Source of the DNA: Nitrososphaeria archaeon
GTDB taxonomy: Archaea > Thermoproteota > Nitrososphaeria > Geothermarchaeales > JDFR-13
Reading direction: 5' to 3'
NCBI GenBank assembly: GCA_027078545.1
Contig: JALWXN010000004.1
Location: 576,001 to 640,000, forward strand
Length of the DNA: 64,000 bases
Part shown: piece by piece, positions 1 to 64,000 of the stretch
Numbering within the stretch: the stretch's first letter is position 1
Layout of the letters: each line of letters starts with the position of its first letter
Position numbers and translations under genes: made by a program
Notes under the pieces: generated by a model
Database searches by the model: none
What the model saw: the letters and a program-made list of their open reading frames with translations, nothing else
Told to the model about the DNA's origin: nothing

Positions 1-44
1 AGGAGTAGGATGGTGAGGATGGCTATGGTCAATGCCTTCTTCAT
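1..44 (-). CDS. 5' end of a secreted/membrane protein running off the window (MKKALTIAILTILL...)
   Basis: ATG at 44-42 on the minus strand followed by a basic+hydrophobic signal-peptide-like stretch; rest lies outside the window. Confidence 0.55.
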   Translation of the reverse strand, partial: MKKALTIAILTILL

Positions 45-112
45 ACCTATCTAAGCCCTGTAGCTACGATTAGAATCAACCTTTTTGAACATTCCCTCGC
101 ATTCAAGTCTCT

Positions 113-172
113 GGGGGATGATGTTAAGAGGGTCACCTGATCATGGGATGACAATCTTACCCGTCTGACCCC
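113..172 (+). ncRNA. box C/D methylation guide sRNA (predicted 23S H69 target)
   Basis: GGGG/CCCC terminal stem; box C ATGATGT 118-124; D' CTGA 137-140; C' GGGATGA 145-151; D CTGA 165-168; 12-13 nt guides; TTAAGAGGGTCA is complementary to archaeal 23S UGACCCUCUUAA. Confidence 0.85.
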
Positions 173-173
173 T

Positions 174-587
174 CTACACCCCCCTGAGCCTCCTCCTCAG
201 CCATGCCGTGAACCTGGCTGTGTATAGATGGGCTATCCAGTGGTATAGGCCGAATAGTCCTCCGAGCAGGTGGAATACTAGCCATGTCGATAGGTATGTC
301 CCGACCAGGTCTAGGCCTCCCATCAGGTATATCCACTCACCGAGGATCCTTAGGAATGGGTAGCCAGCTCCCCATAGGGCCACGCTGACAAGTATGGGGT
401 GGCCCAGGTATCTACCTACTAGCCCGGACATCTCGGGTATCAGCGCTGCATAGAGTATCAATGGTGTGAAGACTGCTGTCGAGTATAGTGCTGATTCTAG
501 GGGGTCATCGGTAAAAAGGGATGAGAATAGTAGGAGTAGGTATGGTAGTGTGACGGCTAGTATGGAGCCTGTCCTGCTGTACCTCAC
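174..587 (-). CDS. hypothetical membrane protein (about 4 TM)
   Basis: hydrophobic ORF, co-directional 12 bp downstream of the Nramp-like gene. Confidence 0.7.
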   Translation of the reverse strand: MRYSRTGSILAVTLPYLLLLFSSLFTDDPLESALYSTAVFTPLILYAALIPEMSGLVGRYLGHPILVSVALWGAGYPFLRILGEWIYLMGGLDLVGTYLSTWLVFHLLGGLFGLYHWIAHLYTARFTAWLRRRLRGV

Positions 588-599
588 CCCTATGCACCG

Positions 600-2234
600 C
601 TATATTATCCCCAGCCTCTTGGCTATGAACCATGCCGCGACTAGCCAGAACGCTATGGCTATCAATATCTCTATGACGAGGTGTATAGGGTGCTGCCTAA
701 CCAGTCTCCCGGCGCCATGTATCCTGGGTAGTATGCTCCACGTCAGTATGATGAGCACGGTCATCAGGAAGGCCATCCCTATACCGTTGACGAGACCTGT
801 CAGTATTATGAGTCCGCCGGGGGACTTTAGGAATACCTGTGCTATCGCCATGAGTGTGAAGACTATCCAGACGCTGTAGTATATCCGCTGATACTCCCAG
901 CCCGTGGATACTGCGCGGTCGATTATCCATAGTATGGCTATGAGGTAGATGATAACGACTCCAACCGAGGTTAGGTATGTAGGTGTGGCTATCGCCTCCA
1001 GCGGTGTCCCCGTGGCTAGGTCCGCCGCTATGCTGAGTATCAGTACTGGGAGGGCGACTATCGCTATGAGCCTGGTGAATACTCCCCTGCTACCCCTTAG
1101 GACTGTGTATGAGAGGTCTGAGACGAACCTGCTGTATAGGTCGCCAGCCACTATGAAGACGTCGAAGAGGAAGAAGAAGCCTAGGAGTAGCATGGCTATC
1201 CTACCCGCCTCTCCCCATAGGCTGGCGAACCACTCTCCCTGTGTGAGGACGAGGTTGAAGTCCTTGGATATCTCTAGCCCCCTAGGCCTGAGTATGCTGA
1301 ACGTGAGTAGTGAGGTGATGATTATCGTGAAGGCGTTTAGGAGGACCCCTATCAGGTTGTCTGTCCATAGCCAGTTGATCCACCTCCTCCACTCCCTGGC
1401 GGCCTCATCATCCGGCTCGAAGTCGTAGCCCACCTCGGGTATAGGCTCGGCCCTACCCGTCAGTGGGCTGGTCACCCTTCCTACATGCCTCGCCTGGCCG
1501 AAGCCCTTCTCCCTTATCCAGTAGCTGTAGGCCAGGTTCCATACTCCCCCGGCGCCTGTATATGCTATGAGGGTTATCCATGTAGCCTCGTCGGCCGGGT
1601 CCCAGCCCTCGAAGGGTGGCCACTGGAACTGTGTGAAGCCCGCGAAGAACTCGGGTGCGTATTTAGCCACGTCCGGGCTTATCAGGGCCACGGCCAGCAT
1701 CCCTATTAGGGAGGCTAGGGCGGCGAAGCTCTCAACTACCTCTATAACCTTGTAGGCAACGGGGCCTAGGACTATGAGTAGGAAGCTGGCCAGGATAATT
1801 ATTACTGACCATAGCCTCTGGGCGCTGGGGGCGTCCCAGCCGGGTGGGAACCCGGTTATACCGTGTAGGGCGGAGGCCGAGGCCCCTGCGTAGCCCCCTA
1901 CCCAGCTGTAGACCATAACTATCATTATGAAGGCTATCCATCCCGCGGCTATGTTGACGCGGTATATCCCTGTTAGGATCCCCTCGCCAGTGGCGACTGT
2001 GTATCTCCCGATCTCCTGGTTGTACCAGTACTGTAGGAATGCGAATATGAATAGCCAGCCTAGGAATACGGCTCCATACTTAGCCACCATGTAGGGCCAC
2101 CATATCAGCTCCCCACTCCCCTGGCTTAGCCCCGCCCATATAAGGCCCGGCCCGAAGACGGCGGCTATACCTGGGAATGGTGGGAGCCTCTTCCTCCTAA
2201 ACCCTTCTCTTATGCCTTGGCTCACCGGGGACAC
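600..2234 (-). CDS. Nramp/APC-fold family transporter
   Basis: GPGLIWAG..GSGELIWWP and EIGRYTVATGE motifs, about 12-13 TM segments. Confidence 0.8.
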   Translation of the reverse strand: MSPVSQGIREGFRRKRLPPFPGIAAVFGPGLIWAGLSQGSGELIWWPYMVAKYGAVFLGWLFIFAFLQYWYNQEIGRYTVATGEGILTGIYRVNIAAGWIAFIMIVMVYSWVGGYAGASASALHGITGFPPGWDAPSAQRLWSVIIILASFLLIVLGPVAYKVIEVVESFAALASLIGMLAVALISPDVAKYAPEFFAGFTQFQWPPFEGWDPADEATWITLIAYTGAGGVWNLAYSYWIREKGFGQARHVGRVTSPLTGRAEPIPEVGYDFEPDDEAAREWRRWINWLWTDNLIGVLLNAFTIIITSLLTFSILRPRGLEISKDFNLVLTQGEWFASLWGEAGRIAMLLLGFFFLFDVFIVAGDLYSRFVSDLSYTVLRGSRGVFTRLIAIVALPVLILSIAADLATGTPLEAIATPTYLTSVGVVIIYLIAILWIIDRAVSTGWEYQRIYYSVWIVFTLMAIAQVFLKSPGGLIILTGLVNGIGMAFLMTVLIILTWSILPRIHGAGRLVRQHPIHLVIEILIAIAFWLVAAWFIAKRLGII

Positions 2235-2467
2235 CCCATACTAAACTATATGCATCCAATCACCCGGCTATGCTTAAACATCCCGATTCATATTTCGAAG
2301 TATCCTTAGCAGATTGCTTAAACAATAAATGTTTTCAGACCCCCTAACCATGATACCTGGGCATCGGGACACCCCGGCCGGGGGAGTGTGTGTCTTTATA
2401 TAGAGACCCGCCTGAAATCATTATAGCATAGCCTCGAGACACATACTCGGGGGAGGTATGTAGGTCT

Positions 2468-4681
2468 ATGCCGAGGTATAAGCAGACCCAGGAGATTCTC
2501 AAGCTGATCGGGAATAGGGAACAGGTTAGGAACATCGGTATCATAGCACATGTAGACCATGGTAAGACGACTCTCACGGATAGCCTCCTCGCGGCCTCCG
2601 GACTCTTGAGCCCCACGGTCGCGGGTGAGGCTAGGGCGCTCGACTATCTCGAGGAGGAGCAGAAGAGGGGTATCACGATCAAGACTGCGAATATAAGCCT
2701 GCTCCACGACTATGGTGGGAAGAGCTACGTGGTTAACCTCATCGACACCCCTGGCCATGTAGACTTCACTGGTAAGGTTACCCGTGCACTAAGGGCTATC
2801 GACGGGGCGGTGGTTGTTGTTGACGCTGTGGAGGAGATCATGGTCCAGACCGAGACCGTTACTAGGCAGGCCCTGGCTGAGAGGGTCAAGCCTATACTAT
2901 TCATAAACAAGGTTGATAGGCTGATCACAGAGCTTAGGCTGGGCCCGAAGGATATACAGAAGAAGCTGGCCAGGATCATAGATAGGTTCAACAGGCTGAT
3001 AGACATCTTCGCAGAGGAGGAGTATAAGAATAAGTGGAAGGTTAGGCCGGATCTCAACAACGTAGCCTTCGGCTCGGCCAAGGATAGGTGGGGCTTCACG
3101 TTGAAGCAGGCTATGGAGAAGGGGATGACATTCAACGATGTGCTCAAGTTCTATGAGGAGGGTAGGCTCGAGGAGCTCAAGGAGCTCTTCCCAGTCCATA
3201 AAGCTGTCCTGGACATGGTTATTGAGCATATTCCCAACCCGATGGAGGCCCAGAAGTATAGGCTGCCCAAGATATGGAAGGGAGACCTGAACAGTGAGGT
3301 CGGCCAGGCAATGCTGAACTGTGACATCGACGGGCCAGTAGCATTCATGGTTACCAATGTGATGGTTGATGAGAGGGCTGGCCTCGTAGCTACTGGTAGG
3401 CTCCTCTCAGGCACTCTGAAGCCGGGTATGGAGGTATACCTGATCAACAAGGGGACTAAGGACAGGATCCTACAGGTCGGGATGTATATGGGGCCGTATA
3501 GGGAGGTCGTCGACTATATGGTGGCTGGTAACATTCCCGCCGTCCTGGGCCTCGATGGCGTCACTGCTGGTGAGACAGTCTCTACCCTGCCAGACATGGT
3601 TCCCTTCGAGAGCATCAAGTATATCTCGGAGCCCGTAGTGACCATAGCCATCGAGCCTAAGAATACCCGTGACCTCCCCAAGCTTATCAACGCCCTTAGG
3701 AAGCTGGCTATCGAGGATCCGAACCTAAAGGTCTCGATCAATGAGGAGACGGGTGAGTACCTCATCTCTGGTATGGGTACCCTACACCTAGAGGTTAGTA
3801 TCCACTTCCTCCAGGACATGGGTATAGAGGTCGTCACCTCCCCACCGATAGTCGTCTATAGGGAGACCATCACGAAGAAGAGCCCACTATTCCCGGGCAA
3901 GTCTCCCAACAAGCATAACAAGGTTAAGCTTTACCTGGAGAAGCTGCCCGAGGAGCTTATCAACCTGATCAGCAGCGGTGAGATCACTGATAGGACCCCT
4001 AGGAAGGATCTGCAGAAGATCCTGATGGAGTATGGCTGGAGTGCTGAGGAGGCCCGTAGGGTGTGGGCCATCGATAATGAGCGTGGAAACATACTGGTGG
4101 ATATGACGAAGGGTGTCCAGTATCTCCAGGAGAGTAAGCAGATGATCATAAGCGCCTTCTTCGACTTCGTCAAGGAGGGTGCCCTGGCTAGGGAGCCGGT
4201 CAGGGGTATAAAGGCTGTGCTGGTCGACGCGGAGTTCCACGAGGATCCGGCCCACAGGACACTGGCACAGGTAGTCCCCATGGTGCATAGGGCTCTCCTA
4301 GGGGGTGAGCTGGCCGCGGAGCCGAGTCTATATGAGCCCATAATGAAGATACAGGTGCAGGTCCCGGCGGAGTTTATCGGTGCGGTGACCTCGGTTCTCG
4401 CTGGTAAGCGTGGCCAGGTGACTAACATCGACCAGAGGGAGTACTACGCAGTGGTTAATGGATACATACCTGTCTCGGAGACCTTCGACCTGGCCCAGGT
4501 GCTTAGGGGCGCTACCCAGGGTAGGGCGTTCTGGCAGACCCAGTTCAGCCACTGGCAGCTGGTGCCCAAGGCTATGCTTAAGCAGCTAGTAGCGGAGATC
4601 AGGAAGAGGAAGGGACTGCCCGAGAATCCGCCTAGCTACGAGGAGTTCATACCTCCGGGGGAGACGATCGAGATTATATAG
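2468..4681 (+). CDS. fusA: archaeal translation elongation factor 2 (HRT variant of the diphthamide loop)
   Basis: AHVDHGKTT, RGITI, DTPGHVDF, NKVD, GMGTLHL, KSPNKHN; 737 aa. Confidence 0.97.
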   Translation: MPRYKQTQEILKLIGNREQVRNIGIIAHVDHGKTTLTDSLLAASGLLSPTVAGEARALDYLEEEQKRGITIKTANISLLHDYGGKSYVVNLIDTPGHVDFTGKVTRALRAIDGAVVVVDAVEEIMVQTETVTRQALAERVKPILFINKVDRLITELRLGPKDIQKKLARIIDRFNRLIDIFAEEEYKNKWKVRPDLNNVAFGSAKDRWGFTLKQAMEKGMTFNDVLKFYEEGRLEELKELFPVHKAVLDMVIEHIPNPMEAQKYRLPKIWKGDLNSEVGQAMLNCDIDGPVAFMVTNVMVDERAGLVATGRLLSGTLKPGMEVYLINKGTKDRILQVGMYMGPYREVVDYMVAGNIPAVLGLDGVTAGETVSTLPDMVPFESIKYISEPVVTIAIEPKNTRDLPKLINALRKLAIEDPNLKVSINEETGEYLISGMGTLHLEVSIHFLQDMGIEVVTSPPIVVYRETITKKSPLFPGKSPNKHNKVKLYLEKLPEELINLISSGEITDRTPRKDLQKILMEYGWSAEEARRVWAIDNERGNILVDMTKGVQYLQESKQMIISAFFDFVKEGALAREPVRGIKAVLVDAEFHEDPAHRTLAQVVPMVHRALLGGELAAEPSLYEPIMKIQVQVPAEFIGAVTSVLAGKRGQVTNIDQREYYAVVNGYIPVSETFDLAQVLRGATQGRAFWQTQFSHWQLVPKAMLKQLVAEIRKRKGLPENPPSYEEFIPPGETIEII

Positions 4682-4823
4682 CTCCCCCTACACCAACATA
4701 TTTTATCTCCTATCCTCCCAACACACTAAGGAGTTATGGATTCTATCCCCGGATAGAACTATTTTAGATGGGAAAAGGGGTTTGGGTAACCGGTAACCGG
4801 TTAGGTGGGAGCGGTTAGACCGT

Positions 4824-5804
4824 CTATGTGGCCTGGGCCTTGGCCTCTTCCTCCTTGATGTACTGGTCCACCAGCCTCTTAAGCTCGTCTACAGTCTTGA
4901 CGCCGAAGTCCTGTAGTAGGCTCTTACACCTGTTCCTCACCGTGACCTCGGTTATGTCTGCTGCGTTGGCTATGTCGCGCTGGGTCACCTTCTGACCGTT
5001 TATCAGGGCTGCGTAGTAGACAGCAGCCGCCGCTAGGCCTACCGGGTCCTTACCAGCGGTGATCTTCATCTTCTTAGCCAGCTTGATGATCTTCTCTGCA
5101 TAGACGGTTACCTGCTGTGGATACCCTGCCTCTAGGGCTATGGCGTGTACATATGCTATTGGGTCTATCACTGGGGGCTTGATGTTCAGTGTCTTGATGA
5201 GTAGGCGGTAGCACCTCCCAAGCTCCTTCTTATCTATGTTGGCCACCTTTGCCATCTGCTTCTGTGTCCTGGGTGTACCCATCTCCCTGAGGGCGAGGTA
5301 TAGACTGGCAGCCACTATACTATTGATTGCACGGCCCCTCACAAGGTCCTTCGCCAGCGCCTGCCTATAGATCTCAGCAGCCCTCTCAAGCACCTGCTTA
5401 GGGACGAAGAGCTTCTCACCCAGCTTCTGCAGCGTGTTTAGGGCGTTCTGTAGATTCCTATCATGGCTGGAGACTGAGGATGTACGGCTGATCCATGTCT
5501 TAACCCTCTGTAGGTCCCTCCTACGGGACTCGGACATCTTACCCTTCTCAAACCCTCCATATCCATATGTACCCAGCACCGATCCTAGGCCCCTATCAGC
5601 CATGAGGGCCGTCTGTGGAGGACCGGCCCTAGACCTATCAACCTCGTCACCCTCGAAGCTCCTCCACTCGGGGCCGAAGTCTACATTAGACACCTTAGCC
5701 ACGTATCCACATACCCTACATACAACCTCTCCAGTCGTCTTCTGGAAGACGAACTTGTCGCTCCCACAGAATGGACACTTCTCGACTCCAAATAGTCCTC
5801 CCAT
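4824..5804 (-). CDS. tfb: transcription initiation factor B
   Basis: Zn ribbon CPFC/CRVC, GPEWRSF B-reader, two cyclin repeats (RGR..., GKDP, TEVTVRNR). Confidence 0.97.
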   Translation of the reverse strand: MGGLFGVEKCPFCGSDKFVFQKTTGEVVCRVCGYVAKVSNVDFGPEWRSFEGDEVDRSRAGPPQTALMADRGLGSVLGTYGYGGFEKGKMSESRRRDLQRVKTWISRTSSVSSHDRNLQNALNTLQKLGEKLFVPKQVLERAAEIYRQALAKDLVRGRAINSIVAASLYLALREMGTPRTQKQMAKVANIDKKELGRCYRLLIKTLNIKPPVIDPIAYVHAIALEAGYPQQVTVYAEKIIKLAKKMKITAGKDPVGLAAAAVYYAALINGQKVTQRDIANAADITEVTVRNRCKSLLQDFGVKTVDELKRLVDQYIKEEEAKAQAT

Positions 5805-5947
5805 GATCTCCCCATAAAATATATAAGTGGGATGGTTTAAGCGGATAGCTTAAATATATGTCGTAAATATATATAATATATACTAAGGACAGGAAGACCA
5901 CGATAATGTATATAGCGCGGAATATCTGTTTAGGGTGGGGCGGTGAG

Positions 5948-6763
5948 ATGGGTATCGGGACATGTCGTCACCTCTACATACTATTATCGGTCTTGATACT
6001 CATCTCTCCCCAGCATGTCTATGGGGTGAATCCCCAGCTATTCTATAAGAACATCCTCTTAGTCGATGTGGATCCAGGCTTTGAGGAGCTGCTTAGTGGG
6101 GCCATGCTCATCGAGACCAATGTGAAGAGCCTATCTGGTGGTCTGGATAGGCAGATGCTGATGGGTGTAGACGTTCTGATCCTGGGTAGTGGGGACGATG
6201 TTGATCCTGACCTCTTGATAGAGTGGTTCAACACTGGTGGTAAGGGATTAGTCATACTTGGCGCTAGTGGGATGGATCGGGTTCTGAGGGCGTTAGGGAG
6301 CTCCCTACGTGTCTATGCCTCTGGCCCGGAATGGGAGACCCTCGTATTTAGCCCGCCCGATGTACCTGACTATGAGTTTGACTCGGTTGTTGGCCACGTG
6401 TTCAACGTCTCTAGGCGGATGGAGATATCTATCCTTGATATTGGTAGGGAGGTGTATACCCTGGAATACTCCTCTGGCGGGACAGCCGTGGCGGTCGAGT
6501 ATATCCCTGTCTATAGCGACATATTCACATGGTATTACAGCAAGATCATGGCTCTGGGCTTCGGATCGGTTGGGCCTGGTCCGGCCGAGGATCTCTATCT
6601 CGAGCTCCTGAGCTGGCTGGTCTCAGTCCATCTACAGCCTAATCCTATCAGCCTAGGCCTAACCGTCTTCATAGGCGTCCTTATGGCGGCTGTCTACATC
6701 GGGATATACTGGGCCGGGCGTGGTAGATTTAAACAGGTGTTTAAAGACGGTTTATCCAGATAG
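5948..6763 (+). CDS. secreted, C-terminally anchored GIFT/GldG-like domain protein
   Basis: signal peptide, DVLILG...WFNTGGK motif shared with 8793-9986, C-terminal TM plus basic tail; start moved to ATG 5948 after GGTGA. Confidence 0.65.
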   Translation: MGIGTCRHLYILLSVLILISPQHVYGVNPQLFYKNILLVDVDPGFEELLSGAMLIETNVKSLSGGLDRQMLMGVDVLILGSGDDVDPDLLIEWFNTGGKGLVILGASGMDRVLRALGSSLRVYASGPEWETLVFSPPDVPDYEFDSVVGHVFNVSRRMEISILDIGREVYTLEYSSGGTAVAVEYIPVYSDIFTWYYSKIMALGFGSVGPGPAEDLYLELLSWLVSVHLQPNPISLGLTVFIGVLMAAVYIGIYWAGRGRFKQVFKDGLSR

Positions 6764-6777
6764 CCCTGGATTTAATA

Positions 6778-8709
6778 GTGGTGGTCATCTTGCATAGGAG
6801 CCTATGGATAACCCTCCTCCTAGCAGTATTGTTCCTATCCCCAGTCCTACCAGTGGCTGGTCAGGAGTCGGTCATGGCTAGTGAGACCTATATCCCCTTC
6901 GTCCCCTACCGCGGAGTCCCCCAGAGCCAGATCCTCTATCCCCGTCTCATGACGCCTGTCTATATCCAGCCAGGCATGGAGATAGAGATATATACCCTCC
7001 TACCCGACGTGTCCGAGGTCTGGCTAGTCGACAACGTATATGGCACTATGATCCAGCTCGAGATCATTGATGGCCCTATACAGATCGTTGAGGACAGGTC
7101 TGAGTCGGCGGTGGAGACTTATTACCGCTACACTGTTGGTGGGCTTGGTGAGGACGCCCCGCCAAGTATCTATAACCTGGTTCTAAAGACTGGTGCTGGG
7201 GAGTCCTATGAGGAGATAAACGCCGTATTCATCCCCAATGAGATGCAGCTAGACCCCGTCATCAAGGTGGCTCATATCTCAGACGTCCACATCGGTGGCT
7301 ACGGTGGGCAGTACAAGTATGCCTACATGTATTTCGATAGGGCTCTCTACACGATCCAGGCGATGGGTGCTGACGTCATTGTGAATACGGGTGACTTCTT
7401 GGAGCAGCAGAAGAAGAGGGGGCTTGAACATATATACAATATGTTTGACCATCTAACGATCCCCGTAGTCAGTGCTATGGGAAATACGGACAATGTCTTT
7501 AACAATAGGGGGGACTACTACTGGGAGCGTGTGATGGGGCCAGACTTCGGTGTGGCGGTTCTACCAAATATGATCATTATACCGCTCAACTTTGAGACTG
7601 GAGATATATCTGTGGACTATGTCTATGAATGGCTAGCTAAGACTGTAGAGCACTACAGGAATCTAGGCTTTAGGTTTGTTGGGATTATGGGGCACTACCC
7701 ACACTGGGACATGTCAGTAGTCTCTCAGAGGTTAGTCGACAACTTTAGAGAGATAAATGAGCAGTACGGTATAGATATCGCATTTCACGGCCATGTACAC
7801 AGAGTTGAGAACGTACTTGTCAATACAACCGGGATATTCGCTGTCTCAAGCACCTCCACTGCATATGGAAAAGTGTTCAACGGCTTTAGATGGGTGGAGC
7901 TAAACGTTGAGACTGGGGAGATCAATGCAGACAAGAGTAACGTCGTGAATCTTGACGAGACCTATGTAGAGTATACATGGTTCAACGACTTCAAGAAGAG
8001 GGGGATGTCGGTAGAGATCAGGAATGGTGGTGGGGACGAGCTCATCCTCAGGCTACCGATAAACATCATGTATGCAGGTGAGCCCAGCATAACTACATCA
8101 GAGAGTGTCGAGGCCAGTCTTATAAGTAGCAAGACCGTCTCGATCGATGGTGGCGAGGGCCTAGCCCTGACGATAGAGGCTAGGATCGGGCCGGGAAGCG
8201 AGGGTGTATTGACCGTGGTCAGTGGCTCTGATGAGGAGCCACCAGTGGTCGTAGGGGAGCCCAAGCTGATAGGCTTCAAGCAGTACAACATCATAAACTT
8301 CAACGTGGATGACGACGCCTCGGGAGTGGCATCCATAGTTGTCCAGTACAAGACTGATGGGGAGTGGATCGATGCGGAGTGGGTTGAGAAGGATTCATGG
8401 CTATACCCAGCCGTACCTAGGGATCTTGAGAGCTTCACAGTGAAGATAATCCTTACTGACTACCTCGGAAACAGCGCTGAATACATATTCCAGTTCGGCG
8501 AGGAGCAGCCCAGTGAGGAGCCCGCCGATGAGACACCAGATACCGGTGCGGAGCAGCCTGAGGAACCGGCTACAGAGCAGCCTACAGAGACACCTCCCGA
8601 GGAGCCTGCGGAGGAGCCCAGCGAGGCGATGGATCTAACCCTCATGGTCATCATAGCAGCCCTCCTCGTCGCGGCTGTAGCCATATTCCTCCTCCTGAGG
8701 AGGCGTTAG
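6778..8709 (+). CDS. surface-anchored calcineurin-like metallophosphoesterase
   Basis: signal peptide; SDVH, GDFLE, GNTD, GH, HGHVH motifs; Pro/Glu linker, C-terminal TM and RRR. Confidence 0.85.
   Translation: MVVILHRSLWITLLLAVLFLSPVLPVAGQESVMASETYIPFVPYRGVPQSQILYPRLMTPVYIQPGMEIEIYTLLPDVSEVWLVDNVYGTMIQLEIIDGPIQIVEDRSESAVETYYRYTVGGLGEDAPPSIYNLVLKTGAGESYEEINAVFIPNEMQLDPVIKVAHISDVHIGGYGGQYKYAYMYFDRALYTIQAMGADVIVNTGDFLEQQKKRGLEHIYNMFDHLTIPVVSAMGNTDNVFNNRGDYYWERVMGPDFGVAVLPNMIIIPLNFETGDISVDYVYEWLAKTVEHYRNLGFRFVGIMGHYPHWDMSVVSQRLVDNFREINEQYGIDIAFHGHVHRVENVLVNTTGIFAVSSTSTAYGKVFNGFRWVELNVETGEINADKSNVVNLDETYVEYTWFNDFKKRGMSVEIRNGGGDELILRLPINIMYAGEPSITTSESVEASLISSKTVSIDGGEGLALTIEARIGPGSEGVLTVVSGSDEEPPVVVGEPKLIGFKQYNIINFNVDDDASGVASIVVQYKTDGEWIDAEWVEKDSWLYPAVPRDLESFTVKIILTDYLGNSAEYIFQFGEEQPSEEPADETPDTGAEQPEEPATEQPTETPPEEPAEEPSEAMDLTLMVIIAALLVAAVAIFLLLRRR
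8499..8627 (+). repeat. low-complexity Glu/Pro/Thr linker (EEP/EQP repeats)
   Basis: EEQPSEEPADETPDTGAEQPEEPATEQPTETPPEEPAEEPSE; a similar linker lies at about 9772-9900. Confidence 0.7.
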
Positions 8710-8792
8710 GCCTCCTCAACCACGACTTCTTTTTACACGTATGTGTATAGTCGATTTATTACACATCCTCAAAATTGATGTAGTGATGTGAT

Positions 8793-9986
8793 ATGACCAG
8801 CCCGTCGAAGGCTTATCTCCCCGTCCTATCGCTATTCCTGATAGCGGCTCTGCTTCTATCGGCACCTCTACCGATAGCCTCTGGACAGCCCGCTAAAAAG
8901 GCTGGTATCGATCTTACACAGTTTACACTGCCGGACAGTAATGAGACGTTCTACCGTGTAATGGGTATGGAGAGAGAGGATGCACAGACAGCTCTACAGC
9001 AGATGCAGCAGCTCCTCGAGCAGATGGGGTTTGAAGTAGTTCTACTAGAGGAGATTACATATGAGAATATCCAGGATCTAGACGTCCTTATACTGGGTAA
9101 GATCGATAGGCCGGAGTTCGGCTACTCTGATGAGGAGGTTAACGCGATCGCCACCTGGTTCCTAGAGGGTGGTAAGTTCCTATGGGTATCTGCGGATAGT
9201 GACTATACGGAGCCATACCTAGACCCCAACGACATCACATTCAAGGCTGCTGAGCCCAACAAGATCCTAGAGGCGATCGGCAGCACTATCAGGGCTGACT
9301 ACATGTCTGTAGAGGATCCAGAGAATAACGCTGGCGCTCCATACAGGGTTGTAGCCAACAGAACTGTTGGAGGCATAAACGACCACGAGGTGACGGAGAA
9401 TGTTGATAGGCTACTTGTACACGGACCAACAGGTCTGGCTGGGTTCATCGATGGTGAGTGGGTAGACTTCGAGACTCTTTTAGAGAGGGATCCAACAGTT
9501 ACGTGGCTGGCTAGGACTGGTCCAAACGGCACGGTTCTCAGCCATGATGGTGTACCACCTAATGCCTATGAGGTTGGATTCACAGGTAGGCTCTACCTAG
9601 TCGCCATACAGATGATACCCACAGATTCTGGTAAGTATAGTAAGGTGCTTGTTAGCGGTGATAGTCCTATAGGTAGTTACAATATGTTCAAGGATGAATA
9701 CAAAGGTGTATCTCTAGACGGAATAACATTCTTCCAGAATGTTATAGAGTGGGGTACTACTGTGGAGATGGTTGAGCAGGAGCCTGAGGAGCAGCCACCA
9801 GAGGATACTACTGGAGAGGAGCCTACAGATGAGGAGGTGCCTAGAGAGGAGCCGCAGCAGGACACTGGTGAGGAGCCTGCTGGTGAGGAGGGGGCTACCG
9901 ACAATACCATGATGTGGATAGCTGCCATAGCAGTAATACTGGTTATCCTGGCGGCCGTCGCCTTCGCATTCATGAAGAAGTCATGA
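8793..9986 (+). CDS. surface-anchored GIFT/GldG-like domain protein
   Basis: signal peptide; GFEV..LDVLILG..YSDEEVNAIATWFLEGGK; acidic linker, TM, KK. Confidence 0.7.
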   Translation: MTSPSKAYLPVLSLFLIAALLLSAPLPIASGQPAKKAGIDLTQFTLPDSNETFYRVMGMEREDAQTALQQMQQLLEQMGFEVVLLEEITYENIQDLDVLILGKIDRPEFGYSDEEVNAIATWFLEGGKFLWVSADSDYTEPYLDPNDITFKAAEPNKILEAIGSTIRADYMSVEDPENNAGAPYRVVANRTVGGINDHEVTENVDRLLVHGPTGLAGFIDGEWVDFETLLERDPTVTWLARTGPNGTVLSHDGVPPNAYEVGFTGRLYLVAIQMIPTDSGKYSKVLVSGDSPIGSYNMFKDEYKGVSLDGITFFQNVIEWGTTVEMVEQEPEEQPPEDTTGEEPTDEEVPREEPQQDTGEEPAGEEGATDNTMMWIAAIAVILVILAAVAFAFMKKS

Positions 9987-9990
9987 TCCA

Positions 9991-10024
9991 ATGGGGGTTT
10001 ATCACCCCCATCCACCTATTTTTT
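9991..10024 (+). terminator. possible terminator hairpin plus T-tract
   Basis: ATGGGGG-7nt-CCCCCAT followed by TTTTTT just after the stop codon. Confidence 0.35.
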
Positions 10025-10036
10025 CCCACATAGGGT

Positions 10037-11482
10037 GTGTCCCAGATGACTCCTAGAAGTGGTTTATCCAAGCTATGGATAGCCGTGGCTGCCATAATCA
10101 TCATAGGGATAATCCTATACGCCGCCCTCCAGCTCCCCATGGAGGGTGGCGATACTGGGCCTGTTGAGGAGCCTGTGGAGGAGGGTGGTGAGGGCATAGT
10201 CCTCAAGGTCATCACACGCCACCCATCCACGATCTGGGTGCTGACCAAGAACAAGTTTCTGAAGAGTGATATCGCCAAGGAGTATAACATAGTCGATATC
10301 AAGTTCCTAGGACCCAACCCGGTACTCTGGATGGATACTATCGAGGGCCAGGGGGATATCGATGTGGCGTGGGGAGGCGGCCCCACGATATTCGACCTCC
10401 TCCTCAGGGAGGGGTATCTAGCCCCTCTGGAGGAGCCTGAGACCCTGGAGGTCGTGGAGGAGATACGTGACGATATCGGTGGTAGTCCACTCAAGAGGAT
10501 CGTCGATGGTAAGATCTACTGGGTGGCCGCGGCCATATCTAGCTTCGGCTTCATAGTCAATAGCCACGTTATCCAGCAGTATGGCCTCGAGCCCCCTGAG
10601 AAGTGGGAGGATCTCGGGAGTATAGAGTTTGCCAAGCTCCTCCCCAAGCCGATGGTCGCCTATGCCAGGCCCACCACATCAACGAGCCATACGAGGATCT
10701 ACCAGATCATCCTACAGAAGTTCGGCTGGGAACAGGGATGGGTAGTCATAACGAGGATGGCGGCTAACGGTAGGCCGTACGACGGGAGTGTGGAAGCCCT
10801 CTCAGCGGTTGAGGCTGGTGAGGTGGCTGTATCCATAGGTATAGACTTTTATGGCTATACAGCCCAGCTGGAGTATCCAGGCCTATACTATGTCCTCCCA
10901 TATAACGAGTCCATAATTAATGGCGACCCCATAGCCAAGCTCACAACATCAAAGAATCCTGAGGCGGCGGAGGCCTTCATCAGATGGGTCCTTAGCGTCG
11001 AGGGCCAGAAGATATGGCTGGATAGTAGAATAAACAGGATGCCTGTTAGGGAGGACGTCTTCAAGACGCCAGAGGGTAGGGAGAGGCCCGACCTATACAA
11101 GAGCTATAACGAGACGATCAACAATATAGGTATACCCTTCAACGACACGCTGGCGCTGCAGATAGAGTTCGCGATGAGGTACTACTTCGACGCGGTGCTT
11201 GCCGATGTACATTCAGACCTTGTGAGGGCTTGGAAGGCCATCGTGGATGCCTATTTAGAGGGTAGGATATCCGAGGAGGAGTTCAACTACTGGGTCTACG
11301 AGCTTGGTAAGCCACTCTCATGGGAGGAGGATGGCCAGGTCTACACCTTCACACTGGAGTTCGCCATATCGATCAACGACCTGCTGAGGACTGATCAGGA
11401 GGCGATAGCGAAGTATAGCAGGATATGGAGGGACGCCGCTAGGGAGAGGTATAACAATATCTACAATGCCCTACAAGGTTGA
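10037..11482 (+). CDS. ABC substrate-binding protein, AfuA/FbpA/PgtC-like
   Basis: N-terminal TM anchor, DVAWGGG, PTTSTSH, AEAFIRWVLS.EGQ. Confidence 0.85.
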   Translation: MSQMTPRSGLSKLWIAVAAIIIIGIILYAALQLPMEGGDTGPVEEPVEEGGEGIVLKVITRHPSTIWVLTKNKFLKSDIAKEYNIVDIKFLGPNPVLWMDTIEGQGDIDVAWGGGPTIFDLLLREGYLAPLEEPETLEVVEEIRDDIGGSPLKRIVDGKIYWVAAAISSFGFIVNSHVIQQYGLEPPEKWEDLGSIEFAKLLPKPMVAYARPTTSTSHTRIYQIILQKFGWEQGWVVITRMAANGRPYDGSVEALSAVEAGEVAVSIGIDFYGYTAQLEYPGLYYVLPYNESIINGDPIAKLTTSKNPEAAEAFIRWVLSVEGQKIWLDSRINRMPVREDVFKTPEGRERPDLYKSYNETINNIGIPFNDTLALQIEFAMRYYFDAVLADVHSDLVRAWKAIVDAYLEGRISEEEFNYWVYELGKPLSWEEDGQVYTFTLEFAISINDLLRTDQEAIAKYSRIWRDAARERYNNIYNALQG

Positions 11483-13329
11483 TCAGGTTGTCGATAGGTG
11501 GGGAGGGCCTCTCAAGGCTGATAAGAGAGCTTAGGTGGCGGATGGATCCACTGAACTGGGTCCAGCTAGCCTCCATCCTCATACTTTTTACCCTCTTCCT
11601 CATCCTCCCGATATTCTCGATTATCGTGAATGCATTCCTATATGGAGGCGCCCCATCCCTGGCATGGTTCGAGAAGATACTATCCGACCCATACTACATG
11701 CCATGGGGAGGGGTTGATCTAAGCTTCTACGAGGTTATTGAGAGCACCCTTCCAGACGGGTCTAGGAGGGTGATCATATATATCGATGGCTTCGACCTAG
11801 GGGTAATACCCAACAGCTTTATGGTGGCTACACTCACCACGATATTCTCCTCGATAATCGGGTTTACACTAGCCTTCCTATTCGCTAGGTATAGGTTCCC
11901 CTTCTCAGAGCCACTCAGGATACTGATGCTTACACCCCTACTATCAACCCCCTTCGTAGGAGCCATAGGTATTAAGAAGATGATCTCGCCCGATGGCTTC
12001 GTAAACACGGTCCTGGTCGACATCATCCCGATACTCCCATTCAGGATCGAAATAACCGGGTTGGCGGCCGTCATTATGGTGCAGACCCTACTCTTCTACC
12101 CAATAGTCTTCCTAAACGTCTACACAGCTCTACTAAACATCGATCCTAGCCAGGAGGAGCAGGCTGAGAACCTGGGTGCGAAGGGCTTCTACCTCTTCCG
12201 CACAGTCACGCTCCCCTTGGCGCTTCCCGGCCTGGAGGCTGGTGCCCTCCTAGTCTTCATCCTTAGCATAGAGGATCTGGGTACACCCCTGGTGTTCAGG
12301 GGTACAAATGCGGATAAGCTGATGACGGTGGCTATCTTCAGGAGGCTCTTCGCACCTACAGGGGATATCCAGGGGGAGGCCACGGCGCTCTCATTCATAC
12401 TACTCGTGATCAGCCTGGGTGTCTTCCTCGCTGTGAGGAGGTATATAAGTCTTAGGAGGTATGCGATGCTGGGTAAGGGGGGTATATGGAGGCGTAGACT
12501 GGGCTCCATCCCAGCCCCGATACTCCCAGCCATATACATAGGCCTAATACTCTTCCTCTTCATAGCCCTCCTCCCACATATCGGGGTGACCCTCATGGCC
12601 TTCGCCCAGGACTGGCCGGTCGGGAGTATACTGCCCAGCGGCTACACCCTGAGGAACTTCGAGGCCCTCTTCATGGATCCCGGGGTGAGTAGGAACATTT
12701 TCAACAGCCTCGTCTACAGCGTCGTAGCAATGATCCTGATTACAATCATCGGTGTCAGCTCCGCCTACATAGTCAGTAGGATTAGGGTCCCGGGTATAGA
12801 CCTGCTCGACGCACTGGTAACCATGCCTATAGCTATCCCCGGTATAATCGTGGCGACGGGGTACTTCCTAACGTTCCTGGGCACCCCTCTAAACCCAATC
12901 GAGTGGGGGGCACCCCTACTCATAGCGGCATATACGGTTAGGAAGTTCCCCTTCGGTGTTAGGACATTCTTCGCGGGTCTGGAGCAGGTGGATAAGGCGT
13001 TGGAGGAGGCGGCGATAAACGTCGGGGCCTCAAGGACACGGGTCTTCTTCACGATAACGATCCCACTGATACTGATGAATATACTTGCTGGCTCGATGCT
13101 GGCCTTCATCTACTCCATGTCTGAGGTGAGTACTAGCATAGTCGTGGGTGACGCGAATCACAACGACGCCCCCATGACCTGGAAGATGTATGACATTATG
13201 TTCAAGGGCTTCGGAGGGACGTTCCAGGCAGCCGCTATGGGCTTCATCCTAATGTCCCTACAATTCCTTATGATTCTCGGGAGCAACCTTATTCTTAGGC
13301 GTAGGGCCACCGCCCTTATAAGCCTGTAG
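11479..13329 (+). CDS. ABC permease, AfuB/FbpB-like (two TMD modules)
   Basis: two EAA loops (EEQAENLGA, EEAAINVGA). Confidence 0.9.
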   Translation: MIRLSIGGEGLSRLIRELRWRMDPLNWVQLASILILFTLFLILPIFSIIVNAFLYGGAPSLAWFEKILSDPYYMPWGGVDLSFYEVIESTLPDGSRRVIIYIDGFDLGVIPNSFMVATLTTIFSSIIGFTLAFLFARYRFPFSEPLRILMLTPLLSTPFVGAIGIKKMISPDGFVNTVLVDIIPILPFRIEITGLAAVIMVQTLLFYPIVFLNVYTALLNIDPSQEEQAENLGAKGFYLFRTVTLPLALPGLEAGALLVFILSIEDLGTPLVFRGTNADKLMTVAIFRRLFAPTGDIQGEATALSFILLVISLGVFLAVRRYISLRRYAMLGKGGIWRRRLGSIPAPILPAIYIGLILFLFIALLPHIGVTLMAFAQDWPVGSILPSGYTLRNFEALFMDPGVSRNIFNSLVYSVVAMILITIIGVSSAYIVSRIRVPGIDLLDALVTMPIAIPGIIVATGYFLTFLGTPLNPIEWGAPLLIAAYTVRKFPFGVRTFFAGLEQVDKALEEAAINVGASRTRVFFTITIPLILMNILAGSMLAFIYSMSEVSTSIVVGDANHNDAPMTWKMYDIMFKGFGGTFQAAAMGFILMSLQFLMILGSNLILRRRATALISL

Positions 13330-13340
13330 AGGTGCCGTGT

Positions 13341-14408
13341 ATGGTATCGATAAGGGCTGTAGACGTGACGAAGAGGTTTGGACAGGTAGTGGCTCTCGAC
13401 CAAGTGAACCTGGAGATTAGGCAGGGGGAGTTCTTCACACTACTCGGGCCGAGTGGGTGTGGGAAGACCACATTCCTCAGGACCATAGCGGGGTTCGAGC
13501 TGGTAGATGAGGGCCGTATATACTTCGACGAGGAGGACGTCACCTATGTCCCTCCCCATAAGCGTGACACTGGGATGGTGTTTCAGAACTATGCCCTGTG
13601 GCCCCACATGACTGTGTATGACAATATTGCCTATGGACTGAGGGTTAGGAAGCTCCCAAAGGAGGAGATTGATAGGCGTGTGAAGTGGGCGTTGAAGCTA
13701 GTACATATGGAGGGGTTTGAGAGGCGGAGGCCCCACCAGCTAAGCGGCGGGCAGCAGCAGAGGGTGGCCCTGGCCAGGGCGCTGGTCATCCATCCCAGGG
13801 TACTACTCCTCGACGAGCCCCTCTCAAACCTCGATGCAAAGCTCAGGATAGAGATGAGGAGTGAGATTAGGCGGCTGCAGAGGGAGCTGGGGATAACGAC
13901 TATCTATGTAACCCATGACCAGGAGGAGGCCCTAGCCATATCGGACAGGATAGCGGTGATGAGCGGTGGGAGGGTGATGCAGGTGGGGCCGCCGGAGGAG
14001 ATATATCTACGCCCAGCCAACAGGTTCGTCGCAGACTTCATAGGGAGGGGGACGTTCCTAGAGGGCCGGGTCCTGGAGACTGATCATGAGCTGGTGATCG
14101 AGCTGGAGTCGGGCCTAGGCACTGTAAAGGGTGTCCCATCTAGGAGCGATAGGAAGATCTCGGTGGGTGAGAGGGTACTGGTGGCTATCAGGCCAGAGTC
14201 ATTCACAGTCACCGGGTCGGAGGGCTATAACACCTTTGACGTAGTCGTCAGGAACATAAGCTTCGTGGGGAGTGTGAAGAGGGTGGAGGCGGAGGCTGGT
14301 GAGAAGCTCTTCATAATAGACCTCCCCGTGGAGTACGACGTCTCTATAGGCGGATCGCTAAGGGTCTACGTAAAGCCGTCGAGGACTATCGTGATCCCAC
14401 TAGAATAA
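13341..14408 (+). CDS. ABC ATPase, AfuC/FbpC/PotA-like with TOBE domain
   Basis: GPSGCGKT, LSGGQQQR, LLDEP, VTHDQ. Confidence 0.95.
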   Translation: MVSIRAVDVTKRFGQVVALDQVNLEIRQGEFFTLLGPSGCGKTTFLRTIAGFELVDEGRIYFDEEDVTYVPPHKRDTGMVFQNYALWPHMTVYDNIAYGLRVRKLPKEEIDRRVKWALKLVHMEGFERRRPHQLSGGQQQRVALARALVIHPRVLLLDEPLSNLDAKLRIEMRSEIRRLQRELGITTIYVTHDQEEALAISDRIAVMSGGRVMQVGPPEEIYLRPANRFVADFIGRGTFLEGRVLETDHELVIELESGLGTVKGVPSRSDRKISVGERVLVAIRPESFTVTGSEGYNTFDVVVRNISFVGSVKRVEAEAGEKLFIIDLPVEYDVSIGGSLRVYVKPSRTIVIPLE

Positions 14409-14486
14409 TCGACTCCTTATATATCTACACACTGGAATCCTATGTATAACTAATTATCGCCATAGCCATGGCAGAGGTGGATAGCT

Positions 14487-16538
14487 GTGAATATATGGGA
14501 GATATATTCATTGCTGGGTGGGCTGGCTGCTATAGGTACAGCCGTCTATATGGCCCTCTACATAGCTAGGTACAAGGTCGACGACGAGTCTATGCTCCCG
14601 ATATATGAGGCTATTAGGGAGGGTGCGAGGGCATTCCTCAAGAGGCAGTACAAGACGATAACCTACATAGCAGTAATCATAACGATAGCGCTATACCTGG
14701 CCTTCGACCTACGCGACTTCGGGGGTACGCCATACATAAGCATGGGCTTCGTACTGGGGGCGCTGGCCAGCCTACTAGCCGGATGGATAAGCATGGACGT
14801 AGCTACCCTGGCCAATGTGAGGGCTGCATATGCAGCTAAGAAGGATGTTAGGGAGACGTTGAAGATAGCCTTCTATGGAGGCATGGTGATGGGACTATTC
14901 AACGTTGGGCTGAGCCTCCTGGGAGTACTGGCTCTATACATACTCTTCAATAGGGATCCACTCCTAATAGTGGGCTTCGGCTTCGGGGCCAGCCTAGCGG
15001 CGCTATTCGCCCAGCTAGGTGGAGGTATCTATACCAAGGCGGCTGATATAGGGGCTGACCTCGTGGGTAAGGTTGAGGCTGGGATACCTGAGGATGATCC
15101 GCGTAACCCAGCTGTGATCGCCGACAATGTAGGTGACAATGTGGGTGACGTGGCTGGTAGGGGTGCAGACCTCTTCGAGTCCATGTCGGCGGAGAACATC
15201 GGCGCGATGATAATAGGTATAGCCCTCTCCCTCATAACTGGGGACGCCATATTCATAATCTTCCCACTACTGGCCAGGGCCACAGGTATATTCGCCACCC
15301 TACTAGGTACACTATTCGTCAGGGGAGACCCCTCGAAGAACCCGTTCATACCGCTCAGGAACGGTATGGTCGCCACCACGATCTTCGCCCTTATAGGCTT
15401 CTACTTCCTCATAATGGAGACCCTCGGTAGTATAGAGCTATACTTCGCATCCCTTGTGGGTGTAGTCCTGAGCGTGGCTACACTCGTCATAACCGACTAC
15501 TACACCGGGTATGACAAGAGGCCGGTCCGCCAGATTGCCGAGGCTAGCCAGACGGGGCCTGCAACCAATATACTCATGGGCTTCGCCGTCGGCCTCGAGT
15601 CCACAGCCCTCCCAGTGATCTCGGTGGCTATAGCGCTATTCATATCCTTCGTCCTCGGCCAGAGCTTCGCAGCCACGATAGGTGTAGACCCATTCATAGG
15701 GGGAGTATATGGCACGGCGGTAGCGACAATGGGTATGCTCAGCGTAGCCGGTATGGTTCTAGGCCTAGACGGCTTCGGACCAATAGTGGACAACGCCGGC
15801 GGAATAGTCGAGATGAGTAACCAGCCTGAGGAGGTTAGAGAGGTGATCGACAAGTTCGACGCTGTGGGCAACACCACCAAGGCCTTGACAAAGGGCTATG
15901 CCATGGGCTCCGCAGGCCTAGCAGCACTACTACTCTTCCAGGCATATCTCGACATAGTCAAGATACACGACCTAAACCTCCTCTCGATCGACAACCTGAT
16001 CGGTGTCTTCATAGGAGCACTACTACCATTCATATTCAGCGCCTTCGCCATCAAGGCCGTCTCCGAGGCCGCCAAGACCATGATCGAGGAGGTTAGGAGG
16101 CAGTTTAGGGAGATCCCAGGTATACTGGAGGGTAAGGCTAAGCCGGACTATGCCAGGTGTGTAGAGATAAGTACCCTAGCCGCCCAGAAGAACATGGTCA
16201 TACCCGCACTAGTACCAGTACTTGGCCCCCTGATACTCGGATTCATCTTCGGGGCGGACGCGGTGGGCGCCCTAAACATCGGGGCCACGATAACAGGCTT
16301 CGTACTAGCCATGCTGATGAACACTGGCGGCGCTGCGTGGGACAATGCTAAGAAGCTTATTGAGATGGGGCTCTTCGGTGGGAAGGGTAGTGAGGCTCAC
16401 AAGGCTGCCGTGGTCGGCGACACTGTTGGAGACCCGATGAAGGACACTGCTGGTCCATCTCTACACATACTGATAAAGCTGGTCAACACCTTCAGCCTAG
16501 TCTTCGGCCCACTCTTCCTCGTCTACTTCCTCTACTGA
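14487..16538 (+). CDS. hppA: membrane H+-translocating pyrophosphatase, K+-independent type
   Basis: GGGIYTKAADIGADLVGKVE, EDDPRN, DNVGDNVGD, GNTTKA (Lys signature), GDTVGDPMKD. Confidence 0.96.
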   Translation: MNIWEIYSLLGGLAAIGTAVYMALYIARYKVDDESMLPIYEAIREGARAFLKRQYKTITYIAVIITIALYLAFDLRDFGGTPYISMGFVLGALASLLAGWISMDVATLANVRAAYAAKKDVRETLKIAFYGGMVMGLFNVGLSLLGVLALYILFNRDPLLIVGFGFGASLAALFAQLGGGIYTKAADIGADLVGKVEAGIPEDDPRNPAVIADNVGDNVGDVAGRGADLFESMSAENIGAMIIGIALSLITGDAIFIIFPLLARATGIFATLLGTLFVRGDPSKNPFIPLRNGMVATTIFALIGFYFLIMETLGSIELYFASLVGVVLSVATLVITDYYTGYDKRPVRQIAEASQTGPATNILMGFAVGLESTALPVISVAIALFISFVLGQSFAATIGVDPFIGGVYGTAVATMGMLSVAGMVLGLDGFGPIVDNAGGIVEMSNQPEEVREVIDKFDAVGNTTKALTKGYAMGSAGLAALLLFQAYLDIVKIHDLNLLSIDNLIGVFIGALLPFIFSAFAIKAVSEAAKTMIEEVRRQFREIPGILEGKAKPDYARCVEISTLAAQKNMVIPALVPVLGPLILGFIFGADAVGALNIGATITGFVLAMLMNTGGAAWDNAKKLIEMGLFGGKGSEAHKAAVVGDTVGDPMKDTAGPSLHILIKLVNTFSLVFGPLFLVYFLY

Positions 16539-16557
16539 CCCTTCCCCCTATTTATTC

Positions 16558-16992
16558 CTAGTCCCACTCCTCCCTAGGCTCCCTGATAAACTCTACCCTC
16601 ACCTTGCTGGGGACCAGCTTCTTATACCCCATGTATAGGAAGCCTATCCCGAATAGGATGCTTAGGGCGGTCTGTGGGGCCCAGTTGATAAGTGTCATCG
16701 GATCCTCAAGACCAACAAGGTATAGGGGGGCAAACTCGGCTATACCAGCTGCTATAGAGGCTATTGCCAGGGGGATATCCCTCTTCCAGCTGGGGGAGGT
16801 GAAGAAGAGTATTAGTAGGGTGACTAGTGCGAAGAGGAAGGATAGCCCAGCCACGGCATAGGTGGATATCGCCTCGAAGGGAGCTACCTCGCCGCCGGTC
16901 ATCATGTTGTAGAGCATTATGTTGCTGCTGATGATTAGGAAGAGTGATATTGCTATCCCTACCAGCTTCAGTATCACACTCATCCCCATCAA
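16558..16992 (-). CDS. hypothetical membrane protein (4 TM)
   Basis: hydrophobic ORF with host-like codon usage. Confidence 0.7.
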   Translation of the reverse strand: MMGMSVILKLVGIAISLFLIISSNIMLYNMMTGGEVAPFEAISTYAVAGLSFLFALVTLLILFFTSPSWKRDIPLAIASIAAGIAEFAPLYLVGLEDPMTLINWAPQTALSILFGIGFLYMGYKKLVPSKVRVEFIREPREEWD

Positions 16993-17096
16993 GAGACTAG
17001 GCCGTCGACAGATATAAGGGGTGGTATCGAGCCGGCTCGACTGGCTTGTCGAGCGTAGGGTTAAAAAGCTCCTACCTAGTCTTAGATTAGAGGGTC

Positions 17097-17930
17097 GTGG
17101 TGGACAGTAGATGGATAGTAGTTGTCGGGGCAGGATCCGTAGGATCTACAGTGGTGCAGGGACTTGTTAGGAGTGGGTATAGGAGGGTCAAGATCATCGA
17201 CCTAGACATAGTGTCGAGGACGAGTCTTGATAGGTCCCCTGTATATACGTTGTCAGACCTCAACCTCTTCAAGGTGGAGGCTCTGAGGCGGCATGTATAT
17301 AGTGTAGACCCTACCGCCGAGATACGTCTCTACCCATACATGTTGACGGAGAATAACTACGCCAGGGTCTTTAGGGACTCCTCTCTAGTTATAGACACGA
17401 GCAACACGAGGGACACTACCGAGCTGGTTCTCCATGGGGCAGGTAGCCTAGGCATCCCCGTGGTGTCCCTGGTAGGTGGGGAGGGGGGCTATAGGGTCTT
17501 GCTGAACACTGGGCCTAGGCAGGACGTTGAGCAGGTATATAGTGGCTTGGAGGGGCAGCCCGGGATCGCCAAGGTCTTACAGATGGCCTCGGAGGCACTG
17601 GAGAGGGTCGGGAGTGGGCTTGGCAGGAGGGTAAACAGGTATCCAAGACCCGGGGGGAGCTTCCGATACATGGGTATAGAGGACACCTTCTTCTTCACCC
17701 CTGACGAGAGGGTATCGATAGATATTGAGGGACTCACCCGTGAGGTGGCGAGGAGATACATACTGTTGAGGAGGGGCGACGTGGGCCTAGTCTTCGAGGT
17801 GGATAGGGATGTAGTCGCTGGTGTGACCTATGCGGGGGGCCTCATGGTGAAGGGCGGGGATCTAGACATGGCTGAGGACTTGGCTAGGAACCTAGTCGAC
17901 GACATGATATACAAGTACGTGGTTGAGTAG
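17097..17930 (+). CDS. divergent ThiF/MoeB/E1-like adenylyltransferase-fold protein, cysteine-free
   Basis: VVVGAGSVG, IIDLDIVS..SLDR, KVEAL, LVID motifs. Confidence 0.75.
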   Translation: MVDSRWIVVVGAGSVGSTVVQGLVRSGYRRVKIIDLDIVSRTSLDRSPVYTLSDLNLFKVEALRRHVYSVDPTAEIRLYPYMLTENNYARVFRDSSLVIDTSNTRDTTELVLHGAGSLGIPVVSLVGGEGGYRVLLNTGPRQDVEQVYSGLEGQPGIAKVLQMASEALERVGSGLGRRVNRYPRPGGSFRYMGIEDTFFFTPDERVSIDIEGLTREVARRYILLRRGDVGLVFEVDRDVVAGVTYAGGLMVKGGDLDMAEDLARNLVDDMIYKYVVE

Positions 17931-17933
17931 GCC

Positions 17934-18542
17934 CTAGAGATAGTCCTTCAACCCTGCTAGACGGGTTGATAAGAGGTAGAAGGCCACGCCATAGATGACT
18001 AGGGTCAGCAGGACGACTGGCTCGTCGGGGTATGGATGGACGAGGCCTAGGATCACGTGGGATGGGAGTACATAGCCCGGCAGCTCTATTGGAAGGGTCA
18101 GTAACCCAGCCTCTATCAATAGGCTGAGGATTATTATGCTGGTTACCTTGGCCCTCAGCCCCCTACCCATGTAGATATATGTCGTCACCAGCAGGGATAG
18201 GGAGGCCGCTGCCAGTAGCCCTCCGAGGAGATCCCATGCCCAGAGGATGTGTGAGGCTAGGACGAGTGGGAGTAGTGAGAGTAGGATGGCTGTCGCCTCA
18301 CTCCTGAGCAGTTCATACCTCGTTATTGGGAGGGACAGTAGGAGTACTGGGTCATCCCTAAACCTCCTCACCCCGAGGTATGTTATGGATACTGCTAGGA
18401 GTATAGCCGGTATCAGTGGCCATCTACCGAGTCCTAGGACATGGATAGCTATGGGTGATGCGTATATCGCTATGAGTATGGCTCCCCATACACCTCTATA
18501 TACCTCACTTAGAATCAGGGTGGTCAGTATCCGTGCCGCCAA
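17934..18542 (-). CDS. ABC-2-type permease-like membrane protein
   Basis: LLLSLPITRYELL motif, about 6 TM; abuts the upstream ATPase-like gene. Confidence 0.65.
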   Translation of the reverse strand: MAARILTTLILSEVYRGVWGAILIAIYASPIAIHVLGLGRWPLIPAILLAVSITYLGVRRFRDDPVLLLSLPITRYELLRSEATAILLSLLPLVLASHILWAWDLLGGLLAAASLSLLVTTYIYMGRGLRAKVTSIIILSLLIEAGLLTLPIELPGYVLPSHVILGLVHPYPDEPVVLLTLVIYGVAFYLLSTRLAGLKDYL

Positions 18543-19109
18543 CTACACCACCGGGAAGACGTCGAGCTTACCCCCCTCCATATAACCCCTATAGTCATAC
18601 CTCGTCCCATCATCAGGCTCTCTAGAGGTTGTTATGAGTGTAGCCCCAGCCTCCTCGAGATAGCTGTTTAACAGTCTCCTGGAGCCACTGTCTAGGTCCT
18701 CCACACCATCTATAATCACTAGGCCGGGCCTCTTCATCAGCTGTAGCCTTAGAAGAATGTTCTTATCTAGTTCTCCAGCGTTGCCTGTCCCACCTATCTC
18801 TAGGCCGTGTAGGGAGCTGTATAGAGATATGTATATCCCTGGATCCATCTTACCAGCTATCCTCTGGGGTATGAAACATGTTCTCCGTAGGATCTCCGAC
18901 CTATGGTTCAAGGGATCCATACCGCCTATCTGGACTATCCCAGCATCCCTTACAACTATGTCGACCAGGCTTAGTAGGAGGACGGTCTTGCCTGAGCCGG
19001 GTGGGCCATAGATGTTTATCCTCTCACCACTCCTAAGCCTTATGGTCGCCCCCCTCACCACCTCCTTCCCCGCCAACCACTTCCTCAGCCTCTCCACCCT
19101 TACCTCCAC
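18543..19109 (-). CDS. short, degenerate ABC ATPase-like protein
   Basis: Walker A GPPGSGKT, Q-loop FIPQ, degenerate Walker B LVIIDG; no LSGGQ. Confidence 0.7.
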   Translation of the reverse strand: MEVRVERLRKWLAGKEVVRGATIRLRSGERINIYGPPGSGKTVLLLSLVDIVVRDAGIVQIGGMDPLNHRSEILRRTCFIPQRIAGKMDPGIYISLYSSLHGLEIGGTGNAGELDKNILLRLQLMKRPGLVIIDGVEDLDSGSRRLLNSYLEEAGATLITTSREPDDGTRYDYRGYMEGGKLDVFPVV

Positions 19110-20049
19110 CGCGGTCCACCACTGAGAGGATTATCGATCCGAGTAGGATCGTCATGACGATTGCTATTGAAAGTGTTGTCTCGATCTTGTAAATATTTAG
19201 TCCGTTCAGGATCATCTTCGCACCTAGATATGTCAGTATGATGGAGAGCCCCTTACCGACATACTTGAAGTGGAGGACTGTTAGGGATACTAGTGAGTAT
19301 AGAGCCCTAAGCCCGAGGACGGCCGAGATGTTTGAGGTGTATGCTATGAGGAAGTCGGTAGTTATGGCTAGGACCGCGGGGACACTGTCTACAGCGAATA
19401 TTATGTCGGTGGTCTCGATGGCTATCAAGACTAGAACTAGGGGTGTGAGGTATAGCTTCCCATTCTTCCTCACTATGAACTTGTATCCCTCATACCCCTC
19501 GTAGATGGGTAGGTACTTCCTAGCCAGCCTGATTATCGGGTTCTTCTCAGGCTCAACCTTCATCTCATGGCTCCTGAGCAGTTTATACCCGCTGTAGAAG
19601 AGTATCAGGCCGAATATCACGACTGTGAAGTGGTACTGCTCGATGAGGACAATGCCTCCATATATGAATAGGGCTCTGAAGATGACCGCCGTTATTATAC
19701 CTACATAGAGGACGACTGGCTGGACATTCTCAGGGACAGAGAAGTAGCTGAATATGATTGCGAAGACGAAGAGGTTATCCATGCTCAGCATCTTCTCGAT
19801 TAGGAATGCTGCGTAGTATAGCCCGGCCTCTACAGGCCCCATCAACCAGAATATGACGCCTCCCCAGGCCACACCCACCCCTATCCATATAATGGTCCAG
19901 AGGGTGGCCTCCCTAAATGTGAGCTCCTCCCTATGGGTTGCGGAGTATAGGTCTATAATGATGAAGATCGCGACTACGAGGTGATACACTATCCAAAACT
20001 CGAGGGTGACCCACTCGGGGAGGCTTGCACTCCCATTGGTTACAGCCAT
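19033..20049 (-). CDS. TerC/Alx family metal (Mn2+) homeostasis membrane protein
   Basis: EKMLSMDNLFVF, IETTDIIFAVDSVPA, SN..AVLGLRALY. Confidence 0.92.
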   Translation of the reverse strand: MAVTNGSASLPEWVTLEFWIVYHLVVAIFIIIDLYSATHREELTFREATLWTIIWIGVGVAWGGVIFWLMGPVEAGLYYAAFLIEKMLSMDNLFVFAIIFSYFSVPENVQPVVLYVGIITAVIFRALFIYGGIVLIEQYHFTVVIFGLILFYSGYKLLRSHEMKVEPEKNPIIRLARKYLPIYEGYEGYKFIVRKNGKLYLTPLVLVLIAIETTDIIFAVDSVPAVLAITTDFLIAYTSNISAVLGLRALYSLVSLTVLHFKYVGKGLSIILTYLGAKMILNGLNIYKIETTLSIAIVMTILLGSIILSVVDRGGGKGGEAEEVVGGEGGGEGGDHKA

Positions 20050-20235
20050 ATCTATACACCCACGTCTCGGATTTACTCTGAATTAAGGAGGCCCCACGAT
20101 TTAAAGCGATGGAATATAGCTGGGTATGTCAATATTGAAGGGCTTCCTGAGGATACACAATCTACGCATATTCGGAGAATATGTATATAATATATCCCTG
20201 ACACTTTACAGGGGTGTCAACCCTATAGACTGGGC

Positions 20236-22374
20236 ATGAATAAACGTTCCCTATACATAGCTTTTGCAGTATCCCTCCTGGTTCTGCTCTGGGTATCTCC
20301 CACCTTTACTAGCGATGTCTCCGCCTTTACTTGTAATGTGCCAACAGGTGTTCCCGACGTATCTACCGCCCTCTCCCTTGGCTGCAACGAGATAATCTTT
20401 ACCGGTGATGTGGTGGATACTGGTCAGGCTACAGTCACGGGGGTGGGGATTGGCTTCACAGATATAATTTTAAGGGGTAATGGTCATAGCCTCGTCATAA
20501 CACCCTTCTCGCCTCCATACATCTCTCTCCAGGATATATCCAGCCTGAGGATCTATAACCTAGATATCCAGATAAGACTGGGTAGTGGAACGATCTTCGA
20601 CTTGGTGAACACCAGCCTCTATCTAGCCAACGTATCGATCTCCTCCACACTCACTGGTACAGTCTTCAGCCAGACCACGTACAATGTATCGGCATACCTC
20701 TCCAATGTTAACGCCTCAAACATGGGGAGCTACTCAACCTTCCTATATCAATACTCATTCCCCCCAGTATCTGGTCCGAGGATACATAGTAACACCATTG
20801 GGTCTAGGATCAACATATCGGGGTATAGCTACGCGCTCTCCTCCCTAATAATGGGCAACTATTCACTGGAGAATGTCTGGACTGATGGTGCGACTATTCT
20901 ACAGCCATATATCATGGATTCTCCAAGTGGGATGGTGTCTATCGAGAACTATAACGCGTCGTTAGACCCCTCTAGCCCGGTTCTATATCCATTAAGTATT
21001 AATCAGGCCGGGAATACGGGATCTCTGGCAATTGATATTGAGAACCTAAGTATAGTTGGCCCCTTCCAAGATGGCTTATCCATAATGTTCAGAAACCGTG
21101 ATGCGACAAACATCAGCCTCTTCAGAGCCGTTATTTCAAATCCTGCGTTGTCTGGTCAGAACGGGATATACATCTTCAACATGAGGGGTACTGGAACACA
21201 TGGCCCTGTAAGAATGAATATCTCCAGCGTCTATGTATCGGGAGTTGAATATGGAGTGGCGATGGGTAATGTTGTCACCTTCCCCACACCTCTCGGCCCT
21301 ATAGAGGAGGCTTACTACTACCTGGACAACTCGACTATCGAGGCGTCTTTGGTCGGCGTGATTCTAACCACAACTCTTAATAGTGAGGCTTATGCATTGA
21401 TAAGGGACACTGTTGTAGAATCCGGGGGGTATGGAATAATCTATTACACACTTGATGAGGCCTCCATAAGGATCGTCGATACAAACACATCCTCGGTTCT
21501 GGAGGGTCTCTACCTATTCCTCATAAATTATGACCCAACAACACCCCGTATCGATCTCGAGACTATGTGGTGGTTTGATGAGAGGCTTTCGAGCTATCCA
21601 TACTCCTTCTCTATTGTGGAGTATCCCTTCTACGACGGCTCGCCCAGCGTATTCTTCAACATATCCTATAGCTTGATTGATCGGTTCGACGCCTCGATGG
21701 GTAGTGGCGTCCTCTACGAGACGGTTTATAATCCGTATGGTAGCCTGGGTAGCCCTAGGAGTATATGGACGTTGAACGTCCAGGTTCTGAGCAGCTATAC
21801 GGGTCTGCCGGTCTCAGGGCTCAGGATCGACTACTGGGAGGACGGTGTATACGTCGGCTCAGCCTTTACAGGTGGTGATGGGAACTCATACTTCACCTTC
21901 GACTATATATTCGACCCTGCTGACCCCTTCATCCAGGACCTGGTATTCACGATATCCACTTCATACTTTAGCGGGTCGTGGAGCTATAGGCTCGACTTCG
22001 GGATATTGACCACCCTACCGAGCTGGTATGACAAGATCATCCTCTACCTACCCATACTTGCGATCAAGGCCTACGGCATGCTAGACCATATACCAGCTGT
22101 TATGACGGTTATGGGTGATAGTGGGGTCATCCTCCTATTCGCCGACTCTGGGAGTATGATACGCTTCCTCTTCGGGGATAGGGATGTCCCATACAAGCTG
22201 GTACGCGTCAGGATCCTCGACATGACTAACTATGGCATCTATATCGTGGCAGAGGCGGTACTTGAGAACCACCTCCCATGGAGCCAGCCTGTGAGGATGT
22301 GGATACTTCCGGGCCAGGGGATCCTTAGGATTCATGGCCCAGCCGACGCTATATTCTACCTGGTAGGCCGCTGA
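20236..22374 (+). CDS. large secreted Ser/Thr/Asn-rich protein, probable right-handed beta-helix plus Ig-like domain
   Basis: signal peptide; repeated I.N..I strands, many NxS/T sequons; LNVQV..TGLPVSG...FTGGDG Ig-like module. Confidence 0.65.
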   Translation: MNKRSLYIAFAVSLLVLLWVSPTFTSDVSAFTCNVPTGVPDVSTALSLGCNEIIFTGDVVDTGQATVTGVGIGFTDIILRGNGHSLVITPFSPPYISLQDISSLRIYNLDIQIRLGSGTIFDLVNTSLYLANVSISSTLTGTVFSQTTYNVSAYLSNVNASNMGSYSTFLYQYSFPPVSGPRIHSNTIGSRINISGYSYALSSLIMGNYSLENVWTDGATILQPYIMDSPSGMVSIENYNASLDPSSPVLYPLSINQAGNTGSLAIDIENLSIVGPFQDGLSIMFRNRDATNISLFRAVISNPALSGQNGIYIFNMRGTGTHGPVRMNISSVYVSGVEYGVAMGNVVTFPTPLGPIEEAYYYLDNSTIEASLVGVILTTTLNSEAYALIRDTVVESGGYGIIYYTLDEASIRIVDTNTSSVLEGLYLFLINYDPTTPRIDLETMWWFDERLSSYPYSFSIVEYPFYDGSPSVFFNISYSLIDRFDASMGSGVLYETVYNPYGSLGSPRSIWTLNVQVLSSYTGLPVSGLRIDYWEDGVYVGSAFTGGDGNSYFTFDYIFDPADPFIQDLVFTISTSYFSGSWSYRLDFGILTTLPSWYDKIILYLPILAIKAYGMLDHIPAVMTVMGDSGVILLFADSGSMIRFLFGDRDVPYKLVRVRILDMTNYGIYIVAEAVLENHLPWSQPVRMWILPGQGILRIHGPADAIFYLVGR

Positions 22375-22403
22375 ATTATTTTGGAAGGGCTCTATAGAAT
22401 CTA

Positions 22404-22466
22404 GTGGTGATGATGAGGCGGTGGCTGCTGGACACTGGATGAAGAGATGAAGCGACTCTGAACCGC
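22404..22466 (+). ncRNA. box C/D methylation guide sRNA
   Basis: stem GTGGT/ACCGC; C ATGATGA 22410-22416; D' TGGA 22429-22432; C' ATGAAGA 22439-22445; D CTGA 22458-22461; two 12-nt guides. Confidence 0.75.
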
Positions 22467-22593
22467 CTTTCCACTTATCAAGTTAGCAATATAAGAACCT
22501 GACTATTGACAGGCCAATCTGGGTAACAACTTAAATTATAAGTATATAGGATTATTAATCGATGAAGAAGTTACTTAAGGGGGTGACTAAGCT

Positions 22594-23133
22594 GTGAACG
22601 CTAAGGTAATAGCAGGAGTGGTAGTGGGAGTACTAGCTGTCGCGATAATCCTCATAGGAATGATGCCGCAGGAAGGGAGAACAGTTGAAGTTGAACTGGG
22701 AGACTTCATCTTCATCTTCAAAGATGTCGAGGAGCCGCTGAGGGTAAAGGCTGGCGAGAGTGTGACCTTCAAAATAACTAACAGAGGCGGATTTACGCAC
22801 GAGTTCATGGTTGTGTCAGAAGACATGAAAAACATTATGTTTATGAGGGCCCAGGAACTGTTCCAGGAGCTGATGGATCAGGGTCTTGAGGGAGAGGAAT
22901 TGATAGAAACATTTGAGAAAGAGTTCGCACACCGAGAGGAGGCTTCAGAGGCGGGTGCTGCCGGTATGCTTGGCGAAGCGGTTCTTGAGCCTGGGGAGTC
23001 CACAGAACTAACAATAATGTTTGAGAAGCCAGGGACATATTACGTGGTTTGTTTTGAGGTTGAGGGGACCGGACAGGCTGGAAAGACGCATGCGGATCAG
23101 GGCATGATATTCAAAATTGTTGTTGAGGAGTAG
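22594..23133 (+). CDS. membrane-anchored type-1 copper protein (cupredoxin)
   Basis: N-terminal TM; N.G...HEF; PGTYYVVC-x12-H-x4-M ligands. Confidence 0.85.
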   Translation: MNAKVIAGVVVGVLAVAIILIGMMPQEGRTVEVELGDFIFIFKDVEEPLRVKAGESVTFKITNRGGFTHEFMVVSEDMKNIMFMRAQELFQELMDQGLEGEELIETFEKEFAHREEASEAGAAGMLGEAVLEPGESTELTIMFEKPGTYYVVCFEVEGTGQAGKTHADQGMIFKIVVEE

Positions 23134-23218
23134 GATAGGATCTAGCGACTTGGAATAACACCCTTCTTTTTTATCAAATCCTGACTTATATCGAGAGGCG
23201 AAGTATTTATCTACTGCA

Positions 23219-24355
23219 ATGTCTCTCCTGGGTAGGGTCGATATCGATCCTGAGAAACTTGAGAAAGCGACAGGCCTATACAGGGTTATTGATGAGGAGG
23301 GTAGGGTTGTAGGCGAGTTCCCTGATATTGGGGAGGAGGTTCTTAGGGATCTCCTACACTACATGATTAGGGCTCGTGTCCTCGATGAGTGGCTCCTCAG
23401 GCTCCAGAGGATGGGTAAGGTGGCTATACACGCCCCGAACAAGGGGCAGGAGGCTATCGTTGGGGCTGTATACCCGTTGAGGCCTGAGGACTGGGTCTTC
23501 CCCAGCTACCGAGACCTAGGCGTATACCTCGTGAGGGGGATGTCTGAGGAGGAGATCCTAGACAGGGCTCTTTATAACAGGGATGACCCCCTCAGAGGTA
23601 GTGACTTCGCGATATATGGGCATAGGAAGTATAACATGATCCCTACACCCGTCCCCGTGGGTAACCAGATCCCCCACGCTGTGGGGGCTGCCTATGCAAT
23701 GAAGTATAGGGGGCTGGACACCATCACGATGGTCATGTTTGGGGATGGGGCCACATCCCGCGGAGACTTCCACGCCGGCCTAAACTTTGCAGGTGTCTTC
23801 AAGACACCAACCGTCTTCGTATGTGAGAATAATCAGTGGGCGATCTCGGTACCGCTTAGGAGGCAGACTAGGGCCCCGACAATCGCCTTCAGGGCCCTCT
23901 CGTACGGGGTCGACGCTATCCGTGTCGATGGTAACGATGTGGTGGCTATGTATAAGACAGCTATAGACGCGATTACCCAGGCCCGTAGGGGGGAGCCCTT
24001 CTTCATAGAGATGGTGACGTATAGGCTTGGGAGCCACACCACGGCTGACGATCCCACGAGGTATAGGAGTGAGGAGGAGGTTAGGAGGATGGAGAGGTAT
24101 GAGCCCCTCAGGAGGCTGAGGAAGTATATGGAGGAGCATGGATACCTGAGGGAGGGTGAGTATGACGAGATCTATAAGATGTATTATGACCATGTGGAGA
24201 AGGCCGCCCGTGAGGCGTTGGAGAAGCCCCCGCTCCCCGAGGACGTCTTCTTCGAAAATGTGTATGGAGACAGGGTATGGGTCTTGGAGCTGGAGAAGGA
24301 GGAGTTCTACGAGAGTCTCAGGATAATGAAGGAGCTAGGCCTGGAGGTGGAGTAG
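23219..24355 (+). CDS. pdhA: 2-oxoacid dehydrogenase E1 alpha
   Basis: GQEA, GDGATS...ENNQWAIS TPP motif, HTTADD. Confidence 0.93.
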   Translation: MSLLGRVDIDPEKLEKATGLYRVIDEEGRVVGEFPDIGEEVLRDLLHYMIRARVLDEWLLRLQRMGKVAIHAPNKGQEAIVGAVYPLRPEDWVFPSYRDLGVYLVRGMSEEEILDRALYNRDDPLRGSDFAIYGHRKYNMIPTPVPVGNQIPHAVGAAYAMKYRGLDTITMVMFGDGATSRGDFHAGLNFAGVFKTPTVFVCENNQWAISVPLRRQTRAPTIAFRALSYGVDAIRVDGNDVVAMYKTAIDAITQARRGEPFFIEMVTYRLGSHTTADDPTRYRSEEEVRRMERYEPLRRLRKYMEEHGYLREGEYDEIYKMYYDHVEKAAREALEKPPLPEDVFFENVYGDRVWVLELEKEEFYESLRIMKELGLEVE

Positions 24356-24356
24356 G

Positions 24357-25334
24357 ATGCCCGTAATGAATATGGTCCAGGCCCTCAACACGGCCCTCCG
24401 TGAGGAGATGGAGAGGGACGACTCCGTCGTCGTCCTAGGCGAGGATGTAGGTAGGAGGGGCGGTGTATTCCTCGTAACGGAGGGCTTGATAGACATCTTC
24501 GGTGAGGAGAGGGTTATAGACACCCCTCTAACCGAGCTTGGTATAGTGGGCTTCGCTATTGGGATGGCGCTCAACGGGCTTAGACCAGTGGCTGAGATCC
24601 AGTTCATAGACTTTGTGTATGAGGCCTTCGACCAGATCGTGAGTAACGCAGCGAAGATAAGGTTTAGGACTGGCGGGATGTATAACGTCCCACTGGTGAT
24701 TAGGAGCCCCTGCTGCGGCGGCATCAAGGGTGGTATGCATCATAGCCAGAGCCCCGAGTCCTACTTCATACATACAGCCGGTCTATACACGGTTATGCCG
24801 AGCGGGCCGTACGACGCCAAGGGGCTCCTGAAGACTAGTATCAGGGTAGATGACCCCGTCATCTTCCTAGAGCCCAAGTCTATATACCGGACTGTTAAGG
24901 AGGAGGTGCCGGAGGAGGACTACACCATAGAGCTTGGGAGGGCTAAGAAGGTGTTGGAGGGTGGAGACGTAACCGTCGTAACCTGGGGAGCCATGGTACA
25001 CATGGTGAAGTCGGCCGCCGGCCTCATAAAGGAGAGGCTGGGGGCTGAGATAGAGGTCATCGATCTCAGGACACTCTTCCCCTTCGACAAGGACATGATC
25101 ATCGAGAGCCTGGAGAAGACTGGTAGGCTGATAGTCGTCCACGAGGCCCCGAAGACACTGGGGCTGGGGGCAGAGATAGCGGCCTTCATAGCTGAGCATC
25201 ACCCAGAGCTCCTCTACGGCCCAATCATAAGGGTCACCGGATACGACACGCCGTTCCCACTGGCCCATGAGAAGCTCTATATGCCCAACATAGCCAGGCT
25301 CTACCTGGCTGTGAAGAAGGTCCTAGAGTATTGA
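24357..25334 (+). CDS. pdhB: 2-oxoacid dehydrogenase E1 beta
   Basis: GEDVG..GGVF, DTPLTE, AEIQF.DF, HHSQS. Confidence 0.93.
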   Translation: MPVMNMVQALNTALREEMERDDSVVVLGEDVGRRGGVFLVTEGLIDIFGEERVIDTPLTELGIVGFAIGMALNGLRPVAEIQFIDFVYEAFDQIVSNAAKIRFRTGGMYNVPLVIRSPCCGGIKGGMHHSQSPESYFIHTAGLYTVMPSGPYDAKGLLKTSIRVDDPVIFLEPKSIYRTVKEEVPEEDYTIELGRAKKVLEGGDVTVVTWGAMVHMVKSAAGLIKERLGAEIEVIDLRTLFPFDKDMIIESLEKTGRLIVVHEAPKTLGLGAEIAAFIAEHHPELLYGPIIRVTGYDTPFPLAHEKLYMPNIARLYLAVKKVLEY

Positions 25335-25344
25335 GGTGGTCGTG

Positions 25345-26568
25345 ATGTCGAGGGTTACATTCAAACTACCGGATATTGGTGAGGGTGTGGCGGAGGGAGA
25401 GATAATCAGGTGGCTGGTCAAGGAGGGGGATGAGGTTAGGCAGTTCCAGCCGATTGTGGAGGTCTTGACAGCCAAGGCGAAGGTAGAGATACCATCCCCC
25501 TACGACGGGAGGATCGTCAAGATACTGGCGAAGGAGGGTGATGTCGTCCCGGTGGGGAGTCCCCTGGTCGAGATAGAGGTGGCTGGGAAGCCAGTCGATG
25601 GTGAGGAGGTGGCTGTTGAGGCTGGTGGAGAGACTGGAGAGACCACTACCCAGGAGCAGCCTGTAGAGGTGGAGATGCCTAGGGAGGAAACTAGAGTAAG
25701 AGCCCCGCCAGGCGTGAGGCTCCTTGCTAAGAGGCTGGGTGTAGACCTCTCTAGGGTCAGGCCGACCGGGCCTAGGGGTATAGTCACGAGGAGGGATGTC
25801 GAGGCAGCGGCTAGGGAGGAGGTCGTCAAGCCCGTGGAAGCCGTTGCGAAGCCTACGGAGCAGGTTGAGAAGCCTGTGGAGAGGATACGTATACATGGCA
25901 TAAGGAGGTTCATGTACACCACGATGACGAAGGCTAAGCAGACGATCCCCCACGCCTACCTTATAGAGGAGGTTGACGTGACCAGGCTCTGGGAGCTGAG
26001 GGAGAGGCTTAAGGGCTACGCGGCTGAGAAGGGGGTGAAGCTCACGATAACACCATTCATAGTAAAGGCGGTTACTATGGCTCTGAAGGAGTATCCCCTC
26101 CTGAACGCATCGATAGATGAGGAGAGGATGGAGATCATTGTGAAGAAGTATTACAACATCGGGATAGCGGTTGACAGTCCAGAGGGCCTCGTAGTGCCAA
26201 ACATCAAGGACGCGGATAAGAAGTCTATCCTCGAGCTGGCCAGGGAGATTAGGATGCTCGCCGATAAGGCTAGGAAGATGGAGCTCTCGCTGGAGGAGGT
26301 CCAGGACGGAACATTCTCGATAACCAATATAGGGGCGATAGGCTCGATAGCTGGGATGGCTGTTATAAACCCTCCCGAGGTGGCTATACTCGGTGTACAT
26401 AGGACCTTCGAGAGGCCGGCCCTGGTAGATGGCCAGCTGGTAAACAGGAAATACATGTATATCTCGATAAGCTTCGACCATAGGATCCTCGAGGGGGCAT
26501 ACGTGACACGCTTCCTCATGAGGCTTAAGGAGATACTTGAGAACCCGGAGCTACTACTCCTCGAGTAG
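25345..26568 (+). CDS. pdhC: dihydrolipoamide acyltransferase E2 (one lipoyl domain)
   Basis: LPDIGEG lipoyl domain with TAKA, PSBD (TGPRG), DHRILEG. Confidence 0.93.
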   Translation: MSRVTFKLPDIGEGVAEGEIIRWLVKEGDEVRQFQPIVEVLTAKAKVEIPSPYDGRIVKILAKEGDVVPVGSPLVEIEVAGKPVDGEEVAVEAGGETGETTTQEQPVEVEMPREETRVRAPPGVRLLAKRLGVDLSRVRPTGPRGIVTRRDVEAAAREEVVKPVEAVAKPTEQVEKPVERIRIHGIRRFMYTTMTKAKQTIPHAYLIEEVDVTRLWELRERLKGYAAEKGVKLTITPFIVKAVTMALKEYPLLNASIDEERMEIIVKKYYNIGIAVDSPEGLVVPNIKDADKKSILELAREIRMLADKARKMELSLEEVQDGTFSITNIGAIGSIAGMAVINPPEVAILGVHRTFERPALVDGQLVNRKYMYISISFDHRILEGAYVTRFLMRLKEILENPELLLLE

Positions 26569-26571
26569 GGG

Positions 26572-27939
26572 ATGTGGAACATGAGGTTCGACGTAGTAGT
26601 TGTTGGGGGTGGGCCCGGCGGCTACCCAGCGGCTATTAGGGCTGCCCAGATGGGTGCCAAAGTGGCCATCATAGAGAGGGATAGGTTTGGAGGGGAGTGT
26701 ACAAACTATGGATGTATACCTACCAAGGCCCTTCTAAAGGCTGCCAAGATCATAGAGGAGATGAGGAGCTACCCCTTCATCAAGGGCGGCGCCGAGGTGG
26801 ACTATGGAGAGCTGGCCAGGTGGGTTAGGAGGGTCTATACAAGGTCTTCCAGGGGTGTTGAATACCTCCTCAGGAGCTATGGAGTTGAGATGCTTAGGGG
26901 GGAGGCCAGGCCTAAGAATGGGAAGAGGCTCCTGGTTAACGGTGAGGAGGTGGAGGCGGGCTCGATAGTGATAGCGACTGGCTCAGAGCCTGTAGACATA
27001 CCTGGATACGAGGTCGACGGCCAGTATATCCATAACAATAGGACGGTGCTCGGCCTGGAGGAGCCCCCGGGGAGCATCCTGATAATCGGTGGTGGATACA
27101 TAGGTGTGGAGTATGCAACCGTCTTCTCAGCCCTTGGGAGCGAGGTATACATAGTCGAGCTCCTAGACAGGATCCTCCCCCAGATGGATCCCGATCTGGC
27201 CAGGGTGGTGGATAAAAAGCTCCGGGAGAGGGGTGTGAAGATCTATACAGGTGTGAGGGCGGGTGAGCCCCGGCGGGGGGATGGACACCTCAGGGTACCG
27301 CTCTCCAATGGTGAGGAGATAAGTGTGGAGAAGGTGTTGGTGGCTGTTGGTAGAAAACCTAATAGTGGCTTTGCCCGGGAGCTGGGTGTGGAGCTTGATG
27401 AGAGGGGCTTCGTTAAGGTTGATGATAGGATGGCTACGAGCCTGGAGGGTATATATGCATCTGGCGACGTGGCTGGTCAGCCTATGCTGGCCCATAAAGC
27501 CTTCGCCCAGGCCGTTGTGGCTGGTGAGAACGCCGCTGGTGGTGATGCATACTATGTGCAGAGATATGTCCCGGCCGTCGTCTATACTGATCCCGAGATA
27601 GTATCGGTCGGCCTCACCCTGGAGGAGGCGAGGGAGAAGGGCTTGGATGCGGAGGCAGAGGTATACCCGATAGGTGGTGTGGCCAAGGCCTTCATCGAGG
27701 GTGGGGCAGACGGTATAGTCAAGATAGTCTATAGTGGTGAGGAGATACTGGGTATCCATATAGCGGCTCCCCACGCCTCTGAACTGGCTGGCGAGGCTAC
27801 ATACCTCCTAGAGACCTCTGCATCGCTGGAGGACCTGGCGTTGACGATACATCCCCACCCAACAGTCTCGGAGGCGCTTAGGGAGGCGGCTGAGCATATA
27901 CTGGGTAGGCCTATACACTCAGTCCTAAAGAAGAAGTAG
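26572..27939 (+). CDS. lpdA: dihydrolipoamide dehydrogenase E3
   Basis: GGGPGG, GGECTNYGCIP, HPHPTVSE. Confidence 0.95.
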   Translation: MWNMRFDVVVVGGGPGGYPAAIRAAQMGAKVAIIERDRFGGECTNYGCIPTKALLKAAKIIEEMRSYPFIKGGAEVDYGELARWVRRVYTRSSRGVEYLLRSYGVEMLRGEARPKNGKRLLVNGEEVEAGSIVIATGSEPVDIPGYEVDGQYIHNNRTVLGLEEPPGSILIIGGGYIGVEYATVFSALGSEVYIVELLDRILPQMDPDLARVVDKKLRERGVKIYTGVRAGEPRRGDGHLRVPLSNGEEISVEKVLVAVGRKPNSGFARELGVELDERGFVKVDDRMATSLEGIYASGDVAGQPMLAHKAFAQAVVAGENAAGGDAYYVQRYVPAVVYTDPEIVSVGLTLEEAREKGLDAEAEVYPIGGVAKAFIEGGADGIVKIVYSGEEILGIHIAAPHASELAGEATYLLETSASLEDLALTIHPHPTVSEALREAAEHILGRPIHSVLKKK

Positions 27940-28668
27940 TGGGGGCTCGGTATCCACCTCCCCCTGGATGATGACCCCCTCCCCTTTATACCTCTCCCTC
28001 ACCCTCGATACCTCTCTCCATACCCTGCCTGGCAGCCTATCCTTCACTCCTCCAATGACGTCGATGATGGTCTCTATCGCCCTGTCTACATCCACCTCTA
28101 TGAAGCTGGAGAGGTTCGCCGGGTTATACTTGGCGGGGGTCACCCTACCACTCTCCACCAGGTCCCACCTCGGCCTAGTTATCCGTCTCAGCAGGTCTAT
28201 ATCGGACGCTACCAGTAGGGTGGCGTGGAAGAGTGTCGCCCTACCTATCCAGGCGGAGCTCCCGGAGACCTTGTAGCCCTTGACCACAACGTCACTCATG
28301 TTCTCCACGTGGCTCTCAAGGCCTAGGCTCGATAGTATCCTACGTATAAGCCCGGTGCCCTCACTGTATATCCAGGCTATGTCCATTACTCGCCGGGGCC
28401 AGTAGATACTAATGTTTATATTACCCATGTCGTGGTACACAGCGCCTCCACCTGAGAACCTCCTAAGGACTGGTATGCCATTCCTCCTGGCGAGGCCTAG
28501 ATCCACCTCTAGGGCGGGGTCTGTAGAGACGCCGATAATTACTGATGGCCTGTTTATCCATACCCTGTAAAGCGTCTCGCCAGTCTCTATGGCCAGCCCT
28601 AGGATTGCCTCCTCCATAGCCAGGTTTGTTAGGGGGTCTCCGCCATAGGTATGGAATATCCTCGCCAA
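27925..28668 (-). CDS. lplA: lipoate-protein ligase A, catalytic domain only
   Basis: RRFSGGGAVYHD.GN, KVSGS, HATLL; adjacent to the E1-E3 operon. Confidence 0.88.
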   Translation of the reverse strand: MARIFHTYGGDPLTNLAMEEAILGLAIETGETLYRVWINRPSVIIGVSTDPALEVDLGLARRNGIPVLRRFSGGGAVYHDMGNINISIYWPRRVMDIAWIYSEGTGLIRRILSSLGLESHVENMSDVVVKGYKVSGSSAWIGRATLFHATLLVASDIDLLRRITRPRWDLVESGRVTPAKYNPANLSSFIEVDVDRAIETIIDVIGGVKDRLPGRVWREVSRVRERYKGEGVIIQGEVDTEPPLLLL

Positions 28669-28713
28669 CTCCCCACCCCAATTAATATGACTCTGGCCGG
28701 GATACTATCTATC

Positions 28714-29148
28714 ATGGCATGCATATTCTGCGCAATAGCCAGTGGTGAGATACCGTCTTGGCAGGTATATAGTGATGATGACGCCCTGGTGATACTCGAC
28801 AAGTATCCAGTCTCCAAGGGACACCTCCTAATCATACCTAGGAAGCACTACCAGGGCGTTGAGGACGTCCCCATGTCACTAGCCGATAAGCTCTGGAGAC
28901 TGGCCACAGCCCTGGCCAAGGTATATAGGAACGAGTTGAGGGCTACGGGGGTGAACATAGTCACGAATAGTGGGCGCCCAGCTGGGCAGGAGATATTCCA
29001 CTTCCATATCCATGTGATTCCACGCTGGATCGAAGGGTTCCAGGGGATCTTCGGGCCTAGGCATGAGGTGGGGCCAGAGGAGGCTGAAGAGGTCCTCTCC
29101 ATGTGGAGGGGGAAGATTGATAAGCTTGTGAAGCTCCTCGAGGAGTAG
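28714..29148 (+). CDS. HIT family protein (Hint-like)
   Basis: CIFC, GH.LIIP, AGQEIFHFHIH; start moved to ATG 28714. Confidence 0.9.
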   Translation: MACIFCAIASGEIPSWQVYSDDDALVILDKYPVSKGHLLIIPRKHYQGVEDVPMSLADKLWRLATALAKVYRNELRATGVNIVTNSGRPAGQEIFHFHIHVIPRWIEGFQGIFGPRHEVGPEEAEEVLSMWRGKIDKLVKLLEE

Positions 29149-29252
29149 TTTCGAGCCCCTGATCAGTAACTAGGTATATACAGATCCCCGATAGGATAAA
29201 CAATAAACACCTCGGGCTTAGATTGGCGAGCCAATTATTAGGTAGGGATGGT

Positions 29253-29663
29253 ATGATAGGGGAGATCGAGCGCCTAGTCAAGAGTATACGTGGGGGCGAC
29301 CTTGAGGCTGTGAGGAGGCTGTTGATGATCCTATCCAGCCTCGTCCCACCAGGAATTGACAACATGATCCACCTTGTGGATAAGGAGCAGTACTCACTCT
29401 ACCTATCCAGCGAGGGCCTGAAGACAGTGATGGTGGCTAGGGGTGAGTTCCTACCCTTCATAGAGTCCCATGTAGCCAAGATGAGCTTCGAGCGACTCAG
29501 TGATGAGGACTTGGAGAAGATAGGTGGGAGGATCGGCGAGATTCTTGGGGAGCTTAGAGTAAACCTTGGGAAGTGGCTGGAATACGACTTGGAGGATAGC
29601 CCGCTCTATGAGAAGGCGTTGGAGTACGTGGAGTGGTACGACTCCGTCGGCAAGTCCCTATAG
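29253..29663 (+). CDS. hypothetical protein
   Basis: ORF with host-like codon usage; no recognisable motif. Confidence 0.6.
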   Translation: MIGEIERLVKSIRGGDLEAVRRLLMILSSLVPPGIDNMIHLVDKEQYSLYLSSEGLKTVMVARGEFLPFIESHVAKMSFERLSDEDLEKIGGRIGEILGELRVNLGKWLEYDLEDSPLYEKALEYVEWYDSVGKSL

Positions 29664-30214
29664 ATAAATGTCCTTGCCAATACCCATAGGTCTAGGAGGA
29701 TCGTTTCATAGATCTCTATCAGGGCTGCGGATGGCCAGTCGATAAATGTTCCTAGGAGCATCAGGAGGAATATAGCTATACATATCCTGCTGTAGAGCCT
29801 CTCCCTACCCCATGTACCAAGCCCCATGGCCAGTATTGCGAGGCCCATCTGTACGAAGAAGTATGTCGAGACGAATATGTGTGGCCTGGTCCCTCCGGGG
29901 AAGACGCCTATAAGGGCTAGGAATATCCCCCCTATGAATACGTATCCACCTCCCACGGTCTCTAGCTTACCCTTCGATCTGTATACGAGGTATCCCGAGT
30001 AGAGCATGATTATGAGGCCGGTCACGATGAGCCCATAGTTGTATATCCAAGGCATATTAGCCTCCTCAACCCCGAGGTCGCTCAGGGCGTCCCTCCATGG
30101 GTCGAACCAGGGGTTGACTGCTATCGAGGTGGATATGAAGATCCAGGCGGTTATAGCGGCTAATAGCCCAGTATATCTCCATAGCATGAGAAGAGGTCCA
30201 GGGGTGATCCTCAT
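29606..30214 (-). CDS. DUF998-like membrane protein
   Basis: NPWF...ALSDLG, LALIGVFP..T.PH. Confidence 0.75.
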   Translation of the reverse strand: MRITPGPLLMLWRYTGLLAAITAWIFISTSIAVNPWFDPWRDALSDLGVEEANMPWIYNYGLIVTGLIIMLYSGYLVYRSKGKLETVGGGYVFIGGIFLALIGVFPGGTRPHIFVSTYFFVQMGLAILAMGLGTWGRERLYSRICIAIFLLMLLGTFIDWPSAALIEIYETILLDLWVLARTFIYRDLPTESYHSTYSNAFS

Positions 30215-30269
30215 CTAGGGTCAAAGTGAAATATGTCTGGCCAGTGTTTATAGGTTGGGATGATGGGGT

Positions 30270-30974
30270 ATGATGCTACGGCAGCTCCTAGAGCTCTATG
30301 GTAAGAGGCATAACAGTAGGCTGATAATGGCTCTGGACGTTACTACAAACATGTACGAAGCATTAGCCATTGAGAACCTCTTGAACTCCGTCTCTAAAGA
30401 CCTGCTCGGGGTGAAGATCGGTGTCCCGACAATACTTTCATACGGCCTACAAACCATCTCGAAGTGGATAGACTCTGTAAACGATGTCCTATGGATAGTG
30501 GATCTAAAGCTGGCCGATATAGGATACGTGGCTAGACAGTCTATCGAGCAGGTGTATGAGGCCGGGTTCGACGCTGTTATCATGCATGGCTTCATAGGGT
30601 TTGAGGATGGCCTAGTAGAGGCTGTTGAGTATGCCTCCGACCTGGGGATATCGCCGATACTCGTGGCAGCAATGTCCCATAGGGGTGGGATGGAGTATCT
30701 AAACAGGGTCTCCGCAGACATGGTGATGCGGAGCCTCGAGATCGGGCTGGAGGGCTACGTCCTACCAGCCACCTACCCGATCCTGATCAAGATGTATAGG
30801 GGGATCGTTGGTGACAGGGTTATAATAGCCCCGGGCGTAGGTGCGCAGGGAGCGAGGCCCAGGGTGGCTATTGAGCATGGCGCCGATGCTGAGATCGTGG
30901 GTAGGCGGATTTATATGGCCGACGACCCTATTTCAGAGGTGAAGAGGCTCCACGGTGTCTTGACATGGCGGTAG
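30270..30974 (+). CDS. pyrF: orotidine 5'-phosphate decarboxylase
   Basis: MALD, KIG, DLKLADI, PGVGAQG, IVGR. Confidence 0.93.
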   Translation: MMLRQLLELYGKRHNSRLIMALDVTTNMYEALAIENLLNSVSKDLLGVKIGVPTILSYGLQTISKWIDSVNDVLWIVDLKLADIGYVARQSIEQVYEAGFDAVIMHGFIGFEDGLVEAVEYASDLGISPILVAAMSHRGGMEYLNRVSADMVMRSLEIGLEGYVLPATYPILIKMYRGIVGDRVIIAPGVGAQGARPRVAIEHGADAEIVGRRIYMADDPISEVKRLHGVLTWR

Positions 30975-31576
30975 ATGTCCTATGGGAGGAGCTTATCCAC
31001 GACCTATATAAAAACGGCTTCATCCTCTTCGGTGAATACACACTCTCATCCGGTATGAAGAGCCCATATTACATCGATCTGAGGATGGCCCTATCCGTGC
31101 CGAGCATCCTCCGTAAGGTCGCCTCGCTATATAGGTATGAGGCATTCCACTGCTGCAAGTTCGACGCTGTAGCCGGTATCGAGGTGGGCTCGATACCGAT
31201 AGCCGGTATACTTGCCTATACAATGGATGTCCCAATGGTATATGTGAGGAAGAGTGCCAAGGAGTATGCAACCAAGAAGTTTGTAGAGGGGAGGCTCCAG
31301 AGGGGCTGGAGGGTCCTCGTACTGGAAGACGTCTCCACAACTGGTAAGAGCATCCTACATGCTGTGGAGAAGCTTAGGGAGGAGGGTGCAGAGGTGAGCG
31401 ACGCAATAGTCTTTATAGACCGTGAGCAGGGTGCTAGTGAGAAGCTGGCCGAGGTGGGTGTCAGGCTCCACGCTGTATACACGGTCTCCAAGATATTCGA
31501 GGTTCTCTACAGGGCTGGATACATAGATGAGGAGACGTATTCAAGGGTAATGAACTATATAGCTTCGCAGAGATGA
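30965..31576 (+). CDS. pyrE: orotate phosphoribosyltransferase
   Basis: [25 protein letters not shown] site. Confidence 0.95.
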
Positions 31577-32490
31577 CCTGGCGGGGCCGAGACGTAATAA
31601 ACATCCTAGACTTCCGGAGGGATGATCTCGACCGGCTCTTCAGCCTGACTGATCAGCTCGTCGAGTCTGACTATAGGGCCCCGGACCTATCTGGGAGGTC
31701 TGTAGCCCTCATCTTCCTAGAGCCTAGTACAAGGACTATGTACAGCTTCTACTCAGCCGTGAATAGGCTGGGCGGCTCAGTACTCCCGCTTAGCATGGCG
31801 GAGGCTACCTCGATAGCCAAGGGCGAGTCCCTAGCCGATACCATACGTATGTTCGACTCCTATGCAGACCTCCTAGTTATCAGGGATAAGAGGGAGGGTG
31901 CTGCATACTACGCCGCCGAGGTGGCGGAATCCCCGGTCATAAATGCGGGTGACGGTGCACATAACCATCCTACACAGGCGATGATCGACCTATACACGAT
32001 AAATAGGCTCAAGGGTGGGGTCGACGGCCTAACCATAGGCGTTTTGGGAGACCTGAAGTATGGGAGGGCGGCGGCCTCCTTCATACTGGGACTCACCCTC
32101 TACAAGCCGGGGAGGATAGTCCTGATAAGCCCTGAGGAGCTCCGCCTCAAGAGTGAGGTTCGGGACTACCTAGACTCTAGAGGTGTCGAGTATTTAGAGA
32201 CGAGTAGCTTGAGGGACGTGGTGCCGGAGCTGGATGTACTGTATGTGACCAGGATTCAGAAGGAGCGTTTCCCAGACCCCCTCGAGTATGAGAGGGTTCG
32301 GGGCAGCTACCGGGTAGACCTCGAGGCGTTGAGTGGGGCTAAGGAGGATCTAATTATTCTCCACCCCCTCCCCAGGGTCGATGAGATAGCTGTCGAGGTC
32401 GATGACACCCCCTATGCGAAGTATTTCCTCCAGGCTAGGTATGGGGTCTATATCCGTATGGCTCTGCTCAAGCTCGTCATGGGTGTATAG
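31573..32490 (+). CDS. pyrB: aspartate carbamoyltransferase catalytic subunit
   Basis: EPSTRT, HPTQ, TRIQKER, HPLP. Confidence 0.96.
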
Positions 32491-32492
32491 AG

Positions 32493-32972
32493 ATGGATGT
32501 GGAGAATGGTATCCTGGTTAGGAAGATTAGGATGGGTACCGTGATAGACCATATACCACCTGGGAGGGCATTCATCGTCCTCCGCCTACTAGGCCTCCAC
32601 CAGGAGCCTAGGAATAGGCTGGCCGTGATCGTGAACACGGATAGTAGGAAGCTGGGTAGGAAGGACATAATCAAGGTTGAGGGGATTCATATTAGGGGTG
32701 AGACCCTAAACAAGATAGCTCTCGTAGCCCCCGAAGCCACGGTCAACTATGTAGAGGGGTATAGGGTAGTGGAGAAGTTTAAGGTCCGCCTACCCGATGA
32801 GGTCGTAGGCGTCGTTAGGTGCTCAAACCCTAGATGCATATCCAACAGCCCAAGGGAGCATATCACGCCTAGGCTAGAGGTTGTTAGGCCATCCCCACTT
32901 AGGCTTAGATGCATATACTGTGAGCGATACACTGATTATGAAGACGTGATCAAACATTTCTTTGAGACATGA
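32493..32972 (+). CDS. pyrI: aspartate carbamoyltransferase regulatory subunit
   Basis: GTVIDHI, KDIIK, CSNPRC...CIYCE. Confidence 0.95.
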   Translation: MDVENGILVRKIRMGTVIDHIPPGRAFIVLRLLGLHQEPRNRLAVIVNTDSRKLGRKDIIKVEGIHIRGETLNKIALVAPEATVNYVEGYRVVEKFKVRLPDEVVGVVRCSNPRCISNSPREHITPRLEVVRPSPLRLRCIYCERYTDYEDVIKHFFET

Positions 32973-34207
32973 TCATATACGGCAAGGCATTCATAGAGGG
33001 TGGCGTCGTAGAGGCGTATATCAAGGTTGAGGACGGGGTCATAACCGGGATATCGAAGACCCTGGGACATGGTGAGAAGGTTGACCACGACTATATGAGG
33101 TGTGGACACCTAATACTCCCCGGCTTCATAGACATCCATACCCATATGAGGGACTTTGAGGAGAGTTATAAGGAGGACTTCTCAACCGGGACGATGGCTG
33201 CTGCGGCCGGCGGCGTCACGGTAGTGTTCGACATGCCCAACACGAGGCCTAGGAACAATACCCTAGCGGCTCTGGAGTGGAGGGATGACGTAGCGAATTC
33301 CAAGGCGTATGTCGACTATGGCATCATATACGGCGTCCCGAGGGATCTGGACGACCTGTTCGGCTATGAGGAGAGGGCTGTAGCCATGAAGGTATATCCA
33401 GACGACTTCGCAGAGAATAGCCTAGACCATATGAGCGACGTACTTATCTACAACTATGCCAAGGGTATCCCCACGATATTCCATGCGGAGGAGCCTAGGG
33501 GATATAGGGAGGGCAGGAAAGACCTATCGCTTGAGGTGGATTGGACGAGGTATGTAGCGGAATACACTAGCCAGATAGGTGTACAGACCCATATAACCCA
33601 TGTAACGTGTTGTAGCGTGGTTGATGAGGTCAGGGAGCTTAATCCTAGGGCGACTATAGACGTGACTCCCCATCACATAATGCTTAGTAGTGAGGATCTC
33701 CCACCGCCATATGGGAATGTGAGGCCTCCCCTCAGGAGCCGGGAATGTGTTGAGTGCCTCCTGAGAGACCTTGTATACGGCAGGGTAGACATGGTGGCTA
33801 CTGATCATGCCCCCCATACATGGGAGGAGAAGATGGATGGGGCGAATGGGTTCCCGGGGCTGGAGACCGCCTTCCCAATACTATCCACCCTACGGTATAG
33901 GGGCTTCATATCAGTCAGCGATATCGTGAGGCTCTACTCCTATAGACCTGCGGAGAGGTTCGGTCTTATAGATAGGTATGGAGCGATCAGGGAGGGTAGG
34001 TATGGGAGCCTAGTCGTGGTGGATCTAAACAGGGAGTATCGTATCGACCCATCCAAGTTCTTCTCAAAGGCTAGGCATAGCCCCTTCAAGGATATGGAGG
34101 TTAGGGGGGCAGTTGTAGCCACATTCGTGAGGGGTGAGCCTGTATACCTAGACGGCGAGATAGTGGGTGTGAAGGGGTATGGAGAGAATGTTAGGAGGCT
34201 GCTGTAA
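32969..34207 (+). CDS. pyrC: dihydroorotase
   Basis: DIHTH.R, DMPNT, HAE, TDHAPH. Confidence 0.93.
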   Translation: MIIYGKAFIEGGVVEAYIKVEDGVITGISKTLGHGEKVDHDYMRCGHLILPGFIDIHTHMRDFEESYKEDFSTGTMAAAAGGVTVVFDMPNTRPRNNTLAALEWRDDVANSKAYVDYGIIYGVPRDLDDLFGYEERAVAMKVYPDDFAENSLDHMSDVLIYNYAKGIPTIFHAEEPRGYREGRKDLSLEVDWTRYVAEYTSQIGVQTHITHVTCCSVVDEVRELNPRATIDVTPHHIMLSSEDLPPPYGNVRPPLRSRECVECLLRDLVYGRVDMVATDHAPHTWEEKMDGANGFPGLETAFPILSTLRYRGFISVSDIVRLYSYRPAERFGLIDRYGAIREGRYGSLVVVDLNREYRIDPSKFFSKARHSPFKDMEVRGAVVATFVRGEPVYLDGEIVGVKGYGENVRRLL

Positions 34208-34943
34208 AGATAGTCTTTACCAAGAGGCCGTCGTGACTAGGGTCGACCGGAGGGGGGATGTGGCCAACCTATACCTAGACATATCCCTAGAAACCATTCC
34301 TGGCCAGTTCGTGATGGTCTGGCTACCCGGGCTGGAGGAGGTGCCCATGGCCCCATCCGACGATGACCCCCTCAGGATCACGGTTAAGGCTGTGGGGAGG
34401 ACCACTAGGAGGCTGGTTGGGATGGAGGCTGGGGATAGGCTCTATATCCGGGGGCCCTATGGGAGGGGATTCACACTGAGGAGTGGTAGGCCCCTATTGG
34501 TTGGAGGGGGTGTAGGTGCTGCCCCCCTCATACTGCTTGCTAAGAAGCTTGCAGAGATGGGTGTTGAGGGTGTATATGTCGAGGGGCAGCCAACAGGGGA
34601 TATGGAGCTCTTCATAGGGGAGGCTCTAGAGCTGGGGTGGGAAGCCATACTCTACACAGAGGATGGGTCGATGGGTCATAAGGGGTTCCCCACACAGTAT
34701 GTAGAGGAGAACCTAGGGGGCTTCACAGGTATATATGCCTGTGGCCCAGAGCCGATGAATAGGGCGGTTCTCAGGCTGTGTAGAGATGGTATTCCCTGTG
34801 AAGTCTCTATGGAGAGGGTAGTCAAGTGTGGAGTGGGTGTCTGCGGCTCATGCGTGATAGAGGGGACTGGGCTCCTAGTCTGTCTAGACGGCCCCGTGTT
34901 TAGGGCTGATGAGCTGATTAGGAGGGGGTATCCAGGTGGCTAG
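34179..34943 (+). CDS. pyrK: dihydroorotate dehydrogenase electron transfer subunit
   Basis: PGQFVM, RGPYG, GGGVG, CGP, CGVGVCGSC...C. Confidence 0.92.
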   Translation: MERMLGGCCKDSLYQEAVVTRVDRRGDVANLYLDISLETIPGQFVMVWLPGLEEVPMAPSDDDPLRITVKAVGRTTRRLVGMEAGDRLYIRGPYGRGFTLRSGRPLLVGGGVGAAPLILLAKKLAEMGVEGVYVEGQPTGDMELFIGEALELGWEAILYTEDGSMGHKGFPTQYVEENLGGFTGIYACGPEPMNRAVLRLCRDGIPCEVSMERVVKCGVGVCGSCVIEGTGLLVCLDGPVFRADELIRRGYPGG

Positions 34944-35841
34944 GGATCTATCCACGAGGCTGGGTAGTCTATCGCTGAGGAACCCGTTGGTACTTGCCTC
35001 TGGCTTCATAGGTAGTGATGAGAGCCTATTGAGAAGAGCCTGGGAAGCAGGTTTTGGAGCTGTGACCACGAAGAGCCTGACCCCGAGGCCCCGTAAGGGC
35101 TACGACCCACCTATAGTCGTGGATCTCGGCTATGGCTATTTGAACGCGGTCGGCCTGGCAAACCCTGGGATAGAGTATCTTCCCAGGCTATTATCACTAC
35201 TCCCGGAGGACGCCGTGGTCATACTCAGTATTGCGGGGGCTACTCCGGATGACTTCCGCCGCTGTGCAGAGATCGGTGTAGAGAATAATGTCGACGCTGT
35301 AGAGCTGAACCTCAGCTGCCCCCATGTGAAGGGGATGGGGATGGATATCGTTGAGGATGTGGGCTACTCCCTAGAGATCATCGAGGAGGTGGTCTCCCTA
35401 GGTAGGCCTGTATATGTCAAGCTGGGCCTCACCGACACGTACCTGGAGCTTGTGGCTAGGAGCCTGGACAAGGGGGTGGAGGGCTTCACAGTCATGAATA
35501 CTGTGAGGGGGTTGGCCATAGATATCGAGAGTGGATGGCCCATACTAAGCAATGTATATGGCGGGCTAAGCGGCCCCGCGATACACCCAATAGCCCTCAG
35601 GATGGTCCACGAGATCTACGGCGAGTATAGAGTCCCGATCATCGGGACTGGCGGTGTGACGAGCTGGCGCGAGGCGGTAGCGATGCTCTACGCCGGGGCA
35701 TCCGCAGTGGGTATAGGCTCATACCTCTTCAACCGGAAAGTGGAGGCTATAGGGGATATCCTCAAGGGTATCGAGCATCATATGGAGAGGAAGGGCTTCA
35801 AAGACATCGCCTCAATGGTGGGGTATAGCCACCATAGATAG
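34936..35841 (+). CDS. pyrD: dihydroorotate dehydrogenase B catalytic subunit
   Basis: NPLVLASG, NAVGLAN, ELNLSCPH, GGLSG. Confidence 0.94.
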   Translation: MARDLSTRLGSLSLRNPLVLASGFIGSDESLLRRAWEAGFGAVTTKSLTPRPRKGYDPPIVVDLGYGYLNAVGLANPGIEYLPRLLSLLPEDAVVILSIAGATPDDFRRCAEIGVENNVDAVELNLSCPHVKGMGMDIVEDVGYSLEIIEEVVSLGRPVYVKLGLTDTYLELVARSLDKGVEGFTVMNTVRGLAIDIESGWPILSNVYGGLSGPAIHPIALRMVHEIYGEYRVPIIGTGGVTSWREAVAMLYAGASAVGIGSYLFNRKVEAIGDILKGIEHHMERKGFKDIASMVGYSHHR

Positions 35842-35865
35842 AGAGGTGGTGTATGTCTAGGAGTG

Positions 35866-35896
35866 ATATTTAAATACTTCTAATACATTTAAATAT
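35866..35896 (+). promoter_or_regulatory. inverted-repeat operator/promoter of the vapBC pair
   Basis: ATATTTAAAT-11nt-ATTTAAATAT immediately before ATG 35903. Confidence 0.5.
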
Positions 35897-35902
35897 TTCG
35901 CA

Positions 35903-36136
35903 ATGAGTAGGACTCGGGTCGTGACTGTGAGTATTGATGAGGAGCTCTATGAGAGGCTTAAGGAGTATGCTAGGAGGAGATATGGGGGTGGAAAGGGCTC
36001 TATAAAGAAGGCTCTGGAGGAGTTTATCAGGAGTGGGCTTGAGGGCTCTACTGACGACCTTCTTAGGAGGCTTGAGAGGGGCTATAGGCTGGGAGGCCCA
36101 CTTTCTAGGGACGAGATCTATGGTGAGAGGTCTTGA
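35903..36136 (+). CDS. ribbon-helix-helix antitoxin (VapB-like)
   Basis: VVTVSIDEELYERLK RHH start, C-terminal SRDEIY; 4-bp overlap with the PIN gene. Confidence 0.8.
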   Translation: MSRTRVVTVSIDEELYERLKEYARRRYGGGKGSIKKALEEFIRSGLEGSTDDLLRRLERGYRLGGPLSRDEIYGERS

Positions 36137-36543
36137 TAGGGATAGATACGAACATACTCTTCTACTCCCTGGATAATAGTGATGTGGAGAAGCATAGGGT
36201 GGCGGTTAGGATAGTTAGGGATATTCTTGAGCATCCGGGTAGGTACTCAGTATCCCTACAGGTCTTGGGTGAGCTTGCATATACCCTGCATAGGAAGGCT
36301 GGGGGAGAGGCTTTGGAGACGGGTCTAGAGCTGATCGACCGTATCCTACGGATCCCAGTCTCTAAGCCGGTCTATGGGGAGGTTGAGATCCGCCTATCCC
36401 TTAGGCACCGTAGGTTCTGGGACGCCCTCCTAGCCTACACCTACCTCAACGCTGGGTGTACAAAGGTCTATACAGAGAATATCGGGGATATGCCCAGGAT
36501 AGGTGGGCTTGAGTACGTTGATCCATTCAAGGAGGGGGTCTAG
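36133..36543 (+). CDS. PIN-domain toxin (VapC-like)
   Basis: IDTNIL, QVLGE, FWDAL, YTEN, DPF. Confidence 0.88.
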   Translation: MIGIDTNILFYSLDNSDVEKHRVAVRIVRDILEHPGRYSVSLQVLGELAYTLHRKAGGEALETGLELIDRILRIPVSKPVYGEVEIRLSLRHRRFWDALLAYTYLNAGCTKVYTENIGDMPRIGGLEYVDPFKEGV

Positions 36544-37397
36544 AGGAGCCTAGAGATTATCAATCCTGTGTAGAGAAGGGCTAATGTCGGACTTGATATC
36601 TTAAAGCTCCTCCACGCAGTCTCCTCATCCAGCCTCCTATAGATGATGTAGGATGCGTAGACCAATAGGGCCGTCGATACATATGCAGTTACTTGGTATG
36701 GATAGGCGGTTATGTACATCGTTGACACTACTATTGCCGCTGCTGTGAGTAGGTAGAACAGTATTATCATCCTCTTTGTATACACGGGATCCTTTACCGA
36801 TGGTAGCATGGGGAGGCCCACCCTGCTGTACTCCTCTCTAACCCTGTAGGCCAGGCTCCAGAAGTGGCCGGGTGTCCAGAGGAATACTATGAGGGCTAGT
36901 ATTATCGGCTCGATGGATAGTGGCTTCCCAGCGGCTAGCCAGCCTGTTATAGTGGGCATAGAGCCTGCCCAGCCACCTATCACGGTGTTCCATATCGTCC
37001 TCTTCTTGAGGATGACGGTGTATATCACCACGTAGTAGAGCCCACCTATCAGGGCTGCGAGGGCGGCCCATGGGTTGAAGATCCATAGGAAGAGCCCTGT
37101 CCCGAGTATTAGCCATGTAATCCCGAGGATTATCGCCTGTCCAGGCATGATGGCCCCTTGTGGTATTGGTCTAAGGCTCGTCCTCCTCATGAGCCTGTCT
37201 ATGTCCCTATCGATATAGCTGTTCAGGGCGTTGGATCCGAAGACGGTCAGCACGCCTGCTATGAGGAAGAGGGCTATATATAGTGGGTCGAGGGTCTCAG
37301 CCGCATAGATATAGGTGGCTATAGCTGTGTAGACGAGTAGCCAGGTTATCCTCGGCTTACCCAGCCGTATAATATCTGCTAGTGTCGGCATCCCCAC
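36540..37397 (-). CDS. ctaB: protoheme IX farnesyltransferase (heme O synthase)
   Basis: KPRI, DRDIDRLMRRT..RP, WTPGHF. Confidence 0.93.
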   Translation of the reverse strand: MGMPTLADIIRLGKPRITWLLVYTAIATYIYAAETLDPLYIALFLIAGVLTVFGSNALNSYIDRDIDRLMRRTSLRPIPQGAIMPGQAIILGITWLILGTGLFLWIFNPWAALAALIGGLYYVVIYTVILKKRTIWNTVIGGWAGSMPTITGWLAAGKPLSIEPIILALIVFLWTPGHFWSLAYRVREEYSRVGLPMLPSVKDPVYTKRMIILFYLLTAAAIVVSTMYITAYPYQVTAYVSTALLVYASYIIYRRLDEETAWRSFKISSPTLALLYTGLIISRLL

Positions 37398-37407
37398 TCC
37401 CCATAGA

Positions 37408-37866
37408 CTACCTCCTCATTGATAGTGTGGCCAGCACGACCGAGGCGGCGAAGGTGGCCGATGCAACGGCCAGGTGTGTAGCTGATAGGAAGGGGTCTAG
37501 ATGGGTGGCCACTACGTACATCCCTATGGTTATCTGTATGAGGAGGAGTGTGTCCACTGCTATCAGTGCCAGCAGTAGTGGCTTGTCATGCCTATATCTG
37601 GCTAGAATGTAAATAGTGGCTCCAAGGGCGACCCAGCCGGTTAGGAAGGCTATTATCCTGTGGAAATACTCTAGGAATACCCTCATATCTGTGAAGAGGT
37701 CTGGAGGGATTAGGTATCCATTACAGAGTGGCCAGTCGGGGCCACAGCCCATACCCGCTCCATATGCTCTTACATAGCCTCCCCAGGCTATGGCTAGGAA
37801 TATCATCCCTGCATATGTGAGGGTAAGTATCTTTAGGGTTCTGGTTCCCCCACTCATCCTCATCAA
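37408..37866 (-). CDS. ctaA: single-module (half-size) heme A synthase
   Basis: GGYVR..GAGMGC.DWPLCNG, EYFHR, H in the last TM; 152 aa. Confidence 0.85.
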   Translation of the reverse strand: MMRMSGGTRTLKILTLTYAGMIFLAIAWGGYVRAYGAGMGCGPDWPLCNGYLIPPDLFTDMRVFLEYFHRIIAFLTGWVALGATIYILARYRHDKPLLLALIAVDTLLLIQITIGMYVVATHLDPFLSATHLAVASATFAASVVLATLSMRR

Positions 37867-37984
37867 CTATAACACTGTGATAAGTCTTATAAGGAATGGT
37901 ATGGTTTGGTATTTCCCCGGCTATACATTAGGACTCTCTATTAACTCTTAGTCAGAGCCTATTATTATGGTGTTGGTGGTCTTG

Positions 37985-38515
37985 ATGTCTCTTTATACGG
38001 GAAAGGGTGATAGGGGGGAGACCTTCTGCTTCATATTCGGGAGGTACATACCTAAGGATCACCCAGCCATAGAGTTCCTAGGTACCCTCGACGAGGCCAA
38101 CTCGATACTTGGGGTCGCCCTAACACACATACCTAGCGAGGGCTTCGATGACCTCCGGGGGGACATAGTTAGGCTCCAGAGGCTACTATTCAGAATCGGG
38201 TTCACAGTATCTGGGAAGCCATCCGTATCGGAGAGCGACCTTAGTTGGGCGGAGGAGAGGACTGACCACTACTACTCTAAATACCCCCTTAAACACTTCA
38301 TCCTCCCAGGTGGCCCCGGGGGAGCCGCATATCTCCACCTTGCGAGGACTGTTCTCCGGAGGTGTGAGAGGAGGTTTATAACCATGGCTAGGGAGGTGGA
38401 GCTTGAACATAGGGATCTACTCATGAAGATACTTAACAGGCTCAGCGACCTGGTCTTCGCCATGGCCCTCTACCTGGCTGGGGAGCTGGGCTACGAGAAT
38501 CCAAGGGCCGTCTAG
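37985..38515 (+). CDS. PduO-type ATP:cob(I)alamin adenosyltransferase
   Basis: LYTGKGDRGET, GTLDEANS, FILPGG, RTVLRRCER, LNRLSD. Confidence 0.92.
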   Translation: MSLYTGKGDRGETFCFIFGRYIPKDHPAIEFLGTLDEANSILGVALTHIPSEGFDDLRGDIVRLQRLLFRIGFTVSGKPSVSESDLSWAEERTDHYYSKYPLKHFILPGGPGGAAYLHLARTVLRRCERRFITMAREVELEHRDLLMKILNRLSDLVFAMALYLAGELGYENPRAV

Positions 38516-38535
38516 GCCGTTAGAGCTGGGTAGCG

Positions 38536-40047
38536 ATGGCGTTGGAATCAATTGATAGGGGGATAAAGGTCCCGCTTATATTCAACCTGGTGTTCTCTGT
38601 CTCACTCGTTTTACTCACATTTATCCACCTGGTTATAGTTGCTAGGACTCTGCCGGGGGCGGATCTACTGGTATATGGCGGTGTGTCCACCCTCTACAAT
38701 ATACTGGCTCTCCTAACGACTAGGCATCTACAGTGGGGGGCTAGGAGCTATGTAAGGGAGGGCCCTAGACTCATCGGTGAATATAGGGGGCTCACCACGG
38801 TGTCAATCCTCGCCTTTATATCTATCCCACTCCCTGTGGTGCATCTTTTCATAAGGCCTCTAGACCCTATGTGGATAGCCGCCCTGGTCCTAGACTCCCT
38901 AGCCACTACATACTTCTACAGCTTCATACAGATCCTAAACATAGTCGCCCCCAGGTACTACTCACTGGTATTCTCCTCGAACTACCTCTTCAGAGTGGCC
39001 TATATCGCCTCGATCCTCTACCTGGGTGGGAGGCTCACGGCTATTGACGCAGTCCTAGCGGACGCTGTTGGTATGGGGCTCTCCACGCTCATGATGATAC
39101 TCCTCGTAGGCGGGGCTATACCCTTTAGTCTCCTAGTACCGTCGAGACCGGGTATAGAGTCTCTATGGAAGAATCTCCGCCTCGCGGTCGCCCAGTTCAT
39201 CCTGCTCCCTAGGTCTAACCAGCCTAGTATCCAGTACTTCATAGCCTTCTTCCTACGTATCGGGGAGGCCCTTGTAAACAGTCTATGGATAGTCTTCAAG
39301 ATACTTGCCTGGGGGAGGAGCTTCTTCAGGGGGTTCTTCGCAGTCATATATTCACGCCAGTTCTATGGTGGTGTTGATAAGAGGGTGTTCACCGAGTACA
39401 TCGACTTCATACTCTACATCTTGACACCCATCCTCACATCCTCCCTATACCTACACAGGCCTATACTCAGCATCTTCAGGCCTGAGTATATCGAGTATTC
39501 ATACCTCGTCCCACTAGCCGTCCTACTACTCATCCTAGAGGTGGTTAGGATCTCACTAATCAGGCTTGCATTCGGCGGGGACAGGATAGATATAGACGAG
39601 TTTGAGGGCGTGCCCAAAGGACTCTTCTACAGGGTATCCAGCCTCGAGCTCCGCTTCTTCCTACTCTTCATCACCCCCGCCATCGCCGGGTCGTACCTCC
39701 TCCTGGTCATGGGGATGCCTATACTGATACCACTCCTACTCCTAGGCCTCCTACTTGTCCAGCTGGTTCTGGAGGTAGTGCTGATCTATAGGTTCCTCTC
39801 TCCAAGGCTTGGGATAGCCTACTCCTCTGTTAACCCCGTCCTATTCCTACTGGTGTCCCTAGCTATGCTCCCGCTCTACCTCTACCTGGGTACTGGTGAG
39901 CTCCTCGTCAGGGATATATTTGTGGAGGGCCCCGTCCTACTGCTACACCTTATCCTGGGCTATGCCCTATACTTCCTACTAAGCCTCTCCATCCCCTGGG
40001 TTAGGAGGCATGTCAAGATACTTCTAAGCGGGGTGTTGGGTGGGTAG
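38536..40047 (+). CDS. polytopic membrane protein, possible MOP/flippase family
   Basis: about 13-14 TM segments, 503 aa; family assignment weak. Confidence 0.55.
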   Translation: MALESIDRGIKVPLIFNLVFSVSLVLLTFIHLVIVARTLPGADLLVYGGVSTLYNILALLTTRHLQWGARSYVREGPRLIGEYRGLTTVSILAFISIPLPVVHLFIRPLDPMWIAALVLDSLATTYFYSFIQILNIVAPRYYSLVFSSNYLFRVAYIASILYLGGRLTAIDAVLADAVGMGLSTLMMILLVGGAIPFSLLVPSRPGIESLWKNLRLAVAQFILLPRSNQPSIQYFIAFFLRIGEALVNSLWIVFKILAWGRSFFRGFFAVIYSRQFYGGVDKRVFTEYIDFILYILTPILTSSLYLHRPILSIFRPEYIEYSYLVPLAVLLLILEVVRISLIRLAFGGDRIDIDEFEGVPKGLFYRVSSLELRFFLLFITPAIAGSYLLLVMGMPILIPLLLLGLLLVQLVLEVVLIYRFLSPRLGIAYSSVNPVLFLLVSLAMLPLYLYLGTGELLVRDIFVEGPVLLLHLILGYALYFLLSLSIPWVRRHVKILLSGVLGG

Positions 40048-40090
40048 TGTATAGACCTATTAAGTGGGGCCGCCCTATATTTTCCTGGCC

Positions 40091-40666
40091 ATGTCAGAGG
40101 CACAGCTGGGTGGTAAGGATCTAGGTCTGAACGAGATTAGTAGGAAGATATATGAGTTTATGTCCAACGTCCTAGGTGTCAGGGCCTACGACGTTATGGA
40201 GCCCCCAGTCACCATCACGCCGGAGAAGAGCGTGACAGAGGCAGCCAAGATCATGGATGAGAATGATAGTGGAGCGGTTATAGTGGTCGATGAGAAGAGG
40301 AGTGTGAAGGGTATACTCACCTATCGAGACATCGTGACCAGGGTCGTTGCCAGGGAGCTTGATCCCCAGAAGGTGAGGGTGGGGGACGTCATGACTGAGC
40401 GTGTATACATGGCCCGTGTAGATGCTCCCCTAGACTATATAGCGGGGCTGATGATCAAGGAGGGTGTGAGGCGTATACCCATCGTAAATAGGATGGGTAG
40501 GCTGGTCGGGATAGTTGAGGCGAAGGACCTCCTAGGCGTCTTCGGGCTGCAGAGGGACTTGATGGTCAGGGTTATCTCCCTCCTAGAAACTGAGCTGGCC
40601 AAGCATGCTGAGGAGGCTAAGGAGAGGAGGAAGCAGGAGGATGAGGAGGGGGCTATGTATGTCTAG
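40091..40666 (+). CDS. CBS domain pair protein
   Basis: two CBS repeats (KGILTYRDI, LVGIV...D). Confidence 0.88.
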   Translation: MSEAQLGGKDLGLNEISRKIYEFMSNVLGVRAYDVMEPPVTITPEKSVTEAAKIMDENDSGAVIVVDEKRSVKGILTYRDIVTRVVARELDPQKVRVGDVMTERVYMARVDAPLDYIAGLMIKEGVRRIPIVNRMGRLVGIVEAKDLLGVFGLQRDLMVRVISLLETELAKHAEEAKERRKQEDEEGAMYV

Positions 40667-40669
40667 CCC

Positions 40670-41164
40670 CTAGCCATCCCTATCCAGCTCCTCAAGAGCC
40701 GCCTTAAGCTTGTCGTAGGTATCGTAGAGAGACTCTACAATCACCTTGGTGTCGGCCAGTATGGGCATGAAGTTGGTATCCCCTATCCACCTCGGGACTA
40801 TATGGATGTGGTAGTGCTCCTCAATACCCGCTCCTGCGGCCCTACCTATGTTCGCCCCTATGTTGAAGCCCTGTGGATACATAGTCTTCCTAAGTATTCT
40901 GAGTGATAGCTTTACCAGCTCCGCTATGTCCAGCTCCTCCTCTGCGTCGAGCTCCTCGGGGGTCGGGGTGTGTCGGTAGGGGACCACCATTAGGTGTCCA
41001 TTGTTATAGGGATATCTATTCATGATTATGTAGCTGTGGTGGCTCCTGTAGAGGACGAGGTTATCCCTATCGTTATCCTCCTCGGCCACTCTGCAGAATA
41101 GGCAGCGCTTCTCCCGGGGCTTCTTGATATACTCCATCCGCCACGGGGCCCATAGACGCTTCAA
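40670..41164 (-). CDS. HIT family protein, Ap4A phosphorylase/Fhit-like
   Basis: LWAPWR.EY, CLFC, NRYPYNNGH, AGAGI..HYHIH, PRW.GD.NF. Confidence 0.9.
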   Translation of the reverse strand: MKRLWAPWRMEYIKKPREKRCLFCRVAEEDNDRDNLVLYRSHHSYIIMNRYPYNNGHLMVVPYRHTPTPEELDAEEELDIAELVKLSLRILRKTMYPQGFNIGANIGRAAGAGIEEHYHIHIVPRWIGDTNFMPILADTKVIVESLYDTYDKLKAALEELDRDG

Positions 41165-41236
41165 TACTGGGCACCTCCAGGGGCTAAATATTTACATGGA
41201 TCCCCCGTAATATTAACTGGTGGAAGGGGGGAGCAG

Positions 41237-41518
41237 ATGAACCTAGGCTTTACAGAGCTGATCCTGATACTCATAGCCCTACTCATACTCGTGGGGCCGG
41301 ACCAGCTCCCCCAGATGGCAAGGACACTGGGTAAGTACTACGCCGAGCTAAACAGGTATAGGAGGGAGCTCGAGGAGGAGTTTAGGAAGGGTTTGGAGGA
41401 GGTTGAGAAGCCTGTAAAGGACGTTGCAGAGGAGGTTAGGAGGACTACCCGTGAGGTTGTGGAGCCGCCTATGGAGAGGCGGGGGAGAGGGTCTAGCAAC
41501 GGGAAAGATGGGAGATGA
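41237..41518 (+). CDS. tatA: twin-arginine translocase TatA/B
   Basis: GFTELILIL...GP.QLP.MARTLGK. Confidence 0.88.
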   Translation: MNLGFTELILILIALLILVGPDQLPQMARTLGKYYAELNRYRRELEEEFRKGLEEVEKPVKDVAEEVRRTTREVVEPPMERRGRGSSNGKDGR

Positions 41519-42339
41519 CTACTGAGGAGGTTGGCAGGGAAGAGGAGGAGCTGACCTTCTGGGACCATCTATATGAGCTGCTCACCAGGCTGAGGAGGGT
41601 TGTAATAGCCTGGCTGGTCGCTATACTAGTCTTCCTCAGCGCCCCCGCATCCCTAGAGGACTTGATAGCGATGGTGGAGGGCGGCGTATATAGGCCTCTC
41701 ACCCTGACCGTGATGAAGTGGCTCGAGGCCTATATCAAGGAGGCCTCGGGAGTCAGGAACATTACGCTTATACCGGCGGAGATAACAACCCCCCTCGAGC
41801 TCTATGTGGAGGCGAGTATCCTCCTAGCCACTGCAGCCGTTGTCCCCTACTTCGCCTATGAGATGTATATGTTCCTGGAGCCAGCCCTATACCCCCATGA
41901 GAAGCGGTTCATAAAACGCTTTGTATTTGGCTTCAGCGCCGCCTTCCTCTTCGGCATCATCTATGGCTTCGTCGTGATAGCGCCCATCACGTTTAGGATC
42001 CTCCTCCTATTCGTAGAGCTCTTGGGGTGGGCCACGATCATCAATGCACGGACATTCTTCAACACGCTGGTCTTGACTGTCCTGGCCTCAGGCCTCATAT
42101 TCACCATACCTGTCTTCATGGTTATGGCCTTCCGATTCGGGGTTCTACATCCAGACATGGTCGCCAATATCAAGAGGTATATCTATGTAGGTGTCCTTAT
42201 ACTGGCCGCCATAATAACCGCCGACCCCACCCCCGTCTCCATGCTACTAATCTCTATACCCTTCATCCTCGTCTTCGAGCTCTCCATATGGATAGGTAGG
42301 TGGATGCTACGTAAGGAGGAGTCCGGCCAGGGGGAATAG
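41515..42339 (+). CDS. tatC: twin-arginine translocase TatC
   Basis: TFWDHLYEL..RL, FLEPALYPHE, AAIIT.DP. Confidence 0.93.
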   Translation: MTTEEVGREEEELTFWDHLYELLTRLRRVVIAWLVAILVFLSAPASLEDLIAMVEGGVYRPLTLTVMKWLEAYIKEASGVRNITLIPAEITTPLELYVEASILLATAAVVPYFAYEMYMFLEPALYPHEKRFIKRFVFGFSAAFLFGIIYGFVVIAPITFRILLLFVELLGWATIINARTFFNTLVLTVLASGLIFTIPVFMVMAFRFGVLHPDMVANIKRYIYVGVLILAAIITADPTPVSMLLISIPFILVFELSIWIGRWMLRKEESGQGE

Positions 42340-43032
42340 AGGGGTATGGAGGAATAGCCGTATCGTCTCCCTCTTACCCAGGGATGATATCTGGTCAATA
42401 GGTATCACGTCCCTCCTTATCCAGCTGGCCGCTGTCTTGGCCAGTGGGTCAATGGCCACGACACCCGCTAATGGGTGATTTATGCTGAGTAGGATGTATG
42501 TAGCCAATGCCATGGCCAGTGGCAGTGTAGGTTCTACCCTCCCAACCCTTGCCTCGACGTAGAGGACGCTGGTCACGGTGTAGATGCTGTAGATACCCGC
42601 TGTATAGATGCTTAGAAGGGTCATACCGCCCACGTAGGACGCTGAGTGGAGCGTCAGGAGGGTGAGCATTAGGGTTCCACTGATCAGCACGATTGGATCC
42701 TTCCTCCCCCACGTCCTTACACCCATCATAGTTATGACGAGTAGAGGTGTGACCAAGCCCACTGAGTACAGCGTGTCTAGCCCACCCGTCCATGCGGTGT
42801 ATAGGAAAAGGAGTGTGTTCGAGGCTATGCTATATATCACCCATTTATCGAGGAGTCTACTGGCGTAGAACACACGGTCGACCGTGAATATTAGGTGGAG
42901 GTATATCGCCGAGGCGACTAGGACATTTGTTGGGTCGGGCCTAGTCGTGACGATTCCTAGGAGGAGGGATATCAGTATAAACCCGGCTATACTCGGCTCC
43001 CTAGGGGTGATGAAGGGGCCTAGACCCCTCAC
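42307..43032 (-). CDS. hypothetical membrane protein (YwiC-like)
   Basis: multi-TM; PRE start, SVLYVEAR, LGKRE motifs. Confidence 0.55.
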   Translation of the reverse strand: MRGLGPFITPREPSIAGFILISLLLGIVTTRPDPTNVLVASAIYLHLIFTVDRVFYASRLLDKWVIYSIASNTLLFLYTAWTGGLDTLYSVGLVTPLLVITMMGVRTWGRKDPIVLISGTLMLTLLTLHSASYVGGMTLLSIYTAGIYSIYTVTSVLYVEARVGRVEPTLPLAMALATYILLSINHPLAGVVAIDPLAKTAASWIRRDVIPIDQISSLGKRETIRLFLHTPLFPLAGLLLT

Positions 43033-43874
43033 CGCTGGCTCCTCCTACCCTTCCTCCCCTCCTTCTTCCTACCCGTCTCCTCGCCAGTCTCGACTGCTTC
43101 ACCCGTCTCTAGCTCACGTATCCTTGCCGAGATCAGGTTGAAGGCTATGGCTCCGACTAGGAACATGAGGCTTATCGAGAAGACTGCGTTGATGCTATAG
43201 TCTAGGAGCTCTATCTGTGGAGCCTCATATACAATCGAGTCCTTCGGCGAGTTCAGTATGAAGGGGATCTCCATGGAGCTCCCGTCGCCACCCCTCTTCA
43301 ACGCCTCTATCACAAAGGTGACCTCCCTACCGTCGTAGGGGAGCTCCGCCTCATAATATATCTGGGCATCACCCCCTCCATAGTCTCCATAGTCGTCCCT
43401 CAGGATGACGTATACCGTGCCCCCGATGTTCTGGACTGCTAGGTACATCCTCATGTTGAGCCTGCTGTCGAACGGCTCTACGGCGGAGTCTGACACGCTG
43501 TAGACCTCCTCGCCCCCGATGTAGAGGCTCAGGGTATTCGCTATACTATCCATATCCAACCCGTTATACACATGGGTCTCTGTATAGACGAGCTCCACCC
43601 CAAGCTCGGGGACTGCGAGTCTTAGCTCGCCATAGACCTCGTCCCCAAGCTGGCCCACAAGGTTTATGTCGAAGCTGATTACCCAGCTTCCCAGCCTATA
43701 ACCATCGGCAAATAGTTTGAGGTAGGCCTCGCCGGGGCCTGGTGAGGTCTCTATAATGAAGTCGGATATGGTTGTCCAGTCCCCCCTCTGCTCACCTATC
43801 TTGAAGACGTCTCCCATCGCTGGTGGGGGGAGGAGTAGGGTTATTGCTAGGAGTAGGTATAGTATCTTCTTCAT
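43029..43874 (-). CDS. secreted protein with C-terminal membrane anchor
   Basis: MKKILYLLL signal, acidic beta-rich body, TM plus basic tail. Confidence 0.7.
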   Translation of the reverse strand: MKKILYLLLAITLLLPPPAMGDVFKIGEQRGDWTTISDFIIETSPGPGEAYLKLFADGYRLGSWVISFDINLVGQLGDEVYGELRLAVPELGVELVYTETHVYNGLDMDSIANTLSLYIGGEEVYSVSDSAVEPFDSRLNMRMYLAVQNIGGTVYVILRDDYGDYGGGDAQIYYEAELPYDGREVTFVIEALKRGGDGSSMEIPFILNSPKDSIVYEAPQIELLDYSINAVFSISLMFLVGAIAFNLISARIRELETGEAVETGEETGRKKEGRKGRRSQR

Positions 43875-43911
43875 ACACCATATAGGATTCGGTGGTAGGC
43901 TTATTAATCAC

Positions 43912-44856
43912 GTGGTGGGCGGTGTGGCCTCGGTAGTAGTGGCTAGCTGGGACGTGGATGGACAGGCTTCTGCCTCCATGCTTATAAGATCGGGCTATGC
44001 GGACACGGTGTTCTTCCCCGACGTGGGTGTATACTGGCTCGAGGAGGAGTGGATAGAGAGGCTCTCCCACTACGACTATATCTACGTCGTGGATATGCAT
44101 CTGAGGCGTAGGGACATATCCAGGCTCACCAGCCATTCATACGTCTATATAATTGATGACTCGAAGCTCCACCCGAGCTATAGGGGGTTGAAGGCCACCT
44201 GTGTATGCCAGGAGGGGGTGAGCACAACCTATATCCTTATGGAGTACTTCGGGGTGGAGCCCGATATCGACGCGATACTAGGCATGTATCACGACATGGG
44301 TGACAGGGTTCTGAACAACGAGTACTGGGACATCTTCGCCAAGTACCTTGAGAATATGGACATGGGGCTCGACGATCTGAAGAGGCTCGTCAGGCTCCTA
44401 AACGTCCCGATGTATACCGGTGACCTTATGGGGCTATATAGGAATGTGGAGACCCTGATGAGGAGGCTCAGGGGCTTCGACGAGGAATCCGCGTCGGAGA
44501 TGCTTAGACGGGTGGACCGCTATATAGAGGGGCTAGCCACATACGCCAAGCCCGATGGCATAGTCGAGCTGGGGTATGAGGGGGAGATGTATGTAGTCGT
44601 CGACCTTGTGAAGAGCCTTGTTAGGAGGTTTGGCGGTAGGGATGTACTTGTCCATGACCACGGCTTCATAGGTGGCTACGTCTCCATAGGGGCTTACAGC
44701 GGGAGGAGGGATCTTAGACCCCTTATAAGGAGGCTCCTCAGGGAGGACCTCCCGACTGGTGGGGATAGGAGGTTCCTAGGCCTAGTGGTTGAGGAGGGGG
44801 TTGCTGGGCGATACATAGACATGGTGAGGAAATATATTATGGATGGGGATGGATAG
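43912..44856 (+). CDS. DHH-family phosphoesterase-like protein with degenerate motifs
   Basis: WDVDG..SA, VVD, IIDDS (DHH position), STT, G..HDMG; start moved downstream of the divergent gene. Confidence 0.65.
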   Translation: MVGGVASVVVASWDVDGQASASMLIRSGYADTVFFPDVGVYWLEEEWIERLSHYDYIYVVDMHLRRRDISRLTSHSYVYIIDDSKLHPSYRGLKATCVCQEGVSTTYILMEYFGVEPDIDAILGMYHDMGDRVLNNEYWDIFAKYLENMDMGLDDLKRLVRLLNVPMYTGDLMGLYRNVETLMRRLRGFDEESASEMLRRVDRYIEGLATYAKPDGIVELGYEGEMYVVVDLVKSLVRRFGGRDVLVHDHGFIGGYVSIGAYSGRRDLRPLIRRLLREDLPTGGDRRFLGLVVEEGVAGRYIDMVRKYIMDGDG

Positions 44857-45262
44857 GCCACTTGCACAGTACATACCGGGCTTCAAGGGCTATTCCAGTG
44901 GCGGGCTAGGCATGGTCAACAGGTGGCTGGCGGAGAGGCTATATGGACTATCGGCCTCCCCACTACTAAGGCTTGCCTCCCAGGATCCGGCGGCATCCTC
45001 CACCGCCACCATCATAGCCAGCCTCCTGAACAGGTTGGCTGAGGAGGTTGGATCGATGGATGGTAGCCCGGTTGATGAGGAGGAGCTTGAGAGGCTCGAC
45101 ACTAGGATAGCGAGGCTCCTCCTACACCTGGGTAGCCTGGTCGAGAGGGCTGGGCAGGCATCCTCCCCAGTCCTACTCAGGGAGTATCTCAAGATGGTCC
45201 TCGAGGGGGTTATAAGGATAAAGGAGTTGGTTGGTGAGAGGAGGCGCCTACTGACTGGCTAG
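44843..45262 (+). CDS. hypothetical helical protein
   Basis: IPGFKGY start; overlaps the preceding gene by 14 bp. Confidence 0.6.
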   Translation: MGMDRPLAQYIPGFKGYSSGGLGMVNRWLAERLYGLSASPLLRLASQDPAASSTATIIASLLNRLAEEVGSMDGSPVDEEELERLDTRIARLLLHLGSLVERAGQASSPVLLREYLKMVLEGVIRIKELVGERRRLLTG

Positions 45263-46312
45263 CTCAACGAGCTTCTCTACTATGGCCTGTCCCATCTCCC
45301 TGGTTCCTACAGGCTCCACGCCGTATACCCTTGCTATGTCGTAGGTCACCATCCTACCCTCCTCGATAACCTTGAAGACGGCCTCCTCGATCTTCTTGGC
45401 GGCCTCCATCTCGCCTAGGTGCTGGAGCATCATGACCCCAGCCAGTATCTGTGCCGTCGGGTTCACCTTGTTCTGCCCGGCATATTTGGGGGCGCTGCCG
45501 TGTATCGGCTCGAACATCGCATACTTATCCCCGATGTTCCCACTGGGTATGAGGCCTAGGCTACCCACGAGGCCAGCGGTCAGGTCGGATAGTATGTCCC
45601 CCACCAGATTGGGACAAACGAGTACGTCGTAGTTCTGGGGCTTCACCACGAGCTGGTAGGCCATGTTATCCACCATGTAGTCGTCGGCCTCAATATCGCT
45701 ATACTCCTTTGCCACCTCGTAGAAGACGTCCCTGAACAGTCCGTGGCTCTCCTTTAGGATGTTGGCCTTATGCACGGCTGAGACCCTCTTCCTCCCCATC
45801 CTCCGGGCGTATTCAAAGGCGAATCTAACGACCTTCTCACTCGTCTCACGGGTCACTATCCCTATCGACTCGGCGGCTATCCTCTCCCTATCCACAGTGT
45901 TTATCCTGTGCTCAATACCGGCGTAGAACTCCTCAGTACCTTCACGGATCACAACTAGATCCACGTCTGGGAACTTGGAGGAGAAGCGTGGAATAGCCTT
46001 CGCAGGCCTGACTATGGCGTATAGCTTAAACTCCTTCCTTATAGCCACGTTCACCGATCTATACCCGCTCCCGACGGGCGTCGTTATAGGCCCCTTGTAG
46101 AGGACGCCGGTCTCCCTAATACTCTCCAGTGTATCCTTGGGTAGTGGGTCTCCATACTTCTCATAGGCGGGTATACCAGCTTCACGCCTATCCCACTCTA
46201 TCTCGAAGCCGAATAGCTCCCCAGCCTTCTCCAGGACCATGAGGGCCGTCTCAACCAGCTCGGGCCCAGTCCCGTCTCCAGGTACTAAGGTAACCTTGTA
46301 GCGCCTCATCAC
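45248..46312 (-). CDS. icd: isocitrate dehydrogenase (short form, probably NADP-dependent)
   Basis: PGDGTGPE, KGPITTP..SVNVAIR, HKANI, HGSAPKYAG, TYDIAR; divergent from citrate synthase. Confidence 0.85.
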   Translation of the reverse strand: MMRRYKVTLVPGDGTGPELVETALMVLEKAGELFGFEIEWDRREAGIPAYEKYGDPLPKDTLESIRETGVLYKGPITTPVGSGYRSVNVAIRKEFKLYAIVRPAKAIPRFSSKFPDVDLVVIREGTEEFYAGIEHRINTVDRERIAAESIGIVTRETSEKVVRFAFEYARRMGRKRVSAVHKANILKESHGLFRDVFYEVAKEYSDIEADDYMVDNMAYQLVVKPQNYDVLVCPNLVGDILSDLTAGLVGSLGLIPSGNIGDKYAMFEPIHGSAPKYAGQNKVNPTAQILAGVMMLQHLGEMEAAKKIEEAVFKVIEEGRMVTYDIARVYGVEPVGTREMGQAIVEKLVELASQ

Positions 46313-46413
46313 TGATCAATCCATTTAGATGTCTGCCTCAAGGCTTTAAAGAGGGGATTAGACGGATGGGTAAACGTTTATACCTGGATCCCTGATTCTA
46401 TTATTGGGTTTAG

Positions 46414-47559
46414 GTGATGTCCGAAGACGTCGTGATACATAAGGGGCTGGAGAACGTCTATGTAAAGGAGACGAGGATCTCCTACATCGACGGTGTCAAT
46501 GGTAAGGTCTACTACAGGGGCTACGACCTCGAGGAGCTGGTGGAGAAGTCGAGCTATGAGGAGGTATCCTACCTACTGATCTTCGGTAAGCTGCCCACGA
46601 AGAGGGAGCTCTACAACTGGATAGCCGATATCTCGAGTAACTATGAGCTGGAGGAGGGGATCGTCAAGATCCTAAGGGAGGTCCCGAAGAGGAACAGCCC
46701 GCTAGACATATTAAAGTATAGCCTACTCACGATAGGGCTGTGGGACGAGAAGATCAACAGTCTCGAGAGGCAGGATCTCTACGAGAAGATCGTCAAGATC
46801 CTTGGTAAGACCCCCTCGATACTGGCCAGCTGGTATAGGCTTAGACGTGGATATAAGCTTGTCGAGCCCGACCCCAACCTGGGGTATGCCGAGAACTTTA
46901 TATACATGGTGCGTGGCGAGCCTTCCACCAGGGACGCGGAGATCTTCGACGACATCCTGATACTACATGCTGAGCATGGGCTCAACGCCAGTGCCTTCGC
47001 TGGGATGGTCACCATATCGACGCTCTCAGACCTATACTCCGCCGTGACCTCCAGCATAAATACGTTGAAGGGCCCTCTCCATGGAGGAGCTGCTGGAGCC
47101 GCTTTGAAGATGTTTAGGGAGATTGGTAGCCCCGATAGGGTGGAGGAGTATTTCGAGGCTAAGCTGGCTAGGAAGGAGAGGATTATGGGGTTTGGCCACA
47201 GGGTGTATAAGACATATGACCCCAGGGCAAGGATACTTAAAAATATATTGCTGGGCCTCGACCTCCCGCCAGAGGTGGATCGCCTCTTCAGGATAGCCCT
47301 CAGGGTTGAGGAGGTGGGGATGGAGAGGCTCTGTAAGACGAAGAGGATATGCCCCAACATAGATCTCTTCTCAGGCCTGGTCTACCTATACCTGGGCCTG
47401 CCGGACGACTTCTCCCCAGCCATATTCGCCCTCTCGAGGCTGAGCGGCTGGATTGCCCATATACTGGAGTACCTCGAGGACCCCAGGCTTATCAGGCCAC
47501 GTGCAAAGTATGTCGGCGAGCTTGGGCTTAGATACATACCTATCGAGGAGAGGGGCTGA
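46414..47559 (+). CDS. gltA: citrate synthase
   Basis: HAEH..NAS, GPLHGGA, MGFGHRVYK, PNID. Confidence 0.95.
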   Translation: MMSEDVVIHKGLENVYVKETRISYIDGVNGKVYYRGYDLEELVEKSSYEEVSYLLIFGKLPTKRELYNWIADISSNYELEEGIVKILREVPKRNSPLDILKYSLLTIGLWDEKINSLERQDLYEKIVKILGKTPSILASWYRLRRGYKLVEPDPNLGYAENFIYMVRGEPSTRDAEIFDDILILHAEHGLNASAFAGMVTISTLSDLYSAVTSSINTLKGPLHGGAAGAALKMFREIGSPDRVEEYFEAKLARKERIMGFGHRVYKTYDPRARILKNILLGLDLPPEVDRLFRIALRVEEVGMERLCKTKRICPNIDLFSGLVYLYLGLPDDFSPAIFALSRLSGWIAHILEYLEDPRLIRPRAKYVGELGLRYIPIEERG

Positions 47560-47636
47560 GCCGTGCCTATCCTATATACCCCATCCTTAAAACACAGGGA
47601 TAGCCATCATACTACTTGTCACGGGTGATATTTGCC

Positions 47637-48551
47637 ATGCATATAGCGGTGGTGGGGTCTGGGAAGGTTGGGAGCGCCCTGTCCTATACCCTGGCCTTCG
47701 AGCCATATGTAGACCTGCTATCAATAGTCGATGTTAACGAGCCCCTAGCCAGGATGACCGCTGAGGACGTCCTCCACGGTGTGTCGAGCCACGGACTCGA
47801 TGTGGAGGTAAGGGCATATCCAGACGCTTCTCAGGTGGAGGATGCTGATATAGTCGTTGTCTCGGCGGGCTTCCCCAGGAAGCCGGGGATGAGTAGGCGT
47901 GACCTAGCCGGTGAGAACGCCAAGATCATGAGGCAAATAGGGGAGGCGATGAGGGATAGGAACCCCGATGCATGGTACTTCGTCATAACCAACCCGGTGG
48001 ACGCGATGACTACGCTACTGGCGAAGGTGGTTGGCGACTATGACAGGGTGATCGGTACGGGGACGAACCTGGAGACATCTCGTTTCAGGATCATCCTCTC
48101 CAGGCTCCTCGGAGCCCCAGTCTCGAGTATAGAGGGCTATGTCGGTGGTGAGCATGGCGAGGAGGCTGTCCTACTGTGGAGCACTGTGAGGGTGGACGGG
48201 GCTAAGCCCGAGGAGGTGGATAGGGAGGAGGCTGAGAAGTATGTCAAGGGGATAAGCGTGGAGATAATTAGGGCCACCGGGGGGACGAGGTGGGGCCCGG
48301 CAGGCTCATTCATAGAGATCATTAGGGGCCTGGCACTCAACACAGGTAGGATACTGGCCTACTCTAGGCCTAGGCAGTTCGAGGGTATGGATGAGCCTGT
48401 ATATGTAACGGTACCAGCGAGGATAGGCCGTGGCTACAGGGGTGACATGTGGAACCTGTTGGAGGAGGGGGAGAGGCTGGGTATAGAGAGGGCGGCTAGG
48501 GCCATCGAGAAGACCTATAGGGAGTCCCTGGCTGCGGCGGGGCTGGTCTAG
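47637..48551 (+). CDS. mdh: LDH-like malate dehydrogenase
   Basis: GSGKVG, AGFPRKPGMSR (Arg specificity residue), TNPVD, GEHG. Confidence 0.85.
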   Translation: MHIAVVGSGKVGSALSYTLAFEPYVDLLSIVDVNEPLARMTAEDVLHGVSSHGLDVEVRAYPDASQVEDADIVVVSAGFPRKPGMSRRDLAGENAKIMRQIGEAMRDRNPDAWYFVITNPVDAMTTLLAKVVGDYDRVIGTGTNLETSRFRIILSRLLGAPVSSIEGYVGGEHGEEAVLLWSTVRVDGAKPEEVDREEAEKYVKGISVEIIRATGGTRWGPAGSFIEIIRGLALNTGRILAYSRPRQFEGMDEPVYVTVPARIGRGYRGDMWNLLEEGERLGIERAARAIEKTYRESLAAAGLV

Positions 48552-48552
48552 C

Positions 48553-49353
48553 TTGACCCCGCCGAGCCCCGAGAAGGTTCTGGGTGCACTCGAGGTCATC
48601 AAGGCATCTATACTCAGGCTTGAGAAGATCCTCTCCAAAATCCCGGAGGAGCTGGATCTAGGGGCTTTCCACTCTAACAAGGTGAGTGTAGAGGTTTTGG
48701 AGGACTGGTCCAGCCTCGGGGAGAGGCTGGGTCTAGATGGGGATATCCGTTACATGCCTATGCATGAGCTCCTGGAGATCGGGCTGGATAGTGGGGAGCC
48801 CCTATGTAGAGACCTCTCGAAGGAGGAGGTCGATGCCCTAGACACAGGTATCGTAGTGGCCGACTCCATAGCCCTTGAGACCGGGACGATGTTCCTCGTC
48901 CATCCATATAGGTATGTCCCCCTCTCGACACATAGTAGGAGGCTGGTCGTGGTTGCTGGTAGGGAGCGTATATTCAGAAGCTTTATAGACGCGTTCAGGG
49001 TGGCGAGGGAGGTCTGGAGACTAAGTATATGGGGGGCGAATATAGGGGCTATAAGCAGCCCGAGCCGTACAGGGGATATTGAGAAGAGGGTTGTATATGG
49101 TGCTCATGGGCCTAGGGAGGTATCCCTCTACATACTGGATAGGGAGCCATGGCCATACCGCCTCTTCCTGACGAGGTATGTGCCACATGTGCTCGGTACG
49201 ATGGACTGTGAATTGCTAAGGCTTCTCGACCCGTTCCTCCCCGAGGCCTATAGGGGGCCCTACTCAGAGATATATACCCGCCTCTTTAGAGAGTATGGGT
49301 ACAGTTTAGAATTGGTTGGAGAAGGGTTGAGATGGAGGTCCCTAGAAACCTGA
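48553..49353 (+). CDS. lutC: LUD-domain protein (LutC/LldG-like)
   Basis: GIVVADSIALETGT, SPSRTGDIEK.VVYGAHGP. Confidence 0.85.
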   Translation: MTPPSPEKVLGALEVIKASILRLEKILSKIPEELDLGAFHSNKVSVEVLEDWSSLGERLGLDGDIRYMPMHELLEIGLDSGEPLCRDLSKEEVDALDTGIVVADSIALETGTMFLVHPYRYVPLSTHSRRLVVVAGRERIFRSFIDAFRVAREVWRLSIWGANIGAISSPSRTGDIEKRVVYGAHGPREVSLYILDREPWPYRLFLTRYVPHVLGTMDCELLRLLDPFLPEAYRGPYSEIYTRLFREYGYSLELVGEGLRWRSLET

Positions 49354-50288
49354 CCCTCCTCAGGGACAACGTAGTAGAGACCATGCATATTTTCCGCCTC
49401 CCACTGGGGAGGTGCTCCTCATGGTGTGATGGGGAGCCTGGGGATACGATCCTATACACGGGCTGCCTCTACCAGACCATGGAGATAGTCCTGAGGAGGG
49501 GCCGCTTCCTCGACATGGTTACGAAGGATCCTGATAGGGACTTTATGGCTAGGCTGGCCAAGATATTCATGTCTCTAGGCCCGGTCTATAGGCTCTTCAT
49601 AGACCCGGGGGAGGGGAGGGTCTATAACCTGCCTAGGAAGGCCCTCAACATCCTTAGGAGGCTGGGCTACAAGGTAGGCTGCCTGAGGGAGGAGCCCTAC
49701 CCAGGTATGCTCCTCTACGAGTTCGGCTTCGACCGGGAGTTTAGGGAGTATGCTGCCAGGGTATATGAATACCTTAGGGATAGGGGGGTCAAGAGGCTGG
49801 TCACGATCGACCCCCACGTCTATGAGCTGATGAAGTATATCTACCCCGAGTATGTCCCGGGCTATGACCTCGAGGTGGTGAACTATATCGACCTTGTGCT
49901 TGAGGCCCTCCGGGATGGTAGGGCTAGGCTCAGGAACCCTGGGTACAGCGTTACCTACCACGACCCCTGCCACTACTCAAAGTCTAGGCATAGGAGGATC
50001 ATCGATGAGCCTAGGGAGATCATAAAGTCTTCAGGGGTGGAGCTCAGGGAGCCGCTGAGGACTAGACGCTTCTCGATGTGCTGCGGCGGACCGATAGAGA
50101 CCTACTATTCACGCCTCTCCCGGGAGATTGCTAAGAGGCGCCTCGCAGAGCTTAGGGAGGCTGGTGGGGATAAGATACTGGTCGCCTGCCCCATATGCCT
50201 GGTGAGCTTCGAGAGCGTCGGTGGCCGGGTAATGGACCTGATAGAGTTCCTGGATGAGAACCTGGTGGTAGGGGATGGTGTGGAGTAG
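49332..50288 (+). CDS. lutA: CCG-domain Fe-S oxidoreductase (LutA/GlpC-like)
   Basis: YTGC, YHDPCH, CCGG, ACPIC; first CCG domain degenerate. Confidence 0.75.
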   Translation: MEVPRNLTLLRDNVVETMHIFRLPLGRCSSWCDGEPGDTILYTGCLYQTMEIVLRRGRFLDMVTKDPDRDFMARLAKIFMSLGPVYRLFIDPGEGRVYNLPRKALNILRRLGYKVGCLREEPYPGMLLYEFGFDREFREYAARVYEYLRDRGVKRLVTIDPHVYELMKYIYPEYVPGYDLEVVNYIDLVLEALRDGRARLRNPGYSVTYHDPCHYSKSRHRRIIDEPREIIKSSGVELREPLRTRRFSMCCGGPIETYYSRLSREIAKRRLAELREAGGDKILVACPICLVSFESVGGRVMDLIEFLDENLVVGDGVE

Positions 50289-51438
50289 ATATGTTAGGAA
50301 GCTGAACGAGACTATACTTGACCAGGAGTTCAGGACTGGTGTGGAGCGGGCTGTAGAGGCCTATGAGAAGGGGATATACAGGCTGCTCAGCGAACATCCC
50401 GAGTCCTACCGCTATGCAGAGGAAGTTAGGAGGATTAAGGAGGAGTCCCTGAGGAACATCGATACCCTGGTTAAGAGGCTGGAGAAGAGGTGTAGGGAGC
50501 GGGGGATAAACTTCTTCTACGCTGAGACTAGGGAGGCGGCTAGGAGATACATAGCCGGCGTCGTCGGGAGTGGGAAGACGATCGTAAAGAGTAAGAGTAT
50601 GGTCACTGAGGAGATGGATCTAAGGGCGGTCCTAGAGGAGAATGGGAACGAGGTCTGGGAGACAGATCTCGGCGAGTTCATAGTCCAGCTGGCTGGGGAC
50701 GAGCCTATGCATATCGTCACCCCCTCGATCCACTATAGTAGGCATAGGGTGGCCAAGCTCTTGAAGGAGAGGTTCGGCGTGGAGTTCGACCCCGACGATG
50801 TGGAGGGGATGGTTAGATATGCCACAGGCCTCTTAAGGGAGAAGTATTTCAAGGCTGATGTAGGCATCGTCGGTGCTAACTCCCTCTCTGTGGAGGAGCC
50901 CGCAGTCGTCCTCGTCCATAACGAGGGTAATATTAGGATGGTACTCAACACCCCTAGGACTTTGATAGTCGTGGCCGATATCGCCAAGCTGGTACCCACG
51001 ATGGAGGACGCGATAAAGGTGGGCCTGACAGCCTCTAGGTTCTCCAAATACCTCGTGACTGGCTACTACGACGTATTCACCTTTGCAAAGTCCCATGCCG
51101 AGTATGGGCCTAGGGAGATACACCTAGTCCTGGTCGATGGGGGGAGGAGTAGGCTCATTAAGGACCCCGAGGCATGGGAGGCCGCGCTATGCATCAAGTG
51201 TGGTGCCTGCATGTATGTATGTACCTCCTACCAGATCGTCGGTGGTAGGTTCGGGGGTAAGGCCTATCCCTCCGGTATAGGGGCGATAGTCTCGAGCTTC
51301 ACATTCGGGCTTGATGAGAGCCTGCCCGCTCTCTACACATGCCTCCTCGACGGGAGGTGCTACGAGATCTGCCCAATGGATATAGATATACCGGGCATCA
51401 TACGTAGGCTGCGGGCAAGGGCTATGGGGTCTCTATAA
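50275..51438 (+). CDS. lutB: LutB/LldF lactate-utilisation Fe-S protein
   Basis: KSKSMVTEE, ETDLGE, NEGN, CIKCGAC, C..DGRC...CP. Confidence 0.9.
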   Translation: MVWSRYVRKLNETILDQEFRTGVERAVEAYEKGIYRLLSEHPESYRYAEEVRRIKEESLRNIDTLVKRLEKRCRERGINFFYAETREAARRYIAGVVGSGKTIVKSKSMVTEEMDLRAVLEENGNEVWETDLGEFIVQLAGDEPMHIVTPSIHYSRHRVAKLLKERFGVEFDPDDVEGMVRYATGLLREKYFKADVGIVGANSLSVEEPAVVLVHNEGNIRMVLNTPRTLIVVADIAKLVPTMEDAIKVGLTASRFSKYLVTGYYDVFTFAKSHAEYGPREIHLVLVDGGRSRLIKDPEAWEAALCIKCGACMYVCTSYQIVGGRFGGKAYPSGIGAIVSSFTFGLDESLPALYTCLLDGRCYEICPMDIDIPGIIRRLRARAMGSL

Positions 51439-52144
51439 CCCTCCCGATCCTCTCGTAGATCGGTAGTGCGAGGGTCATCCCTATCAATACCTGCATGATG
51501 TTGAAGGGCATCTCGACATATGCTCCTGGCCCATATCCCAGTATCGTGTATTGGGCGGTGAAGTAGCCTATTACCATGACCATCCCGCCGACTAGTATAG
51601 CCGCTATCTCGACCGCCCTCTCAGGCTTCCTAAGGTATAGGTAGAGTCCCCAGCCCAGTAGGAGGAGGGATACCAGTGGCCATACTATGTATGAGAACTC
51701 GACCATGTATATGGAGCCGAGTAGGCTCAGCTCTGCTGATCCCACGTAGAACTGTACCCCTATGAGGGTGATCATGAGTGAGGAGCCGCCTACGAGGATC
51801 ATCCCGAGGGGCCGGGATATCCTTGTCCTACGCAGCCTCTGGACGAGTAGGCCCACTATGAAGCCCTCCAGCCCCTTAACCACGAGGGTTATGGGGGCGT
51901 AGTGGGTGTATCCCAGGTATATGTCTGCTAGTGCAGAGCCTATGCCACCGGCTATGGCGCCTACTATAGGCCCCCCGGTGAGTGCCGCTAGGTATACCCC
52001 GAACTCCCCAATGTTGAAGAACCCAGCCGTGGCCTGGATATAGACGGATATGACTACCGTCGATATGAATACCAGTGTCGTCATGAGGGCTGAGTAGGAT
52101 ATTAGGAATACCTCTGTAGCCTTGATCCCCCTGCTGAGGGCCAA
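51422..52144 (-). CDS. ECF transporter S component
   Basis: GFFNIGE, GGIGSALAD..LGY..YAP.TL..KG.EG, N..Q motifs. Confidence 0.88.
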   Translation of the reverse strand: MALSRGIKATEVFLISYSALMTTLVFISTVVISVYIQATAGFFNIGEFGVYLAALTGGPIVGAIAGGIGSALADIYLGYTHYAPITLVVKGLEGFIVGLLVQRLRRTRISRPLGMILVGGSSLMITLIGVQFYVGSAELSLLGSIYMVEFSYIVWPLVSLLLLGWGLYLYLRKPERAVEIAAILVGGMVMVIGYFTAQYTILGYGPGAYVEMPFNIMQVLIGMTLALPIYERIGRVIETP

Positions 52145-52231
52145 CCGGTATCACCTAATACCCAGCTATTCAGGATTGGTGGGGATAAAGCGTTGTATAG
52201 TTTTAACGGCTGGGTGTATAAATATCTCTAT

Positions 52232-52305
52232 GGCCCCCGACTCACACTCCCAAGAGCCCCCAGACCATTGGGGTCGATGACTGGGAGCCGGTCTTGGGGG
52301 CCACA
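52232..52305 (+). ncRNA. single-hairpin box H/ACA pseudouridylation guide sRNA
   Basis: lower stem GGCCCCCGA/TTGGGGGCC, pocket CTCAC/CGGTCT, upper stem CTCCCA/TGGGAG, K-turn (AAGA with GATGAC), ACA at 52303-52305, 14 nt from the pocket top; TTTTAA about 26-30 nt upstream. Confidence 0.85.
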
Positions 52306-52360
52306 AGGAGACCTATAGTTCTCGAGGAATAGTAATGTAAAAATGGATGGGTTTCAGGGG

Positions 52361-53065
52361 CTATATGAAGAAGGTCTTGGTCTCCCCGGGCTTTAGGATA
52401 ACTACCTTGGTTGAAGTGGCTGCCTCGACCTTCTCCTTGAACTCGTTGGGATCAGCCTTGATAAGGTCGAAGGTGTTGTAGTGCATCGGTATAACCGCCT
52501 CGGGCTTGATCAGCTTTACAGCCTCTACAGCCTCCGGTATACCCATTGTGAAGTGGCTTCCTATGGGTAGGAGTGCAAGCCTGACCTTGTAGAGCCTCCC
52601 TATAAGCTCCATCCCGGGGAATACCCCCGTGTCCCCAGCGTGGTATACGGAGAAGTTGGGGAACCTTATCACGAAGCCTGTAGGCGCGCCTATACCCATT
52701 GAGGAGTGTGTAGCCTCGACCTGTGTAATTAGTGTCTCGACCCCGTTCTTCTCGAACCTCCATGTACCACCTATATTCATCCCTATAAACTCCTTGGCGC
52801 CGCACTGCTCAGCTATATGGCTGGCCAGCTCGTAGATAGCGACTATCTTTGCCCCTGGATTATTCTTAAGTATCTCGCAGGAGTCCCCCACATGGTCCTG
52901 ATGGGCATGGGTGACCAGGAGTAGGTCTACATCCTTGATGTCGCCGGCCTTTATCGGGGAAGCCACTAGGAATGGGTCTATGACTATCCTCACCACGTCG
53001 TCATAGTTGAGTAGGAACGCCGCGTGGCCCAGCCATGTCACGTCGAGCTTCGCCATAGGCATCAC
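52361..53065 (-). CDS. metallo-beta-lactamase-fold hydrolase (UPF0173)
   Basis: WLGHA, THAHQDH, HAGDT, PIG.HFTMG, PMHYNTF. Confidence 0.92.
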   Translation of the reverse strand: MMPMAKLDVTWLGHAAFLLNYDDVVRIVIDPFLVASPIKAGDIKDVDLLLVTHAHQDHVGDSCEILKNNPGAKIVAIYELASHIAEQCGAKEFIGMNIGGTWRFEKNGVETLITQVEATHSSMGIGAPTGFVIRFPNFSVYHAGDTGVFPGMELIGRLYKVRLALLPIGSHFTMGIPEAVEAVKLIKPEAVIPMHYNTFDLIKADPNEFKEKVEAATSTKVVILKPGETKTFFI

Positions 53066-53162
53066 CGCATTGATAAATTAAGTCGCAACCCATAAATTTT
53101 TAATGGGTCTCGGGAATCCTCCGCTGCGCGGGGCCCTACTCATATGGTACGGGTGGTAAGCC

Positions 53163-53621
53163 TTGGCAGATGTGATCTATGAGAGGTCTGCAGGGGCCGT
53201 CGTCTTCTATATGGATGGCTCGGGTAGGAGGGAGTACCTCCTCCTACACTACCCCTCGGGCCACTGGGACTTCCCCAAGGGGATTATCGAGGAGGGTGAG
53301 GAGGAGCTTGAGACCGCGTATAGGGAGGTGGAGGAGGAGACGGGTATACCGAGGGATAAGCTCGTCTTGATGCCCGGATTCTGGGAGGAGATCAGCTACC
53401 GCTTCTACAGCCACGGCAAAGTCGTTAGGAAGACCGTCGTCTTCTTCCTGATGAGGAGCCTTACCAAGGAGGTGAGGATCTCCTGGGAGCATAAGGGCTA
53501 TGTATGGCTCGAGTATCCCTACGCCGTTGAGAAGGCCACCTATAAGACGGCTAAGAACCTCCTCAAGAAGGCGGAGCTCCATGTGAGGAGGCTGATCAGC
53601 GAGGGTAGGATAGCTATATAG
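53163..53621 (+). CDS. NUDIX hydrolase, Ap4A hydrolase-like
   Basis: SAGAVVF, HWDFPKG, REVEEETG Nudix box, SWEH. Confidence 0.9.
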   Translation: MADVIYERSAGAVVFYMDGSGRREYLLLHYPSGHWDFPKGIIEEGEEELETAYREVEEETGIPRDKLVLMPGFWEEISYRFYSHGKVVRKTVVFFLMRSLTKEVRISWEHKGYVWLEYPYAVEKATYKTAKNLLKKAELHVRRLISEGRIAI

Positions 53622-53728
53622 ATCAACGCCTCAAAACCGTCTATACCTCGGGCCATCCATATATACCGGGTTTAAACACTGGTTATATCCCCCCACCCCC
53701 CTAATCATATGTGGGTGTACCTGGGAGT

Positions 53729-54715
53729 ATGGTGCTCGTCGACCGTTTCAACAGGCCGGTAATCGGTGCCAGGATAAGCGTCAACAGCAGCTATAGATGC
53801 AACTACTCCTGTATATTCTGCCATAAGGAGGGTATACATGAGGAGCCCCGCTACATGACGCCTGAGGAGATCGAGAGGGTAGTCAGGGTCCTGAGACGCT
53901 TCGGGGTGAGGTATATTAAGATCACTGGCGGGGAGCCTATGCTGAGGAAGGATATCGTGGAGATCGTGGCTAGGATAAAGTCCACCGGTGTAGAGGAGAT
54001 ATCGATGACCACCACTGGCTTCAGGCTGGAGACCCTGGCCTGGGACCTTAAGGAGGCTGGTCTGGACAGGGTGAATATAAGCTTCCACAGCCTTAAGAGG
54101 GATAGGTACCAGTTCATAACCAAGATGGACCGTAGGGACGCCACCTTCAAGGCGGTGGAGGCCGCCCTGGATGCTGGGCTCCTCCCGATAAAGCTGAACA
54201 TGGTTATCCTGAAGGGTGTGAATGAGGATGAGGTCTGGGACATGATCGACTATAGCTACTCCCTAGGGGGTGGGGAGACGAATATCGTCCAGTTTATAGA
54301 GCTCCTCAACGTAGACCCCGTATTCTTCAAGCAGTACTTCTACCCCCTCGATAAGATAGAGGAGATGATTGCTCCAAGGGTGGTTAAGAAGTATAGGAGG
54401 AGCCTCCACAACAGGATGGTCTACGTCCTCGACAATGGGGTGAAGGTCGAGTTCGTCAAGCCTATGTGGAACAACGCCTTCTGCATGGGTAACGATAGGA
54501 TAAGAATTACCTATGATGGTAAGTTCAAGCCCTGCTTGATGAGGAGTGATAACCACGTCGACTTCATATCCTACATCAGGAAGGGGTATAGCGACGAGTA
54601 TATCGTGAGGCAGTTCCTAGAGGCGGTTAGGAATAGGGAGCCCTTCTTCAAGACGGATAGGGTGGAGGGCTTCGAGATCGGGGAGCATATTGATAGGAGT
54701 GTATGCCCCATTTAA
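53729..54715 (+). CDS. moaA: GTP 3',8-cyclase
   Basis: CNYSCIFC radical SAM motif, TGGEP, FC..NDRIR...KPCL. Confidence 0.93.
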   Translation: MVLVDRFNRPVIGARISVNSSYRCNYSCIFCHKEGIHEEPRYMTPEEIERVVRVLRRFGVRYIKITGGEPMLRKDIVEIVARIKSTGVEEISMTTTGFRLETLAWDLKEAGLDRVNISFHSLKRDRYQFITKMDRRDATFKAVEAALDAGLLPIKLNMVILKGVNEDEVWDMIDYSYSLGGGETNIVQFIELLNVDPVFFKQYFYPLDKIEEMIAPRVVKKYRRSLHNRMVYVLDNGVKVEFVKPMWNNAFCMGNDRIRITYDGKFKPCLMRSDNHVDFISYIRKGYSDEYIVRQFLEAVRNREPFFKTDRVEGFEIGEHIDRSVCPI

Positions 54716-54721
54716 TGCCTG

Positions 54722-55972
54722 ATGAGGCGGGAGCGTAGAGGCTTCAAGAGATTCGAGTATGTGGATAAGGCGCTCGCCAAGCTCCTCGAGATCGTTAGGC
54801 CTATCGGGGAGGTTGAGGAGATACCCGTCTCCCAATCAGTGGGTAGGGTCTCCTCTAGGAATGTTGAGTCGCCCCTCGATATACCGCCCTTCGATAGGAG
54901 CGCTATGGACGGCTACGCCGTCAGGAGTAGTGACGTCTCATCAGCATCGCAGAACAACCCTATAAGGCTCCGCGTCGTCGGCTACAGCACTACTGGGAGG
55001 GGATATGATGGGGAGGTGGGCCCTGGACAGGCGGTGAGGATCGATACTGGTGCACCGATGCCCAGCGGAGCCGATGCAGTCGTCATGATAGAGTATGTCG
55101 AGGAGGGAGACGGCTACATCGATGTATACAAATCCGTGAGTAGGTATGAGAACGTCTCCCTCAAGGGTGAGGATCTCAAGACAGGTGATGTCGTCGTCCC
55201 CCGTGGAAGGATCATCTATCCGCAGGACCTGCCGGCCCTATACTCACTGGGTATAGATACTCTCGAGGTCTATAGGAGGCCGGTCGTGGGTATCGTTGCC
55301 TTCGGCTCCGAGTTGACGGAGGATAGGCCTGGCCCAGGGATGATAAGGGAGTCTAACAGGCCTTTCCTAAAGGGTTTCCTCCGTGAGGAGCCGGTGGAGA
55401 TCCTTGACATGGGTATTAAGCCCGACGAGTATGGGGTGGTTAGGGAGACACTCCTGGAGATGGCCTCCCGGTGCGACCTCATCGTCTCTACTGGTGGGAC
55501 GTCGCTTGGTGGGGACGACATAGTATCTAGGGTAGTCGAGGATATCGGCGAGATACATGTACATGGCGTGGCTCTACAGCCTAGTAAGCCTGTCTTGATA
55601 GCTGAGGTATCTGGGAAGCCATATCTAGGCCTACCCGGCTACCCAGTAGCGGTGGCTATATCCTCAGAGGTCTTCCTCCGCCCAGCCGTTCAGAGACTCG
55701 CTGGTGTAAGGGGTGTCTACGTCCCCCGTGTAGTTAAGGGTGTTCTCAGGAGGCGTGTCCCCTCAAAGCCTGGGCTACGACACTATGTAAGGGTTAGGGT
55801 GTGGAGGGAGGGGGATGACTATCTGGTTGAGCCTATCTATGCATCGGGAGCCGGGGTTACCTCTAGCCTGGCCTTGGGGGATGGATACCTAGTCGTGCCG
55901 GAGGAGGTGGAGGGCTTCGAGAAGGGTAGTGAGGTGGAGGTAATACTCTATAGGAGTGTGGTGACGGGATGA
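54722..55972 (+). CDS. moeA: molybdopterin molybdenum/tungsten transferase MoeA1
   Basis: PPFDRSAMDGYA, TGAP.P.GADAV, TGGTS.G..D, GLPGYP. Confidence 0.93.
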   Translation: MRRERRGFKRFEYVDKALAKLLEIVRPIGEVEEIPVSQSVGRVSSRNVESPLDIPPFDRSAMDGYAVRSSDVSSASQNNPIRLRVVGYSTTGRGYDGEVGPGQAVRIDTGAPMPSGADAVVMIEYVEEGDGYIDVYKSVSRYENVSLKGEDLKTGDVVVPRGRIIYPQDLPALYSLGIDTLEVYRRPVVGIVAFGSELTEDRPGPGMIRESNRPFLKGFLREEPVEILDMGIKPDEYGVVRETLLEMASRCDLIVSTGGTSLGGDDIVSRVVEDIGEIHVHGVALQPSKPVLIAEVSGKPYLGLPGYPVAVAISSEVFLRPAVQRLAGVRGVYVPRVVKGVLRRRVPSKPGLRHYVRVRVWREGDDYLVEPIYASGAGVTSSLALGDGYLVVPEEVEGFEKGSEVEVILYRSVVTG

Positions 55973-57930
55973 GTGGGCATGTATTCAAGAGGCTTATCCA
56001 TCCGGATGAGGCTAGGCAGATACTCCTCGATAGGCTCAGCCAGATAGACAGGAAAGTTGAGACCAGTATATGGGGGGCTGTAGGTAGGGTCTTGGCTGAG
56101 GATGTGGAGGCCCCTATAGACCTGCCTCCCTTCACGAGGAGCCTGAGGGATGGCTACGCCGTCAGGAGTATTGACATTGCCAGTGCGAGGGAGAACAACC
56201 CAGTGAGGCTCAGACTAGTCGGGAGTATCGAGGCTGGTGGCTGGCCGGATAGGGAGGTGGGGCCTGGAGAGGCTGTTAGGATAGCTACAGGGGCACCTAT
56301 ACCTCCTGGGGCGGACACGGTGGTTATGGAGGAGTATACAGAGCTGGAGGATGGCTACGTCCTCGTCTTCCACTACTCTCCCCCTGGGGAGTGGATACAG
56401 AACGCTGGTAGCGACGTCTCGATGGGAGAGGGTGTTCTGGAGGAGGGCACCCTACTCACCCCTAGGGAGATAGGTATCCTCTCCGGCCTAGGAATCACCC
56501 ATGTCAAGGTATATGACGGCTTGAAGGTCGCCGTGATAAGTAGTGGTGACGAGGTCATACCTCCCGGGGAGGAGCTGGGTGATGGACAGATATACGATGT
56601 GAATGGCCATGCAATCTCCGCTGCGCTGGTTAGGGATGGGTGTGAGCCACGATTCATAGGGGTCGCCAGGGACACGCCTGAGTCTATGGCCAGCCTGCTT
56701 GAGGAGGGTCTGGAGACCGGTGATGTAGTCGTATTCTCAGGGGCTACTAGCGTAGGTGTGAAGGACGTTCTCAGAGACGTTATAGAGTCTATAGGTGACA
56801 GCGAGATACTCTTCAACGGGCTTAGGATCAAGCCTGGGAAGCCTACGCTGGCAGCCCTGATAAGGGGTAAGCTATTCATCGGTCTACCTGGGTTCCCAGT
56901 CTCCAGCCTAATGGTCTATCTACATGTATTCTCACCGGTTATAAGGTGGGTGAATAGGCTCCCGATAGACACGGTTAGACGGGTGTCCACCATAGTTGGT
57001 GCCGCTATAGACAGTGTGTTTGGCGTCGAGCATCTACACCCGGTGATCCTTAAGGATACGGGTAATGGCTATATGGCCTACCCCATACAGACGGATAGTG
57101 GGGCGATAGCCACGCTCAGACTGGCCGATGGCTATGTGGTGATCCCGGAGAACCAGAACTACCTCGAGACCGGTGACGGGGCGGAGGCCTGGCTCATAGG
57201 TGAGTCGAGACCCTCCCACATAATATCCTTCAGTAGCCACAGCATTGTCTACGACACGTTGATGAGGCGTCTCCATAGGGATAGGGGGGTTAGGAGTAAG
57301 AGGATCTACGTTGGCTCCACATCAGCCCTGAAGAATTGTGCCGAGGGCTTCTCAGACATGGGTGTTATACACCTCCTCGACGAGGAGGGTGTCTACAACA
57401 TCAGCTATGTAGAGAGGTATGGGGCGGATAGGGTCGTCCTACATAGGGGGTTCATGAGGAGGATAGGATTCGTAGTCGCCAAGGGGAATCCAAAGGGTAT
57501 AGGTGGTTGGAGAGACCTCCTTAGGGAGGATGTGAGGTTCATCAACAGGAGTGTCGGGAGCGGTATAAGGGTCTACATAGATATGGAGCTTGGTAGGCTG
57601 GCCCGTGAGATGGGTATCACGCTTGATGAGCTTAGGAGCCGTATATTCGGCTACTCGGTGGAGGCTAGGACCCATTCAGCCGTTGTGAGGGCTGTGGAGA
57701 AGGGTCTCTACGACGTCGGCGTGGCTAGTGAGGTGGCTATACAGGGTAGGGCTGTCGACTTCATACCCCTTAGATGGGAGTATGTAGATATTATCTTCAA
57801 CGCCGAGAGGTATGGGAAGGGTGAGTATGACGTCGTCCTCGACTGGCTGGGCTCCGAGGAGGCTAGGAGGATTATAGAGGGCTTCCCAGGCGTGAGGCTC
57901 GACAAGGACTATCTTGAGAGGCTTATTTAG
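55969..57930 (+). CDS. moeA: MoeA2 with C-terminal periplasmic-binding-protein-like domain
   Basis: MoeA core plus HLLD..G.YN, KGNPKGI, FINR..GSG.R. Confidence 0.92.
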   Translation: MSGHVFKRLIHPDEARQILLDRLSQIDRKVETSIWGAVGRVLAEDVEAPIDLPPFTRSLRDGYAVRSIDIASARENNPVRLRLVGSIEAGGWPDREVGPGEAVRIATGAPIPPGADTVVMEEYTELEDGYVLVFHYSPPGEWIQNAGSDVSMGEGVLEEGTLLTPREIGILSGLGITHVKVYDGLKVAVISSGDEVIPPGEELGDGQIYDVNGHAISAALVRDGCEPRFIGVARDTPESMASLLEEGLETGDVVVFSGATSVGVKDVLRDVIESIGDSEILFNGLRIKPGKPTLAALIRGKLFIGLPGFPVSSLMVYLHVFSPVIRWVNRLPIDTVRRVSTIVGAAIDSVFGVEHLHPVILKDTGNGYMAYPIQTDSGAIATLRLADGYVVIPENQNYLETGDGAEAWLIGESRPSHIISFSSHSIVYDTLMRRLHRDRGVRSKRIYVGSTSALKNCAEGFSDMGVIHLLDEEGVYNISYVERYGADRVVLHRGFMRRIGFVVAKGNPKGIGGWRDLLREDVRFINRSVGSGIRVYIDMELGRLAREMGITLDELRSRIFGYSVEARTHSAVVRAVEKGLYDVGVASEVAIQGRAVDFIPLRWEYVDIIFNAERYGKGEYDVVLDWLGSEEARRIIEGFPGVRLDKDYLERLI

Positions 57931-57956
57931 ACTCTCTCCACATTTGAATAGGTGGT

Positions 57957-58496
57957 ATGAGGCGGGCCCCACTGATCGTCATGGGTGTACTGGTAGGCTT
58001 CCTATTCCTCTCCTTCCTAACACTTATCCGCCAGCCCCCACCCAACCTATGGGACGACACGGTTATAGCCATGGCGGGTGAGACTGAGTTCACCCTCGAC
58101 AAGTATCTGAGGGATAAGAGGGCAATTATACTCGTTGTATTCAAGCCTGGTAACGACTCTGCGGAGTGGGTGGAGAATATTACTAAGCAGTTCATGAATA
58201 TGAAGCTCCTATCCGAGATTGAAGGTGTGGGTGTAGTCTTCCTTGGTGTCGATGGGGACTATGCATGGTATAGGGAGTTCCTAGTAACTACTCCCCACGT
58301 ATTCCAGAGGGGGATCCTATGGATATGGACTGATAAGCAGTCCTACTTCAACTATGTGCAGGACGAGGATGGTGTAACCATATACTTCTACAAGAGGACT
58401 GAGACAGGCTTCGAGGAGGTCCGCTCCTTCACCAATCCTGATAAGGAGGTTTTGAAGAGGCGTATAGCGAACTTCCTTAGGGAGGAGGTGCTCTAG
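57957..58496 (+). CDS. membrane-anchored thioredoxin-fold-like protein lacking CxxC
   Basis: N-terminal TM; FTLDKY...ILVVF-KPGNDS...VVFLGVD pattern resembling TlpA/AhpC. Confidence 0.5.
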   Translation: MRRAPLIVMGVLVGFLFLSFLTLIRQPPPNLWDDTVIAMAGETEFTLDKYLRDKRAIILVVFKPGNDSAEWVENITKQFMNMKLLSEIEGVGVVFLGVDGDYAWYREFLVTTPHVFQRGILWIWTDKQSYFNYVQDEDGVTIYFYKRTETGFEEVRSFTNPDKEVLKRRIANFLREEVL

Positions 58497-59410
58497 GGCC
58501 TTATAACCGTTCCGTGGCCCTCCCTAATCGCTTCTCCAGCCTTCTCGAGACTTGTTATGACGGCTGTCCCACCCGTCTTCTCTACATACTCCAATGCGGC
58601 CTCGATCTTCGGCTTTATACTACCCTCCTCGAAGCTGTATAGCTTGAGAAACTCCCTCATCTCCTCGGGGCTCGTCTCGGTTATCGGCTCCATATCGGGC
58701 TCCCCATAGTTGAGGTAGACATACTCCTCCCCAGTCAGTATGATGAACTTCTCCACGCCTAGTGAGGTGGCCAGGAGGCTACTCGCCCTATCCTTGTCTA
58801 TAACGGCGTCGACTGGGCGGAGCCTCTCGCCCTCCCTGGCTACGGGTATACCCCCGCCTCCACAGGCGACTACTATGTAGCCCTCCTCATAGGCCGTTCT
58901 TATAAGGGGTATCTCGACTATCTCGAGGGGCTCTGGGCTTGGGACTACTCTCCGCCAACCCTTCGAGGTCTTCTTGAAGGTCCATCCCAGCTCCATGTAT
59001 TCAACCGCCTCCTCGAAGCTGTAGGCCGGGCCTATAGGCTTTGATGGGTTCTTGAAGGCTGGGTCCTTGGGGTCGACCACTACATGTGTGACTACTGGGT
59101 AGATCCTCTCCCTACCCTCGGAGACGTTGTATAGGGCCATGCTGAGTATATGGCCTATCAATGCCTGGGTCTCAGCCACCGCTGCATATAATGGGTATGG
59201 AGGCACCTCCCTTGCTGAGTAGTACCTCAGGAGTGTCACCCCTACCTGGGTACCGTTTCCATGAGTGACGACTAGGTGGTCCTCCTCTGATATGGCTCTA
59301 TATATCCTCTCCATGGCCCTCAACGCATTCCTATACTGGTTCTCATAGGTAGGCTCCTCATCAGGCTGTAGAAGGGCGTTGCCACCTAGTGCCACTAGGT
59401 ATCGCGCCAT
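58493..59410 (-). CDS. cpkA: carbamate kinase (CK-like carbamoyl phosphate synthetase)
   Basis: ALGGNAL, THGNG.QVG, KPIGP, RRVVPSP, GGGGIP, AVIDKD. Confidence 0.9.
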   Translation of the reverse strand: MARYLVALGGNALLQPDEEPTYENQYRNALRAMERIYRAISEEDHLVVTHGNGTQVGVTLLRYYSAREVPPYPLYAAVAETQALIGHILSMALYNVSEGRERIYPVVTHVVVDPKDPAFKNPSKPIGPAYSFEEAVEYMELGWTFKKTSKGWRRVVPSPEPLEIVEIPLIRTAYEEGYIVVACGGGGIPVAREGERLRPVDAVIDKDRASSLLATSLGVEKFIILTGEEYVYLNYGEPDMEPITETSPEEMREFLKLYSFEEGSIKPKIEAALEYVEKTGGTAVITSLEKAGEAIREGHGTVIRP

Positions 59411-59420
59411 AGTGACCGCC

Positions 59421-60107
59421 TCAGGCTGGGGAGAAGTATTTTAGGATGAGCAGGACTATTAAACCTGCGCTTGGTGCTAGGACGTTGTCGTCTATCGGGC
59501 CGAACTCGAAGTGCTCCGCTATGCTGGCGGCCAGCGCCGATACTACCCCCTCTAGGCCTAGGTAGTAATATGCTATAGGTGCTGATACGAGGAACATGGC
59601 TAGGTTTCCCAGCCAGTGCTTCGTCCTCCTCTTGAAGAAGTAGTTCCTAACAATGCCTGTAGCCGCGTCTCCGAAGGCCATAAAGGATATTATGACCATG
59701 CCGTGTACCAGGTCTCCCCAGATCAGGTATGAGACTAGGAATAGTAGGCCCCACATTATGCAGAAGTTGACGTCGTACATATTGGTCTCTACCTGGAACC
59801 AGTAGAGTATCTGCTTCTTGAGGTATGGGATCAGCACCAGTATGGCTAGGGCGAGGCCCATGAGGAATGGTAGGAGTGGCCCGCTATAGATGTATGGGAC
59901 TAGGAGGGCCACCACGCCGCCGGCGAAGATATGGATTATCTTCCTGTTGTAGTAACGCATCCTCATGTCCCCTACACGGTCCTTATACTTCTCGTAGAGC
60001 TTCTTAGTCACGAAGGATGTGATGAAGAGGACGTAGATCAGGAGGCCGATGGAGATCAGGATCTCCTCCATCGTTATGCTTAGGATCTCCATATAAGGAC
60101 TATTCAT
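59421..60107 (-). CDS. dolichol/phytol kinase-like CTP-dependent polyprenol kinase
   Basis: RKIIH, AFGDAA, K...G, DDN motifs; multi-TM. Confidence 0.8.
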   Translation of the reverse strand: MNSPYMEILSITMEEILISIGLLIYVLFITSFVTKKLYEKYKDRVGDMRMRYYNRKIIHIFAGGVVALLVPYIYSGPLLPFLMGLALAILVLIPYLKKQILYWFQVETNMYDVNFCIMWGLLFLVSYLIWGDLVHGMVIISFMAFGDAATGIVRNYFFKRRTKHWLGNLAMFLVSAPIAYYYLGLEGVVSALAASIAEHFEFGPIDDNVLAPSAGLIVLLILKYFSPA

Positions 60108-60155
60108 GGACTCCGAATTAAATGGCCCTTACTACTGACTAGGAATTGCTTAGGC

Positions 60156-61319
60156 TCATCCCTCCACTATTCCGAGGCGGCTCCTCCACCTAAGCAGGTT
60201 CTCTAGGAGGCCTAGGGAGTCTAGGTATCTACATGTTCTACAGACCTCTCCCGAGGTGGGCTCCCCACATATCCTGCAGGATCCTATACGGACCGTTCCT
60301 GGGCCGAGCTTCTCGATCAGCTCCTCAAGACTATTCATGATCTTGTATTTTATACCTGGCCTCCTCTCCTCCAGCTCATTGATATAGTTCCTTACATCGT
60401 TCCTCAGGGCCTCGGGGGCGTATACACATTCTATGAAACTTGGGTATAGCCCCATCAAGACTGAGTATAACGTGGTCTCCATCTCTAGGGATCTGTAGAA
60501 AGGCTTCACCCTGGGTACTAGGAGGGGGTGGTCTGCGCCGCTTGTCCTGGGTAGTAGGTGTAGGATCCTGTCGAGGCTGTTCGTCACTATGTTGAGGAGG
60601 TAGGTCTGAACCATGTCGTCGAGGTTGTGCCCCGTGGCTAGGACGTCTGCACCTATTATCCTAGCCCCCACATTCAGGAGGTATCTACGGAAGACGCCGC
60701 AGTAGGAGCATGGATACTTAGGTAGGCCCCTCTCCCTAGCTATCATGATTATCTCGTCGAGACCGTGTCCAAAGACCTCCTCATAGCTTATCACCCTATA
60801 TTTGACGCCAAGATCCTCGTTAATCCTCATGAAGTCCTCTATAGTCAGGTCTCTATACCCCTTTATCCCCTCGTCGATTACCAGGGCGGTCAACTCTATC
60901 CCGAGGAGATCCCTATACTTGTTCAGTAGGTAGAGGAGGGAGAGGGAGTCCTTACCGCCTGACACGGCCACTGCTACATGTTCACCTGGACGTATAAGTC
61001 TATGCTCCCTGATTGTCTCGAGGACCTTCTCCTCGAAATACTCTATGTAGTGCTCTCTACAGAGGCTGATGCCTAGATAGTTATAGACAGCCTCCTCCCC
61101 ACATACCTCGCACCCGGCCCCTCCAGACACAACGGGTAGTAGCCTGGCCTCATCACCCGGTCTGAGGACATAGTCCCAGGTGACCACCCTCCCATTGACG
61201 ACGGGTATATACTCCACGGTCCTCAGTCCAAGCTCCTTAACAGCCTCGCCCAGGCTCCTCCCTGGAGGGACATCCCTACTTATTCCCCTCCCCACCACCT
61301 CTATCCTAGCAAGCTCCAT
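60156..61319 (-). CDS. ttuA: TtuA/Ncs6 tRNA 2-thiolation enzyme with N-terminal fused ubiquitin-like (ThiS/SAMP) domain
   Basis: residues 1-67 beta-grasp ending PVVSGG; then CxxC Zn finger, SGGKDS PP-loop, CSYC, GHNLDD, EC.Y, C-terminal CxxC..CxxC. Confidence 0.88.
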   Translation of the reverse strand: MELARIEVVGRGISRDVPPGRSLGEAVKELGLRTVEYIPVVNGRVVTWDYVLRPGDEARLLPVVSGGAGCEVCGEEAVYNYLGISLCREHYIEYFEEKVLETIREHRLIRPGEHVAVAVSGGKDSLSLLYLLNKYRDLLGIELTALVIDEGIKGYRDLTIEDFMRINEDLGVKYRVISYEEVFGHGLDEIIMIARERGLPKYPCSYCGVFRRYLLNVGARIIGADVLATGHNLDDMVQTYLLNIVTNSLDRILHLLPRTSGADHPLLVPRVKPFYRSLEMETTLYSVLMGLYPSFIECVYAPEALRNDVRNYINELEERRPGIKYKIMNSLEELIEKLGPGTVRIGSCRICGEPTSGEVCRTCRYLDSLGLLENLLRWRSRLGIVEG

Positions 61320-61479
61320 CCCAATACCTCCGTGTACCCATGGGATTGATAAAGCCTTGTTATCAATAGGGTGTAAATGAAAGTGTTTACACCCGTCTAC
61401 ACGTGAAGTGTCCGTGTATATCCACTAGGGATACATGGAGCCCTGCTTTATCGACTAGATTGGCTATACTATTCTCGGC

Positions 61480-62451
61480 ATGAGGCTGGGTAGGGACGGG
61501 CCTGAACTCTCGCCTATAGGGATAGGTGCGTGGCAGGCCGGATTCAGGAGCTGGGGCGGTGGATATACGAGGAGGGACGTGGTCGATGCATATAGATACG
61601 CATTTGAGAATGGTGTAAACTTCATCGATACCGCCGAGATCTATGGCATGGGCCTCTCAGAGGAGATTGTAGGGGAGGCTATAAAAGGGTATGACATAGT
61701 CGTGGCCACGAAGGTGGCTGGGTATAGGACATCTCCCCGTGACGTAGAGAAGGCTGCCTTGAGGAGTAGGTCGAGGCTCGGTGTAGACGTTATAGACCTC
61801 TACCAGATCCACTGGCCCCCAGCTGGGATAGGCTTCGGAGCAATATGTAGGGTGTTGAGGACCCTCGAGGACCTCGTTGATAGGGGCGTGATAAGATATA
61901 TCGGGGTGAGCAACTTCGACAGGCCCCTACTGGAGAAGGCGCTGTTATGCATGTCTAGGCATGAGATAGTCTCCAACCAGATCCAATATAGCCTCGTATA
62001 TAGGAGGGCTGAGAACGGCTTCAAGGGATTCATGGAGGAGAGGGGGATCCTCTTGATAGCCTATAGCCCTCTGGGGAAGGGTGTCCTAGCCGGTAAGACC
62101 AGTGTGGACAACCTGGCTAGGAGGCTAGACCCAGTGTTCAAGAAGGCTGCACGGGACGCTGAGCTCCAGAGGGTGTTGGCCAAGCTCTCGGAGAAGTATG
62201 GGGTCTCAAAGGCCGCCATATCTCTTAGGTGGCTGGTGGAGAAGGGCTCCCTACCCATACCCGGGGTGAAGAGGAGGGGGCATGTAGACGCGATTATCGA
62301 GGCTATGGGGATCACCCTCTCAAGGGATGACGTCGCCCTCCTTGACCTGGTTACGGAGAAATATCTTGACGGTGAGTATAGGAACCCGTTTCCACGCCTG
62401 GTGCCGAACATCCTTGTTAGGCTCGTGACCAGGATGACGGGTGGGGTATAG
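61480..62451 (+). CDS. aldo/keto reductase
   Basis: IDTAEIYG.G.SE, ATK, DLYQIHWP, IGVSNF, AYSPLG.G. Confidence 0.93.
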   Translation: MRLGRDGPELSPIGIGAWQAGFRSWGGGYTRRDVVDAYRYAFENGVNFIDTAEIYGMGLSEEIVGEAIKGYDIVVATKVAGYRTSPRDVEKAALRSRSRLGVDVIDLYQIHWPPAGIGFGAICRVLRTLEDLVDRGVIRYIGVSNFDRPLLEKALLCMSRHEIVSNQIQYSLVYRRAENGFKGFMEERGILLIAYSPLGKGVLAGKTSVDNLARRLDPVFKKAARDAELQRVLAKLSEKYGVSKAAISLRWLVEKGSLPIPGVKRRGHVDAIIEAMGITLSRDDVALLDLVTEKYLDGEYRNPFPRLVPNILVRLVTRMTGGV

Positions 62452-62509
62452 AGCAGCTGTATAGTGGATTCCCTATAACTGGCCTCTGAACAATTGATTG
62501 GTGGTGGAT

Positions 62510-62920
62510 ATGAAGTATCTTGTAGACTTCACGGTGTATGGGAGGTATCTCGCCGGGCTGGACGGATATATGGAGGCCTTCGAGTTTATAAACAAGAATG
62601 TGCCGGACCTAGCCAGCCTAGACATTATCCATGCGGACACCATCGACTATGCATATAGGGTGATCAGTGATGAGGGTTTCGACGTCTCAGAGGTGTTTAT
62701 GAGGCTCTCCAACGTGGTTAGGAGCATGATAGACTCCACCATAACGAGGTTTATCGAGCATAACAGGTATGTGGAGGAGGCTATGCACCTAGCCTCGGAG
62801 CATGAGATAGAGCCTAGGAACATGCTATACCTAGCCGCCGCTAGGGGTGAGGGCCTCATACTAGTCACGATGGATAGGAGGCTAGGGATCTTCGATGACG
62901 TCCTCGTCCTCGAGTTCTGA
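62510..62920 (+). CDS. divergent PIN-domain protein
   Basis: YLVD start, LYLAAA....LILVTMDRRL end; middle acidic residues degenerate. Confidence 0.6.
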   Translation: MKYLVDFTVYGRYLAGLDGYMEAFEFINKNVPDLASLDIIHADTIDYAYRVISDEGFDVSEVFMRLSNVVRSMIDSTITRFIEHNRYVEEAMHLASEHEIEPRNMLYLAAARGEGLILVTMDRRLGIFDDVLVLEF

Positions 62921-63635
62921 CCCGATACTAAGGATAGGGGGCCTAATAAGGGCTAGGTTCAAGAGGCGGCTAAACAGGTTTGTAGGCCTGGTGGAGCTCG
63001 ATGGCCGGGAGGAAGAGGTTCATATAACAAATACTGGTAGGCTCCACGACATACTCGTCCCGGGTAGGGAGGTCCTACTAAGGGGTATAGGTGGTGGGAG
63101 GCTTAGGTACAGGCTTATAGCAGCCAGGGATGTCGAGGGTCTCTACAGCATACCCGATGTAAGGACCCAGTCTATGGTCTTTGAGAGGCTGCTGGAGCAG
63201 GGTAGGATACCATATCTAGCCGGGTGCAACCTCGTCTCTAGGAACCCCAGGGTAGGCGGGTCGATGCTCGACTACCTCCTGAGGTGTGGGGATAGGGAGG
63301 TCTTGATAGAGACTAAGAGCGCCGTACTAAGGATAGGTGAGGCTGCCTCATATCCAGACTGTCCCACTACCCGTGGCCAGAGGCATGTAAGGGAGCTGAT
63401 CAGACTAGTCTCTAGGGGGGAGGCTTCCTACATCATATTCATCTCCGCCCTGCCAAGGGTCAGGTGCTTCAAGCCGTATAGGGATGGAGACCCAGAGATA
63501 TATCGCCTCCTTGGGGAGGCTCTTAAGGCTGGTGTGGGTGTCAAGGCCATCTCGATCTACATGGATAGCCGTGGCTACGTATACCTAGAGAATCCCGATC
63601 TACCCCTATGTAGGGACTGGGTGGAGGAGCTCTAG
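62895..63635 (+). CDS. sfsA: SfsA DNA/RNA nuclease-like protein
   Basis: RLNRF, HITNTGRL, IETKS, YPDCPTTRGQRH. Confidence 0.92.
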   Translation: MTSSSSSSDPILRIGGLIRARFKRRLNRFVGLVELDGREEEVHITNTGRLHDILVPGREVLLRGIGGGRLRYRLIAARDVEGLYSIPDVRTQSMVFERLLEQGRIPYLAGCNLVSRNPRVGGSMLDYLLRCGDREVLIETKSAVLRIGEAASYPDCPTTRGQRHVRELIRLVSRGEASYIIFISALPRVRCFKPYRDGDPEIYRLLGEALKAGVGVKAISIYMDSRGYVYLENPDLPLCRDWVEEL

Positions 63636-64000
63636 GTCTCTATATATCCTCATCAACGCCTCCCTCAACCCTGTCTCCGGCCTATATCCACAGATGTATA
63701 GCTCCCTAGCTATCTCTACACTGCCCCCATGGGTGAAGCTCCTTATAAAGCCTAGTAGGCCGTGTCTCGGGAGTATGTGGGGCGGTGGAGACCCGGCGAG
63801 GCGTATATGTAGGGCTTCACGCCCAGCTAGCCATGTGAAGTACCTGGTTATGAGTCCCGGGTCGCCCCTGTATAGGACCAGGCTATATGGCTCCCCACTC
63901 CCTATGCATTCGAGGGCTGTCTCCGCCGACCCCACTATCTCCCAGGCGGGTGTATAGCCCGTCTCGCTCTCCACCTCTATGGAGATACCCATTCTGGAGA
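63606..64000 (-). CDS. 3' part of a hypothetical protein, probably starting beyond the window
   Basis: frame stays open to the window edge upstream of ATG 63992. Confidence 0.5.
   Translation of the reverse strand, partial: SRMGISIEVESETGYTPAWEIVGSAETALECIGSGEPYSLVLYRGDPGLITRYFTWLAGREALHIRLAGSPPPHILPRHGLLGFIRSFTHGGSVEIARELYICGYRPETGLREALMRIYRDLELLHPVPT

Follow-up and report, generated by a model that had tools for sequence, protein, structure and literature searches.

Cleavage at a Gly-Gly motif is needed for the activity of MoaX of M. tuberculosis (PMC4326299). Further examples are given in PMC8832034 with reference to the primary papers: the JAMM protease DR0402 of D. radiodurans cleaves the MoaD-MoaE protein DR2607, HvJAMM1 cleaves linear SAMP1 fusions including SAMP1-MoaE, and PfJAMM1 recognizes SAMP2 whatever follows its C-terminal Gly. 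In Caldiarchaeum the precursor of CsUb is matured by CsRpn11 (PMC6043591).

For tRNA thiolation, the structure of the TtuA-TtuB complex showed that the free C-terminus of the ubiquitin-like (Ubl) protein TtuB coordinates the unique iron of the TtuA cluster (PMC9821441). For TtuA/NcsA enzymes of archaea and bacteria, inorganic sulfide can serve as a direct sulfur source, and tRNA thiolation in M. maripaludis occurs without Ubls (PMC11323500). ThiS genes adjoining genes for PP-loop ATPases in archaea were described by Makarova and Koonin (PMC2948915); the available part of that paper reports the neighborhood and not a Ubl-thiolase fusion. In the literature searched, of which coverage was incomplete, we found no description of a Ubl-TtuA or Ubl-NcsA fusion.

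The fused reading frame and its domains

In the window, the 64,000-nt stretch of Nitrososphaeria archaeon DNA that was analyzed, a single ORF of 387 amino acids plus stop codon occupies positions 60156..61319 of the reverse strand and has no internal stop. As judged from its sequence, the product (P0001) was confirmed as a ThiS/SAMP2-type Ubl running into a complete NcsA/TtuA-type [4Fe-4S] tRNA 2-thiolase. The Ubl part is a beta-grasp domain formed by residues 1-67 (61119..61319, reverse strand) that ends in PVVSGG. Residues 15-67 matched the Pfam ThiS profile PF02597 with 28.4 bits (cut-off 22.5), and in a PDB search residues 1-67 matched P. furiosus SAMP2 (5lda_B) with an E-value of 4.8e-6. 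These matches bore out the ThiS/MoaD/SAMP-like assignment made in an initial sequence-only reading of this DNA. In an alignment the domain shows 42-57% identity with free Ubls, and its AlphaFold2 (AF2) model has a beta-beta-alpha-beta-beta pattern with pLDDT values of 74-91. Because the ThiS match extends to the last profile position, the GG of P0001 sits where a free carrier would terminate.

The junction S65-G66-G67-A68-G69-C70, with the predicted scissile bond between G67 and A68, is encoded at 61110..61127 on the reverse strand. From 61127 to 61110 the DNA reads TCT GGA GGG GCC GGG TGC with no stop, in exact agreement with the in-frame GG noted earlier, and the junction-spanning peptide of P0001 contains PVVSGGAGCEVCG. 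The GG of the primary translation product is therefore not at a free C-terminus; it is peptide-bonded to A68, so that a free C-terminal Gly-Gly would arise only after cleavage. In the AF2 model of the whole protein both domains are well folded (mean pLDDT 86.9) and residues 64-66 have pLDDT values below 50, which suggests that they form an exposed, flexible linker.

The thiolase part starts with an N-terminal zinc finger, C70, C73, C87 and H90 (61050..61112), recognized by profile match and homologue alignment. The PP-loop for ATP binding and tRNA adenylation, S120-G-G-K-D-S125, follows at 60945..60962. Two of the three [4Fe-4S] ligands lie in C204-S-Y-C207 (60699..60710), which aligns to the cluster motif CSFC of M. 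maripaludis NcsA (6scy). The third ligand is C298 (60426-60428), and a C-terminal zinc finger is formed by C348, C351, C360 and C363 (60231..60278), as seen from the homologue alignment and TIGR00269. All of these features are on the reverse strand. The SGGKDS motif and C204, C207 and C298 are invariant in 14 aligned sequences, and the zinc-finger ligands are invariant or nearly so. PF01171, which covers the PP-loop, was matched with 41.8 bits (cut-off 27) and TIGR00269 with 82.6 bits (cut-off 62.75).

The best solved relative of residues 70-373 is M. maripaludis NcsA (E-value 1.2e-57, 198.8 bits); TtuA structures scored lower in the PDB search, with 167 bits for the P. horikoshii and 164 bits for the T. 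thermophilus enzyme. The NCBIfam models gave 193.9 bits for NcsA (equivalog cut-off 500) and 182.2 bits for TtuA (cut-off 450), both far below the cut-offs. The source genome, G000, encodes two more thiolase paralogs, one favoring TtuA (L046; 207.6 vs 153.9 bits) and one with a degenerate PP-loop (L047). The initial assignment as a TtuA/Ncs6 thiolase thus held for the family and for all motifs, but the fused enzyme leans to NcsA and a separate TtuA-like paralog is present. By these comparisons it appears nearer to NcsA, which acts on U34, than to the U54 enzyme TtuA, and it is probably a U34 thiolase, with a predicted s2U function.

Conservation and origin of the fusion

The source genome is MAG-like, with 11 contigs and 92% completeness, and a missing stop codon in such an assembly might have arisen as an artefact of assembly or sequencing, or might mark a pseudogene in decay. 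Against this, five further protein clusters with 63-87% identity, taken from assemblies of NCBI, ENA, JGI and Logan, have the identical fusion. All six clusters read PV[VI]SGG[AG][GS]C at the junction. Four junction DNAs (GGA GGG GCC GGG, GGG GGA GCA GGA, GGG GGA GGA GGG and GGA GGG GCC TCA) are all in frame, and both Gly codons differ synonymously between lineages. Since the clusters come from other, independent assemblies and have diverged in-frame junction codons, the fusion is not an assembly error; a pseudogene is contradicted by the catalytic motifs, every one of which is intact and invariant. We rejected the artefact or pseudogene explanation on these grounds and consider it extremely improbable. 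The PV[VI]SGG motif is invariant in the six fused clusters and also in free orthologues, and the residues directly after the GG vary in the fused clusters (AG, AS or GG).

The nearest unfused thiolases are 64-67% identical and come from species in the same genus-level group. In genome G003 (locus L010) a 67-aa ThiS/SAMP2 gene ends in PVVSGG TAA and the thiolase starts one base later with ATG GAT AGA TGC. This sister species and a second one, G001, both have a gene for a 67-68-aa Ubl directly upstream of the thiolase, with the junction VSGG-TAA-T-ATG(DRC...). The Ubl domain of P0001 and the free 67-aa Ubl of the sister species are orthologues. Fused and unfused loci have common neighbors, a divergent aldo-keto reductase gene on one side and AA_kinase and MoeA genes on the other. 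Compared to the separate genes, the fusion replaced 13 nt (TAA T ATG GAT AGA) by 6 nt, a net deletion of 7 nt. A tree of thiolase domains groups the fused proteins in a single clade (93/93), with the unfused ones as its sister group (91/90). A single fused clade, together with adjacent genes of sister species in the same synteny, points to fusion by a single stop-loss event, and the sequence comparison indicates that the fusion arose once, from two adjacent genes. That the linkage of Ubl and thiolase genes was already known, as the sequence-only reading had stated, is evident from this adjacency and from the neighborhood described in PMC2948915.

When 301 genomes of the class were surveyed with a profile, G000 and G002 were the only ones in which a single frame matched the entire Ubl-thiolase N-terminus; in several others a stop codon separates the Ubl gene from the thiolase that follows it. 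The profile used gives scores too low to tell fusions of the Vulcanisaeta type apart. A word-based search with residues 1-75 returned only the four closest fused clusters, and the distant fusions came from an exhaustive profile search. The host clade is a small group of heat-loving archaea in which carrier and thiolase are merged at Gly-Gly.

The exhaustive profile search and its follow-up revealed independent Ubl-thiolase fusions in Vulcanisaeta, in another Thermoprotei lineage and in an actinobacterium. The Ubl-thiolase fusion is thus not unique and is already present in public databases under generic names. GG is lacking in the Vulcanisaeta proteins P0183, P0271 and P0273 and also in P0272, P0151 and P0169; the junctions read VVRESIPGRC or VIKHSPRGRC in Vulcanisaeta sp. 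JCM 14467, V. distributa and a Thermoproteaceae MAG. GG is kept in P0275 (RVLSGGSPKC) and in P0323 and P0232 (PV[MI]SGGAG..RC); P0005 and P0006 also belong to the fusions that retain GG. P0323 occurs in an actinobacterial context, with Mpa, Pup ligase and TrmI as neighbors. The earlier proposal to examine homologous fusions for the GG therefore gave a divided answer, as the motif is invariant in the six clusters of this clade but lost in Vulcanisaeta and other fusions.

Proposed cleavage at the Gly-Gly junction

We propose, with slightly more confidence than doubt, that P0001 is a JAMM-processed precursor that gives rise to a carrier and an enzyme; we infer the cleavage, the protease responsible and the sulfur route. 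According to this proposal a SAMP2/TtuB-type Ubl and the NcsA/TtuA-family [4Fe-4S] tRNA 2-thiouridine synthetase that it serves would be translated as a single chain. A JAMM1-type metalloprotease of the genome would cut the G67-A68 bond post-translationally, releasing a thiolase that begins with AGCEVC and a Ubl of 67 residues whose Gly-Gly is free. The Ubl would then be adenylated and thiocarboxylated by a UbaA-like E1 and would give its sulfur to the free iron of the thiolase cluster, as TtuB does for TtuA. Each cleaved precursor would yield carrier and enzyme in a 1:1 ratio.

Adenylation by an E1 requires a free carboxylate, and a peptide-bonded Gly is neither adenylated nor thiocarboxylated. 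Any remaining carrier function of the Ubl would therefore make cleavage obligatory. We rejected the idea that the thiolase is also translated separately, from an internal start, because no ATG, GTG or TTG occurs in frame between G67 and C70. The thiolase is thus always made with the Ubl attached.

Both the JAMM and the UbaA genes that the sequence-only reading had named as genes to look for were found in G000, outside the window. The JAMM protein (L009) matched Prok-JAB with 51 bits and PfJAMM1 (5lda_A) with an E-value of 1.7e-22. In the alignment to PfJAMM1 the catalytic residues E35, H93, H95, S102 and D105 are intact; the MPN+ motif is HGHPAPPQPSSLD, with E35 aligned to PfJAMM1, and the His pair and the Ser are separated by one residue fewer than in PfJAMM1. 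The E1 (L007) is a UbaA-like protein of 355 aa that matched ThiF with 241.7 bits. JAMM is present in 5/5 genomes of the genus; since these include the unfused sister species, a JAMM does not by itself mark genomes with the fusion.

A modeled complex of the JAMM protein with Ubl residues 1-76 scored 0.73, compared to 0.01 for the best of three controls; this mark was reached by 58/80 solved complexes and by 2/110 mismatched pairs. The runs agreed in at least 91% of the contacts, the partner pLDDT was at least 85, and residues 61-72 were placed in the JAMM active site, running past E35, H93, H95, S102 and D105. As 5LDA is a solved look-alike, the model may reflect memory of that structure, and it shows the likeness of the predicted JAMM-tail complex to PfJAMM1-SAMP2 rather than binding by this copy.

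The proposed cleavage has to be weighed against a permanent two-domain enzyme that is never cut. Both readings had been put forward from the sequence, and both were judged sound as candidates. In the uncut enzyme the beta-grasp domain would have a structural or regulatory role or would bind tRNA; it might, for instance, imitate from within the protein the conjugation of SAMP2/TtuB to NcsA/TtuA. Sulfur would come from free sulfide or from other GG Ubls. TtuA and NcsA are indeed natural conjugation targets of their own Ubl (PMC11323500, PMC2948915). Both enzymes can obtain their sulfur from sulfide (PMC11323500); taken together with the Ubl-independence of M. maripaludis, this means that a vent archaeon may not need a carrier. 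G000 also has two unfused Ubls of the MoaD type, one with the C-terminus GGG and one with AGG, which could replace the fused Ubl as carrier. The six GG-less proteins listed above must work uncut, so beta-grasp-thiolase enzymes of this kind are viable. Only two residues separate the GG from the folded zinc finger, and protease access might be hindered.

Several features of the present clade nevertheless speak against an enzyme that is never cut, and we consider it rather unlikely. PV[VI]SGG is strictly kept despite the synonymous codon turnover while the two residues that follow vary, a pattern that favors cleavage as far as sequence conservation can tell. The ratio of Ubl to thiolase divergence was 1.16-1.71 in fused pairs vs 1.61 in the unfused pair; we read this as no faster evolution of the Ubl in the fused pairs, so that there is no rate acceleration and its constraint was not relaxed after fusion. 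In the AF2 model the tail at residues 64-66 is predicted to be flexible and not packed, which also favors cleavage.

The GG-less lineages, furthermore, are those in which no JAMM was found, whereas the present genus has one. In the three GG-less genomes (two Vulcanisaeta and the Thermoproteaceae MAG) neither PF14464 nor the G000 JAMM query found a JAMM. PF01398 (JAB) had no match in any genome, including G000 with its JAMM; lacking a positive control, it adds nothing beyond PF14464. Each of the three genomes has 3-4 free ThiS/MoaD genes. Retention of GG where JAMM is present fits processing, in a comparison of two lineages only. Taken together, processing is likely the better supported reading, compared to a permanently Ubl-bearing enzyme.

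A combination of both, in which only part of the protein is cut or cleavage depends on conditions such as sulfide level or stress, would unite the evidence for the precursor and for the permanent enzyme. JAMM would then set the extent of carrier-dependent thiolation and the uncut enzyme would use sulfide. T. kodakarensis shifts between sulfide-driven and Ubl-driven routes with sulfur supply (PMC11323500), and three GG-masked Ubls in one genome would be under one protease. On the other hand, no regulatory element or genomic link was seen between the JAMM gene and the fusion gene, which are ca. 210 kb apart, and we regard coexistence of both forms as quite improbable.

The processing proposal may extend to other Ubls of the lineage. 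The two genomes that represent the fused clade, G000 and G002, are also the only ones in which MoaD has lost the stop codon after its GG. An insert of ca. 44 nt after the GG, containing GGTTTAAAC, lets the frame continue for 15 codons in G000 or 21 codons in G002, with tails unrelated in sequence. In G001 and G003 MoaD ends with GG-TAA-T-ATG(moaE). Judged by their sequences, such non-conserved tails would be hard to tolerate without a trimming activity, unless other free Ubls substitute, and they argue for active GG processing and against an enzyme that is never cut. A fusion of a Ubl to an Ogg glycosylase through VSGG or ISGG occurs in G000, G002 and G001, and we likewise count it in favor of cleavage.

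There may thus be at least three GG-masked Ubl precursors (Ubl-NcsA, Ubl-Ogg and tailed MoaD), with a single JAMM1 that would license tRNA thiolation, the making of the tungsten/molybdenum cofactor and perhaps also the conjugation of Ubls; the Vulcanisaeta fusions, which lack GG and come from genomes in which no JAMM was found, would be an end-point at which the carrier role was abandoned. We offer this wider scheme tentatively and with more doubt than the cleavage of P0001 itself. If true, it would mean ubiquitin-precursor-like maturation in a crenarchaeon without ubiquitin.

Comparison with described carrier-enzyme systems

Like eukaryotic ubiquitin precursors and CsUb, which are matured by an MPN+ protease, P0001 contains a Ubl with a masked GG. 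Unlike in those systems the Ubl is of the ThiS/SAMP2 type and no E2 or E3 is present, so that the likeness is in logic only. The eukaryotic parallel drawn in the sequence-only reading is accordingly replaced by a nearer one, since the closest precedent is provided by the prokaryotic MoaD-MoaE and MoaX proteins that are cleaved at GG (PMC4326299, PMC8832034).

The two-gene systems TtuB-TtuA of T. thermophilus, SAMP2-NcsA of H. volcanii and UblA with TtuA and NcsA of T. kodakarensis belong to the same families and have the same catalytic motifs. Unlike in P0001, the carrier of these systems is a polypeptide of its own and ends in a free GG. The ancestral arrangement with adjacent genes is seen in the sister species. 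Both partners of the PfJAMM1-SAMP2 complex (PDB 5LDA) have homologues in the source genome, and the modeled VSGG tail lies in the active site. Different from 5LDA, the P0001 Ubl is linked linearly to its own enzyme, and the activity of the JAMM protein is predicted from its sequence.

The GG-less Vulcanisaeta fusions also have an N-terminal ThiS-like beta-grasp domain joined straight to the TtuA zinc finger, in proteins of ca. 390 aa that carry the database names 'tRNA lysidine(34) synthetase' and 'TIGR00269 family protein'. They belong to a different thiolase paralog group (ca. 35% identity), have no GG, come from genomes in which no JAMM was found, and are presumably never cut. Three states can thus be compared. 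Carrier and thiolase may be encoded by separate genes, they may be fused with GG retained in a genome that has a JAMM, or they may be fused and lack GG in a genome that yielded no JAMM. This series is useful for testing the gain, masking and loss of Ubl sulfur carriers. P0001 also offers a natural system for asking whether archaeal NcsA/TtuA enzymes use a Ubl thiocarboxylate or free sulfide in vivo, and for examining roles of archaeal JAMM1 beyond the removal of SAMPs from conjugates.

As in MoaD-MoaE and MoaX, the N-terminal part of P0001 is a ThiS/MoaD-family carrier joined through GG to a sulfur-using enzyme. Cleavage at the GG by a JAMM/MPN+ protease is required for the carrier to act in the MoaD-MoaE/MoaX proteins, and by analogy it is predicted in P0001. 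Two differences are that the partner is a PP-loop [4Fe-4S] tRNA thiolase instead of MoaE, and that this fusion is limited to a small clade in one genus-level group. If P0001 is cleaved, the principle of a carrier fused to its enzyme and released by JAMM would extend from molybdopterin synthase to tRNA thiolation, and the fusion would ensure that carrier and enzyme are always synthesized 1:1. By this analogy P0001 would join the known JAMM-processed Ubl-enzyme fusions MoaD-MoaE and MoaX, with a tRNA thiolase as the new partner.

Codons and residues around the Gly-Gly tail

In the species with separate genes for the ubiquitin-like sulfur carrier (Ubl) and the thiolase, the carrier's Gly-Gly codons, GGT GGA, create a Shine-Dalgarno-like GGTGG, with the ATG of the thiolase gene following 6 nt downstream (L010:2985-3003 in the unfused sister species G003; compare the SGG/AGC junction of the fused gene at 61110-61127 of the window). 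The position of this motif suggests that the carrier tail codons may double as a translation-coupling signal for the thiolase.

The end of MoaD also differs between the lineages. The MoaD gene of the source genome G000 (L001:1486-1785; G000:C4 646107-646406, plus strand, about 6 kb past the window end) encodes 15 additional residues after the GG, followed by TAG and directly by the moaE ATG. MoaD of G002, the second genome of the fused clade, has an unrelated tail of 21 aa. In the unfused sister species G001 and G003, the gene ends as GG-TAA-T-ATG. The insert after the MoaD GG in the G000/G002 lineage is about 44 nt long and includes GGTTTAAAC, a TATA-like element.

Other fusions of Ubl domains

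Outside the window a 297-aa ORF (L006:877-1770; G000:C4 ~1104379-1105272, minus strand) carries an N-terminal ThiS-like Ubl, ending in FTYVSGG, in frame with an Ogg-HhH 8-oxoguanine glycosylase (PF22175, 161.5 bits). This fusion is common to G000, G002 and G001; in the G003 counterpart the Ubl frame closes with GGI-stop.

The actinobacterial Ubl(GG)-TtuA fusion P0323 is encoded beside TrmI, the tRNA m1A58 methyltransferase, an Mpa/ARC proteasomal ATPase and Pup ligase.

Related proteins of the source genome

A MoaD/Urm1-like beta-grasp protein of 94 aa (L002:1183-1467; G000:C4 449757-450041, plus strand) ends in SPRALFVL, without GG. Directly downstream lies a canonical Ubl gene whose product ends in GGG; the pair adjoins an aldehyde ferredoxin oxidoreductase gene and is conserved in G002 and G003. 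The short ThiF-family Rossmann protein of the window (277 aa, 17097-17930, plus strand) gave a 78.5-bit match confined to profile positions 23-140, and is separate from the full UbaA-like E1 at G000:C4:481066-481767.

A third TtuA/NcsA paralog of 323 aa (L047:941-1912; G000:C4 1043740-1044711, plus strand), conserved in G002 and G003, has a degenerate PP-loop, with FYDGSKPS where SGGKDS is expected, and retains the zinc fingers and the CxxC motif. Its product may act as a partner subunit that lacks catalysis of its own, in the manner of Ncs2/Ctu2.
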